DNA of 64,000 bases from an uncultured Armatimonadetes bacterium. GTDB taxonomy: Bacteria; Armatimonadota; UBA5829; DTJY01. The DNA is taken from NCBI GenBank assembly GCA_963717145.1, contig OY970325.1, positions 4,224,001-4,288,000 on the forward strand, in the 5' to 3' direction. Position numbers and translations under genes: made by a program. The notes beneath the pieces were generated by a model, which did not search any database, was not told the DNA's origin, and saw nothing but the letters and a program-made list of their open reading frames with translations. Below, one piece after another: positions 1 through 64,000 of the stretch (within the stretch, counting starts at the first letter, position 1; each line of letters opens with the position of its first letter).

Positions 1-481
1 CCACCGCGACGAATCCGAATTGCGAGAAGAGCCGCACCCAATAGCTCGGCCACTGCTCGTTGATGTGGTGCTGGCCTCCCTGTCCCGGCACGGCAGCCGA
101 CAAGAGGACTACGGGGGCGAGCGAGGTCAGGAACCGCACGAAATCCTCCGCCGCATCAGGGCTTAGATGCTCAGCGCATTCGAGCGACATGGCAAGATCG
201 AAGGTCCTCCCCACGGGCACGGGATGCTCCAGGTCCATCGGCACAAAACGATCGGCATCGATCCGGAGTCGTGACCTGTCGACGTATTCTCCATCGATGC
301 CCATCGTGTCAGGCACCCCGGTCTCCTGGAATGCTTTCAGCCAGGAGCCGGATCCGCAGCCTACGTCGACGACACTCTTCGGACTGATGATCTCGGCGAC
401 GATCGGCGCCACCAGGCGTGCGGATGCGTAGGAGCTTTCGCTCTGTCGATCATAGAACCAGGTATCATATCTGCCCGCCAT
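1..481 (-). CDS. Class I SAM-dependent methyltransferase (runs off window start)
   Basis: Manual translation from ATG at 481: MAGRYDTWFY...SVVDVGCGSGSWL...FDLAMSLECAEHL...SAAVPGQGGQHHINEQ; motif I DxGxGxG. Confidence 0.85.
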   Translation of the reverse strand, partial: MAGRYDTWFYDRQSESSYASARLVAPIVAEIISPKSVVDVGCGSGSWLKAFQETGVPDTMGIDGEYVDRSRLRIDADRFVPMDLEHPVPVGRTFDLAMSLECAEHLSPDAAEDFVRFLTSLAPVVLLSAAVPGQGGQHHINEQWPSYWVRLFSQFGFVAV

Positions 482-555
482 AGTCTACTCCGTCGGTCCG
501 GCCTTCACGACCTCGAGATGTATTCGACATGCTGAGCCGGTTAGGATCTTCGCGG

Positions 556-1605
556 TTATCTCCCGCGAAACCGCTCAGGAGATCTCTGTCCGCACATGAT
601 TCCAAACACGAGGCGTGCGCTGCTCCACTGCCGCCTGAGTATCCTCCTGAAAAGGCTTACCAGCAGGCCCAGGTAGACCGTGGGCAGCGCATACGGAAAG
701 AATTTGCGTGTGAACACCAGTCTGTTTCTGATGAAATAGTAGTCCGATAGCAGACTCTTGGACTTGCCGGAGCACCCGTTGATGCTGGCCCCCTCTTTGT
801 GGTACACGATGCTGTGTGGGGCATACGCCAGCGTATACCTGGGGCGGAGTCGCATTGCCCAGTCGAGTTCCTCGAAGTACAAGAAGTAGTCCTCACTGAT
901 CAGGCCGATGTCCTGCAGGAATGGCCTTGATGCGAGAAGGCAAGCCCCATACACGAAGGCCATCCTCTCCTCTTCAGCGTGCACATCGATGCACTCCAGA
1001 TCGCGGTCTTTCAGGCTGAACTGCCGAGATCTCCGACCACCGATCCACTTGTTGTAGAGACCGCCGCCCAACATACGTATCCTATCAGGATCATGATAGC
1101 TGACTACCGTAGCTCCGCACATCCCGGCATCCGGCTTCTCGGCCATGCGTGAGATCATACGCGAGAGGGCGTCAGGTCTCACTACCGTATCGTTGTTCAG
1201 TAGCCAAACGTACTCGAAGTCGCCTCTTGCCAGGGCATATCTCAGACCCACATTGTTGCCGCCGGCGTAACCCAGGTTCTCTCCAGTCCGTATCAGGATC
1301 AGTCGTGCCCCTCTACCCTCGGCAGGGTACCCTTGCTCTGCCTGTTCCCTGTCGATCTCGAGATAGTGAATCGGCTTGGGAATATGCGGATAGGATAGAT
1401 TCCTCAGCGGGTTCATCTCTGGCACATCGGCATTCAGTCGCCCATCCGCCCAGTCCTTGATGCGTTCAATCGAGCTGTCCTCGGATGAGTTATCGCATAC
1501 GATGACTCGATAATCTTGATAGTCGGAATGAAAAACGCTCTCCAGGCATTCTATGGTATCCTGCCAGCCATTCCAGTTCAGGATGATGACGTAGACGCGG
1601 TTCAT
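556..1605 (-). CDS. Glycosyltransferase family 2
   Basis: VYVIILNWNG, VCDNSSED, NLGYAGGNN, WLLNNDT, YFLYFEELDW; ATGA overlap with upstream stop. Confidence 0.92.
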   Translation of the reverse strand: MNRVYVIILNWNGWQDTIECLESVFHSDYQDYRVIVCDNSSEDSSIERIKDWADGRLNADVPEMNPLRNLSYPHIPKPIHYLEIDREQAEQGYPAEGRGARLILIRTGENLGYAGGNNVGLRYALARGDFEYVWLLNNDTVVRPDALSRMISRMAEKPDAGMCGATVVSYHDPDRIRMLGGGLYNKWIGGRRSRQFSLKDRDLECIDVHAEEERMAFVYGACLLASRPFLQDIGLISEDYFLYFEELDWAMRLRPRYTLAYAPHSIVYHKEGASINGCSGKSKSLLSDYYFIRNRLVFTRKFFPYALPTVYLGLLVSLFRRILRRQWSSARLVFGIMCGQRSPERFRGR

Positions 1606-2696
1606 CCGTTTCCCCCGCATATGCACGCCTCAAAGGCATCCACGGCCCGGCTCCAGGTGAACTGCTGAACGCACCGCTGACCGTCTCGGGCAAGACCGAT
1701 GCGGAGATGATCGTCTCGCATCAGCCTCAGGATGTTTCTCGCGAGCGCCTCAGGGTCCTTTGGCGGGCTCAGAAGGGCTGTCTTCTCATGCGCCGCATAG
1801 ACTCGCACGCCGACACTGTCAGTTGTGGCCAAGGCTGCGCCACAGGCCATGGCCTCGGCTCCAGGCAGACCCCATCCCTCGTAGTGCGATGCTTGCACGA
1901 ATATGCTGGAGCTGTTATGAAGATCGGCCAGTTCTCGATCCGAGGGACGTCGATGGTACTCGACCCAGTCAGGCAGACTTTCAGAACGCGATCCGAATGC
2001 CCACACCCGCATACCCGAGCCGACCGTTGAGCGGACGATCTCCAGGGCTGCGATGGCATCTGTTGTCCCTTTGAATACTTCGTGACGCGCAGGGAACCCA
2101 ATCGAGGTTCTGATGCCATCGTCCACGGGGTTCCGCAGCACGTACACATCGAGGTCGAGCCCGTTAGGTATATACTCATCGACGGAAGCTCCGCATTGTT
2201 CGAGCATCTGCACTCCCGCCGGTGACGTGACAATATTGCGCATCCCTGCCCGGTAGGTCGCCGCCATTCTCGACCGAAGAGGTTCGTTGGCTGTCATGTA
2301 GTGCTCATAGTCATGGATCAGATACAGCTTCATTCCTTTTCGGGCGGGGAAGCATTGCACCCATTCCGCCGTGTGCCACGAAGTGGCAACCACTACCTCG
2401 GCATCTGCAATCCACCGGGGATCCGGGCTGGGCAGCCATCTGAGTCGGACTCGGGGTTCCAGCCTGAACCAGGAGTCCGGTCGGTAACCTCCATCGACGC
2501 CGATTGATCTCGCTGTATAGGCCAGCAGCCGGTGAAGTGCCGAGCGAGTCGAACGATCTCCTCGCTCCTGATAGGGCGTGTGTACGAGGGTGACCTCGTG
2601 TCCACGCCGCGTCAATTCGTTGGCATACTGGTACACGACTTTGAACCCGCCAACAGGTCTTGTGCCGTGCCCCGGTAGAACAAAGGCAATCTTCAC
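1602..2696 (-). CDS. Glycosyltransferase family 4 (GT-B)
   Basis: MKIAFVLP..GG N-terminus; YEGWGLPGAEAMACG (ExxGxxxxE) motif. Confidence 0.92.
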   Translation of the reverse strand: MKIAFVLPGHGTRPVGGFKVVYQYANELTRRGHEVTLVHTPYQERGDRSTRSALHRLLAYTARSIGVDGGYRPDSWFRLEPRVRLRWLPSPDPRWIADAEVVVATSWHTAEWVQCFPARKGMKLYLIHDYEHYMTANEPLRSRMAATYRAGMRNIVTSPAGVQMLEQCGASVDEYIPNGLDLDVYVLRNPVDDGIRTSIGFPARHEVFKGTTDAIAALEIVRSTVGSGMRVWAFGSRSESLPDWVEYHRRPSDRELADLHNSSSIFVQASHYEGWGLPGAEAMACGAALATTDSVGVRVYAAHEKTALLSPPKDPEALARNILRLMRDDHLRIGLARDGQRCVQQFTWSRAVDAFEACICGGNG

Positions 2697-2773
2697 GTCA
2701 GGCCCCTGTGTATGCTGATTCCGGACAACACTCCTAGAACTCGCCCCAGATCCGATAGTGTCATATCTGTCGT

Positions 2774-4338
2774 CTACACCCCAAACGCTCTCAAGATCCG
2801 GACAACGGTCGGGTCCCTGCCCAGGATCTTTCGTTCGTCGTCATCGAGCGGCTTCCATCGGGCCAGAAGGAGCGCATATACCGCGAGATAAGCAAGGCCG
2901 CCGCCCAGGAGTTCCGGAATCGTCCCCGGTCGAAGAAGCGAGAAGGCAGCCATGCACACTCCGGACACGATCAAGGCTTTCGCTATGAAACCGAGCGGAT
3001 ATCCATTTCGCATGGCCGCCGGCGTCAGTGCAAGCTCCAGAAGGGCCGCAACGACTGCGGCCAGGCCGATCCCGATGATTGCGCCAACGGCCCCGTACCT
3101 GAGGATCAGCCAGCATGACAATCCGAGATGCAGTACCGCAGTGCCGGCTCGCATGTAGCCGACGGCCCTGTGCTTGCCCAGCGAGTAGAGCAGGTTGGTC
3201 GTCAGCCCGGAGCCGGCCAGTAGTGCAACCAGTGATAGTATAGCATATATCCTGAGCGAGACGGCAGCCGTGGCGAACTCCCGGCCGAACAGCCCGATGA
3301 CCAGAGGATTTGAATGCCAGGCGACGAAGACGAGTATCGGCGCTGCTATCGCCGCACTCAGCTTTATGTAGATGCGGTAGGGCAGCACCATGCTGGATGC
3401 TCCGGACTTCGCTCTTAGCTCGGCAAGTGACGGCAGTACGGAGACCGACCAGCCAAGGATGAGCGCCTGCAGGCGGGAAAGCGGCACGAAAGCGCAGTTG
3501 AAAAAGGCGACCTCTCGCTGACTCCCCAGCAGCCAGCAGATCAGGATCACCACAATGTTGCTGCTCATCGAAAACGCGCTCAGTCGGACGAGCCATGCCG
3601 AGGCTGCGAACCGCCAGATCGGCGCCGTCTCCGTCTGGGGAGCCGGCCTCGTGAACAGCCAGCGCCGTGATACGATGACAAACGCCACCATGCCGAGCAG
3701 GAAGGCGAGCGCCGCCGCCGCCGCAGCCGCCGCTCCGGTGGCCTTCCCCACGTACACGAGCCATATGGCCCCGTCGCCGACAGGATGTTCACCAGGCCGG
3801 TGATCACAAACACAATCCGGGCTCTCCACAGCCCGATGTTCAGGGAGGACAAGAGGGCAAATACGGTCTGGCTGAAGACCAGGACAGCAATGATCGGGTA
3901 CAAGCCACTCAGCCCCGGATGCTGAAGCGCCCGACCGATCTGCTCCCTGAAGACCCAGAGCAGAACGCAACACAGCGATGCCAAGAGCAGGGCGACGCCG
4001 ATGATACGCCGAGCCATCGCGGCGATAGCGTCATGCCTCCCCCCGCTGGCGAACTCAGAGCCGAACTTGTGCAGGGTGTCCGAGAATCCGAACATGGCGA
4101 TCATGTTGGCCACGGCAGTTACGCTGACTATGACCCCGAAGATGCCGTATTCCGTCGGGCCGAGCTTGCGGATGACGAGAACGAGGAATAAAGCGCTTGT
4201 TCCTACCTCGACGATGCGAAGGAGCTGCGTCCATACGAAAGCCCTGCCTACGCGGGCTGTGAAGTCGGGCTGAGGAGCATTCAGCGACTGCTCGGCCTCC
4301 GAATCGATCACATCTATCGGTGCATCTTGAGGCTTCAT
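2774..4338 (-). CDS. Wzx-type oligosaccharide flippase (split by 1-nt indel near 3770)
   Basis: ORFs 3580-4491 and 2774-3973 join into one multi-TM protein (RKLGPTEYGIF..., LFGREFATAA) if one base is added to the C4 run at 3769-3772. Confidence 0.8.
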
Positions 4339-5630
4339 GCCGTGTTCCTGATCTGCTGTCGTGCGATCGAGCACGCGATAAGCGCCAGTCCGATCACCAG
4401 CCAGTAGTTCATCGATGTTGGGGGCATCAGCATGACACTGTCGATGGCGAGTTGGACAGAAGACCCGATGACCCCCGCGGCGAGTGCGCATCCCATCTGA
4501 GCCTCAAAGGAGTCGAGCGGCCGGCACCATCGCCAGGCGCAGGCGAATACTCCGAACACGACTCCGAGTAACGGCAACAGTCCGATCAAACCCATCTTCA
4601 TCCCGATAGTCAGCAGGGAGCTTTCAATGCCGTACATCGCGAACGGACCACTACTTATAGTTCCCCCCATCCCCCCTCCGACCAAGCCGGCCAGCAGCAA
4701 CCCGAGCGGATGCAGGCTGTTGTAGCTGGCAATCATCTGTTCCCAGATCGTGGTTCGGCCGGCCAAAGTCGGATCGAAGGTCAGCAGCCGTTCGCCAAGC
4801 TGCAGCAGATAAACGAACATGCCTCCGATGCCGACAAGGAGCACGCCCACGATCCGCAGGGCCAATGATCTCCTCAGCAGGACGCCCAGAAGGACCAGAG
4901 AGATCACGCCGGCCACGATGGCGCTCCTGGAGAGAGTCAGGAGCAGACAGACGAGGACCAATCCGAGAAAGACGGCGTATAGCCCCTTGCGTGATCCACG
5001 AGCGCCGTGGAAGAGCGCCGCGGGAATGGGCAGCAGAAGGGCGAGGTAGTAGCCAAACAGGTTTCCATTCTGGAACGTCGATACCACCTTGAGTCCCACC
5101 GCAGTCATGTTGTTCTTGAACTCAAAGGCATCGGGCGACTGAGCGTCCGAATATGCCATCGTGATCCCTGGGACCATAACGAGGTAATGGCCGAATATGC
5201 GCTGGCAGACCCCGTACACGCAGGTTATCGCCAGGGAGACGCCGAGCAAGCGGATAATGGTGCGGAAAGCTTCAGGCGTTGCGACATGACTTCTGATAAG
5301 AAAGAACGCGGGGACGAAGCCGAGCAGCGCAACCGCTTCGACAAGCATCTGCGTGGTAGGCGCTCCCCTCATTATGCCGACTGAGATCGAGACCAGACCG
5401 AATACCATGAAGGCGACCGCACTCCACGCGACCAAATCGTCGTAGGTATCACCGCTGGACAAACTGATTCTGACGCTGGATAGCGGCCGAAGACAGTATA
5501 GTCCGAGCAGCGCCAGGTAGAGGAGGATAGGCAGCGTGACGGGAATCTCCCCGACCTTTGTCCCGGCCCGGGGGATGGTCATGCTTGCCAGTATGGCAAC
5601 ACAGAGAAAGTAGTATCTGAAATGATGCAT
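4335..5630 (-). CDS. O-antigen polymerase/ligase family membrane protein
   Basis: Many TM helices; STFQNGNLFG, LLTLSRSAI, GRTTIW, GGGMG; polysaccharide cluster context. Confidence 0.8.
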   Translation of the reverse strand: MHHFRYYFLCVAILASMTIPRAGTKVGEIPVTLPILLYLALLGLYCLRPLSSVRISLSSGDTYDDLVAWSAVAFMVFGLVSISVGIMRGAPTTQMLVEAVALLGFVPAFFLIRSHVATPEAFRTIIRLLGVSLAITCVYGVCQRIFGHYLVMVPGITMAYSDAQSPDAFEFKNNMTAVGLKVVSTFQNGNLFGYYLALLLPIPAALFHGARGSRKGLYAVFLGLVLVCLLLTLSRSAIVAGVISLVLLGVLLRRSLALRIVGVLLVGIGGMFVYLLQLGERLLTFDPTLAGRTTIWEQMIASYNSLHPLGLLLAGLVGGGMGGTISSGPFAMYGIESSLLTIGMKMGLIGLLPLLGVVFGVFACAWRWCRPLDSFEAQMGCALAAGVIGSSVQLAIDSVMLMPPTSMNYWLVIGLALIACSIARQQIRNTA

Positions 5631-5668
5631 GGTAGTGGGCGGGTGATAATCTCACAAGCCTTGATTGA

Positions 5669-5742
5669 GGCTGTCATTCTGAGCGGAGTGAAGAATCTGG
5701 CCGTGCGGAGACAGATTCTTCACTCCGCTCAGAATGACAGCC
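5669..5742. repeat. REP-like inverted repeat, 31-bp arms
   Basis: ggctgtcattctgagcggagtgaagaatctg (5669-5699) / cagattcttcactccgctcagaatgacagcc (5712-5742). Confidence 0.9.
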
Positions 5743-5752
5743 GTCCAGCCGT

Positions 5753-7131
5753 TCAGCTCTTTGCGGGGCGCTCGCCTATAATGATGGCGCCGAAAACGCC
5801 GAGCATGACGCCCAGCATGCCGGCCCCGAAAAGCGTGAGCATCATCCTGGGGCTCGCCGGACTCCTCGCAGCGATGGCCCGGTCGAGCACGATGAAGTTC
5901 TCTGTGTCACGACCCTCGATCACTCGTGCCTTGGCCTGCTCGGCCAGGAGCGTGGTATAAACGGCCTCAGTGGTCTTCACATCACGGATCAGCCTCGCAT
6001 ACGCCATTTCCTCCACCGGAAGTCCGGACAACTGCTTCTCGAGGGCCGTCATCGCCTTGTGCATCGCGGACTGTCGTGATTCCAGGCCGTCTCGAGTCAC
6101 CTGGAGGAGAACCAACTGCTTGAGCAATTCCTGGTGGGCAAGGCTCGCGCTTCCGTCGGTCCCGGCTATGATGCCGGATACTTCCGATCCGATCTCCTTT
6201 TTCATCTTGTCTATCTGCTGGTCCAGGCTGACTACGTCCGGATGGATCTCGGTGAAATCCTCGAGGAGTGTCGCGCGCTGAACCTCCAGATTGGCCAGTT
6301 GAATACGGAGGTCGCTGATCGCCGGGCTGTCTATCACCGCTTCGGGCGCAATGCCCTCCGGGGCGCGGGCATCCCAGGTGCTGCGGGCCTGGGCGAGTTG
6401 CCCCGGATCTCCTGCAGGGCGATATCGGTTTCGGTCTGCGCCGACGTGAGTTCCAGGGCCTTCTCGCCGTATGCCACAGCTTCTTCCGGCGGGATCAGCA
6501 TTGGATGAGTTTCCTGAAAGTCCTTGAGCCGTTTCTCGGTCAGCGCGAGTTCCGACTTCGTGCGCCCAAGCTGCTCTTCGATGTAAAGGCGGTTCTTCTT
6601 ACCCTGGAAGAGAGTGCTCGATCGGTCATAGACTCTCAACTCGTCGATATAAGTATTCGCGATATCGGCGGCAAGCTGTGCGGTGCGGTCCTTCAACTCG
6701 GCATTCGAGGTATGGCCCTTGAGCCAGGATGTCGGCGACTGGCAAGCAAGGATCAGCCCGCCTTCCTTCGGCCTGTCGATGGTGATGCTCTGCTGCAGTT
6801 CTTCAGAGTCCAGTCCGTACCTGTCCAGGTTGAGGCGCTTGCAGACGTTTTCAGCGAGAGTGCGGCTGCTCAGTATGCTGTAATACACATCCGCGCCGGA
6901 CAGGCTCGGCATTCCGCTGGGCAGAGCAAAACCGGCGAGTTGGGCGAGCTGGGAACTGACGCCCATATTCGGTTGGTCGGGGAACAGGAGTCTGGTCTCG
7001 CCCTCATAGGTCCTGGGCATCAAAGCCAGTGCTATGCCGGCGAGCAGCAAAGTGACCACCGTCGTCAAGACGATGGTCCACTTGCGCCGCTTCAGTATTC
7101 TCAGATAGTCGAGAAGGCTGATCTCATCCAT
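5753..7131 (-). CDS. Wzz/GumC-type chain-length determinant (split by indel near 6402)
   Basis: MDEISLLDYLRILKRRKW N-terminus, coiled coil, FTEIHPDV, C-terminal VLDRA..P.SP+TM; one more base in the C4 run at 6401-6404 fuses both ORFs. Confidence 0.82.
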
Positions 7132-7140
7132 TGTGCATCA

Positions 7141-8767
7141 CTACTGTCTCTGCAACAGGGAGTTCAAACTCAGGGCGGTAAACAGGAGTTGGACTCCATC
7201 CCGCCAGTTGCTCACGAATGCCTGAGGAACGAAGACGATATCCCCCGGCTCCAATTCGGGATTGCCCTTGGTCGAATCGCCGCGAATTGCGCCCTTGATA
7301 TCGAACCTCATGATCTGGGGAGCTTCGACCGGGCCTCTGACGATGCTGACATCGGTCATTCTAGCTCGCTCGCTCGGTCCTCCTGCATCGCCCAGGTAGT
7401 CCACCGAGCCTCCGCCTCGGACTGTAGACGTATGCGCCGGGCCTCCGCACTTCGCCAAACACGTGGATCTTATCTGCGATAGCGGGCAAAATGAGTGAGT
7501 CGCCGTTGACCAGCGTCACATCCGCGGCCCCGTCGTTCGCCACGAGCAATCGCTCGAGATCGAGGGGAATCCTGCGGGCCTTCCCGTCCTCCACACGCTC
7601 GATCCGCGCCCGCTTGAGATCGGCCTGAGGAGTCACGCCGCCGGTGGCGGAGATGACATCGAGCACGGTCTGCCCGCGCTTGAGGAAGTATATCCCGGTC
7701 CTGTTCTCCACGTCGACCTCGGTAGTGCCCGGAGTCCGCTGATACACCCCATCGCCTTTGAACTCGCCGATCAGGCGGAGCATCGGCTGGAACGCCTCGA
7801 TCGACGGAATGACGAGAACGTCGCCGGGCTGCAGGGAAGTCGCTTCGGACCCGTCTCGAAAATCGGCTGCGATCACCGACTTCTGCCCGTCTGCGTCGAT
7901 CCGCTCGATGGACGCTCTGTTCAGGGCGGCCGCGGGCGTCGCCCCGAGTGAGAGCTTGATCAGATCCGGAACGCCGAACCGGCTGCCATTGAAGGGGGTC
8001 ATCTCATAGCGCCCGGGACGTGTGACCTCTCCCTTGACCTCGACGTAATCCGTGACCGGCGGCACGTGGATCGAGTCGCCCGGTTCGAGCGGGATGTCGG
8101 CGTCGATGAGGCCGGTGATGGTCATCTTGTACAGATCGACGGTTCGCTGCTTCCCATCACGGGTCAGGGTGATGCGACGGGTCGATCCGGTCGGTTTGAT
8201 CCCTGCCTGGAGAGCGGCGAGGCTAACGGTCGAGACGGCTGGAAGAACCTGCGGGCCGGGGTTTTTGACCTCGCCGCTGATCCAGACGTTGACCGTTCGG
8301 ACCTGGGCGACCGACACGGTGACGTCGAACTGCCTGATGTACTTGCTCAGCTCGGCCCTGATCGCTTCCTCGAGTTCCGCGACGGTCCTGCCCGCCGCGG
8401 TGATCTTCCCAGCCAGCGGAAGGTTGACCTCGCCGCTGAGGGAAACGGTCACTTCATTCGCGTTCTCACCGGGCCCGGCGTTGGGACGAGCCACGTACTT
8501 GAGGGATGCCTTCCCCTGTACGTATATGCCGAGGGTGTCGCCGGCGCCGATGCGATAACCGTCCCTGGAGAGGACCGCCGGTATCCATTGTTCGAGATTC
8601 GTAATGGTGGAAAGCACTCTGTCGCCCGGCTTCTCGAGCATGGGCACAGGTACAGGGGCCGGCACGGCTGGAGCGACGGACATCTGTGCTTCGGCGGTAA
8701 GACAGACGCCGATCAGAAGCAGAGATACCAAGACTAGTGTGAGACTTACAGAGAACAGCCTAAGCAT
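7141..8767 (-). CDS. Polysaccharide export protein with SLBB repeats (Wza-like; indel near 7404)
   Basis: YRIGAGDTL, GEVNLPLAGKI, repeated V.GEV..PG and L..GD.I.VP; deleting one base gives RRRLVDYLGDAGG and joins ORF 7141-7458. Confidence 0.85.
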
Positions 8768-8833
8768 AGTTAGTAACACGAGCGAACGATGGCTGATGGA
8801 ACGCGACCAATATAGCACGCGCTCGTGGGGGTG

Positions 8834-9064
8834 TCAACCGCTGTCCGGAGCCGAAAGCCATTCCGCACGGCTCACATCTGCCTGCCGAAGGATGCGGCTG
8901 AGCAGATCAGGGCTGATGGAACCGCGGTGGGGGTTTGGAATCGTCAGAACGAGATCACCCTTGGTCATGTACAGGTGCTTTCCCCCGGCATATGGCCCAT
9001 CGAAACCCAGTCTCCTCAGCCGGAGGACCAACTCCCGCCATGACACGGGAATGAGCCTAGGCAA
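8834..9064 (-). CDS. hicA: HicA-family toxin (mRNA interferase)
   Basis: 76 aa; LRRLGF...GGKH..M...LTIPNPH...LLSRILRQA. Confidence 0.9.
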   Translation of the reverse strand: MPRLIPVSWRELVLRLRRLGFDGPYAGGKHLYMTKGDLVLTIPNPHRGSISPDLLSRILRQADVSRAEWLSAPDSG

Positions 9065-9308
9065 CTTTGAACTCCTCGGGTGCTTTCAGTTCAACACCAT
9101 CGATCGGCGGGATGGCTAGACCGCGAGACAGTCGAAAGAGTATCCATCCATCGAGTACCTCTGCCAGCTTCTCCCTGCACTCCTCAGAGGTTTTTCCGGT
9201 TGCCCAGACTCCCTTCAGTCCATCGATCTCTCCATAGAACGGCTCGTCATCGTGTATGGTCTCATATCTCGCCGTCCTCATGGCCGCTCGGACGTATTCA
9301 ATGATCAT
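9057..9308 (-). CDS. hicB: HicB-family antitoxin
   Basis: 83 aa; FYGEIDGLKGVWATGKTSEECREKLAEVL; overlaps hicA start. Confidence 0.88.
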   Translation of the reverse strand: MIIEYVRAAMRTARYETIHDDEPFYGEIDGLKGVWATGKTSEECREKLAEVLDGWILFRLSRGLAIPPIDGVELKAPEEFKVA

Positions 9309-9339
9309 GTAATTCCTCCAGACGCGGAAGGTCTCCGGA

Positions 9340-10200
9340 TCAACGCTCGCCGGACCTCTTTGCGGCCTTCAGCGTATTCCTGAGAAGCATCGCGATCGTC
9401 ATCGGGCCGACGCCGCCGGGGACCGGAGTGATCGCCGACGCCTTCCGCTCCGCTGCTTCGAATTCGACGTCGCCGACATCCTTGTCACGGCCTTCGACTT
9501 TGTTGTAGCCCGCGTCGATCACGATCGCGCCTTCCTTGATCATGTCGCCCGTGACCATCTCGGGCTTGCCGACTGCCGCTATGATGATGTCCGCCTGGCG
9601 GGTCATCTCCCCCAGGTCGCGCGTCCGGGTGTGGCATATGGTGACGGTCGCGTGGCGATTGAGCAGGAGGAGCGCGACGGGTTTGCCAAGGATGATACTC
9701 CGCCCGACGACAACCGCATGCTGTCCCTTGATCGGAAGGTCATAGCGGTCGAGCAGTTCGATGATCCCTGCGGGCGTCGCCGAAACGAACATCGGGTCGC
9801 CCGTCATCAGGCTTCCGAGACTGTGGCGGCTGATCCCGTCAACGTCTTTGTCGGGCGATACCGTGTCGAGTATGGCCTGCTCGTCGAGGTGCTTCGGGAC
9901 GGGATGCTGGACCATGACGCCGTGAATGCTCGGGTCGGCGCTGAGTGCTCGGACGATCTCGACCACCTGCTCCTGCGAGGAGTCTGCGGGAAGCTCGTGC
10001 ACGGTCGAGAGCATTCCTGCGGCGACGGCCGCTTTCTTCTTCATGCTGACGTAGACCTGGGATGCGGGGTCCTCGCCTACGATCACGACCGCCAGGTGCG
10101 GGGTGATGCCTTTGGTCGCGACGATCTCGGCCACTCCGGCCTTGATCTCCTCCCGAATCGCTTTCGAGGTTGCCAGGCCATCTAGGATGATTGCTGCCAT
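9340..10200 (-). CDS. folD: Bifunctional methylene-THF dehydrogenase/cyclohydrolase
   Basis: DPASQVYV..K, KDVDG, VVGRSIILGKP, ITPVPGGVGPMT. Confidence 0.97.
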   Translation of the reverse strand: MAAIILDGLATSKAIREEIKAGVAEIVATKGITPHLAVVIVGEDPASQVYVSMKKKAAVAAGMLSTVHELPADSSQEQVVEIVRALSADPSIHGVMVQHPVPKHLDEQAILDTVSPDKDVDGISRHSLGSLMTGDPMFVSATPAGIIELLDRYDLPIKGQHAVVVGRSIILGKPVALLLLNRHATVTICHTRTRDLGEMTRQADIIIAAVGKPEMVTGDMIKEGAIVIDAGYNKVEGRDKDVGDVEFEAAERKASAITPVPGGVGPMTIAMLLRNTLKAAKRSGER

Positions 10201-10201
10201 T

Positions 10202-10630
10202 TCACTGTGCCTCCGGTTCAATATTCATCTCGCGCGCGAGTGCCCCCAGGACGCCATTGACGAACCTGCCGGACTCGGCCGTACTGTACTTCTTTGCCAG
10301 ATCCACCGCTTCGTTTATCGATACACTCGCGGGGATGCCTTCCAGATAGACGATCTCGAAGATGGCCATGCGGAGAATGTTGCGGTCGACGGCCGGCTGA
10401 CGTTGAAGCTCCCAGCCGACCGAGAGCCGCCTGAGCACCTCATCGATCTTCGCCAACTGCTCCATGACGCCCTCCACCAGTACGCGCGCGAAATCCGCAG
10501 AAACTCCATCTATCTCGATGTTCTCGATGGCGGTCTCGAGCGCTTCCTGGGGAGGAATGTGCGCTACGTCAATTTGGTAAAGAACGTTGATGGCCAGTTC
10601 CCTGGCCGCTCTTCTGCTCTTGTTGCCCAC
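10202..10630 (-). CDS. nusB: Transcription antitermination factor NusB
   Basis: SRRAARELA..LYQ, DRNILR, INEAVDLAKKY, FVNGVL. Confidence 0.96.
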   Translation of the reverse strand: MGNKSRRAARELAINVLYQIDVAHIPPQEALETAIENIEIDGVSADFARVLVEGVMEQLAKIDEVLRRLSVGWELQRQPAVDRNILRMAIFEIVYLEGIPASVSINEAVDLAKKYSTAESGRFVNGVLGALAREMNIEPEAQ

Positions 10631-10659
10631 GTACTAGCTCCGATGCCGGATGTGGGGTT

Positions 10660-10706
10660 CTCTCACTCCCCACTCCGCATTCCCAATTCCGCATTCCGCA
10701 TTCCGA
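10660..10706. repeat. Degenerate heptamer tandem repeat (TTCCGCA)
   Basis: cactccgcattcccaattccgcattccgcattccga; same unit at about 36955-36980. Confidence 0.7.
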
Positions 10707-10707
10707 A

Positions 10708-12060
10708 CTACCCCGCGTCGTCCATGCACCGCTTGATGAAGCTGGTGGAGAGTTCGCCGCGCCGGTAGAATGCGTTCGCCATGATCTTCAGATGGAACGG
10801 TATGTTCGTCTTCAGTCCGGATATGTGAAACTCCTCCAGACAGCGGGTCATTCTGCTGATGGCCTCGTCACGGTCGCGGCCCCACACGATCAGTTTTGCG
10901 AGCAGCGAGTCGTAGTACGGCGGAACGGTGTACCCGGGGTAGATATGTGTATCGAGGCGCACACCGAGTCCGCCTGGGAAGAAGATCTCCTCGATCTTGC
11001 CCGATGAGGGGGCGAAATCCTTATCAGGGTCTTCAGCCGTAATGCGGCACTCGATTGCATGGCCGCTGATGCGCACGTTCTTCTGGCTGAGCGTGAGCTT
11101 CTCGCCCGCGGCGATCCTGATCTGCTCCTTCAAGAGATCGAGCCCCGTGACGAACTCGGTGACCGGGTGCTCGACCTGGATGCGTGTGTTCATCTCCATG
11201 AAATAGAAGTTGTTCTTCGAGTCGAGCAGGAATTCGACGGTCCCTGCGTTGGAGTATCCACAGGTTCTGGCCGCCTTGACCGCCGCCTCGCCCATCTTGG
11301 AGCGCAGGCTCGGGCTCACGGCGATCGACGGAGACTCCTCTAGCATCTTCTGGTGCCGCTGGTTCTGGACCGAGCACTCGCGCTCGCCGAGGTGAATCAC
11401 ATGGCCATGCTCATCGGCCAGGATCTGTACCTCGATATGACGCGGCTCCTCCAGGAACTTCTCCATGTACACGTCTGGGTTGCCGAACGCGGCCTCGGCC
11501 TCGGTCTGGGCGATCTTGAGGACGCGGGAAAGCTCCTCCTCGTTCTGAACGAGTCGGATGCCTTTGCCACCACCGCCCGACGAGGCCTTAATCATCACAG
11601 GATAGCCCATTCTGGACGCAAGCTTGAAGGCCTCCTGTTCGCCCTGGAGGATGCCCTTCGTGCCGGGGATTACCGGGACTCCGGACGATATCATCATCTC
11701 GCGGGCCCTGGCCTTGTCGCCCATTTTTTCGATGCACGACGGCTTCGGGCCGATGAACTTGATCTTGCAGGCCTCGCACGCCTCAGCGAAGCTCGGGACC
11801 TCGGAAAAGTAGCCGTACCCGGGATGGATGGCGTCGGCGCCCGTGATCACTGCCGCACTGATGATGTTGGGCGCGTTCAGATAGCTGTCCTTGCTGGACG
11901 GCGGACCGACGCAAATGGCTTCATCTGCGAGTCGCACGTGCAGGGAATCCGCGTCGGCCTGGGAGTAGACCGCGACGGTGGCGATCTTCATCTCATGGCA
12001 GGCGCGGATCACTCGGACGGCGATCTCTCCGCGATTTGCGATCAGAATCTTCTTGAACAT
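10708..12060 (-). CDS. accC: Acetyl-CoA carboxylase biotin carboxylase
   Basis: [45 protein letters not shown]. Confidence 0.97.
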
Positions 12061-12074
12061 CAGTGCTCCGAATG

Positions 12075-12160
12075 ATCTATGGTCTATGGTCTATGGTCTA
12101 TGGTTGATGGCGGAGGGATGCGCGGCTTCATCCGCCATCAACCATCAACCATCAACCATG
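12075..12160. repeat. Inverted pair of heptamer arrays (CTATGGT)n / (ACCATCA)n
   Basis: ctatggtctatggtctatggtctatggttgatggcgga ... tccgccatcaaccatcaaccatcaaccat. Confidence 0.8.
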
Positions 12161-12164
12161 CTAT

Positions 12165-12545
12165 TCAGTACCCCTCATGCCCGGGAGTGCTGCATGACAC
12201 TCGTCCGGTGGACGCATCGTAGGTATACTCCTTGCCTGAGATCGGGCACTTGGTGACCGCCGACATGCTCGGCCCCAGGTCCGCGAGCGAGGCCGGCACG
12301 CGGCCCTCCTCGCCGGACGACTTCTCCATCTCGATGGCGTTACGGATCTGGTTCAGGTTGTTCCGGCAGTCAACGCTTTCCGCCTGGCCGATCGGGGTAT
12401 GTACCCGGTCCGGTCCGTTCTTGCCCTTGCCTCCACCGATGTAGCCAGGAAGGAGGAAGTATGCCGCAATGACGATGATCGCCACAACGACAACGATCTC
12501 GATGATCGCCCACTGACCGCGATTGTCTCTTAGCGCTCTCATCAC
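12165..12545 (-). CDS. Small pilin/pseudopilin-like protein
   Basis: Basic leader + RGQWAIIEIVVVVAII hydrophobic helix, CRNNLNQIR, C-terminal CP..G..Y....G.VSC...H. Confidence 0.6.
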   Translation of the reverse strand: MMRALRDNRGQWAIIEIVVVVAIIVIAAYFLLPGYIGGGKGKNGPDRVHTPIGQAESVDCRNNLNQIRNAIEMEKSSGEEGRVPASLADLGPSMSAVTKCPISGKEYTYDASTGRVSCSTPGHEGY

Positions 12546-12565
12546 GAGAGACCTCCCTCGGCGAA

Positions 12566-13000
12566 CTATGCCGCATCGAAGCGGAAGAGCGACTGCCCAT
12601 ACTCCACGGGCAGGCCGTCCTCCACCAGGACTTCGGCGATGACTCCTTCACGCTCGGAGATGACGTCGTTCATCAGCTTCATGGATTCTATCGCGCCGAC
12701 CGACTGACCTGCTTTGACGGCGACACCTTTTACCATCGAGTTGCCGGCGCTGTGGTAGATGCCGACCATCGGCGCCCTGACAAATGGGTCTGCGTCCACT
12801 GTCTCAGCGGGCTTTCCGGCTTCAGGCCGCGGCGGTTGGGCCTTCTCTGCCTGAGTTGGCGCAGATGCCACCGCGACCGGCTGCACTCTTGGCAGAGGCT
12901 TTCGCAGTCTGACCGTCGAGCCGTCCGCGGTCACCGCCAACTCGGATATCCCGGCCTCACGCACGATGCCGACCAGTTGCTCGATCTCTTCGATTTCCAT
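12566..13000 (-). CDS. accB: Biotin carboxyl carrier protein
   Basis: RAPMVGIY, IESMKLMN biotinylation motif, PVEYGQSLF. Confidence 0.93.
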   Translation of the reverse strand: MEIEEIEQLVGIVREAGISELAVTADGSTVRLRKPLPRVQPVAVASAPTQAEKAQPPRPEAGKPAETVDADPFVRAPMVGIYHSAGNSMVKGVAVKAGQSVGAIESMKLMNDVISEREGVIAEVLVEDGLPVEYGQSLFRFDAA

Positions 13001-13013
13001 TGACTTCTGACTC

Positions 13014-14132
13014 CTACATCTGCAATTCGAATACCGCGTACTCGATGGCTCTCAGGACATAGCTGACCAGGATGAGCCCGATGCAGATAATGAACAACCA
13101 CTCAACCGCATTGGATATCGCAGTCGGGTTCAGCCAGGGACTGCTTGCGACCTGTTCGGGCGACGGACCGAACGAGACGGTTCCAGCGAATTGGTCGGTG
13201 AGCGTCAGTGCCTTTGCAAGCAGAGCCTTCACCGGCCTGAGATATATCCACAGCAGGAGCACGACCCCCGGGAATGCCAGGGGACTGAGCATCCTGTATT
13301 TCTGCTTCTGGTGCTCGGTGTACAGGAAGCACTGCCTGCACCGGGCTCTCTTCTGCGCGGGCGTCAGGTTCTTCGTGAGACCGACGCTCGCGCTGCTGTA
13401 TCTCTGGTCGAAACCAGGTATTTTGCTGGTGTTGCTCCTCTGCAGTACCCGCAGGATCATGTTTTCGTCGCAGTAACAGCCGCTCTTGATCCTCCAGCAG
13501 GGCTTCCTTTGCTCGTAGGCCGTGCAGACCTTCCGGAGGTATTCGCGGCAGTACGGCATCTGCCAGCAGTACAGATAGAGTCGGCTCTTGGGAATCTCTT
13601 CCTTGGTCGCGGTTGCCCGGACCCTCTCGGCTTTCGGTGACCGGCTGACACCTCTGAGCTTCGCCCCGAAGTCCATCAGGATGAACGGCACGGCGATGAT
13701 CAAGGCAACTACGCCCACCAGTTGGATCTGCCTGATCGCAAAGACGGCCAGTTCGCCGGCCTTCAAGGTCATCGTCTGGACCATAGGCCCGATCATGGCG
13801 GCAACTCCCCAGTAGAGCACCGCGCCGGCGATCAGCAGTAGATAGCCGAGGACCTCCTCGTAGTAGAACCTTGCGGATGCGCCGATGATACAGGAGATCC
13901 CGCCGTAACCGAGGACTTTGCACGCGAAGATGACGTTCTTGGCGATCTGGAAGCGCTCCGCCGGCGAGAGGTTCATCGCCTCGTCTATCCGCCCTGTGAA
14001 CACTCCCCAGGCAACGTAGGCAATCCCGATGAAGAACGCGCCAGCGCCCCACGTAAACATCCGCTCGATGAGCGTGTAGACCGATTCCGGCATCCTGATG
14101 GGACGAGTCTTCTGTGGTCCTCTTGTCCCCAT
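13014..14132 (-). CDS. Membrane protein with Cys-rich soluble domain
   Basis: Several TM helices plus YCWQMPYC..C..CWRIKSGCYC..RCRQCFLY; RBS GGAGG upstream of ATG 14132. Confidence 0.75.
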   Translation of the reverse strand: MGTRGPQKTRPIRMPESVYTLIERMFTWGAGAFFIGIAYVAWGVFTGRIDEAMNLSPAERFQIAKNVIFACKVLGYGGISCIIGASARFYYEEVLGYLLLIAGAVLYWGVAAMIGPMVQTMTLKAGELAVFAIRQIQLVGVVALIIAVPFILMDFGAKLRGVSRSPKAERVRATATKEEIPKSRLYLYCWQMPYCREYLRKVCTAYEQRKPCWRIKSGCYCDENMILRVLQRSNTSKIPGFDQRYSSASVGLTKNLTPAQKRARCRQCFLYTEHQKQKYRMLSPLAFPGVVLLLWIYLRPVKALLAKALTLTDQFAGTVSFGPSPEQVASSPWLNPTAISNAVEWLFIICIGLILVSYVLRAIEYAVFELQM

Positions 14133-14146
14133 ACCGAATCCTCCGG

Positions 14147-14238
14147 CTTCCAACCGTAGGGGAGGGCTTCAACGCCCTCCCGGCGGCGCTGGGGTTCTCC
14201 CTCGGGAGGGCGTTGAAGCCCTCCCCTACGGTTGGAAG
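14147..14238. repeat. GTAG-type REP doublet (inverted)
   Basis: cttccaaccGTAGgggagggcttcaacgccctcccg / cgggagggcgttgaagccctcccCTACggttggaag. Confidence 0.9.
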
Positions 14239-14241
14239 ACC

Positions 14242-14799
14242 CTACTTGGCGCGTTCCAGGTAGGCATCGGTGCGCGTGTCTACCTTCAGCCTGTCGCCGA
14301 CATTGATGAAAAACGGCACCTGGATGACGGCCCCGGTCTCCAGAGTCGCCGGCTTCGAGCCACCGGATGCGGTGTCGCCTCGGACGCCCGGGTCGGTCTC
14401 GGTGACCTCGAGTTCGACGGTGATCGGGAGTTCCGCGCCGATCACACGCTCCTGATGGCTCAGCACGCTGACTTCCTGGCCCTCCTTCAGGTACTTCGCC
14501 GCATCCCCGAAAGATGACTTCTCGACCGCGATCTGGTCGAAGGTCTCGTTGTCCATCAGGTGATACTCGCCGTCCTGGCTGTAGAGGAACTGCATCGGCC
14601 TGCGTTCGAGGATCGCCTGATCCATCTTCTCGCCGGCTCGCCAGGTCTTGTCGACGACCGCCCCGGTTCGGAGGTTTTTGAGCTTGCTCCGGACGAACGC
14701 GCCGCCCTTACCCGGCTTCACGTGCTGGAAGTCCACTATCGTAAAGATGTCTCCATCGAGAATAATCGACAGACCGTTCCGAAAATCACTGGTATCCAT
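14242..14799 (-). CDS. efp: Elongation factor P
   Basis: FQHVKPGKGGAFVRSKL, TDPGVRGDTASGGSKPATLETG, VDTRT..Y. Confidence 0.97.
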   Translation of the reverse strand: MDTSDFRNGLSIILDGDIFTIVDFQHVKPGKGGAFVRSKLKNLRTGAVVDKTWRAGEKMDQAILERRPMQFLYSQDGEYHLMDNETFDQIAVEKSSFGDAAKYLKEGQEVSVLSHQERVIGAELPITVELEVTETDPGVRGDTASGGSKPATLETGAVIQVPFFINVGDRLKVDTRTDAYLERAK

Positions 14800-14884
14800 C
14801 AGGCAAAGAATCCTCCCATCGGGTCGCTGACGAACGGTGCATATCCGCTCGGGATGCAGCAAATTATAGCATATCGGACGGGCA

Positions 14885-14913
14885 TTGACAACTTCGGCGG
14901 GTCGGGCTATAAT
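14885..14913 (+). promoter_or_regulatory. Perfect consensus sigma70 promoter
   Basis: TTGACA (14885-14890), 17-nt spacer, TATAAT (14908-14913). Confidence 0.9.
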
Positions 14914-14926
14914 CGGAGTGGTGTAT

Positions 14927-14952
14927 GATTTGTATGAAAGTTCATACAAATC
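14927..14952. promoter_or_regulatory. Palindromic operator just downstream of the promoter
   Basis: GATTTGTATGAA-AG-TTCATACAAATC, perfect 12-bp arms. Confidence 0.75.
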
Positions 14953-14969
14953 CGAAAGAGGTGATTGTT

Positions 14970-15233
14970 TTGGCGGAACCCAAAGTCTGCAAGACAGGCA
15001 TGGACGAATGCTTCTTCGGGACGGTGAACGTCGGCGAGCGCGGTCAGGTCGTCATCCCGGCGGAGGCTCGGAAGAGGCTGGATATCCATACCGGCGACAA
15101 GCTGGTTATCATGAGCCACCCCAGCGGTCACGGGTTCATGCTGTTCAAGGTTGGGGCGATGCGGGAGTTCCTCGACTATCTGGCAGCCGGATTGAGCATG
15201 GCAGAGGCCGGCGGTAACGACCCGGAAACCTAG
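14970..15233 (+). CDS. AbrB/MazE/SpoVT-family DNA-binding protein
   Basis: FFGTVNVGERGQVVIPAEARKRLDIHTGDKL; TTG start after GAGGTG. Confidence 0.9.
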   Translation: MAEPKVCKTGMDECFFGTVNVGERGQVVIPAEARKRLDIHTGDKLVIMSHPSGHGFMLFKVGAMREFLDYLAAGLSMAEAGGNDPET

Positions 15234-15248
15234 AATGAAGGACGAACC

Positions 15249-16601
15249 ATGAAGAGAATGACGTTTTCTGACGGGATGCTGATTCGCGAGGCATGTGCCT
15301 GCTTGATTGTCGCCCTGCTCGCGATAGGCGCGCCGGTCTGCGCAGAGGTGATGACTCTGGAGCAGAGCGTGCAGTACGCGCTGGAGCACAACCCGGTCGT
15401 CGGTATTGCCGGCGAGAATATCAAGAGGTCGAAGGCACTGGTCGACCAGGCCTTGTCCGCGGGGATGCCCAAGGTTGATCTCACGGGCACTTACACCCGG
15501 TTGGACCAGGTTTCCTCGGTGTCGTTCGGCGGCAATTCGGTGAAGCTGAACTCGCTGGACAGTCAGTCCGCCGACTTGTCCGTGAAGCAGCCGATCGATG
15601 TGTTCGGTATCGTCAAGACAGGACTCCACGCCGCGAAGTTGAACAAGTCTTCAGTCCAGTATGAATACGATCAGGTGCGGAACGACACCACGCTCAGCGT
15701 CAAGGAGGCATACTACTCCGTCCTCAGGGCACAGCAGTTCCAGGGAGTCCGGGCCAGGCAGGTCGAGCAGCTCGAGGCTCACCTCAAGGATACTCAACTG
15801 AATCTCAAGGCCGGCACAGCCGCTCCATTCGACGTGCTGAGGGCCGAGACCGAGGTGGCCGACGCCAGGCAGGGCTTCATCACGGCGCAGAACGGAGTCG
15901 CACTCGCCAAAGCTGGGTTCAACAACACACTTGGTCGCAGTCTCGATGCCCCGGTCGAACTCGAGGAACCGGGACAGCCGCAGTTCATTGATCTCCAGCT
16001 CGCGCAGGTCCTCGATTCCGCCGCCGCCGCGCGTCCGGAGGTGCTCAGGATGCAGTCACAGCAGGGATTCACCAAGGATTTGGTGCAGATTGCCAGGAAG
16101 AGCGGCAAGCCTCAGATAAACCTGCTCTGGACGATGAACCAGAACCTGACGACCACCGTATTCAACCCGAGGCCGAATAGCTGGAGAGCGCTTGCGACGA
16201 TCTCGATGCCCCTCTACGACGGCGGGAAGACCAGAGCCGCGGTCGACCAGGCGAAATCCGAAGAGGCAAGCACCACGTTCGGGTACGAGCAAACGCTGTT
16301 GGGAGTGAAGCTCGATGCCCAGCAGGCATACCTCAGCACCAACGAGGGGCGGGAGAAGATCGCCGTCGCAGAGAAGGCGCTCGAGCAGGCCCGGGAGAGC
16401 ATGCGCCTTGCGGAAGTCCGTTACAGGGCGGGGGTCTCCACGCAGCTCGAGCTGTTTGACGCACAGACGGCCCTGACCCAGGCGGAGACGAACCATGTGA
16501 ACGCGGTGTATGATTACTACACGGCGATGGCGCAGCTCGAGAAGGCGGTCGGCGGACCGGATCAGATGGCGAAGTTGATCGGGTCGGCGGCGGGCACGTA
16601 G
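15249..16601 (+). CDS. TolC-family outer membrane efflux protein
   Basis: Signal peptide, TLEQSVQYALEHNP, PLYDGG, RYRAGVSTQLELFDAQ. Confidence 0.93.
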   Translation: MKRMTFSDGMLIREACACLIVALLAIGAPVCAEVMTLEQSVQYALEHNPVVGIAGENIKRSKALVDQALSAGMPKVDLTGTYTRLDQVSSVSFGGNSVKLNSLDSQSADLSVKQPIDVFGIVKTGLHAAKLNKSSVQYEYDQVRNDTTLSVKEAYYSVLRAQQFQGVRARQVEQLEAHLKDTQLNLKAGTAAPFDVLRAETEVADARQGFITAQNGVALAKAGFNNTLGRSLDAPVELEEPGQPQFIDLQLAQVLDSAAAARPEVLRMQSQQGFTKDLVQIARKSGKPQINLLWTMNQNLTTTVFNPRPNSWRALATISMPLYDGGKTRAAVDQAKSEEASTTFGYEQTLLGVKLDAQQAYLSTNEGREKIAVAEKALEQARESMRLAEVRYRAGVSTQLELFDAQTALTQAETNHVNAVYDYYTAMAQLEKAVGGPDQMAKLIGSAAGT

Positions 16602-16664
16602 GGGCGAAGCATTGGCCCACCGGATAGATGCCAACCCCACGGCCTGGTCGCCAATGCTTCGCCC
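16598..16664. repeat. GTAG-type REP element
   Basis: GTAGgggcgaagcattggc ... gccaatgcttcgccc. Confidence 0.7.
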
Positions 16665-16696
16665 GGATACGACCAGGCGTAAGATGGGAACTCACG

Positions 16697-17647
16697 ATGC
16701 CTGACATAGTACTCGAAACAATGAGTCTTACCAAGGATTTCGGCGGCCGACGCGCGGTCGACGACTTGAGCCTGCAAGTGCGCGCCGGGGATATCTACGG
16801 CTTCCTCGGCCCGAATGGCGCAGGGAAGAGCACCACCATCCGCATGCTTGTCGGCCTCGTCAGGCCGACGCAGGGCTCGTCGCGGCTGTTCGACACCGAT
16901 GTTCAGGTCGAGCACAAGAAGGCGCTCGGGCGGATCGGGGCGCTGGTGGAGTCGCCGAGCTTCTACATCTACCTGTCAGCGCGGGAGAACCTGAGGATGC
17001 TGTCGCGGCTCTCCGGGACATGCACGGATCAGCGGATCGATGAGGCGCTCGATCTCGTCGGACTGCTGGATAGGGCGCGCGACAAGGTGAGGACGTTCTC
17101 TCACGGGATGCGTCAGCGGCTCGGGATCGCTCAGGCGCTCCTGCCCGACCCGGAACTGATCGTCCTGGACGAGCCGACGGTTGGCCTCGATCCCGAGGGG
17201 ATGAAGCACGTGCGCGAGTTGATCCTTCACCTGGCGAAGGATTGTGGCAAGACGGTCTTCCTTTCGAGCCATCTCCTGCACGAGGTGGAGCAGGTCTGCT
17301 CGCGGGTCGGCGTCATCAACCGGGGCGCGCTTGTCGCCGAGGGGGATGTCTCTACGCTGCTCCGAGCTGAGTCCGGGCTGATCGAAATGCGAGTCGGTGA
17401 TCCGGATCGGACGGTGCAGTTGTTGGATTCGATCCCGGATGTCAAAGTCGTGGGTCGGGAGGGGGACACACTGTCCCTTCGAATCCCGCCGGACCTCGTG
17501 CCGGGGTTGAACCGGGCGATCGTGCAGGCGGATATCGATCTGTATTCGGTGGCCGCGAAGGCGACGAGCCTCGAGGATTTCTACCTGAACCTCGTTCAGG
17601 AGGATGCTGATGCTGCTGAGAATCGAATTTCTGAAACTCTGGCTTAA
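16697..17647 (+). CDS. ABC transporter ATP-binding protein
   Basis: GPNGAGKST, FSHGMRQRL, LDEPTVGLD, SSH. Confidence 0.95.
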   Translation: MPDIVLETMSLTKDFGGRRAVDDLSLQVRAGDIYGFLGPNGAGKSTTIRMLVGLVRPTQGSSRLFDTDVQVEHKKALGRIGALVESPSFYIYLSARENLRMLSRLSGTCTDQRIDEALDLVGLLDRARDKVRTFSHGMRQRLGIAQALLPDPELIVLDEPTVGLDPEGMKHVRELILHLAKDCGKTVFLSSHLLHEVEQVCSRVGVINRGALVAEGDVSTLLRAESGLIEMRVGDPDRTVQLLDSIPDVKVVGREGDTLSLRIPPDLVPGLNRAIVQADIDLYSVAAKATSLEDFYLNLVQEDADAAENRISETLA

Positions 17648-18434
17648 GCCCAGAACATATATCGGTTTCGCGGGAATGGCGGCGGTCATCGCGCTGATGT
17701 TCCTCGCGATGAAATTCGGCCATCCATTCCGGCACATGGAAGCGACTCTCGAGCAGCGAGGTTTCATCGTTGCAGGCACGTTCCTCAATGCAGAGTTTGT
17801 AGTGCATCACCTGATCCGTGGGGTAGTTCTTCTGTTCCTTCCGCTGTTCTCGGCGATGGTGTTCGGAGACCTGATCGCCTCCGAAGCAGCGGACGGAACG
17901 ATGCGTACGATGCTCTGCCGGCCGGTCAGCAGGATCGCCGTCGGAATTGCGAAGTACCTGACAGGCATCGGATATGTGCTGGCGCTCACATTTGGGACCG
18001 GGATCGCGGCGTTTCTGGCGGGCTGGCTGGTTTTCGGCAAGGGCAACCTCGTCTCCGTTGAAAGCGGGATGTGGATATTCACGGAACAGGAGGCCATTCC
18101 AAGGCTGATTGCGGCCTACGGGCTGGCTGCGGTTTCGGCGCTGGCGGTCGGAAGCATCGCGTTTGCGCTGTCGAGTTTCCTGTCGAACGCCGGCGGCGCG
18201 ATTATCGGAGCGATGGTCGTGCTGTACGGGCTGAGGATCATCAGCCTCATGGACTATTTCGAGTCGATCCAGCCGTATCTGTTCACGAGCTATCTCGACT
18301 CGTGGGAAGGCCTGTTCGTCACTCCGATCCTGTCCGCGGACATATGGCGCTCGGCAGGAGTGACGCTGACATACTCGGTCGTGTTCTGTGCGGTGGGACT
18401 GGCCATCTTCCGGCGTAAGGATGTTCTATCATGA
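17604..18434 (+). CDS. ABC-2 type permease
   Basis: About 6 TM helices; IASEAADGTMRTMLCRPVSR; C-terminal FRRKDV. Confidence 0.9.
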   Translation: MLMLLRIEFLKLWLKPRTYIGFAGMAAVIALMFLAMKFGHPFRHMEATLEQRGFIVAGTFLNAEFVVHHLIRGVVLLFLPLFSAMVFGDLIASEAADGTMRTMLCRPVSRIAVGIAKYLTGIGYVLALTFGTGIAAFLAGWLVFGKGNLVSVESGMWIFTEQEAIPRLIAAYGLAAVSALAVGSIAFALSSFLSNAGGAIIGAMVVLYGLRIISLMDYFESIQPYLFTSYLDSWEGLFVTPILSADIWRSAGVTLTYSVVFCAVGLAIFRRKDVLS

Positions 18435-19129
18435 AGAGAGGATTGCGGATCTGGATGCTCGCCGCCTTGGTGCTCGCATCGGGCGGAGTTTACGCGCGCA
18501 CGATGACCGCGCAGGAGATCGTCAATCGCGCCGCCGACGAATATGACCGCGTCAAGGACTACACGGTCGATGCAAAGGTGGCAGTCAGCGCGCCGGATGT
18601 CCATGTGCCGGTGACGAACGTCAAGGTCTATTTCAAGAAGCCGGACAAACTGCACGTCGAGAGCAAGAGCGGTTTCGCCGTCCTTCCCAAGCAGGGATTG
18701 GTCGCCGGGAACCCGCTCCGCAACCTCGTGAAGAACTCGGGGTTGAGTCTCGCGGGTTCGGAGCGCGCTCTCAATCGGGACTGCTATCTGATCAAGGCGG
18801 TGCTCGATCAGGGCGGCGGCCAGACTGCGCGGGCCAGGATCTACATCGACAAAGAGCGCTGGGTCGTCGTCCAGATGTTTGTGGACGCCCGCACCGGGCC
18901 GTCGCTCAGGCTCAGCATCTGGTACTCGCGGATCGGCGGCAAGTACTGGATGCCGTCGAAATCGCTGGCGGTGGTCGAGTTCCCCAGAATGCAGATGGAT
19001 CCTGACGCGAGGAACAAGGTGACGGAGGACAAGACAAAGCCCTCCAAGCCGAGCACCGTCACGGTACAGTTCTCGAACTACAAGATCAACGTTGGGTTGA
19101 GTGACAAGATATTCCGGAAGAAGACATGA
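18431..19129 (+). CDS. LolA-like/outer membrane lipoprotein-sorting protein
   Basis: Signal peptide, VYFKKPDKLHVE, FSNYKINVGLSDKIF. Confidence 0.75.
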   Translation: MKRGLRIWMLAALVLASGGVYARTMTAQEIVNRAADEYDRVKDYTVDAKVAVSAPDVHVPVTNVKVYFKKPDKLHVESKSGFAVLPKQGLVAGNPLRNLVKNSGLSLAGSERALNRDCYLIKAVLDQGGGQTARARIYIDKERWVVVQMFVDARTGPSLRLSIWYSRIGGKYWMPSKSLAVVEFPRMQMDPDARNKVTEDKTKPSKPSTVTVQFSNYKINVGLSDKIFRKKT

Positions 19130-19142
19130 CAGTTCGACCGCC

Positions 19143-19209
19143 GTTGGGGATGGAGTTGGACTCCATCCCCCTTAGTGGGCGGGGATGGAGTCCAACTCCA
19201 TCCCCAACG
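19143..19209. repeat. Inverted pair of GGAGTTG(G/T)ACTCC palindromes
   Basis: gttggggatggagttggactccatcccc ... ggggatggagtccaactccatccccaac. Confidence 0.85.
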
Positions 19210-19238
19210 GCGGTCGAAGTCAAAGAAGGAGCAGCCAG

Positions 19239-20666
19239 GTGAGAAGAACAGCCATAATCGCAGCTATAATCCTGATGGCATTGGTTTTCGTGGTCATGGG
19301 CACGATGCGCAAGAAGCCCAAAGAGAAGCCGAAGCCCGATGCCGGCGTTTCAGTCCAGGTCGGATACGCGCGGACGGGCAACATGGCCCTGACCATCGAT
19401 GTGTCCGGGAGCATCAAGGCCCTCAAGGCGGTGGAGGTCTCCGCGAAGACCACCGGCCGAGTCGTGTCGGTCCCGTTCCGCGAGGGCGACGTCGTCCGCG
19501 CGGGACAGGTCGTTGTCCAGCAGGACACATCCGACCTGCGAGCGCAGGTCCGGCAAGCCGATGCAGGCGTGCAGGCGGCGCGCGCGAGGCTGTCACAGGC
19601 GATGACCTCGGAGAGCGTGTCGGATACGCAGACCGAGGCGCAGATCGCGTCGGCCAGAGCAGCGCTCGAGGGCGCCAAGGCGCGTCTGCAACTCATCAAG
19701 AGCGGCGCGCGCACTCAAGAGAAAGCCCAGGCCGAAAGCGCGGTCGCGTCGGCGAAGGCGGCTTTCGAGAACGCCAAGTCCAACCGCGACCGGATGCGCT
19801 CGCTGTTCCTGGAGGGAGCCCTGAGTCCGCAGCAGATGGACCAGGCGCAGACCCAGTATGAGGTCGCGTCGGCCCAGTACGAGAGCGCCAAGCAGCAGCT
19901 CAGTCTGGTGCAGGAGGGCGCTCGCCCTGAGGAGGTCCAGGCCGCGGAGAACCAGGTTCAGCAGGCCGAGGAAGCCCTCAGGATCGCCCGGACCGGCAAA
20001 GTAAACAAGGCCCTGCGGCTGGAAGACATCAAGGCGGCGAAGGCCGGACTCGCTCTGTCCGAGGCCACCCGCGCATACGCGAGACAGCAGTTGGCCAATG
20101 CGTCGATCAAGGCCCCGATCACCGGCACGGTATCGAGTCGCATGACCGAGCCCGGCCAGATGGCAAACTCGGGCAACACGTTGATCGAACTGGTGGCGCT
20201 CAACACGGTCTATTTCGATGCGACTGTCTCCGAGATGGACATGCACAGGATCAGGATCGGCCAGCCGGTCAAGGTGCTGATCGACGCGCTTCCCGGCAAG
20301 ACGTTCATGGGCAGCGTGCTCAAGATCCTGCCGACCGCCGAGCAAGGCAGCCGGCAGTTCCACGTCTGGGTCGCGGTGCCCAACAGGGGCGGAGAGCTTA
20401 GGCCGGGTATGTTCTCGCGAGGAAGCATCCAGATCGACGAGCACAAGAACACAGTGGTTGTGCCGAAGGACGCTGTCACTATCAGCGGGGACGGGTTCTC
20501 CGTGTATGTCGTATCGCAGTCGAAGGCGCGTCTGCAGCAGGTCACCCTCGGGTTCACAACTAGAGAGGAAGTGGAGATACTGTCCGGCGTCTCAGTGGGC
20601 GATGAACTCGTCGTGCTCGGCCAGGACAGACTCTCCGATGGAGTGAAAGTAAATGTGGCTGACTAA
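19239..20666 (+). CDS. RND periplasmic adaptor (membrane fusion protein)
   Basis: N-terminal TM, lipoyl halves (GRVVSVPFREGDVV; IKAPITGTV), long coiled coil, LRPGMF; GTG start after AAGGAG. Confidence 0.92.
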   Translation: MRRTAIIAAIILMALVFVVMGTMRKKPKEKPKPDAGVSVQVGYARTGNMALTIDVSGSIKALKAVEVSAKTTGRVVSVPFREGDVVRAGQVVVQQDTSDLRAQVRQADAGVQAARARLSQAMTSESVSDTQTEAQIASARAALEGAKARLQLIKSGARTQEKAQAESAVASAKAAFENAKSNRDRMRSLFLEGALSPQQMDQAQTQYEVASAQYESAKQQLSLVQEGARPEEVQAAENQVQQAEEALRIARTGKVNKALRLEDIKAAKAGLALSEATRAYARQQLANASIKAPITGTVSSRMTEPGQMANSGNTLIELVALNTVYFDATVSEMDMHRIRIGQPVKVLIDALPGKTFMGSVLKILPTAEQGSRQFHVWVAVPNRGGELRPGMFSRGSIQIDEHKNTVVVPKDAVTISGDGFSVYVVSQSKARLQQVTLGFTTREEVEILSGVSVGDELVVLGQDRLSDGVKVNVAD

Positions 20667-23600
20667 CCTAGCGATCAAGCGACCTGTAGTCATATTGATG
20701 CTGTTCATGGCGCTCGCGGTTCTGGGCATCAAGTCCAGGTCCGAGATGCCGCTTGACCTGAACCCGAAGGTCGATCTGCCATATGTCGTCATCTCGACCG
20801 TTTACCCCGGCGCGGGCCCTGAAGAGATCGAGACACTCGTCTCCAAGCCGCTCGAGGATGCGATCGGATCGGTCAACGGCCTGAAGAACATCACGTCGAA
20901 TTCCCAGGAAGGCGTATCTATCGTCCAGTTGGAGTTCGAACTCGGGACGAACCTCGACGTGGCGATCTCAGACGTCCGAGGCAAAGTTGACGGCGCGCGG
21001 CGGGCTCTCCCTGATGATACCGACAGTCCTGTCATCCAGAAGATCGACGTCGGCGCGCAGCCGATCCTCTACATGGGCATATCGAGCAAGCGCCCTCCCC
21101 GCGAGCTGCGTGAACTCGTCGACGATGTCGTCAAGGACCGTCTGGGAAAGCTGAAGGGTGTGGCGTCGGTCAACGTTACCGGCGGCGAACAGCGTCAGAT
21201 CCAGGTCAACGTGGACAAGAACCGTCTGGAGGCTTACGGACTCTCGATCAGCCAGGTATCGCAGGCATTAACCGCGGGGAACCTCAACCTCCCGAGCGGA
21301 CGGATCAAGGAAGGCGGGCGGGAGTACGCCGTGCGGGCCGTCGGTGAATTCGCCAGCGTGGACGAGATCCGCAACCTCAAGATCAACGTTCCCGGAGTCG
21401 ACAAGGGGCCGAACCGCGTGCTGATGATCGGCGACATCGCCGAGGTCAAGGACAGCGTCGCCGAGCGCGAGGAGAACACGCGGCTCGAACGTCAGGACAG
21501 TGTGGGCATCACGGTCCAGAAGCAGTCGGACGCCAACACCGTCGATGTGGCCGATGCGGTCAAGAAGGAACTCGCCGGCATGGCGTCGATCCTCCCCGCC
21601 GACGTCAAGATCGCGATATCGATGGACCTGTCGAATAACGTAAGAGAGGCAATCGCTGACGTTAACACGAGTCTCTGGCTCGGGGCGCTCCTGGCGGTAC
21701 TGATCGTCTTCCTGTTCCTGCACAACCTCAGGGGTACATTCATCGTCGCGATCGCGATCCCGACATCCATCGTGGCGGCATTCATCCCGATCCGGTTCGC
21801 CGGCTTCACCATGAACACAATGGTCATGCTGGCGCTCTCACTGGCGGTCGGCATCCTTGTGGACGACTCGATCGTCGTATTGGAGAACATATACCGTCAC
21901 CTCCAGAAGGGAGAAGCGCCCGCCGAAGCAGCGCTCAACGGCCGGTCGGAGATCGGACTCGCGGCGATTACCATCACGATGGTCGATGTCGTCGTATTCC
22001 TGCCGATCGCGTTCATGGGCGGCATCGTCGGGCAGTTCTTCAAGCAGTTCGGCATCACCGTCGCGGCTGCGACCCTCTTCTCGCTCCTGGTGTCGTTCAC
22101 CCTGACGCCGATGCTCGCGTCCAGATGGTACCGCAAGCATGAGGATGTCGAGGCCAAGAAGGGCTTCTTCAAGAAGTTCGACGAGTTCTACCACATGCTC
22201 GATATCAGGTATCGCGGCGTGCTGTCCTGGGCGCTCCGTCACCGTTGGCAGGTGATCACGATGGGCTTTGTGCTGTTCATAGGAGTCATGATGACCGCGG
22301 GCCCGAAGCTCGGATTCGAGTTCTTCCCGCAGTCCGACCAGGGGCAGGTCGGCGTCACCGTCGAGATGCCCACCGGCACTTCCCTGGTGGCAACTGATGC
22401 CGTGGTCAGCCGCGTCGAGGACATCGTCGAGAAGATCCCCGAGGCGGAGCACGTCTTCACAAACGTCGGCTCGACTCACGGCGGCGGCATCATGAGCGGC
22501 GGCGCATCGGGCGCGAACTACGGCCAGATAACCGTCTCCCTCCATGAGAAGGAAAGCGTCATGGACCGTTTCCTTCGCCCGATCATGCGGGGCAAGCGCA
22601 AGAGAGTCCGTCTCGATACCGAGATCGCGGAAGAAGTCCGGGAGAAGGTGAAGAACATCGCTGGCGGACGCATCACGGTCACAGCGGTCTCCGGCATGGG
22701 AGGCGGCTGGTCACCCATCGATATCGAGCTTACCGGCGAGAACATGAATGAGATGAACGCCGTCGCGCAGAAGATCAAGGGCATCGTCGCCTCGACCGAG
22801 GGCACCTTGAACCCCGACGTGTCATGGAAGGTTGGAAAGCCTGAGATCCAGGCGACCGTCGATCGAGAACGCGCCGCCGAGCTGGGATTCACCGCGGGAC
22901 AGATCGCATCGGCTCTCCGCACGTCCATCGAAGGAAGCACCGACACTCACTACCGCGAGAACGGCAAGGAGTACGACATCCGGGTGCGCCTGAACGAGTT
23001 CGACCGCTATGACCTCTCGGATGTCGGGCGGGTGGTCGTTGGTGCGAACAACGGAATGCCGGTCTTCATGCAGGACGTTGCGAAGATCACGCCGGACACC
23101 GGCCCGACCAAGATCGAGCGTAAGAACAGGCAGAGGAAGGTGTCGGTCACGGCGGGAGTCCTGCCCGGGTATCCGCTCGGAAACGTGCAGAACGTGCTCA
23201 CGAAGAAGCTGGAGTCCGTTCCGATGGGCAACGTTCAGCTCCACTGGGGCGGGCAGGCGGAGATGATGAAGGAGAGCTTCGGGTACATGTTCGGCGCGAT
23301 GTTCCTTGCCATCCTGCTCGTCTACATGCTGATGGCGGCGCTCTTCGAGTCGCTGTTCAACCCGTTCATCATCATGTTCAGCCTACCGATGGCTCTCATC
23401 GGCGCGATCCTGGCACTCGTCATGACGGGCGAGACGATGAGCATCGTCGCGATGATCGGGTTCATCATGCTGATGGGCCTGGTCACCAAGAACGCGATCC
23501 TGCTGGTCGACTACACGAATACCCTCCGCGAGGAGGGAATGGACAGGCTGTCGGCGATCCTTCAGGCCGGACCGACGAGACTTCGTCCGATCCTGATGAC

Positions 23601-23847
23601 GACATTCGCGATGATCGGCGGCATGCTCCCTACCGCCTTGAAACTCGGACGTGGCTCGGAGACGCGCGCTCCGATGGCGATCGCGGTCATCGGCGGACTG
23701 ATCATCTCCACGATGCTGACGCTCATCGTGATTCCGACGTTGTATACCATCTTCGACGACGCGGTGACAAAGCTCCAGCGACGGAAGGACAGGCTTCTCG
23801 GCCGCTTCGCCGCTCCGTCCGAGCCGAGTGACTCACATGCGGACTAG
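20653..23847 (+). CDS. RND efflux transporter permease (AcrB family)
   Basis: AIKRPV, YPGAGPEEIE, GILVDDSIVVLENI, TKNAILLVD, RLRPILMT. Confidence 0.96.
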   Translation: MWLTNLAIKRPVVILMLFMALAVLGIKSRSEMPLDLNPKVDLPYVVISTVYPGAGPEEIETLVSKPLEDAIGSVNGLKNITSNSQEGVSIVQLEFELGTNLDVAISDVRGKVDGARRALPDDTDSPVIQKIDVGAQPILYMGISSKRPPRELRELVDDVVKDRLGKLKGVASVNVTGGEQRQIQVNVDKNRLEAYGLSISQVSQALTAGNLNLPSGRIKEGGREYAVRAVGEFASVDEIRNLKINVPGVDKGPNRVLMIGDIAEVKDSVAEREENTRLERQDSVGITVQKQSDANTVDVADAVKKELAGMASILPADVKIAISMDLSNNVREAIADVNTSLWLGALLAVLIVFLFLHNLRGTFIVAIAIPTSIVAAFIPIRFAGFTMNTMVMLALSLAVGILVDDSIVVLENIYRHLQKGEAPAEAALNGRSEIGLAAITITMVDVVVFLPIAFMGGIVGQFFKQFGITVAAATLFSLLVSFTLTPMLASRWYRKHEDVEAKKGFFKKFDEFYHMLDIRYRGVLSWALRHRWQVITMGFVLFIGVMMTAGPKLGFEFFPQSDQGQVGVTVEMPTGTSLVATDAVVSRVEDIVEKIPEAEHVFTNVGSTHGGGIMSGGASGANYGQITVSLHEKESVMDRFLRPIMRGKRKRVRLDTEIAEEVREKVKNIAGGRITVTAVSGMGGGWSPIDIELTGENMNEMNAVAQKIKGIVASTEGTLNPDVSWKVGKPEIQATVDRERAAELGFTAGQIASALRTSIEGSTDTHYRENGKEYDIRVRLNEFDRYDLSDVGRVVVGANNGMPVFMQDVAKITPDTGPTKIERKNRQRKVSVTAGVLPGYPLGNVQNVLTKKLESVPMGNVQLHWGGQAEMMKESFGYMFGAMFLAILLVYMLMAALFESLFNPFIIMFSLPMALIGAILALVMTGETMSIVAMIGFIMLMGLVTKNAILLVDYTNTLREEGMDRLSAILQAGPTRLRPILMTTFAMIGGMLPTALKLGRGSETRAPMAIAVIGGLIISTMLTLIVIPTLYTIFDDAVTKLQRRKDRLLGRFAAPSEPSDSHAD

Positions 23848-23892
23848 ATGAAAGCCGGGACGCGGAAAACGATGTTGGCGCGGGAAGACGAT

Positions 23893-23944
23893 GTTGGGGC
23901 GGGAGTGGAAGACGGTGTTGGGGCGGGAGTTGTACTCCCGCCCC
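23893..23944. repeat. Partial plus full GGAGTTGTACTCC palindrome
   Basis: gttggggcgggagt ... gttggggcgggagttgtactcccgcccc, between convergent genes. Confidence 0.75.
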
Positions 23945-23973
23945 TTCTTGTTACATGCGAGTCCGAGGGTCCA

Positions 23974-25158
23974 TCACGCCGCGAGGGCGACGATCCTGCC
24001 TGCCGAGAGCCTCTCTGCGACTTCGGCGACCATGCGAGCGACGACGCTGTCGGGTTGCAGAAGCACGAAGGGTTCACCACGTTTCTGAGCCGCGAGAAGG
24101 GCGTCCTCAGGGATCGTCGGCACTACGCCTATGACATCGAGTCCGAGTTGGCGGCTGATCTCAGAGACCGCCATCCCGGAGACCTGCCCCGGCCGATTGA
24201 CGACCAGGGCACCGACGCGATCCGTCGCCACTCCCCATGAGGCGAGCAGTCCCGATGCGGCAAGTCCCGCCGCGATGCAGATCGGATCCCCGGCGGTCAC
24301 CAGGACTATGTAATCGCACCGCTTCGCAACCGCCTGATTGCATGTCGATGGATGGTTGCACATCTCCACCAACACGTGGCTTGCCATGCCCGCAATGATG
24401 CCCATCGTCGCCTCCACCTGCTCCGGCTCCAGGTCATGGTACTCATCAACCGCTTGTGGGCCGTAGACTATGCGCAGACCCGATGAGTGGTTGGTAAGCA
24501 GCGCTCCGATCTCCCTGACGCCGATCTTGTCGGCCGGGACATCGGAGAGGCGGCTCAGGTTCTGGGTCTTTGCTCCTCCGAGCTGCGCCGAGAACGTGCC
24601 GTAGTGCGAGCGCATCTCAGCCGCGATCACCGACTTCCCCTGCGAGGCCAGCGCCGCCGCCAGGTTGAGGACCGCAGTCGTGGTCCCTACTCCACCCTTT
24701 GCGCCCATGAAGCCGATCAGCCTGCCGTGTTCGGCCAGATGCACAGGTATACGAGTCTGCGCGTTCTGCCGCACGATCGAGTAGCGGATCGAACGGGAGA
24801 GAGTCGCTCCATCCACCTGACCTTTGATCAAGTAGTCCTGTGCGCCCGCTTCGACCGCTTTGACTGCAAGCGTCTCGTCATGCAGCCCAGTGAGCACCAC
24901 GATGGGTACATCCGGGGCCGACTCATGGACGGCTGAAAAGGTACTGAATCCTGCGCTGTCCGGCAGACTCAGGTCCAGCAGTATGACCTCGAACGATCCG
25001 TCCTCCAGCAGCTTCAGCGCGCCGGCGAGGCTCTCAGCGTCCGCGAACTCCAAGTCATTCGCCGGCTCATCCCTGAGCAACTCCTTGAGCAAGCGCGCGT
25101 CTGCGGGATTGTCCTCGACCAGCAGGATTCGCATCGGTGTGATATCCATTGTATTCAT
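23974..25158 (-). CDS. Receiver domain fused to MinD/CpaE-like ATPase
   Basis: ILLVEDN..LLDLSLPD..GAQDYLIK, then GAKGGVGTTT deviant Walker A. Confidence 0.85.
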   Translation of the reverse strand: MNTMDITPMRILLVEDNPADARLLKELLRDEPANDLEFADAESLAGALKLLEDGSFEVILLDLSLPDSAGFSTFSAVHESAPDVPIVVLTGLHDETLAVKAVEAGAQDYLIKGQVDGATLSRSIRYSIVRQNAQTRIPVHLAEHGRLIGFMGAKGGVGTTTAVLNLAAALASQGKSVIAAEMRSHYGTFSAQLGGAKTQNLSRLSDVPADKIGVREIGALLTNHSSGLRIVYGPQAVDEYHDLEPEQVEATMGIIAGMASHVLVEMCNHPSTCNQAVAKRCDYIVLVTAGDPICIAAGLAASGLLASWGVATDRVGALVVNRPGQVSGMAVSEISRQLGLDVIGVVPTIPEDALLAAQKRGEPFVLLQPDSVVARMVAEVAERLSAGRIVALAA

Positions 25159-25604
25159 CCTTCCGGCAGCCTGACGACACCCAGCCAGAAATCCGCCAGC
25201 AGCTTGGTTATCCCCGTGAACTCAATGAAGTCCAGGGGCTTGGTTATGAAACAATTCGCGCCCAGGTTATATGTCATGCGGATATCTTCCTCGGCCTGCG
25301 AACTGGTCAAAATGATGACCGGAATGCGTTTGAGGCTGGGGTCGGACTTGATCTCCGACAGCACCTGTCGTCCGTCCTTCCGTGGCAGGTTCAGGTCGAG
25401 CAGAATCAGACTCGGCCGCGGGGCGCTTTCATACTCCCCGGTCCTGTGCAGAAACATCATTGCCTCTTCGCCGTCTGTTACAACGCTGATCTCCTCCACG
25501 ATATCCGTTCCCCTGAAAGCTTCCTTCATGAGGCGCACATCAGCCCCATTGTCCTCCACCAACAGCAGTACCTTGATGCCATGATCGGTGTGCGTCCGGA
25601 GCAT
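25155..25604 (-). CDS. Single-domain response regulator (Rcp1-like)
   Basis: LLVEDN.ADV, LILLDLNLPRKDG, IPVIILTSS, GANCFITKP, FWL. Confidence 0.92.
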   Translation of the reverse strand: MLRTHTDHGIKVLLLVEDNGADVRLMKEAFRGTDIVEEISVVTDGEEAMMFLHRTGEYESAPRPSLILLDLNLPRKDGRQVLSEIKSDPSLKRIPVIILTSSQAEEDIRMTYNLGANCFITKPLDFIEFTGITKLLADFWLGVVRLPEG

Positions 25605-25738
25605 TGTTCACCCTCCGCGGAAATGAGCATATCATAGTCAGAGGCGAATTCATACAATCACCACATACCCAGAATTCAATGATATTATGGCTGCTTCGGT
25701 GTGGTTCTCGATTGCGGGCTGGATGGCGAGGCTTCGTC

Positions 25739-26437
25739 TCAGGACTTGACGAAGAGCTGGTTCAGAACGTCCACGACGCCGGGGGTGAAACGTGCGATCG
25801 CTTCCGCCTGCTCGACCTGGCGGAACGCTTCGACTGTTCCGGTGAGCGAGACAACGCCGTCCTTCACCTTGAGATCGATACCCTGATCCTTGATGAGCGT
25901 ATTTCGCCGGAACCGACTGGTGATATCCATAGCTATCTGAGCGTCGGTCCGCTCGATGGTAGGCTTCACGGTGATATTGTTGCGGACATCGACGACACCG
26001 GTGGTGAGTCCCGTCAGGAATCCCGCGACCTGCTTGGGGTAGCTGCTCGGGAGAGTGCCGGTCAGCGTGACCACGCGGTCGGTGACGGCCAGCTTGATCT
26101 TGTCGGCGGTATCCTTGCCCAGGTTGGTCTTCAGGTCATCGCCAACGGCCTGCAATATCTCCCTGTCCGTGCGCGCCTCGGGAGGCAGTACCTTGACCCC
26201 GTCAACGACCTCCTTCACGCCGACGGTCCGACGGGCCATGTCGGCGGCGGTGCGTTTCTGGGCGAGGGTCGGCACTGTTCCCGCCAGCTTGACGATGCCC
26301 TTCTCGACCGTCATGGTGACCGGGATACCCTTGATGCGCTTCTGTATGACATCCTTGATCTGCGCGTCGGGCGACTGCGCGCAGAGCGATCCGGCGACCA
26401 GCGCGATCAGGATGATGAGTGCGATTGAGCGGACCAT
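25739..26437 (-). CDS. BON domain protein (three BON repeats)
   Basis: Signal peptide; three D..I...V..G.V.L.G....A....GV..V repeats. Confidence 0.9.
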   Translation of the reverse strand: MVRSIALIILIALVAGSLCAQSPDAQIKDVIQKRIKGIPVTMTVEKGIVKLAGTVPTLAQKRTAADMARRTVGVKEVVDGVKVLPPEARTDREILQAVGDDLKTNLGKDTADKIKLAVTDRVVTLTGTLPSSYPKQVAGFLTGLTTGVVDVRNNITVKPTIERTDAQIAMDITSRFRRNTLIKDQGIDLKVKDGVVSLTGTVEAFRQVEQAEAIARFTPGVVDVLNQLFVKS

Positions 26438-26494
26438 GAAACGCCTCCTGTCGAGTATGGTTTACCCGTCATGGAAGATAATGAAAAGTGCACC

Positions 26495-26590
26495 GTTCGG
26501 GAGGGAGTTGGACTCCCTCCCGCAAGACTACACCGGGAGTTGAACTCCCCCATCCAGGCCTGCGGGCGGGAGTCCAACTCCCTCCCGAAC
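26495..26590. repeat. 96-bp three-palindrome composite element (copy 1)
   Basis: gttcgggagggagttggactccctcccgcaagacta...gggagttgaactccc...gggagtccaactccctcccgaac; homolog at 35176-35271. Confidence 0.85.
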
Positions 26591-26624
26591 AGCGGTTCTC
26601 CCATTCCCCATCAACCATGAACCA

Positions 26625-27893
26625 TTAACCATCTCCCATCCCCCCCGCGATCCATCCGGTCGAGAACGCCGCCTGAAGGTTGAAGCCGCCCGTCGTGCCG
26701 TCGATGTCGATCACCTCGCCGCTGAAGAAGAGCCCCTTGACCAGCTTCGATTCCATCGTCTTGGGATCGATCTCCTTCGTGGAGACTCCGCCCGCGGTCA
26801 CGATCGCCTCCTCGGCCGGGCGCGCGCCGGTGATCGTGAACTTGTAGCCGAGCAGCATGTCGATGATCCGCTTGCGCTGGACGGCGGTGATCTTGTTGAG
26901 CGTGACATCGCCCGAGATGCGGCTGACCTCGGCGAAGACAGGGATCATCTTCCTGGGAAGCAATTCCGGCAGGTAGTTCATGTACTGGGTCGTGCGCGTA
27001 AAGTCGGCAAGGAGTCGAGCCTCGAGCTTTTCGCGGGTGAGGCCCGGCTTGAAGTCGATGCGGAGTTCGACGCTCGACTTGTCCTCGATCCTGGCGTAGA
27101 GCTTGCTGAGCGTCAGGATGATCGGCCCGGAGACGCCGGTGCTCGTGAAGAGCATCTCGCCCAACTCGCGGCCGACGCGCTTCCCGTTAGCATGGAGGGC
27201 CGCTTCCACGTTGCGAAGACTGAGCCCTTCCAGTCGCTCGACGTATCCCTCAGCGACATCGAGCGCCGAAAGCGACGGCACGGGCGGAATGATCGTGTGG
27301 CCGACCTCCGCCGCCATGCGGTATCCGTCGCCGGTCGAGCCGGTCGCGGGATAGGTGATCCCTCCCGTCGCCAGGATCACGGCATCGGCGCTCATCGTCC
27401 CGCCGAAGACATCGACGCCCTGGACGCGTGGGATTGCTGATCCGGATTCCGGATTCTGACTCCTGACTCCTGACTCCTGACTCCTTGCCAGTCCCTTCGC
27501 CGTCGTGCCCAGCCGTATATCCACCTTCAGCTCACGGAGCCAGCGTTCGAGCGCATCGGCGACATCGGACGCGCGGTCGGACTTCGGGAAGACTCGCCCT
27601 CCGCGTTCGACCTTCGTCGGGACGCCGAGTCGGTTGAGCAACTCGATCAGGTCGTTGTTGGAGAACCGGGAGAACGCGCCGTAGAGGAACTTGCCGGTCG
27701 GGCCGAATGCGGCGACGAACTCCTCGATAGCGGCGGTGTTGGTGAGGTTGCCGCGTCCCTTGCCGGTGATCCGGAGCTTCTTGCCGAGGACGCTGTTCCG
27801 CTCCAGCAGCACGACTTTCGCGCCGCACTCCGCCGCCCGCCCCGCCGCGAGCATCCCGCCCGCCCCACCACCGATGACGATTACTCTTGCCAC
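26625..27893 (-). CDS. HI0933/BaiN-family NAD(P)/FAD-dependent oxidoreductase
   Basis: IGGGAGG, GKKLRITGKGR.NLTN, GRVFP, GSTGDGY, VTAGGV, GGFNLQAAFSTG. Confidence 0.93.
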   Translation of the reverse strand: MARVIVIGGGAGGMLAAGRAAECGAKVVLLERNSVLGKKLRITGKGRGNLTNTAAIEEFVAAFGPTGKFLYGAFSRFSNNDLIELLNRLGVPTKVERGGRVFPKSDRASDVADALERWLRELKVDIRLGTTAKGLARSQESGVRSQNPESGSAIPRVQGVDVFGGTMSADAVILATGGITYPATGSTGDGYRMAAEVGHTIIPPVPSLSALDVAEGYVERLEGLSLRNVEAALHANGKRVGRELGEMLFTSTGVSGPIILTLSKLYARIEDKSSVELRIDFKPGLTREKLEARLLADFTRTTQYMNYLPELLPRKMIPVFAEVSRISGDVTLNKITAVQRKRIIDMLLGYKFTITGARPAEEAIVTAGGVSTKEIDPKTMESKLVKGLFFSGEVIDIDGTTGGFNLQAAFSTGWIAGGMGDG

Positions 27894-27946
27894 TATTCAC
27901 CTCAAGTCAGGATAACCACAGAGACACGGAGGACACGGAGAAAGGC

Positions 27947-29188
27947 TCAGCGATTCACTCCGGCCACGATGTCGCCCTTGCTGTCAGCATGGACCCGGTG
28001 CTGATACCCAGGTCCCATTGGCTCGTTCGGAGCGGGAACCACAACGACGGTCAGATGTGACCTCGATCTCGCAGTGTTGGTGCGAGGCGCTGGCTTCGTG
28101 GATATTGGTGTGCCTCCGTCGTCCACTCCGTCAGGGCCGATGCTGTATAGCATGTACCTTTCGCCTTCGATCCGGTAACGCAAGGGAGCATCGCCGGCGA
28201 ACGGGTCGTTCGGGACGGCGCTGAGGTAGTCCGGCACCAGATAGCTCAGGTCGTCGGGATATGCGCCGTGATCGAGCCAGTACGCACGGAGGGTGAGAGC
28301 CACCGCCAGAAATGCCTTCTGCGTCGCGCCGTTGTCCACTGCAACCCTTGGCTCGGACCGCGCGTCGAAGCCCATGTAGTACGTGATCAGTTTGCCCCTG
28401 ACTTCGGGCTGCTGCTGAGCCTTCGAGAAGGGCATCCGCGCGAGCGTGACCTGTGAATCCACATAACGCTCGTGGTCCAGGAACAGTGCCTCCCTATTCC
28501 TCGGAAGAAGGCGCATCATCGCACCCATGAACGCGAGCCATCCTTGATCCGTCGTGTACACGCCCGCGACTATGTACTTCCACAGGGGATTGAGGCAGTA
28601 CTGCAGGAGTTGACGGTGCTCTACTCTTCGCTCGTCCTCAATGGTCTCGGCGAACGACCAGCTTCTACGGTACGAACTCTCCGCCCGACGTGCCAGAGTC
28701 CTGGCGCTCTCGGCATCCAGTCGGTCAATGATCTCACCAGATTGCGAGAGTCCGATGGCTTCCACCGCTCGTCCGACTAACGAGTCTATCACCAATCCTC
28801 CGCGGGGCAGGTCTGAACCGAGGTGGATGGCATCCAGCAGGCTGCTCATCGCTCCAGCCGGATCACCCTCGGCGGATCGGAGTTCGGATTCCATCCGGAG
28901 GAGTTGCGCCAACCGTCTGCATCCAAACTTGGCCGTGATCTCGGAGTCCGAAGGCATCAGATCCGGCGGGACAAGGAATCCGGATGGTACCAGGAACTCG
29001 TGCTCGAACCCGCCCCGAAGCATCCGAAGCGCCTCTGAGTTCCGTTCGACGATCGACCGCTTCTCATCTACTGTGTACTCATCGGCTTCCTCGTCATGGG
29101 GCCTGGGAAGCGGGTCATCGGTGAGCAACTCATGTGCGGCGCGGTAGAAGTCAAATGCATTCGGTGATGGAACTGGTCGGTTGTCCAT
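27947..29188 (-). CDS. Hypothetical protein with pseudopilin-like C-terminal motif
   Basis: 413-aa ORF; LRAY..DHGAYP..L..LVPDYL..VPNDPF...LYSIGPDGVDDGG. Confidence 0.7.
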   Translation of the reverse strand: MDNRPVPSPNAFDFYRAAHELLTDDPLPRPHDEEADEYTVDEKRSIVERNSEALRMLRGGFEHEFLVPSGFLVPPDLMPSDSEITAKFGCRRLAQLLRMESELRSAEGDPAGAMSSLLDAIHLGSDLPRGGLVIDSLVGRAVEAIGLSQSGEIIDRLDAESARTLARRAESSYRRSWSFAETIEDERRVEHRQLLQYCLNPLWKYIVAGVYTTDQGWLAFMGAMMRLLPRNREALFLDHERYVDSQVTLARMPFSKAQQQPEVRGKLITYYMGFDARSEPRVAVDNGATQKAFLAVALTLRAYWLDHGAYPDDLSYLVPDYLSAVPNDPFAGDAPLRYRIEGERYMLYSIGPDGVDDGGTPISTKPAPRTNTARSRSHLTVVVVPAPNEPMGPGYQHRVHADSKGDIVAGVNR

Positions 29189-29254
29189 TATGGTTGATTC
29201 CTCCGAAACCCCGAGTACGAGTACGAGTAGGATTCACGACGGCGAGTGAAAGCC

Positions 29255-32200
29255 CTACCCCTTGATGACCTCGCCGGCGCGGATCTTCTTCAGGTAGCGG
29301 CGGAGGTCGCGGGACTCCTTGATCGCGTCGGGGAGCGCGTCCATGACCTGGTTCAGCAGCCCGAAGAGATCGGGGCTTGCGCCATCCACGATCATGCGGT
29401 CCGGCATGAACACGGTCCCCGCGATCTTGCGCCTCATGAGCACGCATACGTCCGAGTCGAGCCGGATGCCGCCCGCGAATCGGACGATCACCTGACGATG
29501 CTCGGTCACGATCGAGCCCACGCCGACCTCGAAGGCCCGCAATCGCAGCCGGAGCAGATCGAGCGAGTTGCTCACAGGACTCGGCAGGTCGCCGAACCGG
29601 TCGCGCAGTTCCTCCTCGAGCTGATCCACGTCCTTCGGCTCGCGGACCGAGGTCATCTTCTTGTAGAAGGTCATGCGGACGCTCTCCGAGTCGATGTAGC
29701 TCGACGGGATGTGCGCGTCCATCGAGAGATCGGCGGGCGGAAGCTCGAACGTGTCCGGCTCCTCGCCCTTGACCTCACGGACCGCCTCCGCGAGCAGTTG
29801 ACAGTACATGTCGAATCCGACCGACGACATCTGCCCGTGCTGTTCCGCCCCGAGCAGGTTGCCCGCGCCCCGGATCTCGAGGTCGCGGATCGCGATCTTG
29901 AACCCCGAGCCGAGTTCCGAGAACTCCTTGATCGCCTGAAGTCGCTTCTCGGCGATGTCGGTCATCATACGGTTCGCCTTGAATAGCAGATACGCATACG
30001 CCTGCCGGTCCGAGCGGCCGACCCGTCCCCTGAGCTGATAGAGCTGTGCGAGCCCCATGCGGTCGGAGTCGTTGACGATGATCGTGTTGACGTTCGGGAT
30101 GTCGAGCCCGCTCTCGATGATCGTGGTGCAGACCAGGACGTCGAACTGGTGCTCGTAGAAGTCGAGCATCACCTGCTCCAGTTCGTCCTCCGACATCTGG
30201 CCGTGCCCGACCCTGATCCGCGCGTATGGCACGAGCTTCCGCAGGTGATCGGCGATGTGCTCGATGTTTTCGACACGGTTGTGGACGAAGTAGATCTGCC
30301 CGTCGCGGTCGAGTTCGCGCAGGATCGCGTCCCGGATCAGCTCGTCGTCTGACTCGCGGCAGTAAGTCTTGATCGGCATGCGTCCCTCAGGCGCGTTGTT
30401 GATCACGCTCATGTCACGGATGCCGGAGAGCGACATGTGGAGCGTGCGCGGAATCGGCGTGGCGGTCAGGGTTAGTACGTCGACCGTCCGCTTCATCTGC
30501 TTCAGCCGCTCCTTGTGGGTGACGCCGAACCGCTGCTCCTCATCGACGACCAGCAGCCCGAGGTCGCGGAACTCGATGTCCTTCGAGAGCAGCCGGTGCG
30601 TGCCGATGACGATATCCACTTCGCCGGTCTTCAGGCCATCGACCGTCTTCTTCTGCTCGGCCTTACTCCGGAACCGGCTGAGCATCGCGACGTTGACCGG
30701 ATACGCGGCAAGTCGCTCCGTAAATGTGTTGTAGTGCTGTTGCGCCAGGACCGTCGTCGGCGCGAGGATGGCCGCCTGCTTGCCGTCGTTCACGACCTTG
30801 AACACCGCGCGGATCGCCACCTCGGTCTTCCCGAAGCCGACATCGCCGCAGATCAGTCGGTCCATCGGCCTCGGCGCTTCGAGGTCCGACTTGACCTCCT
30901 CGATCGCCGTGAGCTGATCGGGCGTCTCATCGTATTGGAAGGCGGATTCCAGTTCCTGCTGCCAGGGGGTATCCGGGCTGAAACTGTATCCATCGAGCGC
31001 CTGACGAGCGGCGTAGAGCTGGATCAACTCATTTGCCATCTCCCGGACCGACGCCTTGACCCGCTTCGTCGTGCGAGCCCACTCCGTGCCGCCGAGCCGG
31101 TGGACCGTCGGCTGCTGGGCATCCGAGCCGATGTACTTCTGTATGCGGTCGATCTGGTCGGTCGGCACATAGAGCTTGTCGGTGCCGGCGTATTCGACGA
31201 GCAGGTAGTCACGCTCGCCGCCCGGTCCGGTGAGCTTCGTCATGCCCCGATAGCGTCCGATGCCGTGGTTGATGTGGACGACGTAGTCGCCCTCGTTCAG
31301 TTCGAGGAGCGACGAGATCGCGAGGCCTTTGCGGAAGGCCTTCCTCGGGCGGTGCATCCGGTTCTGGCCGAACATCTCGCCATCGCCTGCAACCATCAGG
31401 CCGGCCTCGGGGAGCTTGAACCCGGAGCGGATCGTGCCCTCGATGACGTAGATTCCGCCGGGGACAGGCGTACAACTCCTGCCCGAACCACCCGTTGTTG
31501 GGGCAGGAGTTGTACTCCTGCCCCCTTCCACTATCCCAGGAGTTGTACTCCTGCCCCCGAGGCTCTCGATCGGCGAGGTGCTCAGCCCGTGCTCGGTCAG
31601 CACCTCGACGACCCGGTGCGGCTGGCTCGATACCAGCACGACACGGCACCCGTTCGCCGTCCACGTCTTGATCTGGTCGATCAGCGCCTCGATCTGCCCG
31701 CCGAACGAGTCCATCGGCGCGGAGGGCAGCGGAATATGCCGGGCGATATCGATCCATTCGACCGACCTGTCGAGTAGCGACAGGAGGACGGTCCGCTGCC
31801 TGTGCTTCATCCTCTCGGTGAAGTGGCTGAAATCGACCGACAGCGAGACCGGCAGCGCGATCACATCACCGCGCGAGATTCGTGCGTGCAGGGCCTCGAG
31901 CAGTTCCTCATGAAGCTGATCCCAGTGCGACTTGATCTGGTGCGGCTCGTCGAGGATGACAACCGCGTCGGCGGGCAGGTAGTCGAGCAAGCAGTGCTCC
32001 TGCTTGTAGAGCAGCGGGAGGTAGTACTCGACTCCATCGAAGTATGCCCGGTTCTGCAGCCGCGCGATGTCGTCCTCGATCGCCGCCCGGAGTCGCACCG
32101 AGGCATCGTGGTCGTCCTCGGCCTCGAATCGCTCCCACTCCAACTCCAGGAGATCCGCGAGCGCCTTCGCTCCCGACTCCGCGAGTTCGGGGCTGAGCAG

Positions 32201-32893
32201 GATTTCGCGCGCCGGCCCGATGTCGATGGCGTCGGTATGGGCGCTCGACCGCTGGGATTCCGGGTCGAACCATCGGATGCTCTCGACCTCATCGCCGAAC
32301 AACTCGATGCGGACCGGCGACTCCTCCGTCGAGGGGAAGACGTCGAGGATCCCGCCACGGATGCTGAACTCGCCCTGCCGTTCGACCATCAGCGCGCGCT
32401 CGTATCCGAGTTCGACCAGCGTATGGCCCGCCTCGTCGAGATCGAGTTCCGCGTTCTTCTCGACGCGTATCCGATGAGCCGCGAGCACCTCGGGCGGGAT
32501 CGTTCGCTGGAGGACCGCGCTGATCGGCGCGACGATCACTACGGGTCGGCCGTCCTGGAGGCGTGAGAGCGCCGTGATCCGCCGCCCGATGACATCGTAG
32601 TCGGTGTCGCCATCCCGGTAGACCATGCCGTCCGACGGGGCGACCAGGAGCGCCTCGCCGTTCATCCCGAGGCTGCTGAGGTCGTCGTACAGGTGCTCGG
32701 CCTGCTCGTAGTTGTAGGTGACGACGAGCGTCGGGCGCTTCATGGTCCGCTGGAGAGCGGCCGTGAACGCGCTCTTGGTCGCCGCTGCGAGGCCTTCGAC
32801 CTGGACTGCGCCACCGCTCTCTCGCAGGGACTCCCTGATCTCCCGGAACTTCGGGAGGTCCTGTATCAGTTGCAGTATATGCTCAGATTTCAT
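29255..32893 (-). CDS. mfd: Transcription-repair coupling factor
   Basis: UvrB-homology (RGGILDVFP), CarD-like VVHINHGIG, GDVGFGKTEVA, DEEQRFG, TATPIPRT, TRCF C-terminus. Confidence 0.98.
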   Translation of the reverse strand: MKSEHILQLIQDLPKFREIRESLRESGGAVQVEGLAAATKSAFTAALQRTMKRPTLVVTYNYEQAEHLYDDLSSLGMNGEALLVAPSDGMVYRDGDTDYDVIGRRITALSRLQDGRPVVIVAPISAVLQRTIPPEVLAAHRIRVEKNAELDLDEAGHTLVELGYERALMVERQGEFSIRGGILDVFPSTEESPVRIELFGDEVESIRWFDPESQRSSAHTDAIDIGPAREILLSPELAESGAKALADLLELEWERFEAEDDHDASVRLRAAIEDDIARLQNRAYFDGVEYYLPLLYKQEHCLLDYLPADAVVILDEPHQIKSHWDQLHEELLEALHARISRGDVIALPVSLSVDFSHFTERMKHRQRTVLLSLLDRSVEWIDIARHIPLPSAPMDSFGGQIEALIDQIKTWTANGCRVVLVSSQPHRVVEVLTEHGLSTSPIESLGGRSTTPGIVEGGRSTTPAPTTGGSGRSCTPVPGGIYVIEGTIRSGFKLPEAGLMVAGDGEMFGQNRMHRPRKAFRKGLAISSLLELNEGDYVVHINHGIGRYRGMTKLTGPGGERDYLLVEYAGTDKLYVPTDQIDRIQKYIGSDAQQPTVHRLGGTEWARTTKRVKASVREMANELIQLYAARQALDGYSFSPDTPWQQELESAFQYDETPDQLTAIEEVKSDLEAPRPMDRLICGDVGFGKTEVAIRAVFKVVNDGKQAAILAPTTVLAQQHYNTFTERLAAYPVNVAMLSRFRSKAEQKKTVDGLKTGEVDIVIGTHRLLSKDIEFRDLGLLVVDEEQRFGVTHKERLKQMKRTVDVLTLTATPIPRTLHMSLSGIRDMSVINNAPEGRMPIKTYCRESDDELIRDAILRELDRDGQIYFVHNRVENIEHIADHLRKLVPYARIRVGHGQMSEDELEQVMLDFYEHQFDVLVCTTIIESGLDIPNVNTIIVNDSDRMGLAQLYQLRGRVGRSDRQAYAYLLFKANRMMTDIAEKRLQAIKEFSELGSGFKIAIRDLEIRGAGNLLGAEQHGQMSSVGFDMYCQLLAEAVREVKGEEPDTFELPPADLSMDAHIPSSYIDSESVRMTFYKKMTSVREPKDVDQLEEELRDRFGDLPSPVSNSLDLLRLRLRAFEVGVGSIVTEHRQVIVRFAGGIRLDSDVCVLMRRKIAGTVFMPDRMIVDGASPDLFGLLNQVMDALPDAIKESRDLRRYLKKIRAGEVIKG
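31461..31560. repeat. Three GGAGTTGTACTCC palindromes in-frame inside mfd
   Basis: Same unit as the intergenic copies; translates as GGRSTTPGIVEGGRSTTPAPTTGGSGRSCTPVP. Confidence 0.85.
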
Positions 32894-32910
32894 GTGTATT
32901 TCGTTCAGCC

Positions 32911-33005
32911 TGTAGGGGCGTGCCTTGTGCCGCCTGCCGTCCCATCGGTCGTATGTGTCCTATATGTCCTATGGGACGGCAGGCGGCACAAGGCACGCCC
33001 CTACA
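32911..33005. repeat. GTAG-type inverted repeat with a 9-mer (GTCCTAT) core
   Basis: tgtaggggcgtgccttgtgccgcctgccgtcccat / atgggacggcaggcggcacaaggcacgcccctaca. Confidence 0.88.
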
Positions 33006-33159
33006 GTGCCTACCGCCGAACGCCGCTAAGGGCTTTGGCCCGACACCCCGGTGGTGTCCACCAAAACCCTGCCCAAGAACGTCGATTATGCTGGCCGCTC
33101 CACCCTCGAAGCCGCGCAGCGACCTTGATATTATACCAGAAGTCGGCGCTGATTGACAG

Positions 33160-33605
33160 CTACTTCGACTTCGTGAAACCAAAGAGGCCGGTGATGCCTT
33201 TCCCGATCCGCTGGAGGAAGTTGGACTCCGAGGCCTTATCGGCGATCGGCTCCTTCTTCGTATCGTCCACCACCACGGCGACCTCGCCCTCCTTGACCCA
33301 GCCGAGCTTGCGGGCTTCCGATTCCATCCCGGCGGGCGTCTGCACGTACCCGATCTGCTTGTCGAGACTCTTGTGCCGGGCTGTCTCCTGGGCGATCTGC
33401 CGGTTGATCTGCGCGATCTCACGGTTCTCAGTGTGGCCGACGAGATACGGTTTTGCGCCCTTGCCGATCACCGCGCCGACCGCGAGGAGTATCCCGGCGA
33501 TCGAGAGCACGGTGACGACCGTGTTCCTGAACCGGGCCGCCTGGACTTGCGCCGTTTCGGGCCAGCGGTCCGTCGGGGTTTGACGTGGATTACCTTTGTA
33601 GTCAT
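33160..33605 (-). CDS. FtsB/DivIC-like septum formation initiator (probable indel near 33533)
   Basis: TM + coiled coil + MESEARKLGWVKEGE; ATG 33605 has a GGAGGTG RBS and joins the ORF with one added base (KRRKSRRPRFRNTVVTVL). Confidence 0.75.
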
Positions 33606-33672
33606 GCCGATCACCTCCGGGGAGGAAGACTTTGGACCTTAGACTTCAGGGCAACAGTCCAAAGTCTAAGGT

Positions 33673-35097
33673 CTAAAGTCTATTCCCCACCACTTGCACC
33701 TTTATCAGATTCGTCCTGCCCGGGACTCCGGATGGAATCCCCGCTGTCAGGACGACCGTGTCGCCCTGCTTGACGATGCCCAGATCCTCCGCGCCCTTGA
33801 CGGCCTGCTCGATCATCTCGTCGGTGTTCGCACTTCGAGCGACGAGCACCGGGATGACTCCCCACGAGAGCGCCAGTTGCCGGTATACACTTGCCGAACT
33901 CGGCGCCGCAACTATCGGGGCGACCGGCCGGTACTGTGACACGGCGCGCGCGGTCGCTCCGGATGAAGTCGGCGTGATGATCGCTGCAGCCGACAGGTCC
34001 CATGCCAGGGAGACGCTCGCCTGAGCGATCGCGTCGGTTACCGTGTTCGCCGATAGCCGCTCCCTTTCCTGCATCATTTGGAGGTAATCCAGATTCGATT
34101 CGGTTTCGAGCAGGATCGCCCTCATCATCTGCACCGTCTCGACCGGAAACTTGCCGATCGCGGTCTCGCCGGAGAGCATCGTGGCGTCCGTGCCGTCGAA
34201 CACCGCGTTGGCGACATCGGTGACCTCGGCGCGCGTCGGACGGCGGTTGCGGATCATCGAATCGAGCATCTGGGTCGCGGTGATGACCGGCTTCCCGGCC
34301 TGGTTGCACTTCCTGATGATCGTCTTCTGTGCGATCGGCACCTTCTCGACCGGCAGTTCGACGCCGAGGTCGCCGCGCGCGACCATGATGCCGTCCACCG
34401 CCTCGATGATCGAGTCGATGTTCGCGACGCCCTCGCCCTTCTCGATCTTGGCGATCAGGCGGACCGACTTCCCCGAGTCGGCGATCAGCTTGCGGATCGG
34501 ATCGAGGTCGGCGGCGGTGCGGACGAACGATGCGGCGACCCAATCGACATCGTGCTCCAGGCCGAACTTGAGGTCTTCGATGTCCTCGTCGGTGACAGAC
34601 GGGAGGCAGATGTCCGAGCCGGGCATGTTGACGCCCTTGTGAGCGCCGAGCGGGCCGCCGATCACCACGCGAGTGACGATATCGGTGTCGGTTACGGATT
34701 CGATGTGGAACTCGAAGTCGCCGTCCGCCACGAAGATCTGCTGCCCCGGTTTCGCCTGTCGCACCAGGTCGGGGTAGGGGAGGTTGACCTCCTCGGCGGT
34801 CCCGGGGACGTCTCGAGTGGTGAAGACGAACCGTTGGCCGGTGACGACATCGACCGTGTCGGAAGCCATCGCGCCGGTCCTAAGCTTCGGGCCGGGGAGG
34901 TCCTGCAGCACTGCGATCGGCTTACCGAGCCTCGCCTCGATCTCACGGATGCACGCGATGCGTCTGCCGTGATCCTCGCGGGTGCCGTGGGAGAAATTCA
35001 GGCGTGCGACGTTCATCCCGGCTTCCGCCAGGGCGAGGAGCATCTCTTCGGATTCGGTCGCCGGACCGATTGTGCAGATGATCTTTGTTCGTCGCAT
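33673..35097 (-). CDS. pyk: Pyruvate kinase
   Basis: RRTKIICTIGPA, RLNFSHG, IAKIE, IMVARGDLGVE, ATQMLDSM, MLSGETA. Confidence 0.98.
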   Translation of the reverse strand: MRRTKIICTIGPATESEEMLLALAEAGMNVARLNFSHGTREDHGRRIACIREIEARLGKPIAVLQDLPGPKLRTGAMASDTVDVVTGQRFVFTTRDVPGTAEEVNLPYPDLVRQAKPGQQIFVADGDFEFHIESVTDTDIVTRVVIGGPLGAHKGVNMPGSDICLPSVTDEDIEDLKFGLEHDVDWVAASFVRTAADLDPIRKLIADSGKSVRLIAKIEKGEGVANIDSIIEAVDGIMVARGDLGVELPVEKVPIAQKTIIRKCNQAGKPVITATQMLDSMIRNRRPTRAEVTDVANAVFDGTDATMLSGETAIGKFPVETVQMMRAILLETESNLDYLQMMQERERLSANTVTDAIAQASVSLAWDLSAAAIITPTSSGATARAVSQYRPVAPIVAAPSSASVYRQLALSWGVIPVLVARSANTDEMIEQAVKGAEDLGIVKQGDTVVLTAGIPSGVPGRTNLIKVQVVGNRL

Positions 35098-35110
35098 GGT
35101 AAACAGAATA

Positions 35111-35171
35111 GACTGTCCCATCGGTCTCATATGTCCCATCCGTCCCATGGGACATATGAGACCGATGAGAC
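35111..35171. repeat. Inverted repeat built from GTCCCAT units
   Basis: gtcccatcggtctcatatgtcccat / atgggacatatgagaccgatgagac. Confidence 0.75.
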
Positions 35172-35175
35172 CGCT

Positions 35176-35271
35176 GTTCGGGCAGGAGTTGTACTCCTGC
35201 CCGCAAGACTAGATCGGGAGTTGAACTCCCCCAGCCAGTGCTCCGGGCAGGAGTACAACTCCTGCCCGAAC
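35176..35271. repeat. 96-bp three-palindrome composite element (copy 2)
   Basis: gttcgggcaggagttgtactcctgcccgcaagacta...gggagttgaactccc...gggcaggagtacaactcctgcccgaac. Confidence 0.85.
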
Positions 35272-35302
35272 GGTGGGCTGCTGCCCGAACAGATAACCCA
35301 CC

Positions 35303-35361
35303 CACCGATCTCAGGCGACTCCGTCGCCGGCCGCCGGCGACGGAGTCGCCTGAGATCGGTG
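35303..35361. repeat. Long hairpin downstream of eno
   Basis: caccgatctcaggcgactccgtcgccgg / ccggcgacggagtcgcctgagatcggtg. Confidence 0.85.
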
Positions 35362-35381
35362 AGGGCTGATCTGCTTGATAC

Positions 35382-36758
<1,377 letters not shown>

Positions 36759-36869
36759 TCAGAGCGGAGAGATTGTAAACCGACGGGCGAGAGGGGACGC
36801 GGGGAGGGGGAGAGTGGGGGAGTGGGAGTATGGGAGTGCGGGAGAGGGAACGGGAGTCCGTGAGCGGAA

Positions 36870-36898
36870 TGGGGCGGGAGTACAACTCCCGCCCCAAC
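36870..36898. repeat. Single GGAGTACAACTCC palindrome
   Basis: ggggcgggagtacaactcccgccccaac. Confidence 0.75.
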
Positions 36899-36982
36899 GT
36901 CTTACCTATTCGCTACCTGCGGTCGGCGGAGTACTATCTGCGTCTGCGGTCTTCAATTCCGCATTCCACATTCCGCATTCGG

Positions 36983-39900
36983 CTATCTCTCCACTATCCC
37001 CTCCGGGCCGGAGAGGCGGATGATCGGGGTCCGGCTCGTGCCGTCGAACTCGAAGGACGAGATGCCCGTCACGATCACCGGATCGTTCTCCGCGAGAGCG
37101 CCGATGTCGATGCCCGCCGCGATCACCTTGATCGGGCCGCCGGGCGATCCATCATTGACGAAGAACTGATTCTCGCCGGGGGATTCGACTGTGCCGGCGA
37201 CCTGTATCAGCAGGCCGATGTTGTTCAGTCCCGAGCCGAGCGTCAGGCCCGGAGTCAGCGGATTGAAGTCATCGCCTCCGAGGTTCCGCCCCGGTACGTA
37301 GAGCCCCTTGGGGACGAGGGCGGGATTCGCGGGCGACTCCACAGTCGTCACCGGTTCGAGGATCGCCCTCTCGCCCACCGCATTGACGCCCATGATCCCG
37401 CCAACGGTGACGATCGCTCCCGGCCCGGGCCCTGAGTCGAGGACCAGGATGCCGGACGATCTGTCGCCCTCCTGGATGTAGTAGCTGTTGGCAAAGCTGG
37501 CCGTGACCACCTTGCTGATCAGCCCGACTGGAGTTGTGTCGGTCAGGGCCTTCGCCGCGGCTATCGTCAGCGATTCGGCTGCGAGTTGGATGCCATCGGA
37601 GGATGCCACATCGCTCCAAGCTCCGGCCCCGTTCTTCGCCTTGGCCGAGATGTAGTACGTCGTGCCGAGGCTCAGTCCGGGCTGCGGAATGGCGATGTTC
37701 GCATCGGCATTTGCATCGGCGGATGTCCATCCGACGATATCCACTCCGCCGGACGCTGTGCCAACCGCATACTGGTACTCCGCGATGCCCGAATCGGCGT
37801 CGGTCGCGTTCCAGCTTCCGTGAAGGGTCGAACTCGATCCGGTGTACTGACCGTCGTCGTTGACCACAGGCGCATCCGGAGCCGAGGAGTCATACTTGAA
37901 CGTGAAGATCGTCTCCCACTCATCCGCGAGGTTGCCGGCGTTGTCCTTAGCGCGTACTCGTAGATAGTATGTGCCGGTGCTGACTGCTGCGGGGTCGTAT
38001 GCCGCGTCGGTCACGAACGTCTCGGAGGTCGCCGATTCATCGGATCCGAAGTAGACGAGATATCCGGCGATCCCCGACTCGGCGTCCGATGCGCCGCTCC
38101 AGGTGAAGGCAGGATCCGATACAGCGGCCTGCCATTGGTCGTCGACAGCGCCGCCGGTCTCGACAGCGGAGGTCGGGTTCAGCGGAGGTGCGGTGTCGAA
38201 CTTGAACGGTCCGAGATCGAGAGTGCCGCTTGCGACCCCCTCACCATTGAAGCCCTTTACGTGCAGGTAGAAACTCCCGGCCGATCCGAGTATGAGGTCG
38301 CCCGAATTCCAGATCGGCTCAGCGCCGGTCCAGGTGTGCGTCGGGCTGCCGTCCCATTCATACGCATATTGGGACACAGTGCCCTGTCCGAATCCACCGA
38401 CCGCCGTGAAGCTGAAGTCGGGGGTCGCATACCACACGCCTGCCGATCGGTCGCAGGAGATACTTGGAGCAGCCGCGAGAGTCCACCTCGTTGCGGCGGC
38501 GGACGACAGGCTGTTCAGCGTGCCGTTGTATGACTTGGCATATCGGGTATACGGTGTGTTCGCCGCCAGACTGCCCTCGTCGATGGACACACCTGCGCCT
38601 GTGCCGTTCGAGACGGCTGCGGAAGCCTTGATCGTCTGGGCCGCATCGAGGATCCGGAAGCCCATCTCGTTGTTCGACGTATCCGTTACGCTCCAACGAA
38701 TGCTCGATGAAGAGAGAGCGGCCGGCGTCCCCATGGTCGGGACGGTCGGCGCTGATGCGTACATCGCGCAGTCGTCGAACCAGCCCGCCTGGTTGACTCG
38801 GTAGTGATATCCGTACGCCACCATGTTGAGACCGTAGGTCTGAGTGTCGAGCGTGCGCTCCACTGTGCTTACCAGGATGTCGTCAATATAGAACTTGACC
38901 TCGTTCCCGGCGCCGGTGTACGGCTGGAAGTCAATGGTGAACTTGTGCCACCCGACGACTCTGGCCTTGCTCGCCGCGCCCGGCCAGTACCATCCCGTGC
39001 ATCCCGCGCCACAGGCCTTGTAGTAGCCTGCGCTGTACGTGCTGAACGATCCCGGCGCGGCTGAGTATGTGCCAAGATAGTAGATCGCCTTGACACCGCC
39101 GCTTCCATCGAGGCATCTCACCTGGAGACCCTGGCGGCTGTTGTTGCTGGCCGAGGAATCGTAGAACCAGCTCTCGAACTTGGCCGCACCGAATCCGGGG
39201 CTGAACGAGTGGCCGAGAAGGCATCCCTGCGTCGAGACTCCGGAGTCAACCGACCTGATCGAGCCCGCGCCGGGGAAGCCACCGGGGTGGTTCGCTCCGC
39301 CGTCCCACACCAGGGGATTCGGTCCGGACATCGGGCTCTGGACGATGGCGCTCCAGAGAGCGCCGTTAATGCTTGCGAACCCATCCTGGAAGATGGCGAC
39401 AGTCCCCGGGAGAGTCCCCGCGGACGCGGTATTCGACGCGCCGGAGACGTTATTCGCGTTGTCGTAGGCCTTGACGAAGTAACTGTAGCTCGTATTCTGG
39501 GTGAGGCCGTTGTCCTGGTAGGTAGTTGCGGTAGTCCTGCCCACCTCGGCGCTGTTGCGGTATATGATGTAGCCCGCGAGCCCTGCGCCGCCGGTGTCAG
39601 TTGAGGCCGTCCACGCCAGATTGATCTGCGAAGGCGAGATGCCGGTCGCGCTGAGTCCCGAGGGATTCGACGGCGCAGTGGCGTCGGTCGAGACGAGGTT
39701 GAAGTCCTTGGTCGTCGTCGCTCCGGCAGTAACGGCCGCCGTGCCGCTCGTCGGATCGAATCCGGCCTTCGAAACGTTGAGAGTATACGTGGCCGGATCC
39801 AGATTGTTGAACGTATAGACGCCCGAGCTGTTGGTTGTCGTTGATGGCCCGCCGGAGATCGCGACCGAGGCTCCGGAGAGTGCCTGGCTATTCGCGGCAT

Positions 39901-41425
39901 TGCGGACCGTCCCCGTGATGTTCCCTTGTGCGGCGGCGACGGTGATGGTCCAGGTGACCTCGCCTCCAAACCAGGTCACGCCTTCCTGAACCGGCCGGTA
40001 CTTCTCGACGTAGACTCCCGGAGTACTGGGCGCTTTGATTACGAAGGAGAACCGTCCGACCTGCCCGGTCGTCACGGCGCTCTGGTCAACAGCGGTCGGC
40101 CTGGTGCAGCCGATCCAGTTCCCCGACTGGAAGAACGGGCTGCAGCGGTCCTGCGGGCCCGAGGTGCCGAGATTCGTCGCGGCATGACCCCAGGTCGCCG
40201 TGCCGTCATTCACATACTCGGCCCAAACGACTGCGGTCGATCCAGCCGTCATGGACGCAGGATACGACTGCGCGTTGTAGTGAGCGGCATAGGATGGTGG
40301 AGGCGGAGCGCCCGCGACCACCTGGATGTAGTAGCCCCAGTCCCATCCACCGCCCGGATCCCAGTGAGACCCGCCGCAGTGGCAGTTATTGGCGTCATTG
40401 TGGCCCAGAATGCCCGGGGCGCAACTGCGATGCGCCTTCGGGATGCCCCATCTGTTGCACATATCGCGGGTGAGGAGCCCCGACGCATTGTAGAGGCTGG
40501 TCGGATGACTCGAGGAAGCAGCATATCCCTCGTGCTCGATGCCCAGTGAACGGCTGTTGATGCAGCCGACATGCCAGGCTCGGTAGTTCTCGTCCACGCA
40601 TTGCCAGACGCCGCCGGCTTCCGACACGACATAGTGGGCGGAAACCTGTGAGCTGCAGTTCCTGAACCACGATCTAGCGCCGGCAGCGGATCCCTCGATT
40701 GTATGGACAATAACGGTGTCTTTGGCTGTGTAATACGCGCTGTAGTTGCAGCTCGCGGCGGGGTACCAGGTGGCCCCCGAATACCCGGCCGCGGCTTTGA
40801 TCGCGGCCGGCATCAGCTTCTCGAAGTCGATCGAGCCGATGTTCTGAGCCGAGAATACGAAACTTTCCCCGGCGGCATTGGTGTAGTCAAGGCCTGCCTG
40901 GAGCTTCTGGAAGATCTCTCCCGCGAAGAACTTGCTGTTCTCCTCGTCGAGGCCGGCATACTTGATGACAGGTTCGAGCCAGGCTTCGAGCCCCTTTGCG
41001 CGATCGATCTTCATTCTTGCCGCATATGAACTGATTACGGCGGCGGCGGCCTTGATGTTGAGTGCCGGGTCGATCTGAAGAGCCTCCGTGGAGGAACTCA
41101 TCAGCGATGCCCCCGCGATGAGTGAATTGCCGCCCATCTTATTGTCACGGAGGGCCATGACTCCGTAGCCGCCCTCTATCGTCGGAGCGCCATAGCGGTT
41201 CTCGAACGCGCTGCCGAAGTAGCCGAGGGTAAGAAGGAGCGGGAGCGGGACGTTGTATTCCTTGGCCGCCGAGTCGAACACCGGCATAAGTGACGTCGTC
41301 CATGCCGTGGCTTTGGGATTCTTCATGGACGCAAAATCAGGCAATCCAGACTGATTGTCCTGTGCCGCTGCTCCTCCTATGAAGACAAACAGCAGCACCG
41401 GGATGAGTAGACGTGGAAATCTCAT
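36983..41425 (-). CDS. Secreted multidomain N-acetylmuramoyl-L-alanine amidase (Amidase_2) with carboxypeptidase-regulatory-like, FN3/Ig and a C-terminal lineage-type domain
   Basis: Signal peptide; VIVHTIEGS, VSAHYVV, AWHVG, SLGIEHEG, GH..HWDPG; FN3 PSNPSGLSAT..INLAWTAS. Confidence 0.88.
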   Translation of the reverse strand: MRFPRLLIPVLLFVFIGGAAAQDNQSGLPDFASMKNPKATAWTTSLMPVFDSAAKEYNVPLPLLLTLGYFGSAFENRYGAPTIEGGYGVMALRDNKMGGNSLIAGASLMSSSTEALQIDPALNIKAAAAVISSYAARMKIDRAKGLEAWLEPVIKYAGLDEENSKFFAGEIFQKLQAGLDYTNAAGESFVFSAQNIGSIDFEKLMPAAIKAAAGYSGATWYPAASCNYSAYYTAKDTVIVHTIEGSAAGARSWFRNCSSQVSAHYVVSEAGGVWQCVDENYRAWHVGCINSRSLGIEHEGYAASSSHPTSLYNASGLLTRDMCNRWGIPKAHRSCAPGILGHNDANNCHCGGSHWDPGGGWDWGYYIQVVAGAPPPPSYAAHYNAQSYPASMTAGSTAVVWAEYVNDGTATWGHAATNLGTSGPQDRCSPFFQSGNWIGCTRPTAVDQSAVTTGQVGRFSFVIKAPSTPGVYVEKYRPVQEGVTWFGGEVTWTITVAAAQGNITGTVRNAANSQALSGASVAISGGPSTTTNSSGVYTFNNLDPATYTLNVSKAGFDPTSGTAAVTAGATTTKDFNLVSTDATAPSNPSGLSATGISPSQINLAWTASTDTGGAGLAGYIIYRNSAEVGRTTATTYQDNGLTQNTSYSYFVKAYDNANNVSGASNTASAGTLPGTVAIFQDGFASINGALWSAIVQSPMSGPNPLVWDGGANHPGGFPGAGSIRSVDSGVSTQGCLLGHSFSPGFGAAKFESWFYDSSASNNSRQGLQVRCLDGSGGVKAIYYLGTYSAAPGSFSTYSAGYYKACGAGCTGWYWPGAASKARVVGWHKFTIDFQPYTGAGNEVKFYIDDILVSTVERTLDTQTYGLNMVAYGYHYRVNQAGWFDDCAMYASAPTVPTMGTPAALSSSSIRWSVTDTSNNEMGFRILDAAQTIKASAAVSNGTGAGVSIDEGSLAANTPYTRYAKSYNGTLNSLSSAAATRWTLAAAPSISCDRSAGVWYATPDFSFTAVGGFGQGTVSQYAYEWDGSPTHTWTGAEPIWNSGDLILGSAGSFYLHVKGFNGEGVASGTLDLGPFKFDTAPPLNPTSAVETGGAVDDQWQAAVSDPAFTWSGASDAESGIAGYLVYFGSDESATSETFVTDAAYDPAAVSTGTYYLRVRAKDNAGNLADEWETIFTFKYDSSAPDAPVVNDDGQYTGSSSTLHGSWNATDADSGIAEYQYAVGTASGGVDIVGWTSADANADANIAIPQPGLSLGTTYYISAKAKNGAGAWSDVASSDGIQLAAESLTIAAAKALTDTTPVGLISKVVTASFANSYYIQEGDRSSGILVLDSGPGPGAIVTVGGIMGVNAVGERAILEPVTTVESPANPALVPKGLYVPGRNLGGDDFNPLTPGLTLGSGLNNIGLLIQVAGTVESPGENQFFVNDGSPGGPIKVIAAGIDIGALAENDPVIVTGISSFEFDGTSRTPIIRLSGPEGIVER

Positions 41426-41612
41426 CAGATGTGCACCTCCCCAGGATTACGAAGCGCCGATATGTGGCAGACAAACGCAGGGTTACTTTACGTTCTATTA
41501 TACACCCATTCTGCGCCGCTGAGGTATCTCCTGTTCGGAAAAGAAAAATCAGGTATTTCTACCAGGTAGTGCATGCGATCGCCGAACTGATCTGCGGCTG
41601 TTATGAAAGCCC

Positions 41613-41641
41613 TTGCCTTTTCTTTACACTCCTGTTACAAT
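41613..41641 (+). promoter_or_regulatory. Putative sigma70 promoter with extended -10
   Basis: TTGCCT, 17 nt, TACAAT preceded by TG. Confidence 0.55.
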
Positions 41642-41753
41642 TGCGACGACCTTGCGTGGGATAGCTACCCATGCAGGCAATATAGCCCTATGGGCTCCGG
41701 GCTCAGGAAACATAGGATACTGCGCCCGGCCGAGGAAGCAAGGAGGAAATCGT

Positions 41754-42436
41754 ATGAAGTCAGCTTTTCGGATTGCGCTGGTCGTGGCATTCGTGCTCAT
41801 CGTCCAGCAGATGGTGCTCGGCAGCAGCATCATTACAATGCCGACCGCGGATGTCGCCCCGCAGGGACTGGTGAATGTGGCCGCTTATGCGGTCAACTTC
41901 AATGACCTGCCCGACCCGCCCTTGGCGCCGTCAGGGATGAATGTCTTCATCGCGTACGGCGCCATCGCGAAGAACCTGGAGTTGGAAGCCAACATCTATG
42001 ATCAGAAGGATGGCTTCGACACTCTCACTTTCTTCAACCTGACCTACAAGGTGGTGGAGCAGACCGCCACAATGCCGCAGATCTCAGTCGGAATCAAGAA
42101 CGTGCTGGGCGAGGACCTCGGCAACGGCGACGTCGCACCCAACGACGACGCGACGTACTTCATCACAGCGGTAAAGGTGATCACGGGCCCGGCGCCGGCG
42201 AGCCCTTCAAGCCGGTCGTTCGACTTCATGTCGGGCTCGGCAACAACCTTCACAATGGGATCTTCGGCGGAGTCCAGGCGATGCTCACTCCTCAGATCGG
42301 CCTGGCGCTGCTGAATGACGCCGAGAGCACGCTGATCTCGGGCGCCTACAAGCCGAGTGCGAACTCGCCGACCTTCAAGGCCGGCACGCTCGGAGATCAC
42401 ACCTGGTTCGGCATCGACTACGACGTGAAATTCTGA
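41754..42436 (+). CDS. Putative outer-membrane beta-barrel protein (indel near 42195)
   Basis: AGGAGG RBS, signal peptide, IITMPTADV; one added C continues as GEPFKPVVRLHVGLG...TWFGIDYDVKF* (terminal Phe). Confidence 0.65.
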
Positions 42437-42467
42437 GGCGTCGGTCCTCAGTTGTCGGTATGAACAG

Positions 42468-42502
42468 AAGGGCCTCCGGTCACACGACCGGAGGCCCTTT
42501 TT
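42468..42502 (+). terminator. Rho-independent terminator
   Basis: aagggcctccggtc-acac-gaccggaggccc-ttttt. Confidence 0.85.
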
Positions 42503-42610
42503 CACGTCTGATACCCAAACAACACCACAAACTCATCTTCTTAAGGTATAATGAGCATGGCAATCCCTCGTCGGGGATGCTTTCCGAGAGAGATCAAGCA
42601 GGTGTTCCGC

Positions 42611-45160
42611 ATGAAGTACGCACGAATTATCCTGGCAGCCATGGTCATACTCTGTCTGCCCGTCATAGCTCAGTCGTCGCCTCCACTGCTGTATGACAAC
42701 TTCGACGCCGCGACCGTCGGGACGATCCCGGCCGGATGGAGGGTCGCCAAGACCGTCGCCGGCACGAGCGCCCTCGTGCAGATCGGCACGCCCGCGGGCA
42801 ACAAGTGGCTGGTCATCCATGACGACAACGGCGCGGGGATCATCACCAGCAATACGGTCTCACGGACGGCGTCATTCGCGGCGGTGACGGGCTCGGATCG
42901 CTGCACGGCGCAGTTCGAAGTGATGCTCTCTCAGATCACCGCCGGATTCGGCATGCGGCTCACCAACGGCGACGTCGCGACAACTCTCTCCAACTGCGCG
43001 ACCTCGATCACCTTCGAGGGCAATATCCCATATGCGCCCAACGGGATTCCTGGCGCAATCTCATATCAGACCCAGACCAGCACCTACGCACGCTCGCCGC
43101 TTCTGACGACCTACGCCGCCGACACATGGTACACCGTACGAGTGGAGGCGAACGTCGGCAGCAAGATGTACAAGCTCTTCTTCGGTCCCAGGGGAGGCAC
43201 GCTGGCAGAGATCACCCCGACCGGTGGCGTCCAGTTCCTCGTAGCAGTCTCAGGGTCGCAGGTCAGCCAGATAGCCAACATCTCGTTCTTCACCTCCGTC
43301 AAGGATGGCGACGGACCGGGCGACATGACGATCGACAACGTGGAGGTCGTCCTCGGCGACCCGGAGCCGACCACACTGGTGAACACGATCGCGATGGCCC
43401 GGCTGCTCGACCGCAGTACCAAGATCAGCCTTACGGACAAGCTCGTGACTGCCGGCACCTCGAACGGAGTCTTCTATATCGAAGATGACGGCCCCGGGGT
43501 CAAGCGCGCCGCGGGCATCCGTGTACGATCCGGAACGATCGTGCAAGAGAACGATAAGGTCGATGTCATCGGCCGGATCGCCAATACCTCAGAGGCCAGA
43601 GGAACGTGGCATACGGGTGAGCGGGAGATCATCGCCGAGTCGGTATCGGTCCGGAGCACCGGAAACACGCCCCTGGAACCGTTCCTCATGCGCTGCTCGG
43701 ATGTCGGCGGCGGCTGGTATGGCCCGATGGAGATCACCATCAATGGCTCGGAGCCCGCAATCAAGGCGGTCTGGCCGTTCAACGCCTGGGGTGACAGCGG
43801 CGTTTCATCATGGAACTCCACTTATGGCCCGCTGAACAATACCGGCCTCCTCGTGACGGTGATCGGCAAGGTCACCGATCCGACGGTCTACGACATGTAC
43901 GGCACGAACTATGATTTCTACATCGACGATGGCAGCCTGACGAACGACGGATGGTTCGCCACTGCCACGCCCGAGGACGAAGCATTCAAGCCAAACGGTC
44001 TCCGCGTCCGAATTACCGATCCCTCCATACTAGATGACGTGCTTCCCATCTACCATGGCGATCATGTGAAGATCACCGGCATCGTGGGAGCAATCTCATG
44101 CGAAGACCTCGGCAGGGCGACCGTCCGCAACGTCAGGGTCGTTCGCCCAAGGAAGCCGGAGGACATCGAGATCATCCGCCGGCAGGAGCGATACGTCAAG
44201 TTCGACAAGCAGGGCAACTGCCTCGTCGGTGGCAAGCCGTTCTTCCCGATCGGCATATTCATCTATGCGTGGGATTCGCTCGTCCGGCCGGAGGTCCTCG
44301 CCAAGCAGTTCAACACGGTGATCTATGCCGTCACGCCCGATCAGCTCGACAGCCTGCAGGCGGACGGGCTGATGACGATCCCGTATGCCACGGAGGAGTG
44401 GATCGCGCACAAGGACCATCCCGCGATCCTGGCATGGTACCTCGACGACGAGCCGGAGGGTCACGGGCTTACTCCCGCGTATGAGCGCGACTACTATGAG
44501 CGAACGCGCGCCGCCGATCCCACGAGGCCCGCTGGAACGGCGCACTTCTTGTATGATTCTCTGTGGAACTACCGGTTCTGCGACGACTACACGATGTCGG
44601 ACGTCTACCCGCTTCACCGGATGAACATCTGGTCGATGACCGATCACATCAACCGCCTACACCAGATCCACGGGCAGAACTTCCCGGTGTGGCCGGCGAT
44701 CCAGTCATTCGGCGGCACGGAGGGCTACGGCATCCCCTCTCCGGCCGAGGAGCGCGCGATGACCTACATGGCGCTGGCGGCCAACTCGAAGGCGATCCTG
44801 TACTTCTCGTACTATCCGTCGCTCACGGAAACATGGGCTGAGGTCGGGGTGCTCGTGCAAGAACTCAAGGCGCTGACACCATTCTACTGCCTGCCTTCCA
44901 TCGAAGGCGGTCATGGCAATACGAATAGCTGGATAATGACGCGACTGATACGAAACGGAGCGTCCGGTCTGCTCATCACCGTCAATTACTCGTACTCAGC
45001 CCAGACAGCGACGATCACTCTGCCCGCGGGTGCGCCTTCGACGCTCAATCTGCCGTTGGAAGGCGGAAGCATCCCTGTCACAGGCGGCTCGTTCACGGCG
45101 GACTACACGCCGCTCCAGGTCCACGTCTACCAGTGGGGCCCGATCCCGGCGATGCCGTAG
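42611..45160 (+). CDS. Secreted protein: beta-sandwich domain + lineage-type domain + putative glycoside hydrolase TIM barrel
   Basis: Signal peptide; GKPFFPIGIF, HPAILAWYLDDEP, MSDVYP, PVWPAIQSF. Confidence 0.75.
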   Translation: MKYARIILAAMVILCLPVIAQSSPPLLYDNFDAATVGTIPAGWRVAKTVAGTSALVQIGTPAGNKWLVIHDDNGAGIITSNTVSRTASFAAVTGSDRCTAQFEVMLSQITAGFGMRLTNGDVATTLSNCATSITFEGNIPYAPNGIPGAISYQTQTSTYARSPLLTTYAADTWYTVRVEANVGSKMYKLFFGPRGGTLAEITPTGGVQFLVAVSGSQVSQIANISFFTSVKDGDGPGDMTIDNVEVVLGDPEPTTLVNTIAMARLLDRSTKISLTDKLVTAGTSNGVFYIEDDGPGVKRAAGIRVRSGTIVQENDKVDVIGRIANTSEARGTWHTGEREIIAESVSVRSTGNTPLEPFLMRCSDVGGGWYGPMEITINGSEPAIKAVWPFNAWGDSGVSSWNSTYGPLNNTGLLVTVIGKVTDPTVYDMYGTNYDFYIDDGSLTNDGWFATATPEDEAFKPNGLRVRITDPSILDDVLPIYHGDHVKITGIVGAISCEDLGRATVRNVRVVRPRKPEDIEIIRRQERYVKFDKQGNCLVGGKPFFPIGIFIYAWDSLVRPEVLAKQFNTVIYAVTPDQLDSLQADGLMTIPYATEEWIAHKDHPAILAWYLDDEPEGHGLTPAYERDYYERTRAADPTRPAGTAHFLYDSLWNYRFCDDYTMSDVYPLHRMNIWSMTDHINRLHQIHGQNFPVWPAIQSFGGTEGYGIPSPAEERAMTYMALAANSKAILYFSYYPSLTETWAEVGVLVQELKALTPFYCLPSIEGGHGNTNSWIMTRLIRNGASGLLITVNYSYSAQTATITLPAGAPSTLNLPLEGGSIPVTGGSFTADYTPLQVHVYQWGPIPAMP

Positions 45161-45181
45161 TCCACCTGCACTCCCTCTGCG

Positions 45182-45290
45182 CCCCTCCTTACGAAGGAGG
45201 GGCCGGCCAGCAGGCCGGGGGAGGTTCGCGTGCCGATACCCTGGCAGAAACCCCCTCGGCCCAGAGGCCGGTCCCCCTTCGTAAGGGGGA
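45182..45290. repeat. Inverted pair of CCCCTCCTT-type palindromes between convergent genes
   Basis: cccctccttacgaaggaggggccggcc ... ggccggtcccccttcgtaaggggga. Confidence 0.7.
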
Positions 45291-45303
45291 CATCCCGGAT
45301 CGC

Positions 45304-48300
45304 TTATACCGACAGCCCCACGAAGAGCCGGGCGTCGATGCTGGTGAGCGGATCGACCTCTCCATTCGCGGCGGCATCGGCGAAGACGATGCCCGGGTAC
45401 TTCGCCCTCATCGCCCGATCGAGGACGTTGAACCCCTTCGGCTCGGCGTACTCCCGGACTCCGTATGCCCCGCGAAGGGTTTCCAGGGCGATCTCTCCGA
45501 GGCCTTCGCGGGCGCTCGGGACGAGAGCGAACATCTCTTCGGATGTGAGACCTTCCGCCAGGCCATGCCGGATCGGGATGCCGTCCTGCGTGCCGGTCGA
45601 TCCTACGAGCCTGACCAGCCAGCGCATGTTCCCCCGCGCGCGGCTCTTCACCGCGAGCATCTGAGGCCCGAGATCGCAGCTATCGAAGTCGGTCCAGGCC
45701 CCCAGTGCTTCCTCGAGCGCGGCCGAGTACTTCTCCCACTCCTTCGGGTCGCCGCTCTCCGGCATCGCGGGCCGATGGAGGCTCTCCCCGACAAATGGGC
45801 TGAGTGACGCTCCGGACTCCTTGGCTACACGGAGGCCGAGGTCGAGCAGCTTATCGGAGGTTTGGAGCATCCGGTCGATTCCGTCCCTCTCAAGGATATC
45901 GGTTAGTGTGTCGATGATCGACTCGCGGGTGACGTATCCCTCCGGGATGGCGATCTCCACGCCGGCGATCTGCTCGATCTCTCCTAGATCGGTCATGCTC
46001 AGGGCGGCCGAGCCCCCACAGCGCCTCGAAGCGAGGGAAGATCAGCTTCGCCAGGGATGGGTCTCGGCGCAGGTGTCCGGCGATCGAGAGCTTCTCCCCG
46101 GCCTCCTTCTGGCCTGCCTCGGTGAGCGGTAGGAACACCGCAGCATGGTCGCCGTCGAAGTCTCCGTTCACCAGCATGCACGCCAGCGGGTGAAGCCTGA
46201 TCGTGCGGTCGCCGCTTCGTACCGGATGGAACGCCAGGAGCGCGGTCGGCATGAACGTCGGCGAGCGGTTGACAAGCACCCACGACCGGGCCATGGTCGC
46301 GTCCAGGGTCTGAGTCGCTCGTTCGGACCGAGCCTCTACCTCCGACATGTCCATTTCGCGGGCGACGAGCGGTCCGAAGATCGCCCATGCGATATCATCC
46401 GCCAAGCCGACCTGATCGGTCCGCAGACCGACTCCCGGCGAGAGCACGGTTCGCCCGCTGAAGAGGATCGGCTGGTGGAACCGCAGGTTCTCCGGCACGA
46501 GCAGCAGATCGAAGTAAGCCCTGACCGCCGACTCGAGATCGCCGTACGACCTCTGCCTGAGGCTTTCGGGAGCGCCGCTTGAGATCATGCGGGCTATCTT
46601 CGTGTTCGCCTCGACGAGCGTCGCCCATGTAGGAGGGGGTTTCCGGTCTACCCCGACCGTGGGCGCACCGACCTCCTCCAGCATCCTCTCGGGCAGCCAC
46701 GGATGCGGGACCGGGCATGCCAAGTTGAGGACTTCCCCTTCAGGAGAAGCGAACCGGAATGCCAGTCTGCCATCCTCCAGTTGAGTATGGATGCCGCCCG
46801 CTGCCAGACGCTCGGCGACCTCAGTGAAATCCGGGGTGGGGGGACCGGCCTGTTCGATCGGGCCGGACACCACTCGTTCCGCGAACGACTCCGCTCCCTC
46901 GCGTTCAGTGGACCGCGTGTTGAACTGCTCACGGATGTTCTCGAATGCGCCGACATCGCGCATGGCATAGTACTCATTCTCGCCCTGCCTGCACACTGGT
47001 TCGCCGGGCCTGGTTCCGATGAAGAGCTTGCTGTGGGCGAGGTGGACTGTCTTGCCCCAGTAGACATAGCCGACTGTGCTCGGACGATCGAGCTTCCGGC
47101 CGCCTTTGCCAAGCGTCAGAGTCTCCATCCCGCTCTCGGGCAGACCGGCCTTCACGAGCCGTTCCCTGATCTCCTCAGCCTTAGGGGCGTGGAAAGGCGG
47201 GGCAATGAACGGCGTCCCTTCCGCACGAGCGATCCGGCCGGCGACCGCCTCCCGCACGACGCCGAAGATCAGCCGCGTGTGGAGCGCGATGAAGTTGTAG
47301 ACCAGTTCGACCGGCGTGCCGTCGGGCAGATGAGGCATCCCGTCGTCGGGGACGATGCGGCTGATGCAGCCCTTCGCGCCATGCCGGTTGGTGATCTTGT
47401 CGCCGGGCTCGAGCGGCCTGGGGTAGCCGAGACGCTTCGCCGCCGATTCGCTGATGAGGATGCCGTCCTCGAAGGTATCGCGGCCCCAGGAGACGAACGC
47501 GGTGAGGAGGTTTCGCCCGCACCAGAATCCCGGTGCGCTGAACTCGTTGCCGGTCTGAACGAGCGCAGGCTCGGGTCCGGAGCGACCACCCACTGGCGCA
47601 TCATGTTCACGCCCATGAGGATCCGGGTCGAATCATCGTGCTCCAGGAACGGGACCAGAGAGGCGACCATACCCAGAGCGGCTTCCGGCCGATCATCTAC
47701 GATAACCAGTCTGCTATCTCGGATCTCCGCGCCGACCGCGACGGAGAGCACGCGCCCGACGTTGGGGCCTTCCGGCGTCTCGAACGGGCAGACGCGCCCG
47801 AAGTGCGAGGGAGTGATCAGCTTCTCCCGAGTTGGGATGAGCAGCCTGCGGGAGTGGGTCACGGTCGCCAGGCGGTCGGTCTTGTCGAGCCACTGACCGA
47901 TCCCATCCACGGCTTCGGCGACCCAGGTGTCGAGGGGGAGCCACGATCTCATCAGCGCCTGGTCGAAGGTGACGTCCTTTGGGGCCTCGCCAAGGCGCTC
48001 GCCGACGTAGTCGTAGAGCTGTTCGCCGACGCACTTGATATCGGCGGTGTCCAGGTACTCGTTCGACGCGACCGGCAGCACGATCATATGCCCATCGCGG
48101 ATCTGAAAGATGCCCCATTCATCCGGGCGAAGGATCTCATACTCCATCTCGGCATCGCCAACGGTGACCTCCAGCCGGCATGTGTACTCGTCACATTCGG
48201 CCTGGTAGCCGGAGAGCGGCAGGCGGTCAGCCAGCAACTCAGGCAGGCGCTCGTTGATAAACCGGTCATAGGATTCCCTATGCCAGGGTGTAGCAATGTT

Positions 48301-48312
48301 CAATGTCATCAT
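45304..48312 (-). CDS. Miniature single-chain RpoB-RpoC fusion (two-barrel RNA polymerase-like, ~1,002 aa after correcting two compensating indels)
   Basis: Collinear beta motifs (HFGRVCPFETPEGPNVG, PFLEHDD..R.LMG.NM.RQ, FEDGILISE, GDK..RHGAKG, TVGY.Y..K..H) followed in the same ORF by beta' motifs (SGR.V, NRSPT, NGDFDGD, SRARG, EGL..E.F....AREGL); 3009 nt from start to stop; indels near 47574 and 46008. Confidence 0.9.
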
Positions 48313-48887
48313 GATTCCTCCCATTCGCGTTCGAGGTTTCTCCATTCGCGAGCGAGACGCTTTCTGGCATAATGCAGGCGCGATTTGACCGTTCCCTCCG
48401 GCACGCCGAGCGCCTCGGCGACCTCCTGGATCTCCATCTCGAACTCGTGGACCAGCCGAAGCACCTCCCGCTTGTCGGCGGGAAGCTCCTCCACCAGCGC
48501 TCGAAAGAGCCTGTTCCGCTGGGCCAACTCGACCGCTTCTTCCGGACGAAGCGCGTCGGCCTCGTAGTCATGCTCTTCCGCAGAGAATTCCAGGGGCGAT
48601 TCCCTCCTGCGGCGGACGGTTCGGAGGTAGTTCAGCGCCGTGTTCGTGGCAATGCGCAGGATCCAGCCGTTGAGCGACCCTCGTCCGTCCCACTGATCGG
48701 CGTGCGTCCACACTCTCAGCAGGACCTCCTGGGTCAGGTCGCGGGCGGCGTCCGAGTCACGGATGATGTCGCGGAGTCGGAGGGTGATCGCCCTCTCGTA
48801 TCGTGCGGCAAGCGCATCGAACGCCTCGGGGTCACTCCCGGCGATCCGTGACATCAGTTCCGCATCGGACAGATCGTGCATAGCCAT
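48309..48887 (-). CDS. ECF-family sigma70 factor
   Basis: Region 2 DLTQEVLLRVW..WILRIATNTALNYLR; region 4 EVAEALGVPEGTVKSRLHYARKRL; stop overlaps the next start (ATGA). Confidence 0.95.
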   Translation of the reverse strand: MAMHDLSDAELMSRIAGSDPEAFDALAARYERAITLRLRDIIRDSDAARDLTQEVLLRVWTHADQWDGRGSLNGWILRIATNTALNYLRTVRRRRESPLEFSAEEHDYEADALRPEEAVELAQRNRLFRALVEELPADKREVLRLVHEFEMEIQEVAEALGVPEGTVKSRLHYARKRLAREWRNLEREWEES

Positions 48888-48911
48888 GCCTCAAACGTCT
48901 CCCACTGCCAA

Positions 48912-48938
48912 TGACACCGGGGAGCGGGCGGGGGTTCA
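48912..48938 (-). promoter_or_regulatory. Putative ECF-type promoter upstream of the sigma gene
   Basis: Minus strand TGAACC, 16 nt, TGTCA; matches the general ECF AAC..GTC pattern. Confidence 0.5.
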
Positions 48939-49054
48939 GTACCTGGATGTGATCTGCAGTTGCCGAAAGAGGTCAGGCATGCACCGATCAGTCGCTTTGC
49001 AGAACGGATCCTGCCAGCGACTGTCAGACAGGTCCCATGCGGGCCACACATCGG

Positions 49055-49759
49055 TTAGTCAGCTATGTCAGCCGGTCTGATCGAGCTGAACCTTGATTCA
49101 TCTTGAAGCATTCTGCCGAACGCCTGCATAAAGGTCTTGATACTCTGCACGACTGGCTTATCGTACTCCGTCAGTTCCTCTCTGACCCGTTTGGAAAGAG
49201 AGGAGTGTGGTTTGTAGAGAATATCGTGTTCGATCTCGCGGTAACGGTCAAGAATCCAGGGCACTACCTGGATCTCACAGACACACTGCAGTCCGAATCT
49301 GGGCGGAATTGGAACGCAATACTGAAGCTGATCGACCTCATCCACGTAGGAGCTATAGGGCTTGTTCCCACGGGCCGGTTTATGATCCTCAGTGCAGGAA
49401 GGATATGCCTTCTTGATAACATCATGCACATTCTTCAAGTAGGAGTTTGGGCAGACCTGTACCTTCACTCCCGCCATATCTGTCAAGGAGCCAAACGTGT
49501 AATCATCTAGTCTTTCAGGGTCGAAGAAGTTGCCTTCCTGCCGCTGCTGGAGCTTGGCAGACGCGCTGTCGAATGACTTGACTCTGCCGACAATCTGGAT
49601 GCGTTCAAAGGGCAAGAGCTGCGACCGCAGCCCAAGCAATCTATACTCCAAGGTGGCCTTGACTATGTCAACAGCATTCGCATACATACTGACGTTCGCT
49701 TGGTATTCCATCAGCAGCCTGTTCTGCACCAAGGTTGAAGTATCATCGGCTGTCAACAT
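49055..49759 (-). CDS. RelA/SpoT synthetase-domain protein (small alarmone synthetase-like, degenerate)
   Basis: GRVKSFDSASAK (RxKxxxSxxxK), TDMAGVK (DxxGxR-like), CEIQV, REIEHDILYK. Confidence 0.8.
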   Translation of the reverse strand: MLTADDTSTLVQNRLLMEYQANVSMYANAVDIVKATLEYRLLGLRSQLLPFERIQIVGRVKSFDSASAKLQQRQEGNFFDPERLDDYTFGSLTDMAGVKVQVCPNSYLKNVHDVIKKAYPSCTEDHKPARGNKPYSSYVDEVDQLQYCVPIPPRFGLQCVCEIQVVPWILDRYREIEHDILYKPHSSLSKRVREELTEYDKPVVQSIKTFMQAFGRMLQDESRFSSIRPADIAD

Positions 49760-49763
49760 GCGA

Positions 49764-50018
49764 CTAGGTAGCTTCCGTTAGCAGTTTGCCAAGTTCATTC
49801 TGGAGGGTCAGGGAAGGCGGTCTGTTGAAGTAGAACTCCCAACCATGTTTCCGCTTGGGTGCGAGAACCATGTCCGCGAGCTTGTCTGGATGATCCTCGA
49901 CGTACTCCAAACTGAAGCATTTCATGGTGACGCGGTTGACGAAGACATCCCTGTCGAAGAGGTAGCGGTACCCCTGCTGCTCAAGAAAACGTATAGACTC
50001 GCGTGTTCTCGGATCCAT
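49764..50018 (-). CDS. Small hypothetical protein (84 aa)
   Basis: GGAGG upstream; ends 4 nt before the RelA/SpoT-domain gene. Confidence 0.7.
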   Translation of the reverse strand: MDPRTRESIRFLEQQGYRYLFDRDVFVNRVTMKCFSLEYVEDHPDKLADMVLAPKRKHGWEFYFNRPPSLTLQNELGKLLTEAT

Positions 50019-50129
50019 CTGAATATGCCTCCGTGGACGAGCGGTTCGCCACCATCAACTATGCACGCACCCTATTCTAGCGCAAAAAACCGGAATGATC
50101 AAGTAGAAAGCACCATCCATAGGTGCTTG

Positions 50130-51269
50130 TCAGAGATCGCCCTGCTGGACGGTGACCACATCTTGTCCTCTCAGCGTGACATCATCCAGGTACTCGACGG
50201 CCACTCCCTGCGGCGCGAGCAAGTCGTGCAGCCGGGGAGCGAGTTCGACCATGCCGGGGCGCTCGGTCCAGAAGTGCGTCGCGTCGATCACGTTGATTCC
50301 GAGCGCCTTCGCTTCGAGGAACTGGTGGTGGTTCACGTCGCCGGTGACGTAGACATCCGCGCCCATCGAGTGCGCGAGGCCTATCCGCTTACTGCCTCCA
50401 CCGCCGAGCATCGCGACCCTTTCCACCTTCGACTCCGGGTCGCCCGCCGTGCGCGGGTCCGGGACGCGGAGGACCTCACAGACCATCGAGCAGAACGCCC
50501 CGAATGTCGTCGGCGACTCGAGCCTGCCATACAAGCCGATGCCGTGCACCCGCCCCTCGTTCGCCAGGGGATAGACGTCGTAGGCGACCTCCTCATATGG
50601 GTGGGCGGCGGTCATCGCGGTGATCACGTCATGCAGGCGTTCGTCGGGGACGATCGTCTCGAGCCGGACCTCGGGCGTCTTCTCCAGCTCGCCGACCTTC
50701 CCGACGTATGGTTCCGCGCCCTCAAGCGCCTTGAACGTGCCGGTCCCTGTGGTCTGGAACGTGCAATGCGAGTACTTGCCGATCCAGCCCGCGCCCGCCT
50801 CGGAGATCGCATCCCGGACGGCATCGAGCGCATCCTCAGGGACGAAGGTCACCAGCTTGAACAGCTTGTCCGTCCACGTCGGCAGTAGGACCTTCGTGTC
50901 CACTACTCCCATCTTCTCCGCGAGTGTGTCGTTGATGCCACCATCCGCCGAGTCGAAGTTCGTGTGCATGACATAGAGGCCGATCCCTGTGTTGATGAGC
51001 TGATAGACGAGCGACTGCGGGTACACATCGAGTCGCACGCTCGGCAACGGCTGCCAACTCGGGCTGATGAGCGGATGGTGCGTGATGAGCAGGTCGGCGG
51101 ACCGGCGCGCGCACTCCCGGACGATGCCGGGGGTCACGTCGAGCGAGACGACGATGGTGCGCAGGTCCGCCTCAGGGTCGCCGATCTGAAGGCCGATCGC
51201 GTCGCCCTCCTGAGCATATTTCGGCGGGGCGATCCCCTCGAGTATCGGGATGATGTCTCCCAGCTTCAT
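50130..51269 (-). CDS. Nif3-like dinuclear metal center protein (YqfO type with inserted PII/CutA-like domain)
   Basis: D.IGLQIG, LITHHPL, HTNFD..GGIND, KLVTFVP, HPYEEVAYD, TGDV.HH, H..TE. Confidence 0.95.
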   Translation of the reverse strand: MKLGDIIPILEGIAPPKYAQEGDAIGLQIGDPEADLRTIVVSLDVTPGIVRECARRSADLLITHHPLISPSWQPLPSVRLDVYPQSLVYQLINTGIGLYVMHTNFDSADGGINDTLAEKMGVVDTKVLLPTWTDKLFKLVTFVPEDALDAVRDAISEAGAGWIGKYSHCTFQTTGTGTFKALEGAEPYVGKVGELEKTPEVRLETIVPDERLHDVITAMTAAHPYEEVAYDVYPLANEGRVHGIGLYGRLESPTTFGAFCSMVCEVLRVPDPRTAGDPESKVERVAMLGGGGSKRIGLAHSMGADVYVTGDVNHHQFLEAKALGINVIDATHFWTERPGMVELAPRLHDLLAPQGVAVEYLDDVTLRGQDVVTVQQGDL

Positions 51270-51423
51270 GGCGCGCCTCCTCGGAACATCGATGCTGATA
51301 ACAGCATTTTCGACGGAATCCGCCCTTTCTACTCCTGACCGGCCAAACCGAGTCGGACGCCTATTCCCTAACTCTTAATTAACTATGTTTCATAACTCGA
51401 CCAGGCAGGGTATAGGACAGTGT

Positions 51424-51598
51424 ACAAGCAGGGGGACGAGGCCCCATCAACAACCCCAGGATTAAGACGACCGCTAGACCGGAGGCTTCACCCTCTCCTT
51501 CCCTCACACTGAGGGGAAGGAGAGGGTGACCAAGCGGGCGAGGGGGATGGCACCATAGGGTTGCCGCTGGGGATCAGGAGGGGCCTTCCTCCGCTTGG
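51424..51598 (+). ncRNA. Candidate structured ncRNA (~175 nt rod, 6S-like); strand uncertain
   Basis: Ends pair (caagcagggggacgaggcccc / ggggccttcctccgcttg), inner ccccag/ctgggg, apical hairpin 51488-51529; no convincing ORF. Confidence 0.25.
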
Positions 51599-51710
51599 AT
51601 TTGTGCCTCCTGTGCCGACCCAATGTTTAACCGCTGACCCGGCGAGACACCTTCGGCCAGGAGGCACATTGCGTCTCGGCCTCACTTCACTGGGATCCTA
51701 AGAAAGCCCA

Positions 51711-51827
51711 CACCGTCAGTCCTGAGTGCGCCGGTGAATGACGGCGTGTAACGAAGGACGGCTCGGTGCAGCAAGGCCGTCCTTCGTTACACGCCGTCAT
51801 TCACCGGCGCACTCAGGACTGACGGTG
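51711..51827. repeat. Perfect 52-bp inverted repeat, 13-nt loop
   Basis: 51711-51762 is the exact reverse complement of 51776-51827. Confidence 0.95.
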
Positions 51828-51914
51828 GTTTCCGCCAGAAACAACTACGCAAACTGCGTAGTGACTTGCTCAGAATGACACCCGCGTAGCGCAACTTCCA
51901 ACAATCGTGAACTC

Positions 51915-52361
51915 CTACCCCTTCCGCCGGGGAACAGTCGCATCGAGTATCAGGCGATGCAGGTCGGAGAGCCTGCTGAGGAGGCGACGAAGCTCCCTCA
52001 TGTCGCCCGGACTGATCTCGTCCTTCAGGAGCGAACACATCCACTTGGTACACTCGAACGGCCGGAGGTCGTCCGGGAAGACGCATCCATGCTCACCGAG
52101 ATAGTCGCAGGGCTCGAGCGCGTCATCGGTCGCGCGCCCCTTGAGCGCCTCGATGCACGCATCGACGAATTCGCGGGCGGTGGCTTTCGGCTCGATGTCG
52201 TACCCGGCCGCCCGGGCGAGGATCACATCGAAATCGCGAACCTTTGTCGGCTTTCGGCAGCAGGGTTCCGGGCACTCGGGGCAGAACCTTGTCGTATATG
52301 GATTGAGGCATTGCCTGATGCGTTTGTGAGTGGCTCGATATTTGTCGATTAGATTTGCCAT
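51915..52361 (-). CDS. Cysteine-cluster protein (YkgJ/CxxCxxCC-like)
   Basis: FCPECPEPCC, PCDYL...GC..PDDLRPFEC..WMC. Confidence 0.75.
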   Translation of the reverse strand: MANLIDKYRATHKRIRQCLNPYTTRFCPECPEPCCRKPTKVRDFDVILARAAGYDIEPKATAREFVDACIEALKGRATDDALEPCDYLGEHGCVFPDDLRPFECTKWMCSLLKDEISPGDMRELRRLLSRLSDLHRLILDATVPRRKG

Positions 52362-52481
52362 GGTCGGCGGTATCCTAACACGAAGCATCCCGGCCGTCAA
52401 CCGGGTGAGTGTCAAGGCCGCAGTTTCGGGGTACACTCCACATATGCAGTTAGCGATGAGGGTTACGGGAAGGAACAGCCC

Positions 52482-52874
52482 ATGCATGACCAAAGACTCC
52501 GCGTGGAATCCCGAAGGCTCGACGGGATTCCCTTACTCTTCCTCAGCGGCGAGGTCGACCTGTACACCGTGCCCGCATTCGAGCAAGCGATATCCGGCGT
52601 GATCGTGGACGACACAAGAGCTGTCGTGGTCGATCTTACGGAAATATCCTACCTCGACAGCTCGGGGCTCAGCACGCTGATAGTTGCCTACAAGAAGCTC
52701 GCGGCTCAGGGCGGCGACCTGTACGTAATAGCCTCGAGCAGCCCGCCCGCCGTTCGCCGCGTCCTGGAGATCACTCGCGTCGACACGTTCATCCGCGTTC
52801 GGCGGACAGTGGATGACATCCGGGAGGAACTTGGCCTGCCCCGCCCCGCGTCATCAGGCGGCACGACAGTTTAA
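52482..52874 (+). CDS. STAS-domain anti-sigma factor antagonist
   Basis: LSGEVDLYT, VVDLTEISYLDSSGL, VRRVLEIT. Confidence 0.92.
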   Translation: MHDQRLRVESRRLDGIPLLFLSGEVDLYTVPAFEQAISGVIVDDTRAVVVDLTEISYLDSSGLSTLIVAYKKLAAQGGDLYVIASSSPPAVRRVLEITRVDTFIRVRRTVDDIREELGLPRPASSGGTTV

Positions 52875-52952
52875 TGCCAACGCATGATGGGTATATGTGT
52901 ATGACCTGGAACGCACAGGGAAGTGGATCTGTTACCACAAGGAGCGAGCACC

Positions 52953-53321
52953 ATGTCTGAAGAACCGTATACCGAAGAGTGCTCCATATGTGTCGGCAAG
53001 ATGAATGACGTGACGATCATCGAGCTTGCGGGCGAGATAGACATCGCGACGGTCTCTCTGCTCGCGAAGGCGCTCGATGATGCCGTCAGGCACGGGAGAG
53101 GCCCGGTAGTGGTGGACGCCCACGATCTGACCTACATCGACAGCGCCGGCCTCCAGACGCTGCTCTCCTCGAACCGCAAGCTGGTCGAAACCGGACGCTC
53201 GCTCTCGATCGTCGGGTGCCACGGGATCTTCCACAAGCTGATGAAGATCACCCGCTTCGACGAGCACTTCACGATGTACCCCACCATCGAAGACGCCCTC
53301 GCGACCCTCAGCGCGGCATAG
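52953..53321 (+). CDS. STAS-domain anti-sigma factor antagonist
   Basis: LAGEIDIAT, DLTYIDSAGL, KLMKITRFD. Confidence 0.92.
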   Translation: MSEEPYTEECSICVGKMNDVTIIELAGEIDIATVSLLAKALDDAVRHGRGPVVVDAHDLTYIDSAGLQTLLSSNRKLVETGRSLSIVGCHGIFHKLMKITRFDEHFTMYPTIEDALATLSAA

Positions 53322-53349
53322 GGGAATCACGACGCCACAAGCCTCTGAC

Positions 53350-55341
53350 TCACGGCACAGGCGTGATCTGGGTCGCCCGAATCAACCGGAACAGGTTGCC
53401 GTCCCGCTTGTAGCACGAACTCGCGCCGGTGACCTTCACGTATGACTCGAATGCAGGCATCGAGAGCCCCTCGATCCTGACCTTCACCCCGATATACCCC
53501 GACCCGTCGTCGAGCTTCGAGCCATCGTCGAGGTAGAAGAAGCCGCTGTCCGTATGGGTCACTCTGCCCGAGGTCGATACGAGCAGACCGATGTTGTTCA
53601 GATCGGGCGCATCCAGGAATGTTCTGGTCCACGAGCCGCCATTCAGTACAAGCCGGTACTCCTTCTGGCCGTTCTGTCCCGCGCCTGTCGTGGGACTGTA
53701 GAACCAGTTCGCGCCCCCGATGGACCTGTTCAGCAGACCGATCGGAGCAATACTCCCTGCGCCGTCCGCGACGACCGTCAGCGCCTCGATGTACCGCTCA
53801 CCATCGGCGTTCGTGTTCATGCTCCCGGTGATGATCACCCTGTTCCCCACTTGAACAACGTGATCAGCCTTGCCCACCCGAATGCCGGATGATCTGTCCT
53901 CCCTTTCGATGTAGAAAAACCCGTCGAACTCGGCAGAAACGATGGCATCCTGGCCGCTGATCTGTGCTCCGTCGGCAGCAAGTCGGGCATCCGTGATGCT
54001 CATAACCGGTGACCACCACTCGTCCGCGCCCATGTCGACCTTGCGCCCGAAGATACGGCCTTCGCTATCCATGTCAAAAAGAGGTAGGTTGGCAGCACCG
54101 TTCCAGCCACTGTTGATGCAGGGCGATGTCGGAAGGAGATGGTAGTTCCTATTTGCACGCTCAACGAACAAGGGATCTGTCGCGATATCCCCGGCCCCCG
54201 GTGAGATGCCCGAGTAGTCATAGCCAGTGTTGGCGTACACGCAGTTATTGCGCAGAGCTGGCGTTCCCGAGAACTGGACGATCTTGAATAACCCGGAGGA
54301 GTTGAAGGCTATGACATTGTTGACGAGTATGGGTGACGAGGAGTATGAACGCATCCCACCCCCATCATATGTTGCAACGTTCGCAACCATAGTATTGTTG
54401 GTAACTACCGGTGAGGATGAGTCAGTACATTCCAAAGCCCCGGCATACTCTGCACTGTTCGCCGTGATTGTATTCCCGGCGACGATGGGGGACGACGACT
54501 CGCAAGCCACGCCTCCACCAAAGCCTATGCTATTCTGTGTTATCACATTGTTGGTAATCTTGGCAGAAGAATGCCGGCAGCAGTATACTCCGCCTCCGCC
54601 TCCTGCGCCACTGCCAAGGTTCTTCGAGATGACATTCCCATCTATGACAGGTGAAGAAGCAGAGCAGTATATACCAGCACCGCTCCATGCCCTGTTTTCG
54701 GTTATGGTATTTCGGATGATCGTGGGATCGGAGGAGTTGCATGCTATCCCGCCTCCCATGCAGTTCGGGTTGTCAGTGGCGTTTGATGAGATCACGCAGT
54801 CTGAAATCAGAGGTGAGGAAGAGGAGCAGTATATCCCACTACCCCCGCCATCCCAATGGGATATGCGGTTTGCTGTGATCACGTTGTTGCTGATAGTTGG
54901 AGACGATGACGTGCAGTATATCCCAGCCCCGTACCGAGCTCTTCCATTCCTTACTATGAACCCATCAATAGTGGTTGCAAGTACCGCCCCAACAGGCGAT
55001 GTCACGACACTACCCGCTGCAGCGCCATCCAGAATCGTCACGTTGGCCCTGAAGTCGCGCTGATTCCTCGATGTCTCGGTGCCGAGAAAGCCTCCGTAGA
55101 GGCCGACGCCGAGCTTGAGGGTGATGCGTTCCACGTAGATACCCTTCGCGACCCAGACCTCATCGGCCGACACGGATGCGTTCAAGCCGGCCTGGACCGC
55201 GTGGTAAGCTGTGTCCCAGGACGTGCCGTCGAAGGTCGGGCCGGGAGAGTCCAACTTGACGTAGACGGTCTTGGCGCTACAGGAGAGCGTGCACAGAAGG
55301 AGCAGTGCGGCGATCAGGACAAGCGCTGGGCGGTGCGTCAT
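53350..55341 (-). CDS. Secreted right-handed beta-helix protein with C-terminal lineage-type domain
   Basis: Signal peptide, GTSWDTAY..VQAGL, repeated GGGIYC..SSP.I.NN.IT.N, DPLFV..YHL..SPCIN.G, DMGADE. Confidence 0.88.
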   Translation of the reverse strand: MTHRPALVLIAALLLLCTLSCSAKTVYVKLDSPGPTFDGTSWDTAYHAVQAGLNASVSADEVWVAKGIYVERITLKLGVGLYGGFLGTETSRNQRDFRANVTILDGAAAGSVVTSPVGAVLATTIDGFIVRNGRARYGAGIYCTSSSPTISNNVITANRISHWDGGGSGIYCSSSSPLISDCVISSNATDNPNCMGGGIACNSSDPTIIRNTITENRAWSGAGIYCSASSPVIDGNVISKNLGSGAGGGGGVYCCRHSSAKITNNVITQNSIGFGGGVACESSSPIVAGNTITANSAEYAGALECTDSSSPVVTNNTMVANVATYDGGGMRSYSSSPILVNNVIAFNSSGLFKIVQFSGTPALRNNCVYANTGYDYSGISPGAGDIATDPLFVERANRNYHLLPTSPCINSGWNGAANLPLFDMDSEGRIFGRKVDMGADEWWSPVMSITDARLAADGAQISGQDAIVSAEFDGFFYIEREDRSSGIRVGKADHVVQVGNRVIITGSMNTNADGERYIEALTVVADGAGSIAPIGLLNRSIGGANWFYSPTTGAGQNGQKEYRLVLNGGSWTRTFLDAPDLNNIGLLVSTSGRVTHTDSGFFYLDDGSKLDDGSGYIGVKVRIEGLSMPAFESYVKVTGASSCYKRDGNLFRLIRATQITPVP

Positions 55342-55563
55342 AGCGAGTACCTCCGAGAGAGAGCGTCCGGTACTGCGTGTTGCCGAATTGACATGGACGC
55401 TCTCATCATACCACCGAGTTTGATAGCCGTCAATCAGGGGCGGCGGAAACAGGTAATTGTACCTGGTCGGTACATCGGACGGTGGAATTCTTTTCAGATC
55501 ATGGTGAGATATGCTATAATGCAGTGTTTTCAGGCCCGGCGAGGCCGGAGTGAGAGGTTTCCA

Positions 55564-55938
55564 GTGCAAAACAACTACGCATATATCGCACTTTTCGCAA
55601 TAGTCGGGGTAGCTTTCACGGTCGTGACCATGTGGTTTTCGTGGCTGCTCCGTCCGAAGTACACGGCCACGGGTATGAAGTCCGAGTCGTACGAATGCGG
55701 CGAGGTCCCGACCGGCAGCGGATGGGCGCAGTTCCGGATCGGCTACTACATCTTCGCGCTCGTATTCGTCATATTCGATGTGGAGGCGATCTTCATCTTC
55801 CCGTGGGCCCGCGTGCTCCAGAACCTGAAGGCGAGCGGGCTCGGGCTCTTCGGCTTCGTCGAGATGATGGTGTTCATCGGCATCCTTCTCGTCGGCCTGC
55901 TCTATGCCTGGCGGAAGGGGGTGCTGAAGTGGGAGTAG
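55564..55938 (+). CDS. nuoA: NADH-quinone oxidoreductase subunit A
   Basis: [37 protein letters not shown]. Confidence 0.95.
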
Positions 55939-56414
55939 TCGAGAATCTGCCCGGGGTGATCACCACCAAACTCGATACGGTCCTGAACTGGGCGCGCACC
56001 TCATCGCTCTGGTACATGCTCTTCGGCCTCGCGTGCTGCGCGATCGAGTTGATGGCGACCGGCGCGGCCCGGTATGATTTCGACCGCTTCGGCATGATAT
56101 TCCGCGCCTCACCGAGGCAGAGTGACCTGATGATCGTCGCCGGCACCGTCACGAAGAAGATGGCCCCGAGGATCAAGCGCCTGTACGAGCAGATGGCCGA
56201 GCCGAGGTACGTGATCGCGATGGGCGCGTGTGCGATCTCGGGCGGGCCGTTCCAGGATTCGTACAATGTGGTGATGGGCGTGGACGAGATCATCCCGGTT
56301 GACGTATATATCCCCGGGTGCCCGCCGAGGCCCGAGGCGCTCATCCAGGGCTGCCTCAGGGTTCAGGAGAAGATTCGCAAGGAACGAATGGGGAAGAAGA
56401 AGGCCGAGGCGTGA
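55929..56414 (+). CDS. nuoB: NADH-quinone oxidoreductase subunit B
   Basis: [31 protein letters not shown]. Confidence 0.97.
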
Positions 56415-56878
56415 GCAATTCAGAGCAGATCGAACAGGCGATACGAAATCGGTTTCCGGACGCCGTGGAGTCCTCCACGGAGATCGGCGGCGTGGCGACT
56501 CTCACCGTCGGGGCCGCGTCGATCATCGACATATGCTCCTTCCTGAGAGACGATCAGGCGCTCCGGTTCGACTATCTGATGTCGCTCACCGCCGTCGATT
56601 GGACCGACCGATTCGAGGTGGTCTACCACCTCTACTCGATCCCGATGAAGCATTACGTGACCCTCAAGGTCAAAACGGATCGGGGGAATCCGAGTGTGCC
56701 GTCAGTCACTTCCCTCTGGAAGGCGGCGGACTGGCAGGAGCGCGAGGTCTACGACATGTTCGGCATCACGTTCGAGGGCCATCCGAACCTCGTCCGCATC
56801 CTGCTCGAAGACGACTGGGAGGGCTTCCCTCTGCGGAAGGACTATGTCACCAGTCCGGTAGGCGAAGAACCGACATGA
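56411..56878 (+). CDS. nuoC: NADH-quinone oxidoreductase subunit C
   Basis: [26 protein letters not shown]. Confidence 0.95.
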
Positions 56879-57978
56879 CCACTATTCAGACAGAAACCAT
56901 TCAGATCAATATGGGCCCTCAGCATCCGAGCACTCACGGTGTGCTTCGGATGATCCTGACGCTCGACGGCGAGACCGTCGTCGATGCGAGGCCCGATATC
57001 GGCTACCTGCACCGAGGCATCGAGAAGCTGGCCGAGAACCGCACGTATGTGCAGTTCGTCGGACTGACTGACCGGACCGACTACCTCTCGGCGATGCTCA
57101 ACAACGCCGTCTACGCCATGGCGGTCGAGAAACTTGCCGGGCTCGAAGTTCCGGAGCGGTCGGAGTTCATCCGTGTGATTATGATGGAACTGCAGAGGAT
57201 CGCCAGCCATCTCGTGTTCGTCGGGGCGTTCGCTCTCGACCTCGGGGCGACCACTCCGTTCCTCTATGCGTTCCGCGAGCGCGAAGATATCATGGATCTC
57301 TTCGAGATGACGTGCGGCGCGCGGCTTACGTACAGCTACATCCGTCCGGGCGGCGTCATGAACGATCTGCCCGAGGGTTTCGATCAGAAGACGCGGGTCT
57401 TCCTGAAGAAGCTCCCGGGACGGCTCGACGAGATCGACGATCTGTTCAGCAAGAACGAGATCGTCTACATCCGCGCCAAAGGAGTCGGGATCCTGTCGCC
57501 TGAGGACGCGGTGAGTTACGCCGTGAGCGGTCCGAGCCTCAGAGGCTCCGGAGTCCCGATGGACATTCGCCGGGATCATCCCTACTCCGTGTACGACAGG
57601 CTCGACTTCAACGTCGTGACGCGTGATACCTGCGACTGCATGGCACGATATCTGGTGCGCATGGACGAGATCCGTGAGAGCGCCAGGATAGTCGAGCAGG
57701 CGCTCGATATGATCCCCGAAGGCGAATATACCGCCAAAGTGCCGAGAGTGCTCAAACCTGCGGCGGGCGAAGCCTATGCCCGCGTCGAATCGTCGAGAGG
57801 TGACTTGGGATGCTACATCATCAGCGACGGCTCCACGAGTCCTTACCGCCTGCACTGGCGGGCCCCATCATTCATCAACCTGGCTGCTGTGGGCGACATG
57901 GTGCGCGGATGGAAAGTGGCCGACACCGTGGCAATTCTGGGAACCCTGGACATCGTTCTGGGCGAGGTCGACCGGTAG
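56875..57978 (+). CDS. nuoD: NADH-quinone oxidoreductase subunit D
   Basis: [33 protein letters not shown]; no CxxC Ni ligands. Confidence 0.97.
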
Positions 57979-57989
57979 CGAGGTGATAC

Positions 57990-59207
57990 ATGCTGTCATC
58001 TAGACCGTTTTGGATACTGTACACCATAACCATCATACTGGTAGTCTTCTGGGTGGCAGTAGTACCCCTGACCGAGTGGCGAATCGCCGATGAACTGGTT
58101 GGCAAAGGCATCGTCAATCTCAAGAGCGATCTGAGAGATGACGGTCTGATGGCCCAGTGGATGATGTTGTACCAGGATAACTACCTCATCGCCCTTGGTA
58201 TCACAGCCGGTATGTTCGTCATCGGCATACTGATGGGGTTCCTGCTGGCGTCGCTGACATTCAGGCAGATTGTGAGCCTCGGTGATCGGCTGCACGATAT
58301 GACCGCGGCCGACAAAGTCGCGGCCCTGTTGGGTCTGATCATGGGCCTGCTGCTCAGCGTTCTGCTGCTACAGTACATTCGAGACTGGGCCGGAGACTCC
58401 GGGCCTCTACTCGGAGTGCTCACGATTCTGTTTCTCGTCTTCTTCTGCATCTGGGCGATGATGAGCATGAAAGACGAGTTGCGGTACTACTTCCCCGGGC
58501 TGCAGCGCGATAAGGAAGAGCAGAAGGAAGTCCAGAAGCCGAAGTTGCTCGATACAAACGTCATCATCGATGGACGGGTTGCCGATGTCTGTCGCAGCGG
58601 ATTCATCGAGGGCAGGATATATATCCCGAGCTTCGTGCTGGATGAACTCCAACACATCGCCGACTCGAGCGATTCACTGAGGCGTGCGAGAGGACGCAGA
58701 GGACTCGACATCCTGAACGCGATGCGCAAGGAGCTGGACCTTGAGGTCAAGGCAGATGAACCGGTAGACCCGGATAACCCCGATGAAGTCGACAGCCGGC
58801 TCGTCAAGATGGCGAAGGACCTCGACGGCTCCATCGTCACGAACGATTTCAACCTCAACAAGGTCGCCGAACTCCAGGGAGTGCCCGTACTGAACATCAA
58901 TGAGCTGGCAAATGCGCTCAAGCCGGTCGTGCTCCCCGGCGAAGAGATGACGGTCATGGTGATCAAGGAAGGCAAGGAACTCAGCCAGGGGGTCGCCTAC
59001 CTCGACGATGGGACGATGGTCGTCATCGAAGGCGGACGACGGCACATCGGAGAGACGCTCGACGTCATCGTCACCAGCGTGCTTCAGACCGTCGCCGGCA
59101 AGATGATCTTCGCCAACATCAAGTCCGATCAGGAAGAAGAGGACCAGCTCATTGACCGCAACGTCCGCAATTATTCCAGCTTCAGGCCGCGGAAGAAGAC
59201 TAAATAG
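57990..59207 (+). CDS. Membrane PIN/TRAM-domain protein (YacL family)
   Basis: TMs, [41 protein letters not shown]. Confidence 0.93.
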
Positions 59208-60330
59208 GCTATGCAACAAAGCGTTCCTTCCACTTGCCGGAAAGCCTATGGTCGTCCGCACCCTCAGTATCTTTCAGGCCTGTGAGGCGGTGGACGAGAT
59301 TGTCCTGGTTGTGAATCAGGATGAGATGGATCAGGCCTCTCGGTTGGTCGATGAGCACGGAATCTCCAAGGTTTCACACGTGATCCCCGGAGGCGAGATC
59401 CGCCAGGATTCGGTCAGGAACGGCCTCACGTGCATCTCCCCGAGCGCCGAGATAGTGGCGATCCACGATGCCGCCCGTCCGCTCGTTACCCAGGAGATCA
59501 TACTCGCCTCCATAGAAGCCGCCAGGGAGAACGGCGCCGCCATCGCAGCCGTGCCTGTGGTCGATACCATCAAGTCCTCGCTCGACAGCCGATTCGTCAG
59601 CGGCACTCCCGACCGCAGCCAACTCTACTCGGTGCAAACGCCTCAGACCTTCGAGCGCAGGCTGATTGAATCGGCATACGAGCGCGCCTATGCCGATTGC
59701 TTCGTCGGCACGGACGACGCCTCGCTGGTCGAACGGCTCGGCGAGCCGGTCGCGATCGTGAGCGGCTCATACGACAACATCAAGGTCACGACTCCGCCCG
59801 ACGTGGCGACCGCTGAGGCGGTGCTGGCCGCCCGGGGGGAGAGTGAGTGTCCGTCGATGAGGATCGGCCACGGATATGACGTACACCGCTTTGCGCCCAA
59901 TCGCAGGCTCTTCCTGGGCGGGATCGAGTTCTTCGGCGAGGAAGGTCTGTACGGCCACTCGGACGCCGATGTGCCGATCCACGCCCTGATGGATGCGCTC
60001 CTCGGCGCAGTGGGGGAGCCCGACATCGGGTGTCTGTTCCCGGATACGGACCCGGCCTACCGAGATATCCGCAGCACGGAGCTTCTCGCGCGCGTGGCGC
60101 TTCGCATTGCTGAACTCGGGTGGCGTATTGCCAATGTCGATGTGACGATCATTGCAGAGCGCCCGAGGGTCGCCAAGCGCGTGCCGGAGATGCGGGAGGC
60201 GATCGCCGAGTCGCTCGCCATCTCGCCGTCGCAGGTCGGCGTGAAGGCTTCGACCGCCGAAGGGCTCGGGTTCGTCGGCCAGGGCCTCGGAATCGAATGC
60301 CACGCGGTTGCCCTTCTTTACCTCGTTTAG
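59152..60330 (+). CDS. ispDF: Bifunctional IspD/IspF
   Basis: [32 protein letters not shown]; then [20 protein letters not shown]. Confidence 0.93.
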
Positions 60331-60514
60331 CTCCAACAATCAGCCCTCTCTGAAAACCGTTGAATCTCCGATAATCCTAAGGAGTGCCTTCACGGCACAG
60401 TATTTGTACCAGATGTAGCACGTCCCCGGGGCGTAGCATGGGCCGCCGGTGACGGCCGATGGTTCGCCCCGTCATTACCTGCACATCAAAGGATAACGGA
60501 GGATCAGCAGACAT

Positions 60515-62386
60515 ATGAAGTTTCGCGGGAGCCTTGAGTCCAGAATCTGCATTCTTACAACCGGTCTGCTCTTTGCACTGCTACTCGCTGTCGGACACGT
60601 GGAGATGTCCGGGCAGAAGTCAGCACTCATAGAGGAAAAGGTCGAGAAGTACGACGCCCTGTCCAAGATCCTCGCCCTCTCATACATGCCTCTCGGCGAG
60701 CAGAGCGACGATGCAGTGTACCGCGAGTTCACGAACCGCATCATGCGCGCGGACCGGGACATCACCTATGTCATCATCACCGACTCGAAGAACAACCCGC
60801 TGTTTGCGCTGAACAGGGAAAGCTCCGCGCAGCAGAAGAAGCGGGCCGGCATTCCGGATGTGAAGCAGCTCGCGGCATCCATCAGGCGGCTGGCGCGTCC
60901 CGGTGGGAACGAGTTCAGAACCCTGCGAGTCCCTGCGAAGATCGGACCCGGTGAGACCGGGGCCATCGCGGTCGGTTTCTCCTCCAAATCGGTCGATATC
61001 GCCGTGGAGCAGTCACAGAACCGTCTGCTGGGGACATTCGCCGCCGCGCTGCTGGTCGGGCTGCTGGGTGCGATGTCGCTGGCCAGGGCCATCACGGGTC
61101 CGCTCAGGACTCTCATCCGTGCCGCCAGCGACGTCGAGAAGGGCGACCTCGACGTCACGATTGCCATCCACTCGAAAGATGAACTCGGCGTGCTCGCGTT
61201 CGGCTTCAATCGCATGGTCATCGCCCTCAAGGAGAGCCGTGACAAGCTCATCGAGCGCGCGAATACAGACAGCCTGACCGGTCTGTACAACCACCGCCAT
61301 TTCCAGGAGCGGCTTGCCACTGAGTTAAGCCGCGCCGAGCGGTTCGGCAGACCGCTTTCGATGGTCATGCTCGACATCGACAACTTCAAGACTCTGAACG
61401 ATACCCACGGCCATCCGATCGGCGATCAGGTGCTCAAAGACGTCGCCAAGGTGCTCTGCAGCGAGGTCCGGGATATCGACGTGGTGGCCCGCTACGGCGG
61501 TGAGGAGTTCGCCCTCATACTTCCCGAGACGTCAGTCGCCGAGGCGAAGGTCGCCGCCGAGCGTGTGCGGCTGGGGGTCAAGAGGCACTGCTTCATGGGC
61601 CGAGATGAGCAGTCTCTTTCCGTTACCATCAGCCTGGGAGTCGCACAGTACCCGATCCACAGCTTGGAACGCGAAGGCCTCATCATGGCTGCCGACCTTG
61701 CGATGTATCAGGCAAAGAGCATGGGTCGCAACCGATCCGTCGCGTTCAGCAACGACATCCGTGAGGACAAGGGAAACGATCCATACAAGCTGTACCTGCT
61801 GCTCCATGCGACCGATATGAGCACGATCGAGGCGATGGCGGCGGCCGTCGATGCAAAGGGTCAGCGCTATCCCGGCTTCTCCCGCGATGTCATGAAGGAC
61901 GCCATGCGGCTTGCGGAGGAACTCGGCATGTCTGAGCAGGAGCAGGAAGCTGTTCGCATCGCCAGCCTGCTGCATGACATCGGGAAGCTCGGAATCCCGG
62001 ACAACATCCTGAACAAGGACGGCGCCTACACGGAAGAAGAGCGCCGCGTCATCAGGAGCCACGCAGCCATGGGGTACGCGATTGTGCAGAAGTCGCCACA
62101 CCTGCGCTCGATGCTTCCGGGGATACTGTACCACCACGAGTGGTGGGATGGCAGCGGCTACCCGAACTGTCTCAAGGGCCAGGATATCCCTCCGATCGCT
62201 CGGATCATCGCGGTCGTGGACGCCTACCATGCGATGATGACGCAGAGGACCCACGCGCGCACCATGAACCCCGACGAAGCTCGTGCGGAACTCCGGAAGT
62301 GCGCTGGAACTCAGTTCGATCCGGACATGGTCGAGGCTTTCATCGGCATGCTCGACCGCGATGAGTCCAAGGCGCAGGCGGCCTAG
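60515..62386 (+). CDS. HAMP + GGDEF + HD-GYP signalling protein
   Basis: 2 TM, HAMP (DELGVL..FNRM), RDIDVVARYGGEEF, LHDIGK, HHEWWDGSGYP, QFDP. Confidence 0.95.
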   Translation: MKFRGSLESRICILTTGLLFALLLAVGHVEMSGQKSALIEEKVEKYDALSKILALSYMPLGEQSDDAVYREFTNRIMRADRDITYVIITDSKNNPLFALNRESSAQQKKRAGIPDVKQLAASIRRLARPGGNEFRTLRVPAKIGPGETGAIAVGFSSKSVDIAVEQSQNRLLGTFAAALLVGLLGAMSLARAITGPLRTLIRAASDVEKGDLDVTIAIHSKDELGVLAFGFNRMVIALKESRDKLIERANTDSLTGLYNHRHFQERLATELSRAERFGRPLSMVMLDIDNFKTLNDTHGHPIGDQVLKDVAKVLCSEVRDIDVVARYGGEEFALILPETSVAEAKVAAERVRLGVKRHCFMGRDEQSLSVTISLGVAQYPIHSLEREGLIMAADLAMYQAKSMGRNRSVAFSNDIREDKGNDPYKLYLLLHATDMSTIEAMAAAVDAKGQRYPGFSRDVMKDAMRLAEELGMSEQEQEAVRIASLLHDIGKLGIPDNILNKDGAYTEEERRVIRSHAAMGYAIVQKSPHLRSMLPGILYHHEWWDGSGYPNCLKGQDIPPIARIIAVVDAYHAMMTQRTHARTMNPDEARAELRKCAGTQFDPDMVEAFIGMLDRDESKAQAA

Positions 62387-62476
62387 AACCTGGGTTAAGG
62401 GATAAGGAGTGAGGGCAAGGGGTCACGACGACAACAGAGTCATCTGACCCCTTGCCCCTTATTCCAATGAACGCCA

Positions 62477-63697
62477 CTATTTCTTCAGACAGAGCAGCAT
62501 CCCCTGGCCCGCCGCAAGCCAGCAGTCTTCGCCGCCCCATGAGCCGGTCGCCCCTGTGTAGGCGCTGACTCTATTGACCTGCCCCGGCTCCTTGAATGCC
62601 ACTCCGAACGCCGTAGAGACGTGGAGGCTCTTGTTGACCACCATGACATAGGGGACGCCGCCCGGTCCTTCGAACTCGCCAACCAGCAGATCGTCCCCGC
62701 TCACCGAGGCAAGATACTTGCTGGTCCCGATCCCTGAGCAGCCCTCCGGGACGTTCGGATGGTGGAAGACATTGACGCTCTTCAGTGTGATGTAGGTCGG
62801 CCCGAGCTTGTGAAGTTGCAGGTTCACATTTCGGAGCATGTCCCACGTCGGGGTCTTGTGCCCGAACTGGTCAATGGGCGCGAGGCGATAGTTGCCGATC
62901 TGCGGTGCGAAATACGTGAAGTAGCTGATCCCGCGCCCTCCGTAGGCTAGAGTGGTGTAGAGCTGGAATCTGAAACCGGCAGGAGTCGGTTCGGCGTACC
63001 GGAAATGAGAGTTCGAGAGCACGATGTTCCAGAACGGCAGATCATGCTTCAACGCCAACTTTCTCACTGCTTCGAGGTTCTGGTAGTATCCGCCTCTGAG
63101 CGAGCCGTCATCCATCAGGGCATAGTGGTCGTAGCTGATGAACTTAGGCTTCACCGTCTTGACGAAGGACTCCAGATACTCCTCATAGGTCGGTACGCCA
63201 AGTTGTCCGGCAGAAGCATAGTTGGGCAAGAGGTTGATGTAGGCCAGCGCTTCCGGCGCCGCTTTCCTGTAAGCATCGGCCCATCGTCCGAGCCCCGGAT
63301 AGGCCCCGGCACTCGGCTCATCGCGCAGGTAGTAGCCAAACACCGCCGGGTGCTTCGCGGTTCGCGCCACCAGCGCTTCCACCCGCTTCGCGATCTCCTT
63401 CTCGTCCAGTTGAGCTTCAGCGTCACCCACGACGTTGGTTCCCTCAATCACAAGGCATTGAAGGCCCGCCTTGCTCACCTTGTCCAGATCGTCCGGGGCT
63501 ACGAACCCCGCGAGGTTGAACCCGCAATCCCGAATCTCCTTCAGCGCGGCCTCGTCACCCGGAGTGGACCCCCAGGGAAAGATGGCAAACTCATCCGGCT
63601 TCAGCATAGTATTTCCCTCCTGCGCAGACACCCTGGACCCGTGACAACACAGCGCCAGGCAGACAGCAATGACCCACGATAGCAAAGCGAATCTCAT
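62477..63697 (-). CDS. Secreted hypothetical protein, putative glycoside hydrolase-like barrel
   Basis: Signal peptide; HPAVFGYYLRDEP, YINLLP, ISYDHY, LAYGGRGISYF. Confidence 0.75.
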   Translation of the reverse strand: MRFALLSWVIAVCLALCCHGSRVSAQEGNTMLKPDEFAIFPWGSTPGDEAALKEIRDCGFNLAGFVAPDDLDKVSKAGLQCLVIEGTNVVGDAEAQLDEKEIAKRVEALVARTAKHPAVFGYYLRDEPSAGAYPGLGRWADAYRKAAPEALAYINLLPNYASAGQLGVPTYEEYLESFVKTVKPKFISYDHYALMDDGSLRGGYYQNLEAVRKLALKHDLPFWNIVLSNSHFRYAEPTPAGFRFQLYTTLAYGGRGISYFTYFAPQIGNYRLAPIDQFGHKTPTWDMLRNVNLQLHKLGPTYITLKSVNVFHHPNVPEGCSGIGTSKYLASVSGDDLLVGEFEGPGGVPYVMVVNKSLHVSTAFGVAFKEPGQVNRVSAYTGATGSWGGEDCWLAAGQGMLLCLKK

Positions 63698-63839
63698 GCA
63701 AACACTCCTCACAACACCATCACCTCTCACCTTCTCATTCCCACGGCCGTCATTCCTCCTCCAAGCAGGAATCGGTACGCATCCGACGTAACAGTATCAC
63801 GAACTTGCGCACCATCATTCTTGTTCCACGGAGGATGCC

Positions 63840-64000
63840 ATGAAACGGATTAGCCTATGGATCGTCATATTCCTGCTGGCCGGCTCTCTGCTCTCGTGCA
63901 GTAAGCAGGGGAGCAACGTCCCCGCAGTCGCGTTCGTCACGAACAACGTATCGGACTTCTGGAAGATCGCGAAGGCCGGAGTGAGTGCCGGCGAGAAGGA
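63840..64000 (+). CDS. Sugar ABC transporter substrate-binding lipoprotein (runs off window end)
   Basis: MKRISLWIVIFLLAGSLLLSC lipobox-like, VAFVTNNVSDFWKIAKAG. Confidence 0.75.
   Translation, partial: MKRISLWIVIFLLAGSLLSCSKQGSNVPAVAFVTNNVSDFWKIAKAGVSAGEK

Follow-up and report, generated by a model that had tools for sequence, protein, structure and literature searches.

A reduced, fused β-β′ RNA polymerase homologue translationally coupled to an ECF-type sigma factor in an uncultured Armatimonadetes bacterium

Results

A Fused, Reduced Polymerase Homologue Paired with a Sigma Gene

The window, a 64,000-nucleotide stretch of DNA from an uncultured Armatimonadetes bacterium, carries a gene of ∼1,002 codons plus stop for a fused and reduced form of the RNA polymerase subunits β and β′ (herein mini-RNAP), which is translationally coupled to a gene for an ECF-type sigma factor (Table 1). 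Both double-psi barrels, the Asp triad, the two β lysines, the fork, the F-loop, the bridge helix, the clamp helices, and region H are kept. The mini-RNAP is an extra gene; normal rpoBC is also present. We read the pair as an active polymerase that dispenses with the trigger loop and uses its own sigma, a reading to which we give an even chance of being right. The sigma would first pair with the host core at TGAAC-N14-CGGTGTC, turning the cassette on; its region 2 would then dock on the clamp helices retained by the mini-core, and the two together would form a minimal, self-amplifying holoenzyme that synthesizes RNA without a trigger loop. Such a holoenzyme would be expected to copy less faithfully, to lack intrinsic cleavage, and to offer most host regulators nowhere to dock.

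Table 1. Features of the mini-RNAP cassette (window coordinates)
Feature	Coordinates	Strand	Description
Whole mini-RNAP gene	45304..48312	-	Located by tblastn of intact orthologue P0001; three frames in the assembly
Frame piece A	47573..48312	-	N-terminal β: N-terminal sheet domain, fork/Rif-pocket, PFLEHDD...MMRQ block
Frame piece B	46010..47572	-	β barrel, β C terminus, β′ start, linker, clamp helices, NRSPTF, NGDFDGD
Frame piece C	45304..46008	-	Helical region after β′ barrel, F-loop, bridge helix, region-H-like C terminus, stop codon 45304-45306
Frame break 1 (-1)	47570..47575	-	One base short relative to orthologues at ...GACCCGAGCC...
Frame break 2 (+1)	46008..46010	-	One surplus base at ...CTCGGCCGCC...
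ECF-type sigma gene	48309..48887	-	192 aa, regions 2 and 4 only; Pfam Sigma70_r2, Sigma70_r4_2, Sigma70_ECF
ECF-type promoter TGAAC-N14-CGGTGTC	48913..48938	-	TGAAC 48938-48934, 14 nt, CGGTGTC 48919-48913
43-nt palindromic repeat element	45252..45294	.	Directly 3′ of the mini-RNAP gene; 45 genome copies with at most 6 mismatches

Gene Extent and Frame Breaks

When searched with tblastn, residues 1 through 251 of the intact orthologue P0001 (80 to 84% identical to the window copy) fall on 48312-47566, residues 245 through 785 on 47581-46007, and residues 783 through 1018 on 46014-45307. The span 45304-47480, to which the initial annotation had assigned the mini-RNAP, is thus a real part of the gene; it makes up only the 3′ 72%, and the true start lies at 48312. 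Nor is that span a single open frame, a point that the initial annotation missed: a +1 break at ∼46009 lies inside it and a −1 break at ∼47572 lies just upstream. Piece A carries the Pfam family RNA_pol_Rpb2_3 and is profile-aligned to E. coli β 474 through 581 and 653 through 707; its fork/Rif-pocket region is FGRVCPFETPEGPN (47761-47802), and its PFLEHDD...MMRQ block lies at 47593-47652. Piece B matches RNA_pol_Rpb2_6 (1.4e-30) and RNA_pol_Rpb1_2 (6.2e-15), and piece C is profile-aligned to E. coli β′ 587 through 639 and 723 through 799.

Both frame breaks are most likely assembly indels, because housekeeping genes of the same assembly are broken likewise (rpoB by at least four frame changes, rpoC by at least nine, and both copies of dnaE) and the orthologues are all intact. 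Save for matches cut by contig ends, the orthologues have open frames of 989 to 1,194 aa, and none has a shift at either site; they read continuously through break 1 as ...P(D/E)PEPALVQTG... and through break 2 as an uninterrupted LWGLA.LS. The sequence was found in three sequencing runs, all of soil-metagenome DNA from one study, with 7 to 8% of the sampled words in each; no RNA run was among them. All short-read contigs over break 2, two each in runs X1 and X2 (one sample), lack one base at 46009 or 46010, with deletion depths of 12.6/12.6 and 20/20. At break 1, no short-read contig spans the site with at least 31 bases on each side; one contig with a loose end (X3, depth 3) reads, by our own reading, as the window plus one extra base. 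Two frame changes within 3 kb of the window sequence as given could also be real mutations in a decaying pseudogene. We consider this very unlikely, given that the essential genes rpoB, rpoC, and dnaE are broken too, that related short-read contigs stay in frame across break 2, and that the window copy has zero in-frame stops and keeps 40 of the 40 columns that are invariant in the family alignment, with 227 of the 236 that are nearly so. Programmed ribosomal frameshifting, −1 and then +1, would likewise yield the full-length protein, and both shifts do restore a continuous homologous reading; with orthologues lacking a shift at either place and housekeeping genes riddled with shifts of the same kind, it is scarcely credible.

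The Retained Catalytic Core

All motifs quoted in the initial annotation are present where it had placed them. TFEDGILISE (47447-47476) is followed by a 14-residue linker, SAAKRLGYPRPLEP (47405-47446), and then by GDKITNRHGAKG (47369-47404). Directly after the β C terminus comes LACPVPHPWL (46694-46723), the counterpart of E. coli β′ 107 through 116. The clamp coiled coil is indeed retained (46499-46627), and its helix motif N..RL.RM matches the NNRLKRL stretch of E. coli β′. A switch-2-like segment, LRFHQPILFSGRTV (46445-46486), NRSPTF (46253-46270), the Asp triad NGDFDGD (46148-46168), and the F-loop AVKSRARGN (45628-45654) are also found. The bridge-helix motif AREGLGEIALETLRGAYGVR (45454-45513) falls in a predicted helix at ∼45448-45543; the 49 residues between this motif and the end of the protein finish in the region-H-like FADAAANGEVDPLTSIDARLFVGLSV (45307-45384).

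An alignment of 121 family proteins, all of the same reduced architecture, has 40 invariant columns, including the Asp triad. D736, G737, D738, and R699 are invariant in it, and no fewer than 90% of the sequences have N732, D734, K306, K314, D283, and P701. The residues that mark the two-barrel superfamily are found on both sides: an Asp triad of the NADFDGD type in β′, and two lysines (GDK...RHG.KG) with the acidic residue of FED in β. Ruprich-Robert and Thuriaux (PMC2919709) list eight invariant residues of the active site, among them the arginine and proline of NR.PT; all eight are present too. The family profile covers β 474 through 581, 653 through 707, 787 through 823, 1054 through 1130, and 1177 through 1342 when aligned to E. 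coli RpoB, and β′ 267 through 512, 587 through 639, and 723 through 799 when aligned to RpoC. A profile search of solved structures returned β at 1.4e-69 and β′ at 1.3e-50.

Missing Domains

In the fusion, β is reduced from ∼1,340 to ∼515 residues and β′ from ∼1,400 to ∼490. Neither profile nor structure alignments gave a counterpart for the β lobes, flap, zinc ribbon, rudder, trigger loop, or jaw. The flap, reported earlier as lost between FEDGILISE and GDK within ∼15 residues, is gone: 14 residues separate the two motifs and β 824 through 1053 has no counterpart. From the gap in profile coverage, this segment (the flap and its insertion) is replaced by ∼2 profile positions. The β′ zinc ribbon is absent as well, the β C terminus running straight into LACPVPHPWL with no Cys4 cluster, and so is the trigger loop; only the 49 residues beyond the bridge-helix motif remain, with nothing aligned to β′ 800 through 1310 (trigger loop and jaw). 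Profile alignment, proposed earlier as a check, did not find flap or trigger loop even in divergent form. The rudder and lid had also been called missing. For the rudder, no counterpart was found; for the lid, absence cannot be asserted because its topological position is filled by a variable 22-residue linker (46628-46693), modeled with low confidence in the orthologue (residues 555 through 574). Beyond the losses listed initially, the β lobes, β 708 through 786, β 1131 through 1176, and β′ 513 through 586 are deleted, the fork loop is shortened, and there is a 15-residue gap in the switch-3 region. The missing lobes and jaw are the elements that hold downstream duplex DNA, an observation that speaks against a holoenzyme.

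Structure Models

The AlphaFold model of the intact orthologue has a pLDDT of 93.8 and a pTM of 0.90. Its residues 1 through 514 superpose on E. coli β 21 through 1341 with 511 residues aligned (rmsd 2.8 Å, Z = 29.7), and the model also matches β′ chains. Over the ∼510 superposed residues, identity is 29 to 31% to bacterial β versus 21 to 27% to archaeal and eukaryotic homologues. Piece C of the window, folded alone, gives a model (pLDDT 85.2) with a helix at residues 152 through 183; its residues 64 through 230 span 528 residues of Mycobacterium tuberculosis β′ (730 through 1258) and T. thermophilus β′ 948 through 1472 (Z = 8 to 9), so that ∼360 residues, including the trigger loop, are skipped. 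The structure matches listed are β or β′ homologues only. The superposition on the polymerase core that had been suggested as a check thus places the retained parts almost residue for residue on β and β′. This superposition, the reduced architecture common to 121 proteins, and the intact invariant columns of the window copy support the earlier view that the deletions reflect selection, not decay.

Sigma Gene, Promoter, and Surroundings

The stop codon of the sigma gene overlaps the polymerase start codon as ATGA. The sigma scores 107.2 against the NCBIfam model TIGR02937 (cut-off 42.9), and no specific NCBIfam subfamily model reaches its cut-off. In 42 of 43 family loci, the gene immediately upstream, on the same strand, encodes a sigma; besides it, and antisense shadows of it aside, no neighbor gene is common to more than 4 of the 43. 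No anti-sigma domain is present in or beside the cassette, the only Pfam families of the partner protein being Rpb2_3, Rpb2_6, and Rpb1_2. In the window, 25 nt separate the promoter from the sigma start codon. The promoter motif stands just 5′ of the sigma gene in 35 of the 43 family loci, across several phyla, and also at loci L011 and L012. Between 45000 and 49200 we found no sigma-70-type promoter on the strand of the gene and no intrinsic terminator, and an Rfam scan of 41000-52000 gave nothing above the gathering score. Contigs of the soil runs cover the 43-nt palindromic repeat at very high depth; the element may mark where the transcript ends, and it is not confined to the cassette.

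The strict promoter motif has a single match in the 5.37-Mb genome (0.75 expected). Five other cassette-bearing genomes have 0 to 3 strict matches, comparable to the 0 to 4 obtained with a reversed-pattern control, and no regulon is visible with the strict motif in this genome or those five carriers. A lone match here and control levels elsewhere, with no visible output, also speak against the holoenzyme reading. Eleven identical copies with one mismatch lie antisense inside a repeated IS3-like element and were treated as one chance match multiplied by transposition. Two weight-matrix matches score like the true site, one at 19495+, 5′ of an ORF for a small membrane or secreted protein, and one at 2458899+, antisense within an operon of ribosomal proteins; neither amounts to proof of a target.

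Predicted Complex of Sigma and Mini-Core

Complex prediction with the window's own polymerase pieces and its sigma gave a score of 0.59, compared with 0.00 for the best of three controls; contact agreement between runs was at least 67% and partner pLDDT at least 69. Among solved complexes, 58 of 80 reach the mark for this score, as do 2 of 110 mismatched pairs, and passes at 0.60 or less comprise 7 of the 80 solved complexes and both of the passing mismatches. The prediction thereby lends weak support to a complex between the mini-core and its sigma, and the pass may reflect the model's memory of solved sigma-β′ complexes. In the sigma alignment, the window sigma lacks the linker motif P.WMID found in most family sigmas. 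This missing motif and the weak complex score, with its possible origin in likeness to solved complexes, are further observations on the side against a holoenzyme.

Family and Distribution

The family comprises at least 120 members of 1,002 to 1,106 aa. Of 301 genomes sampled from the phylum, 18 (∼6%) carry it, and carriers also occur in Poribacteria, Chloroflexota, Planctomycetota, Latescibacterota, and Gemmatimonadota. Members are "hypothetical" or unnamed in every naming source, and a cluster look-up with seven family proteins returned no names or accessions. Among the PADLOC defense models, the polymerase matches 0 families and the sigma has only weak matches of the helix-turn-helix type (E 5.5e-4 or worse). 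A full-text literature search yielded no paper on a reduced β-β′ fusion with an ECF sigma; Iyer and Aravind 2012 was outside its reach and may bear on novelty. The main text of the ECF reclassification paper (PMC7826278) has 0 mentions of Rpb1, Rpb2, rpoB, "RNA polymerase beta", or Armatimonadetes. The family appears to be unstudied.

Discussion

By sequence and fold the mini-RNAP is closest to bacterial RpoB and RpoC, and it has their catalytic motifs, fork, clamp helices, F-loop, and bridge helix. Where bacterial β and β′ are two chains totaling ∼2,750 residues, the mini-RNAP has a single chain of ∼1,000. It scores far below every NCBIfam rpoB and rpoC cut-off (TIGR02013, 165.7 versus 801.15; TIGR02386, 76.6 versus 963.5). 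The order of its parts is that of the full-length β::β′ fusions NF011417 and NF007172, which we take to be the Wolbachia and Helicobacter types; those models, however, have 2,839 to 2,890 profile positions, contain all domains, and describe the sole polymerase of the cell, and the mini-RNAP scores 168.8 against a cut-off of 4,632 and 121.4 against one of 5,372, respectively. With ECF sigma/anti-sigma operons the cassette shares two coupled genes, sigma first, and a conserved promoter of the AAC...GTC type, but its second gene encodes a polymerase homologue in place of an anti-sigma domain protein.

Reduced polymerases from other sources offer partial parallels. YonO of the Bacillus prophage SPβ is a single chain of ∼100 kDa with no detectable trigger loop and without most regulatory domains; in the available portion of its description it is reported to form phosphodiester bonds as efficiently as multisubunit RNAP and to be processive and DNA-dependent (PMC5467207). 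The same portion gives it few active-site residues in common with β and β′ and no known sigma. The mini-RNAP, in contrast, is homologous to β/β′ over its full length and paired with a sigma, so that, by description, the likeness is architectural only. The initial suggestion that a polymerase lacking the trigger loop would be slow or abortive does not follow from that loss, since YonO is described, in the part of the source at hand, as efficient without one (PMC5467207). Orf6 of the yeast linear "killer" plasmids is an Rpb2::Rpb1 fusion that has lost about half of its coding sequence (PMC2919709) and reportedly retains a flap-type insert in the β barrel (PMC7824862). Compared by description, the order of fusion is the same, but Orf6 is cytoplasmic, of eukaryotic descent, and without sigma, whereas the mini-RNAP lacks the flap insert. 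The best viral matches are the "mReC" β/β′ proteins of Caudovirales, also reduced and lying outside host core genes; the portion of the mReC paper available to us mentions no sigma association (PMC7481178). The best 80 viral loci are 21 to 44% identical in the best segment, and the one locus opened (L103) has separate β and β′ genes of 899 and 1,045 aa. A phage or mobile origin was set aside on these identities, the separate subunits of L103, and the absence of conserved neighbors other than sigma.

The functional reading turns on what the sigma does once the cassette is expressed. In every holoenzyme known to us, the flap holds sigma region 4; with the flap absent there is no evident route for −35 recognition at normal ECF spacing on the mini-core, and the host core is no worse a fit to the spacing of the promoter. 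The ECF sigma could serve the host core only, the mini-RNAP being a decoy, translated from the same transcript, whose clamp helices trap sigma region 2 in negative feedback of the kind exerted by ordinary anti-sigma factors. In ECF operons the anti-sigma gene typically lies directly downstream of the sigma gene and is translationally coupled to it, which is the position of the mini-RNAP; no separate anti-sigma occupies the cassette, clamp helices are kept where the flap is lost, the promoter layout is that of an ordinary ECF gene with further targets not visible, and the complex prediction is equally compatible with trapping. The sigma-sequestering mimic proposed initially therefore agrees with the position of the gene and the lack of another anti-sigma, and leaves the catalytic conservation unexplained: a pure decoy has no need for the invariant Asp triad that 121 sequences share, or for their conserved F-loop, bridge helix, β lysines, and arginine and proline of NR.PT, nor for an entire active-site scaffold that superposes on real polymerases, and ∼1,000 residues are costly for an anti-sigma. 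We judge such a decoy unlikely, though it is the chief rival to the holoenzyme reading. Slightly less likely still, in our estimate, is an active polymerase with a non-promoter substrate, a synthase of primers or short RNAs, an enzyme on RNA or single-stranded templates like QDE-1, or one acting at nicks or R-loops, with sigma used for expression or tethering only. Among the lost domains, the flap, zinc ribbon, rudder, jaw, and lobes are elements of duplex holding and RNA exit; no regulon was found, and other reduced two-barrel enzymes, QDE-1 among them in the available part of the source, use RNA or single-stranded templates (PMC9508822). Strict pairing with a promoter-specificity factor and retention of its docking helices nonetheless point to promoter-directed initiation, and the closest relatives in sequence and structure are bacterial DNA-dependent enzymes.

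The cassette may encode the smallest sigma-dependent transcription machine known, a two-protein holoenzyme, a proposal we put forward tentatively and hold a little short of even. A single-chain core of 110 kDa and an ECF sigma of 22 kDa would recognize and work from their own promoter, with neither alpha nor omega and with no flap or trigger loop. Most host regulators, and possibly several antibiotics and phage inhibitors that target polymerases, would have no hold on this pair, which would have spread patchily among six or more phyla, mostly uncultured, as an expression module both orthogonal and self-amplifying. Activity with sigma would define experimentally the minimal β/β′ elements for sigma-directed transcription, a question for which, to our knowledge, the only approach until now has been to delete parts of the full enzyme. 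It would also show how a sigma can have its region 4 placed when there is no flap and would provide a compact two-gene orthogonal transcription system of the bacterial type. Should the protein instead be a catalytically intact decoy, it would represent a new class of anti-sigma. Either way, the finding concerns a family carried by ∼6% of the sampled genomes of its phylum and by five other phyla, and hitherto annotated only as "hypothetical protein".

A Single Reduced β-β′ Gene Spans Three Reading Frames

Three overlapping open frames on the minus strand tile a single gene for a fused, reduced β-β′ polymerase (herein mini-RNAP). Because the intact database orthologue P0001 (1,018 residues) spans all three pieces end to end at 80 to 84% identity, the gene extends from an ATG at 48312 through a stop codon at 45304-45306. 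The span proposed by the initial annotation, 45304-47480, lies inside this gene but takes in only its 3′ 72%, second frame break included.

Features of the mini-RNAP cassette, its surroundings, and E. coli β/β′ segments aligned to the family profile
Feature	Position	Strand	Remark
Frame piece 1	47269-48345	-	Pfam RNA_pol_Rpb2_3
Frame piece 2	45890-47593	-	Pfam RNA_pol_Rpb2_6, 1.4e-30; RNA_pol_Rpb1_2, 6.2e-15
Frame piece 3	45304-45996	-	No Pfam match
P0001 residues 1-251	48312-47566	-	Match to window
P0001 residues 245-785	47581-46007	-	Match to window
P0001 residues 783-1018	46014-45307	-	Match to window
Frame change 1	near 47572	-	-1
Frame change 2	near 46009	-	+1
σ gene	48309-48887	-	Regions 2 and 4; passes ECF superfamily model only
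TGAAC-N14-CGGTGTC	48938-48913	-	Upstream of σ gene
Palindromic element, 43 nt	45252-45294		Two hairpins, directly after polymerase gene
RelA_SpoT-like protein, 234 aa	49055-49759	-	Nucleotidyltransferase domain just under Pfam cut-off (26.0 vs. 27)
ORF, 84 aa	49764-50018	-	Immediately ahead of 234-aa protein
Long hairpin	51726-51813		Two microRNA-precursor models, below gathering scores (57.5 vs. 100; 32.9 vs. 94)
β segment	474-581		Aligned; fork and Rif-pocket region, fork loop shortened
β segment	653-707		Aligned
β segment	787-823		Aligned
β segment	1054-1130		Aligned
β segment	1177-1342		Aligned
β′ segment	267-512		Aligned; clamp helices through Asp-triad barrel
β′ segment	587-639		Aligned
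β′ segment	723-799		Aligned; F-loop and bridge helix

Both frame breaks are most likely not real. The source genome is assembled as one 5.37-Mb contig (G000:C1), and E. coli RpoB and RpoC aligned to its positions 2465857-2474108 show at least four and at least nine frame changes, respectively. Two dnaE-type genes (851459-852232 and 3643198-3643977) are both broken: one leaves an open frame of 327 aa, and the other match is interrupted by a stop and uses a second frame. No break is seen in gyrA, fusA, or tuf. The assembly carries many indel errors, which is the background for judging any frame break in the window. Orthologues in other genomes are open frames of 989 to 1,194 aa unless cut by a contig end. 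Read across both shifts, the window gene has no in-frame stop and preserves all 40 invariant family columns, along with 227 of the 236 near-invariant ones (229 in P0001). At the second break, one base (46009 or 46010) is absent from all covering short-read soil-metagenome contigs (two per run, two runs, one sample), which derive from related strains 90 to 99% alike to the window; deleting it restores the frame to an orthologue-like LWGL-AALSM. For the first break there is only a hint: the loose end of one contig (151 bases, depth 3) matches, by our comparison, the window sequence with a single base added. Broken housekeeping genes, intact orthologues, kept columns, and in-frame soil contigs at the second break thus make a pseudogene with real frame breaks very improbable, and programmed frameshifting toward a full-length product is scarcely credible, as no relative shifts at either site.

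Distribution of the Family

At least 120 database relatives carry all three Pfam domains or two of the three; each is 1,002 to 1,106 aa long among the matches listed, and wherever a source gives a name it is “hypothetical protein”. Two ESM Atlas clusters, of 135 and 73 members, have the same domain make-up. The family occurs in metagenome-assembled genomes labelled Poribacteria, Armatimonadota, Chloroflexota (several classes), Phycisphaerae, Brocadiia, Latescibacterota, and Gemmatimonadota (GTDB species genomes). Within the window's phylum it is present in 18 of 301 sampled genomes (14 of 159 genera), and in 5 of 41 close relatives, the source genome counted. Other ESM Atlas clusters combine Rpb2_6 and Rpb1_2 in one protein (representatives of 1,330 to 1,787 aa; one automatic name includes “Inorganic Pyrophosphatase”), which suggests, as a lead only, that metagenomes hold a wider, unexplored range of single-chain β-β′ fusions.

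Domain Content and Predicted Structure

A profile of 121 family members was aligned to E. coli β and β′. The motifs quoted by the initial annotation are all found in the window, and the losses it read from them hold up for the flap, zinc ribbon, rudder, and trigger loop. The flap is gone, with 14 residues between TFEDGILISE and GDKITNRHGAKG and β 824-1053 (flap and insertion) unaligned. LACPVPHPWL directly follows the β C-terminal block, with no β′ zinc ribbon and β′ 1-100 unaligned; in a weak alignment, LA.PVPHPWL falls on E. coli ELASPTAHIWF (β′ 106-116), just past the zinc-ribbon cysteines. Only 49 residues follow the bridge-helix motif, leaving no trigger loop and β′ 800-1310 (trigger loop, insertion, jaw) unaligned; neither flap nor trigger loop was found in divergent form. 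The rudder is missing, a 25-residue gap lying in its place directly after the clamp helices; loss of the lid is uncertain, as its position holds a variable 22-residue linker modelled at low confidence. Clamp and bridge helices are kept. The profile has no counterpart to β 1-473 (except a weak 26-residue stretch), β 708-786 and 1131-1176, or β′ 132-266 and 513-586, and the alignment of the last two β segments has a 15-residue gap in the switch-3 region. The last 45 residues resemble, by eye, the E. coli stretch AA..G..D.L.......VG..P, which we take to be region H.

Within the fork and Rif-pocket block (window ∼47850-47900), the alignment keeps the rifampicin-pocket residues Q513, D516, H526, and R529 of E. 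coli β. Opposite S531, both family consensus and window have Leu, a classic resistance substitution. The closest genomic orthologue (L010 622-3819, in genome G001; 80% identity) has ∼45 additional low-complexity residues separating the fork block from the PFLEHDD block, without counterpart in the window or P0001.

The AlphaFold2 model of P0001, built with the family alignment, has a pLDDT of 93.8 and a pTM of 0.90, and only residues 555-574 fall below 50. Its best 50 Foldseek chains are all β or β′ of bacterial or plastid polymerases. Residues 1-514 superpose on E. coli β 21-1341 (VIA-align; 511 aligned, rmsd 2.8 Å, Z 29.7, identity 31%), and identity is 29 to 31% to other bacterial β chains, 26 to 27% to archaeal B, and 21 to 24% to eukaryotic Rpb2. 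The remaining β is almost wholly superposable on bacterial β, in agreement with the proposal that the deletions are domain precise. Frame piece 3 folded alone (pLDDT 85.2; long helix at residues 152-183) superposes through residues 64-230 on M. tuberculosis β′ 730-1258 (161 to 166 aligned, rmsd 4.0 to 4.7 Å) with Z of 8.0 to 8.9, middling for a helical piece, and on T. thermophilus β′ 948-1472; all 50 matches are β′ or split equivalents in the same register. Shorter alignments end at T. thermophilus 1105, the bridge-helix end; thus few residues bridge ∼360 residues of β′. The mini-RNAP falls within the two-barrel polymerase superfamily, with bacterial β and β′ as nearest kin.

An ECF-Type σ Partner and Its Promoter

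An ECF-type σ gene lies directly upstream on the same strand in 42 of the 43 family loci with flanks, the exception starting 53 bases from a contig end; it is the only neighbor common to more than four loci. The gap between the genes is often -3 (an ATGA overlap), the window included. In most family σs, the linker joining regions 2 and 4 has a conserved P.WMID motif and the tail is an acidic W.EE (σ alignment columns ∼120-150); in those of the window and locus L059, the linker motif is missing owing to a deletion of 12 residues.

With at most one mismatch in each half and 13 to 15 nt between the halves, TGAAC-N14-CGGTGTC is found just upstream of the σ gene in 35 of 43 loci, with a 14-nt spacing in all motif-bearing loci but one, and in 2 of 4 relatives' loci. 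The consensus, TGAACcT...GCGGTGTC, is followed by a purine-rich, ribosome-site-like GTGGAGG, and in most loci the start codon lies 5 to 38 nt after the motif. ECF promoters combine an AAC in their -35 element with a GTC ∼17 nt away in their -10 element; the motif shares this layout, which argues that the σ is autoregulated and functional as a specificity factor.

No regulon was seen: the strict motif occurs once in the window's genome against 0.75 expected, and 0 to 3 times in five other carrier genomes against 0 to 4 for a reversed control. Eleven identical near-matches on G000:C1 were rejected as a chance match in a repeated IS3-like element, multiplied by transposition; its near-identical copies (e.g., at 179776, 180997, 4171887, and 4172954) carry, antisense to the transposase frame, TGAAC-N14-AGGTGTC, which differs from the cassette promoter at one position. 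The best weight-matrix match outside the cassette, TGGAC-N14-CGGTGTC (G000:C1 19495, plus strand), is intergenic, with a small ORF (MKRFLIIINLV at its start) ∼100 nt downstream; it may be a second target or else serve another ECF σ.

Near the cassette, the 43-nt element resembles a REP-like intergenic repeat, with 45 genome copies at ≤6 mismatches and contigs of very high depth in soil metagenomes. The 234-aa and 84-aa ORFs may form a small alarmone-synthetase-type toxin-antitoxin pair; they have no PADLOC or NCBIfam match and are not conserved beside the cassette in other genomes. The long hairpin is probably merely a strong inverted repeat.

Function and Relation to Known Polymerases

Across the family the Asp triad is invariant, and the β lysines, the R and P of NR.PT, the F-loop, and the bridge helix are conserved, so the mini-RNAP is predicted to catalyze nucleotide addition. 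The retained clamp helices (N..RL.RM, matching E. coli NNRLKRL) and the obligatory σ partner suggest that σ region 2 docks on these helices. Complex prediction with window frames 1 (residues 12-258) and 2 (7-529) and the window σ, each with its family alignment, scored 0.59 against 0.00 for the best of three controls. Of 80 solved complexes, 58 attained the mark, as did 2 of 110 mismatched pairs; at ≤0.60, only 7 of the 80 and both passing mismatches did so. Between runs, at least 67% of contacts are shared, with partner pLDDT at least 69. As σ-β′ complexes are solved, the pass may reflect the predictor's memory of them, and it lends weak support to docking.

In the reading we prefer, held at about even confidence, host core with σ would fire the cassette promoter, the mini-core would take up the σ, and the pair would form a minimal holoenzyme. 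Two points weaken this reading: with the flap missing, σ region 4 has no known seat, and no target is seen besides the operon itself. That the mini-RNAP is instead a decoy core acting as an anti-σ would account for the gene order and the absent anti-σ and targets but leaves the conserved catalytic center unexplained, and we consider it rather unlikely. Loss of duplex-holding and RNA-exit elements would fit a polymerase on other templates, which we regard as unlikely; strict pairing with a promoter-specificity factor has no explanation there. The original observation is confirmed with corrections, and its interpretation is partly supported. Slowness does not follow from trigger-loop loss: YonO, which lacks one, is reported to match multisubunit RNAP in efficiency, with lower accuracy and no cleavage activity (PMC5467207).

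Unlike canonical β and β′, the mini-RNAP lacks flap, trigger loop, and zinc ribbon and falls under every NCBIfam cut-off; a flap-less enzyme otherwise clearly of bacterial β type is unusual. YonO (PMC5467207) and the killer-plasmid Orf6 (PMC2919709) are likewise single-chain reduced relatives, neither of them known to pair with a σ. Full-length β::β′ fusions are known from NCBIfam models with no σ pairing noted. The mini-RNAP is a σ-coupled, flap-less, trigger-loop-less variant of the bacterial core, undescribed in the open-access papers and bioRxiv preprints searched.

Follow-up and report, generated by a model that had tools for sequence, protein, structure and literature searches.

A candidate sigma-dependent, single-chain RNA polymerase encoded with an ECF-type sigma factor in Armatimonadota and other bacteria

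According to the textbook view, bacterial transcription depends on a single RNA polymerase core per organism, which exchangeable sigma factors re-target. Fusions of the two large subunits, beta before beta' in one chain, are represented by the Helicobacter/Wolbachia type (NF011417 and NF007172), housekeeping enzymes of ~2,800-2,900 aa. Here we describe a protein with the same order of parts, the mini-polymerase, encoded together with a sigma factor in a two-gene unit on the minus strand (45304-48887) of a 64-kb stretch of DNA (the window) from an uncultured Armatimonadetes bacterium, a soil bacterium. In contrast to those fusions, it has ~1,000 aa and exists beside a separate rpoBC, and an orthologue scores 198 and 151 bits against NF011417 and NF007172, whose cut-offs are 4632 and 5372.

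By description, the mini-polymerase can be likened to K2ORF6p, the RNA polymerase large subunit of the yeast linear plasmid pGKL2, a virus-like element. In the excerpts of the two sources (PMC2919709, PMC6211774), K2ORF6p is presented as a ~980-aa chain that joins a reduced beta-like to a reduced beta'-like part, has lost roughly half of the canonical sequence and likely lacks lid and rudder, and the 2018 paper terms this fusion unique among RNA polymerases. As far as these excerpts go, K2ORF6p is eukaryotic, borne on a cytoplasmic plasmid and of proposed viral origin, whereas the mini-polymerase family resides on bacterial chromosomes; it reportedly has no clamp coiled-coil, which the mini-polymerase family retains (hhalign); it needs a small subunit, ORF7p, with beta' C-terminal regions, whereas no third gene is conserved with the mini-polymerase; and its promoter elements are of the UCS type and no sigma takes part, whereas the mini-polymerase gene adjoins a sigma gene.

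A functional precedent is YonO of the Bacillus prophage SPbeta, described in the available part of its source (PMC5467207) as a ~100-kDa single chain, an efficient DNA-dependent RNA polymerase with no trigger-loop homology. Like YonO, the mini-polymerase is one polypeptide with both barrels and an undetected trigger loop. However, YonO is prophage-encoded and, in the same part of the source, has few catalytic residues in common with beta/beta' and no known partner factor, whereas the mini-polymerase matches beta/beta' strongly in Pfam, NCBIfam and PDB, its family lies among housekeeping genes and it has a dedicated sigma gene; neither the remote similarity nor the prophage context of YonO-like enzymes is found for it. 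Phage multisubunit-type polymerases (those of jumbo-phages and the deep-branching beta/beta' of Caudovirales) are likewise accessory two-barrel enzymes outside the housekeeping operon, and some viral contigs hold fused ORFs of ~2,000 aa. Among the 80 viral loci compared, every match was at or below 119 bits, with no close relative of the mini-polymerase and no sigma match (0/80); the 40 loci with ORFs listed had ~1,000-aa split or ~1,200-2,200-aa single ORFs. A second RNA polymerase form per cell is also described for Nonomuraea and other actinomycetes, which carry a second rpoB paralogue (PMC5431353, in part); as presented there, this is a full-length beta assembling with the normal subunits, neither fused or pruned nor provided with its own sigma. 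In the open full-text literature, we found no ~1,000-aa bacterial beta-beta' fusion and no ECF sigma paired with one, in agreement with an earlier note on this DNA, whose author knew of no description of such a pair.

The two genes and what remains of beta and beta'

The first gene (48309..48887, minus strand) encodes a 192-aa ECF-type sigma factor (Pfam Sigma70_r2, 6.3e-13, and r4_2, 1.3e-15; TIGR02937, 107 bits versus a cut-off of 42.9), with the domain composition of ECF (group 4) sigmas, only regions 2 and 4 in about 190 aa. Its stop overlaps the polymerase ATG in ATGA (48312-48309, minus strand). Three minus-strand ORFs, 47269..48345 (358 aa, ORF1), 45890..47593 (567 aa, ORF2) and 45304..45996 (230 aa, ORF3), cover the second gene. 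ORF1 matches Rpb2_3 (E 3.4e-10), and ORF2 matches Rpb2_6 at residues 57-190 (E 1.4e-30) and then Rpb1_2 at residues 437-499 (E 6.2e-15), so that the beta-to-beta' junction lies inside a single open frame; the Pfam search of the ORF3 translation gave no match. The earlier note had read this region as three overlapping minus-strand ORFs with RpoB and then RpoC motifs and with the junction in one uninterrupted ORF, which the ORF list and Pfam confirm, and its positions for the ATGA overlap (48309-48312) and for NGDFDGD (46148-46168) are those of the window sequence.

In alignment, the three ORF pieces tile six intact homologues of 1,002-1,042 aa end to end, and both frame breaks between them are single-base shifts. 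Piece 1 (47575..48312, minus strand; 246 aa) comprises a family-specific N-terminus and the beta fork region, with Rpb2_3, GRVCPFETPEGPN and LEHDD..MGVNMMRQ (Pfam, alignment), and aligns to E. coli beta from residue 443 (hhalign). Frame break 1 falls in a CCC run (47573..47575, minus strand), one base short relative to intact homologues, between APDP and EPALVQ. Piece 2 (46010..47572, minus strand; ~520 aa) has Rpb2_6 and Rpb1_2 in one ORF (Pfam, hhalign); its beta side holds the barrel (FED, GDKITNRHGAKG), the beta C-terminal part and the beta-to-beta' junction, and its beta' side PVPHPW, the clamp coiled-coil, FSGRTV, NRSPT and NGDFDGD. The helical hairpin that corresponds to the clamp coiled-coil of E. 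coli beta' (266-309) was located by hhalign of the family profile at 46499..46633, and the catalytic NGDFDGD, with three Mg-binding Asp, lies at 46148..46168, both on the minus strand. Frame break 2 (46008..46010, minus strand) shows one base too many relative to homologues, between EALWGL and AALSMTD, and leads into piece 3 (45304..46009, minus strand; ~235 aa plus stop), which has SGAS, SRARG, the bridge helix and, at the C-terminus, a motif specific to the family, PG.VFA.AAA.GE.DPL..SRLFVGL, and aligns to beta' 725-796 (hhalign). An assignment of GE.DPL..SRLFVGL to beta' region H was considered but dropped, as hhalign gave no support. One detail of the earlier note holds in part: after VHLAHSK, the window translation does not keep the MHAR residues, which we take to be the canonical E. 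coli motif for this stretch. As for the single fused beta-beta' protein of ~1,002 aa that it had proposed, intact orthologues have open frames of 1,024, 1,027 and 1,066 aa (across most of the phylum, 990-1,100 aa).

The AF2 model of the intact orthologue of the closest relative (genome G001) predicts with confidence a single-body fold (pLDDT 92.9, pTM 0.90), and the PDB structures closest to the model are chains of bacterial beta and beta' (E 1e-23 to 1e-20). By hhalign, the family aligns to E. coli beta 443-1342, minus 833-1057 (the flap), and to beta' 266-789, clamp coiled-coil included, beta 1-442 and beta' 1-265 having no aligned counterpart and beta' ~310-335 being absent. The coiled-coil helices are at 613-631 and 636-657 of the model. 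The bridge helix is present: the family C-terminus aligns to E. coli beta' 725-796 with a probability of 91.5% (hhalign), and the model has a long helix, 982-1014. For the trigger loop, hhalign gave no alignment past beta' ~796 and Rpb1_5 was found in 0/22 members, a substitute being possible; merely about 50-60 residues are left after the bridge helix. The mini-polymerase has the beta-type barrel, the beta'-type barrel with its Asp triad and the bridge helix of a two-barrel catalytic core, in one ~1,000-aa chain; the canonical core instead has beta and beta' as separate full-length proteins, complete with flap, lobes, Zn finger, rudder and jaw. The beta' clamp coiled-coil is the canonical dock of sigma region 2 and the beta flap that of sigma region 4; since the flap is deleted, the full canonical sigma-core interface cannot form. 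In the hhalign register, the coiled-coil positions matching E. coli beta' R275 and E295, presumably sigma70-binding residues, are not kept.

The canonical rpoBC of the genome is separate: flanked by the genes for L7/L12 and S12 (rplL and rpsL), it occupies C1:~2465800-2474160, and its existence is what the earlier note had asked to confirm. Around the locus in the window we found no phage genes, and the mini-polymerase gene sits among housekeeping genes; the neighbours bear out the description of this locus as having neither ribosomal nor phage context.

Family, sigma linkage and promoter motif

A search with the ORF2 protein found 197 proteins at E<=1e-30, 134 of which rank above the first canonical-size protein; 65 of these have 940-1,110 aa, with a single match that spans the junction, and the other 69 are all shorter. 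With the full-length homologue P0002, 674 matches were obtained at E<=0.001. Intact ~1,000-aa homologues of the same condensed architecture, on which the earlier note had made its reading depend, were found in both searches. We gathered 178 full-length members, each annotated as hypothetical. The distribution in Armatimonadota is patchy (31/400 other genomes), and Chloroflexota and Hydrogenedentes are also among the sources, judging by source names. Because the NADFDGD pattern is common to both, scanning genome contigs by full-length alignment mostly matched canonical rpoBC; metagenome loci were gathered by alignment of the mini-polymerase N-terminus. In 22 members searched with Pfam, Rpb2_6 (22/22, up to 1.5e-39) and Rpb1_2 (22/22, up to 2.8e-24) were always found, and three domains in total occur across these members.

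The catalytic residues are near-invariant in the 178 full-length members: the three Asp of the triad are found in 176, 176 and 175 of them, the residues of the beta-barrel GDK..RHG.KG in G178, D178, K170, R178, H172 and K157, the Arg of NRHG in 178/178, the Lys of GDK in 170/178 and the Arg of NMxRQ in 177/178. Compared with the G001 orthologue, the three pieces give dN/dS values of 0.17, 0.17 and 0.20 and the sigma gene one of 0.19, none of them near 1, the value that the earlier note associated with a decaying rpoBC remnant. Together, these residues and the low dN/dS argue for an enzyme and not a relic. No defence family of PADLOC-DB 2.0 matches the polymerase, and the sigma has only weak CARF-labelled matches there (E 5.5e-4 to 6.6e-3).

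The linkage to the sigma gene is strong, although not universal. The sigma gene lies directly upstream of the mini-polymerase gene in 24/24 genome loci with upstream DNA and in 56/68 metagenome loci, being one gene off in 2 more, and the sigma match ends <=35 nt from the polymerase start in 47/64 loci. Sigma orthologues of at least 260 bits are confined to 7/61 genomes, those with the mini-polymerase, the next best match having 147 bits. In the upstream DNA covered, the sigma gene is absent from 10/68 metagenome loci, which form two sequence groups. The coupling to an ECF sigma that had been read from the window alone is thus conserved across genome and metagenome loci, with these exceptions. 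Loss of the coiled-coil in the sigma-less lineages was tested; both groups retain it, and the comparison does not discriminate. No third conserved gene was found at the loci, the mini-polymerase gene being the sole conserved neighbour of the sigma gene, and no adjacent cognate anti-sigma factor, usual for ECF sigmas, is conserved among the neighbours.

A putative ECF-type promoter, TGAACC-N14-CGGTGTC (48913..48938, minus strand), precedes the sigma start codon by about 50 nt. The corresponding dyad, GAAC-N15-17-GTGT, is found in 25/25 genomic sigma upstream regions, and a looser one, with GYGT as second box, in 50/58 metagenomic ones; the motif probably acts as a promoter. A GAAC-type -35 box with a GT/CGT-type -10 box upstream of the sigma gene itself is the putative pattern of ECF autoregulation. 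The promoter scan found no sigma-70-type promoter upstream of the sigma gene on the same strand. In the genome of the window, strict matches to the motif number 6 versus 6.4 expected, only one with the N14 spacing, and in other carrier genomes the counts are near those of the reversed-pattern control in 4/5 (G001 has 10 versus 2); outside the promoter of the operon itself there is no enrichment of the motif, and no regulon is visible. A 10-copy near-match to the promoter lies inside an IS3-like repeat (ORF reading) and is probably due to chance.

Possible function and alternative readings

We hypothesize, with a probability of roughly 0.55, that the locus encodes a sigma-dependent single-chain RNA polymerase, as a self-contained two-gene transcription module. 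The first gene would provide a dedicated ECF-type sigma and the second, translationally coupled, a single polypeptide of ~1,000 aa, which joins a pruned beta (fork region, catalytic barrel and C-terminal part) to a beta' reduced to clamp coiled-coil, bridge helix and a catalytic barrel with NADFDGD. Region 2 of the sigma would dock on the retained clamp coiled-coil, forming a miniature holoenzyme that reads TGAACC-N14-CGGTGTC promoters, the operon's own among them, which would result in positive autoregulation. The mini-polymerase would make RNA on DNA by two-metal chemistry. Because it would act without flap, rudder and trigger loop, it would, like YonO, probably be of low fidelity and incapable of proofreading. 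Its role may be, at a guess, that of an orthogonal or back-up transcription channel. More tentatively, several phyla may carry such a second, autonomous beta/beta'-derived enzyme of ~110 kDa, forming a holoenzyme with an ECF-type sigma via the clamp coiled-coil and initiating at TGAACC-N14-CGGTGTC in the absence of alpha, omega, flap and trigger loop.

If this is true, the mini-polymerase would be, to our knowledge, the smallest known sigma-dependent, promoter-specific RNA polymerase. A half-size core with its own sigma would then represent a natural deletion experiment on RNA polymerase, revealing what promoter-directed transcription can do without among the flap, rudder, lobes, Zn finger and trigger loop of beta and beta', and likewise among the alpha and omega scaffolds. 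How small a multisubunit-type polymerase can be, a long-standing question, would become directly testable with two genes, and synthetic biology would gain a compact orthogonal set of sigma, core and promoter.

Several observations count against this reading, and most of them favour one that we consider unlikely, namely that the sigma serves the host core, guiding the usual polymerase of the cell to the operon's promoter, and that the mini-polymerase is its regulated output, acting sigma-free on other substrates, for example by making primers or short RNAs, by copying RNA or ssDNA templates, or in repair or conflict. The sigma has ordinary ECF regions 2 and 4 and could equally serve the host core, the canonical region-4 dock was deleted with the flap, the R275/E295-equivalent positions are not kept, no promoter regulon is visible outside the operon and the two lineages at the 10/68 metagenome loci keep the enzyme, coiled-coil included, in the absence of a sigma gene from the upstream DNA covered. 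Nevertheless, the clamp coiled-coil survived the pruning that removed flap, rudder and the greater part of the clamp, which speaks for a protein partner retained there; moreover, the sigma orthogroup never occurs without the polymerase in the 61 genomes, overlap or near-contact of sigma stop and polymerase start is the rule, and ECF sigmas usually share transcripts with proteins that bind them. Even with a sigma for the host core only, a catalytic beta-beta' mini-enzyme, widespread in soil and sediment bacteria, would still be a new player. The retained coiled-coil would also suit a decoy, similar to an anti-sigma factor, that mainly sequesters the sigma (or NusG-type factors) on it in competition with the host core, catalysis being secondary; the polymerase gene in fact holds the usual place of an anti-sigma gene, directly downstream and translationally coupled, and the neighbours include no other conserved anti-sigma candidate. 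This seems improbable, since the near-invariance of the catalytic Asp, Arg and Lys (170-178 of 178 members) and purifying selection across the entire ~1,000-aa protein are unlike the needs of a mere binding decoy.

The two frame breaks of the deposited sequence could mean that this copy is a recently inactivated pseudogene of a functional family, both indels being real, or that the locus is an assembly artefact, but there is little to recommend either. The canonical rpoBC of the same assembly, though essential, carries about 10-11 frame changes within 8.3 kb; the assembly is thus rich in indel errors, and the breaks in the mini-polymerase gene are most likely assembly errors as well. Break 1 is in a CCC run and break 2 in a GG dinucleotide; apart from the shifts, the alignment shows neither a stop nor missing material, and the dN/dS of 0.17-0.20 holds for every one of the three pieces. 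At the second break (46009/46010), one base is absent in every covering short-read contig from three soil runs, the contig depth without the extra base being 12.6/12.6 in run X1 and 20/20 in run X2; this read check covers the second break only, and the contigs, being 90-99% alike, come from relatives and not necessarily from this strain, which leaves the pseudogene reading some room. In the closest relative, G001, the mini-polymerase gene is intact (about 1,062-1,066 aa) and the gene order at the locus is that of the window, which argues against a chimera, the assembly fault that the earlier note had considered.

Some minor observations concern the sigma and the end of the operon. ECF271 is a Chloroflexi ECF group of unknown mechanism that reportedly pairs with Zn-binding anti-sigma proteins (PMC8999054), and for this reason it is not evidently the group of this sigma. 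Folding the sigma, with its alignment, together with polymerase residues 1-800 gave scores of 0.52, 0.17 and 0.17 in uncontrolled runs, versus a mark of 0.32, and counts neither for nor against a complex. No Rfam RNA family was found within the 64-kb window. Just 3' of the polymerase stop codon, a GC-rich hairpin, GTCCCCCTT-N4-AAGGGGGAC (45271..45291, no strand assigned), may act as a terminator; a simple terminator scan did not call it because a T run is absent. This hairpin is a repeated palindromic element with 46 copies in the genome, and the contig depth over 45250-45294 is very high, with fold-back joints.

A condensed beta-beta' gene and its frame breaks

Three overlapping minus-strand ORFs (ORF1, 47269-48345; ORF2, 45890-47593; ORF3, 45304-45996) lie downstream of a 192-aa ECF-type sigma ORF (48309-48887, minus strand; Pfam sigma-70 regions 2 and 4). 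The earlier note had read them as RpoB motifs followed by RpoC motifs with an uninterrupted junction, and both the ORF list and the Pfam domain order agree: Rpb2 domain 3 is in ORF1 and, since Rpb2 domain 6 is followed by Rpb1 domain 2 within ORF2, the beta-to-beta' junction lies inside one open frame. The ATGA overlap of the sigma stop and polymerase start (48312-48309), the NGDFDGD codons (46168-46148) and the CCC run at the first frame break (47575-47573) were likewise seen in the sequence. The three pieces tile six intact homologues of 1,002-1,042 aa without loss, as expected for the proposed ~1,002-aa protein, with shifts falling between APDP and EPALVQ and between EALWGL and AALSMTD; as nothing is missing, that first description is correct. 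The absence of phage context also held: the neighbouring genes in the window are of an ordinary chromosomal kind and encode enolase, pyruvate kinase, NIF3, subunits of NADH dehydrogenase and a cell-surface amidase.

A separate canonical rpoB-rpoC, whose presence elsewhere in the genome the note had left to be confirmed, was found between the L7/L12 and S12 genes of the 5.37-Mb single contig (G000:C1:2465800-2474160, outside the window). Counted as a chain of pieces matching full-length fused reference proteins, it contains ~10-11 frame changes in 8.3 kb, one of which may be the natural gene boundary. Essential genes cannot be so broken; therefore the assembly carries many indel errors, and any frameshift in this genome is to be distrusted. 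At the second break (46008-46010), one base is absent at 46009/46010 in every covering contig from the soil-metagenome runs (three runs of one study, contigs 90-99% alike, none spanning the first break). In the closest relative, G001, which belongs to the same family, the polymerase frame is intact at 1,066 aa and the genes follow each other as in the window (NIF3-like gene, sigma, polymerase, 869-aa gene). Both shifts are very probably assembly errors; their reality bears on the window copy only, not on the family. That the window copy is instead a recent pseudogene, with genuine shifts, is improbable: dN/dS against G001, which the note had proposed as a sign of decay if near 1, is 0.17, 0.17 and 0.20 for the three polymerase pieces and 0.19 for the sigma.

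Two other features of the locus were observed. Directly after the polymerase stop codon is a palindrome, GTCCCCCTT-N4-AAGGGGGAC (45271-45291), with 46 genome copies and very high contig depth in the soil runs; it is a REP-like element and possibly a T-less terminator. The interval from the NIF3-like gene to the sigma promoter holds two further ORFs (49055-50018, minus strand): one of 234 aa that is RelA/SpoT-like (Pfam PF04607 at 26 bits, just below the cut-off, 27), and one of 84 aa that belongs to no known family. They fall in the bin with the second-lowest GC of the window (48-50 kb, 0.567; 54-56 kb, 0.563), and neither has a tblastn match across the 20-kb G001 locus. The two may represent a small alarmone-synthetase pair that was inserted recently, perhaps of toxin-antitoxin type.

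Extent and anatomy of the family

Homologues of the same condensed size exist, as the note had envisaged. ORF2 gave 197 matches at E<=1e-30 in a HMMER scan of 1.84 billion representatives, and each of the top 134, ranking above the first canonical-size protein, aligns in one stretch across the junction (65 of 940-1,110 aa, 69 shorter, none longer). Another search gave 674 relatives, among which the 120 listed have 857-1,067 aa, PF00562 and PF00623, usually PF04565, and are named, where a name is given, 'hypothetical protein' or by a string of three Pfam domain names, with source labels including Anaerolineae, Chloroflexi/Chloroflexota, Ktedonobacteraceae and Hydrogenedentes. The window genome is itself most likely from Armatimonadota, its enolase being 91% identical to one with that label. 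The mini-polymerase gene is present in 6 of 60 relatives, in 31 of 400 other genomes of the phylum and in 1 of 201 genomes from the phylum to which a MAG with a Chloroflexi label belongs; the same query did not find it in five named genomes of other groups. Listed carriers have genomes of 3.2-9.9 Mb, mostly >4.5 Mb, and 20 listed non-carriers among close relatives have 2.4-4.5 Mb, a comparison in which related genomes are not independent. No NCBIfam family names the protein (rpoB and rpoC match only far below threshold), PADLOC has no match, PHROGs offers generic beta and beta' families only, and PDB sequences canonical beta and beta' only.

The intact G001 orthologue was modelled with AlphaFold2 (52 sequences) at pLDDT 92.9 and pTM 0.90, the lineage-specific insert at residues 208-249 being the sole disordered part, and the top Foldseek matches of the model in the PDB are bacterial beta and beta' chains. 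Pfam recognizes three domains only, in 22 members. In profile-profile alignment to E. coli K-12, the family covers beta 443-1342, except for the flap (833-1057) and several shorter segments, and beta' 266-789, retaining the clamp coiled-coil (266-309), YSGRSV, NRAPT, NADFDGD, SGAS, SGARG and the bridge helix. Beta' 310-335, which we take to be the rudder, is missing, and nothing aligned to beta' 1-265, presumably the stretch with the zipper and Zn finger. Since no alignment extends beyond beta' ~796 and only ~50-60 residues are left at the C-terminus, no trigger loop is detectable. Of 178 full-length members, 176, 176 and 175 conserve the three catalytic Asp residues, all 178 the NRHG Arg, 170 the GDK Lys and 177 the NMxRQ Arg, a pattern typical of enzymes.

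The rifamycin region was also compared (hhalign register; THSRRLLIP, window ~47850-47880, residues 152-160 of the protein at locus L100). The equivalents of E. coli beta Q513, D516, H526 and R529 are retained, and that of S531 is Leu in G001, the motif THSRRLL being the same in the window; S531L is the classic rifampicin-resistance change.

The sigma gene and its putative promoter motif

In each of the 24 genome loci with upstream DNA, the gene immediately preceding the polymerase encodes a sigma orthologue (42-80% identity); five further loci are truncated at contig ends. The sigma profile reaches at least 260 bits in only 7 of 61 genomes, all polymerase carriers, the next best anywhere scoring 147 bits, so that the sigma constitutes a dedicated orthogroup. 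Scanning metagenomes with an N-terminal alignment specific to the family yielded 80 loci, of which 68 have at least 650 nt upstream: the sigma adjoins the polymerase in 56 and is one gene away in two (L216 and L238, with an extra ORF of 380 aa and ~280 aa, respectively). The other ten (L226/L228; L255-L258, L260, L265, L269 and L270), in two sequence groups that are kin and not independent, have no sigma gene within the upstream DNA covered; their polymerase gene is intact and still encodes the coiled-coil. No third conserved gene was found around the sigma-polymerase loci.

Upstream of the sigma start we identified a conserved dyad, tGAACc-N14-cGGTGTC (at 48938-48913 in the window). It precedes the inferred sigma start codon by 31-50 nt in 24 of 25 genome loci; at the remaining one (L115) it overlaps the start, whose estimate is off. 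Of 58 metagenome loci, 50 have a slightly looser dyad (second box GYGT), as do 45 of the 50 unique sequences among them, and several of the rest carry variant boxes. Across the window genome the motif is not above chance (6 strict matches, 6.4 expected), only the operon's own match having the N14 spacing, and counts from four of five further carrier genomes are similar to those of a reversed-pattern control. Besides the operon's own, just one near-perfect sequence occurs in the genome, TGAACC-N14-aGGTGTC (12/13 match to the sigma promoter, exact spacing). It belongs to a ~1.2-kb repeat with 10 copies in G000:C1 (e.g., 3600510, 3914256, 4171887, 4172954, 179751 and 384951), where it lies within, and antisense to, a 321-aa ORF whose reading suggests an IS3-like element; it is probably a chance match that the copying of the repeat has multiplied.

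A putative miniature holoenzyme and known systems

We hypothesize, with a probability of roughly 55%, that the sigma and the mini-polymerase form a miniature holoenzyme. Overlap of the two genes would keep production of sigma and enzyme in step, region 2 of the sigma would dock on the coiled-coil, the one clamp element that selection would have kept while flap and rudder were removed, and together the two would open promoters of the type TGAACC-N14-CGGTGTC, beginning with their own. Nevertheless, the dock for sigma region 4 is gone, no regulon is visible, some lineages have no adjacent sigma, and the surface of the coiled-coil departs from that of the host at E. coli beta' positions 275 and 295 (hhalign register), which we assume to be sigma70-binding residues; this last difference may fit a private interface but proves nothing. 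A sigma serving the host core, with the enzyme acting alone, is a possible but clearly less favoured arrangement. That the fused protein is a decoy regulator seems quite unlikely in a family with so conserved a catalytic core. According to PMC5467207, YonO, a ~100-kDa single chain with no trigger-loop homology, is a processive, error-prone DNA-dependent RNA polymerase, and a single chain lacking such homology can therefore have this activity.

The finding is real and the protein belongs among the two-barrel RNA polymerases. In architecture it comes closest to K2ORF6p, a reduced beta::beta' fusion of ~980 aa carried by yeast linear plasmids, which was termed unique by its authors in 2018. K2ORF6p reportedly lacks the coiled-coil and requires a second subunit (PMC2919709 and PMC6211774), whereas the mini-polymerase family retains the coiled-coil. 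Full-text searches of the literature outside subscription journals turned up neither a bacterial ~1,000-aa beta-beta' fusion nor an ECF sigma paired with one; the main text of the ECF reclassification (PMC7826278) does not mention 'Rpb', 'beta subunit' or 'RNA polymerase subunit', and its supplements may list the neighbours of this sigma group. Viral polymerases differ: all 80 retained IMG/VR loci match at no more than 119 bits, none has a sigma match, and the 40 with ORFs listed all have ~1,000-aa split or ~1,200-2,200-aa single ORFs. Further intermediate-size fused polymerases exist. Several IMG/VR loci (L134, L135, L137 and others) carry ~2,000-aa single ORFs spanning beta and beta', and unnamed ESM Atlas clusters of 1,221-1,787 aa combine Rpb2_6 and Rpb1_2, some also with Rpb1_5.
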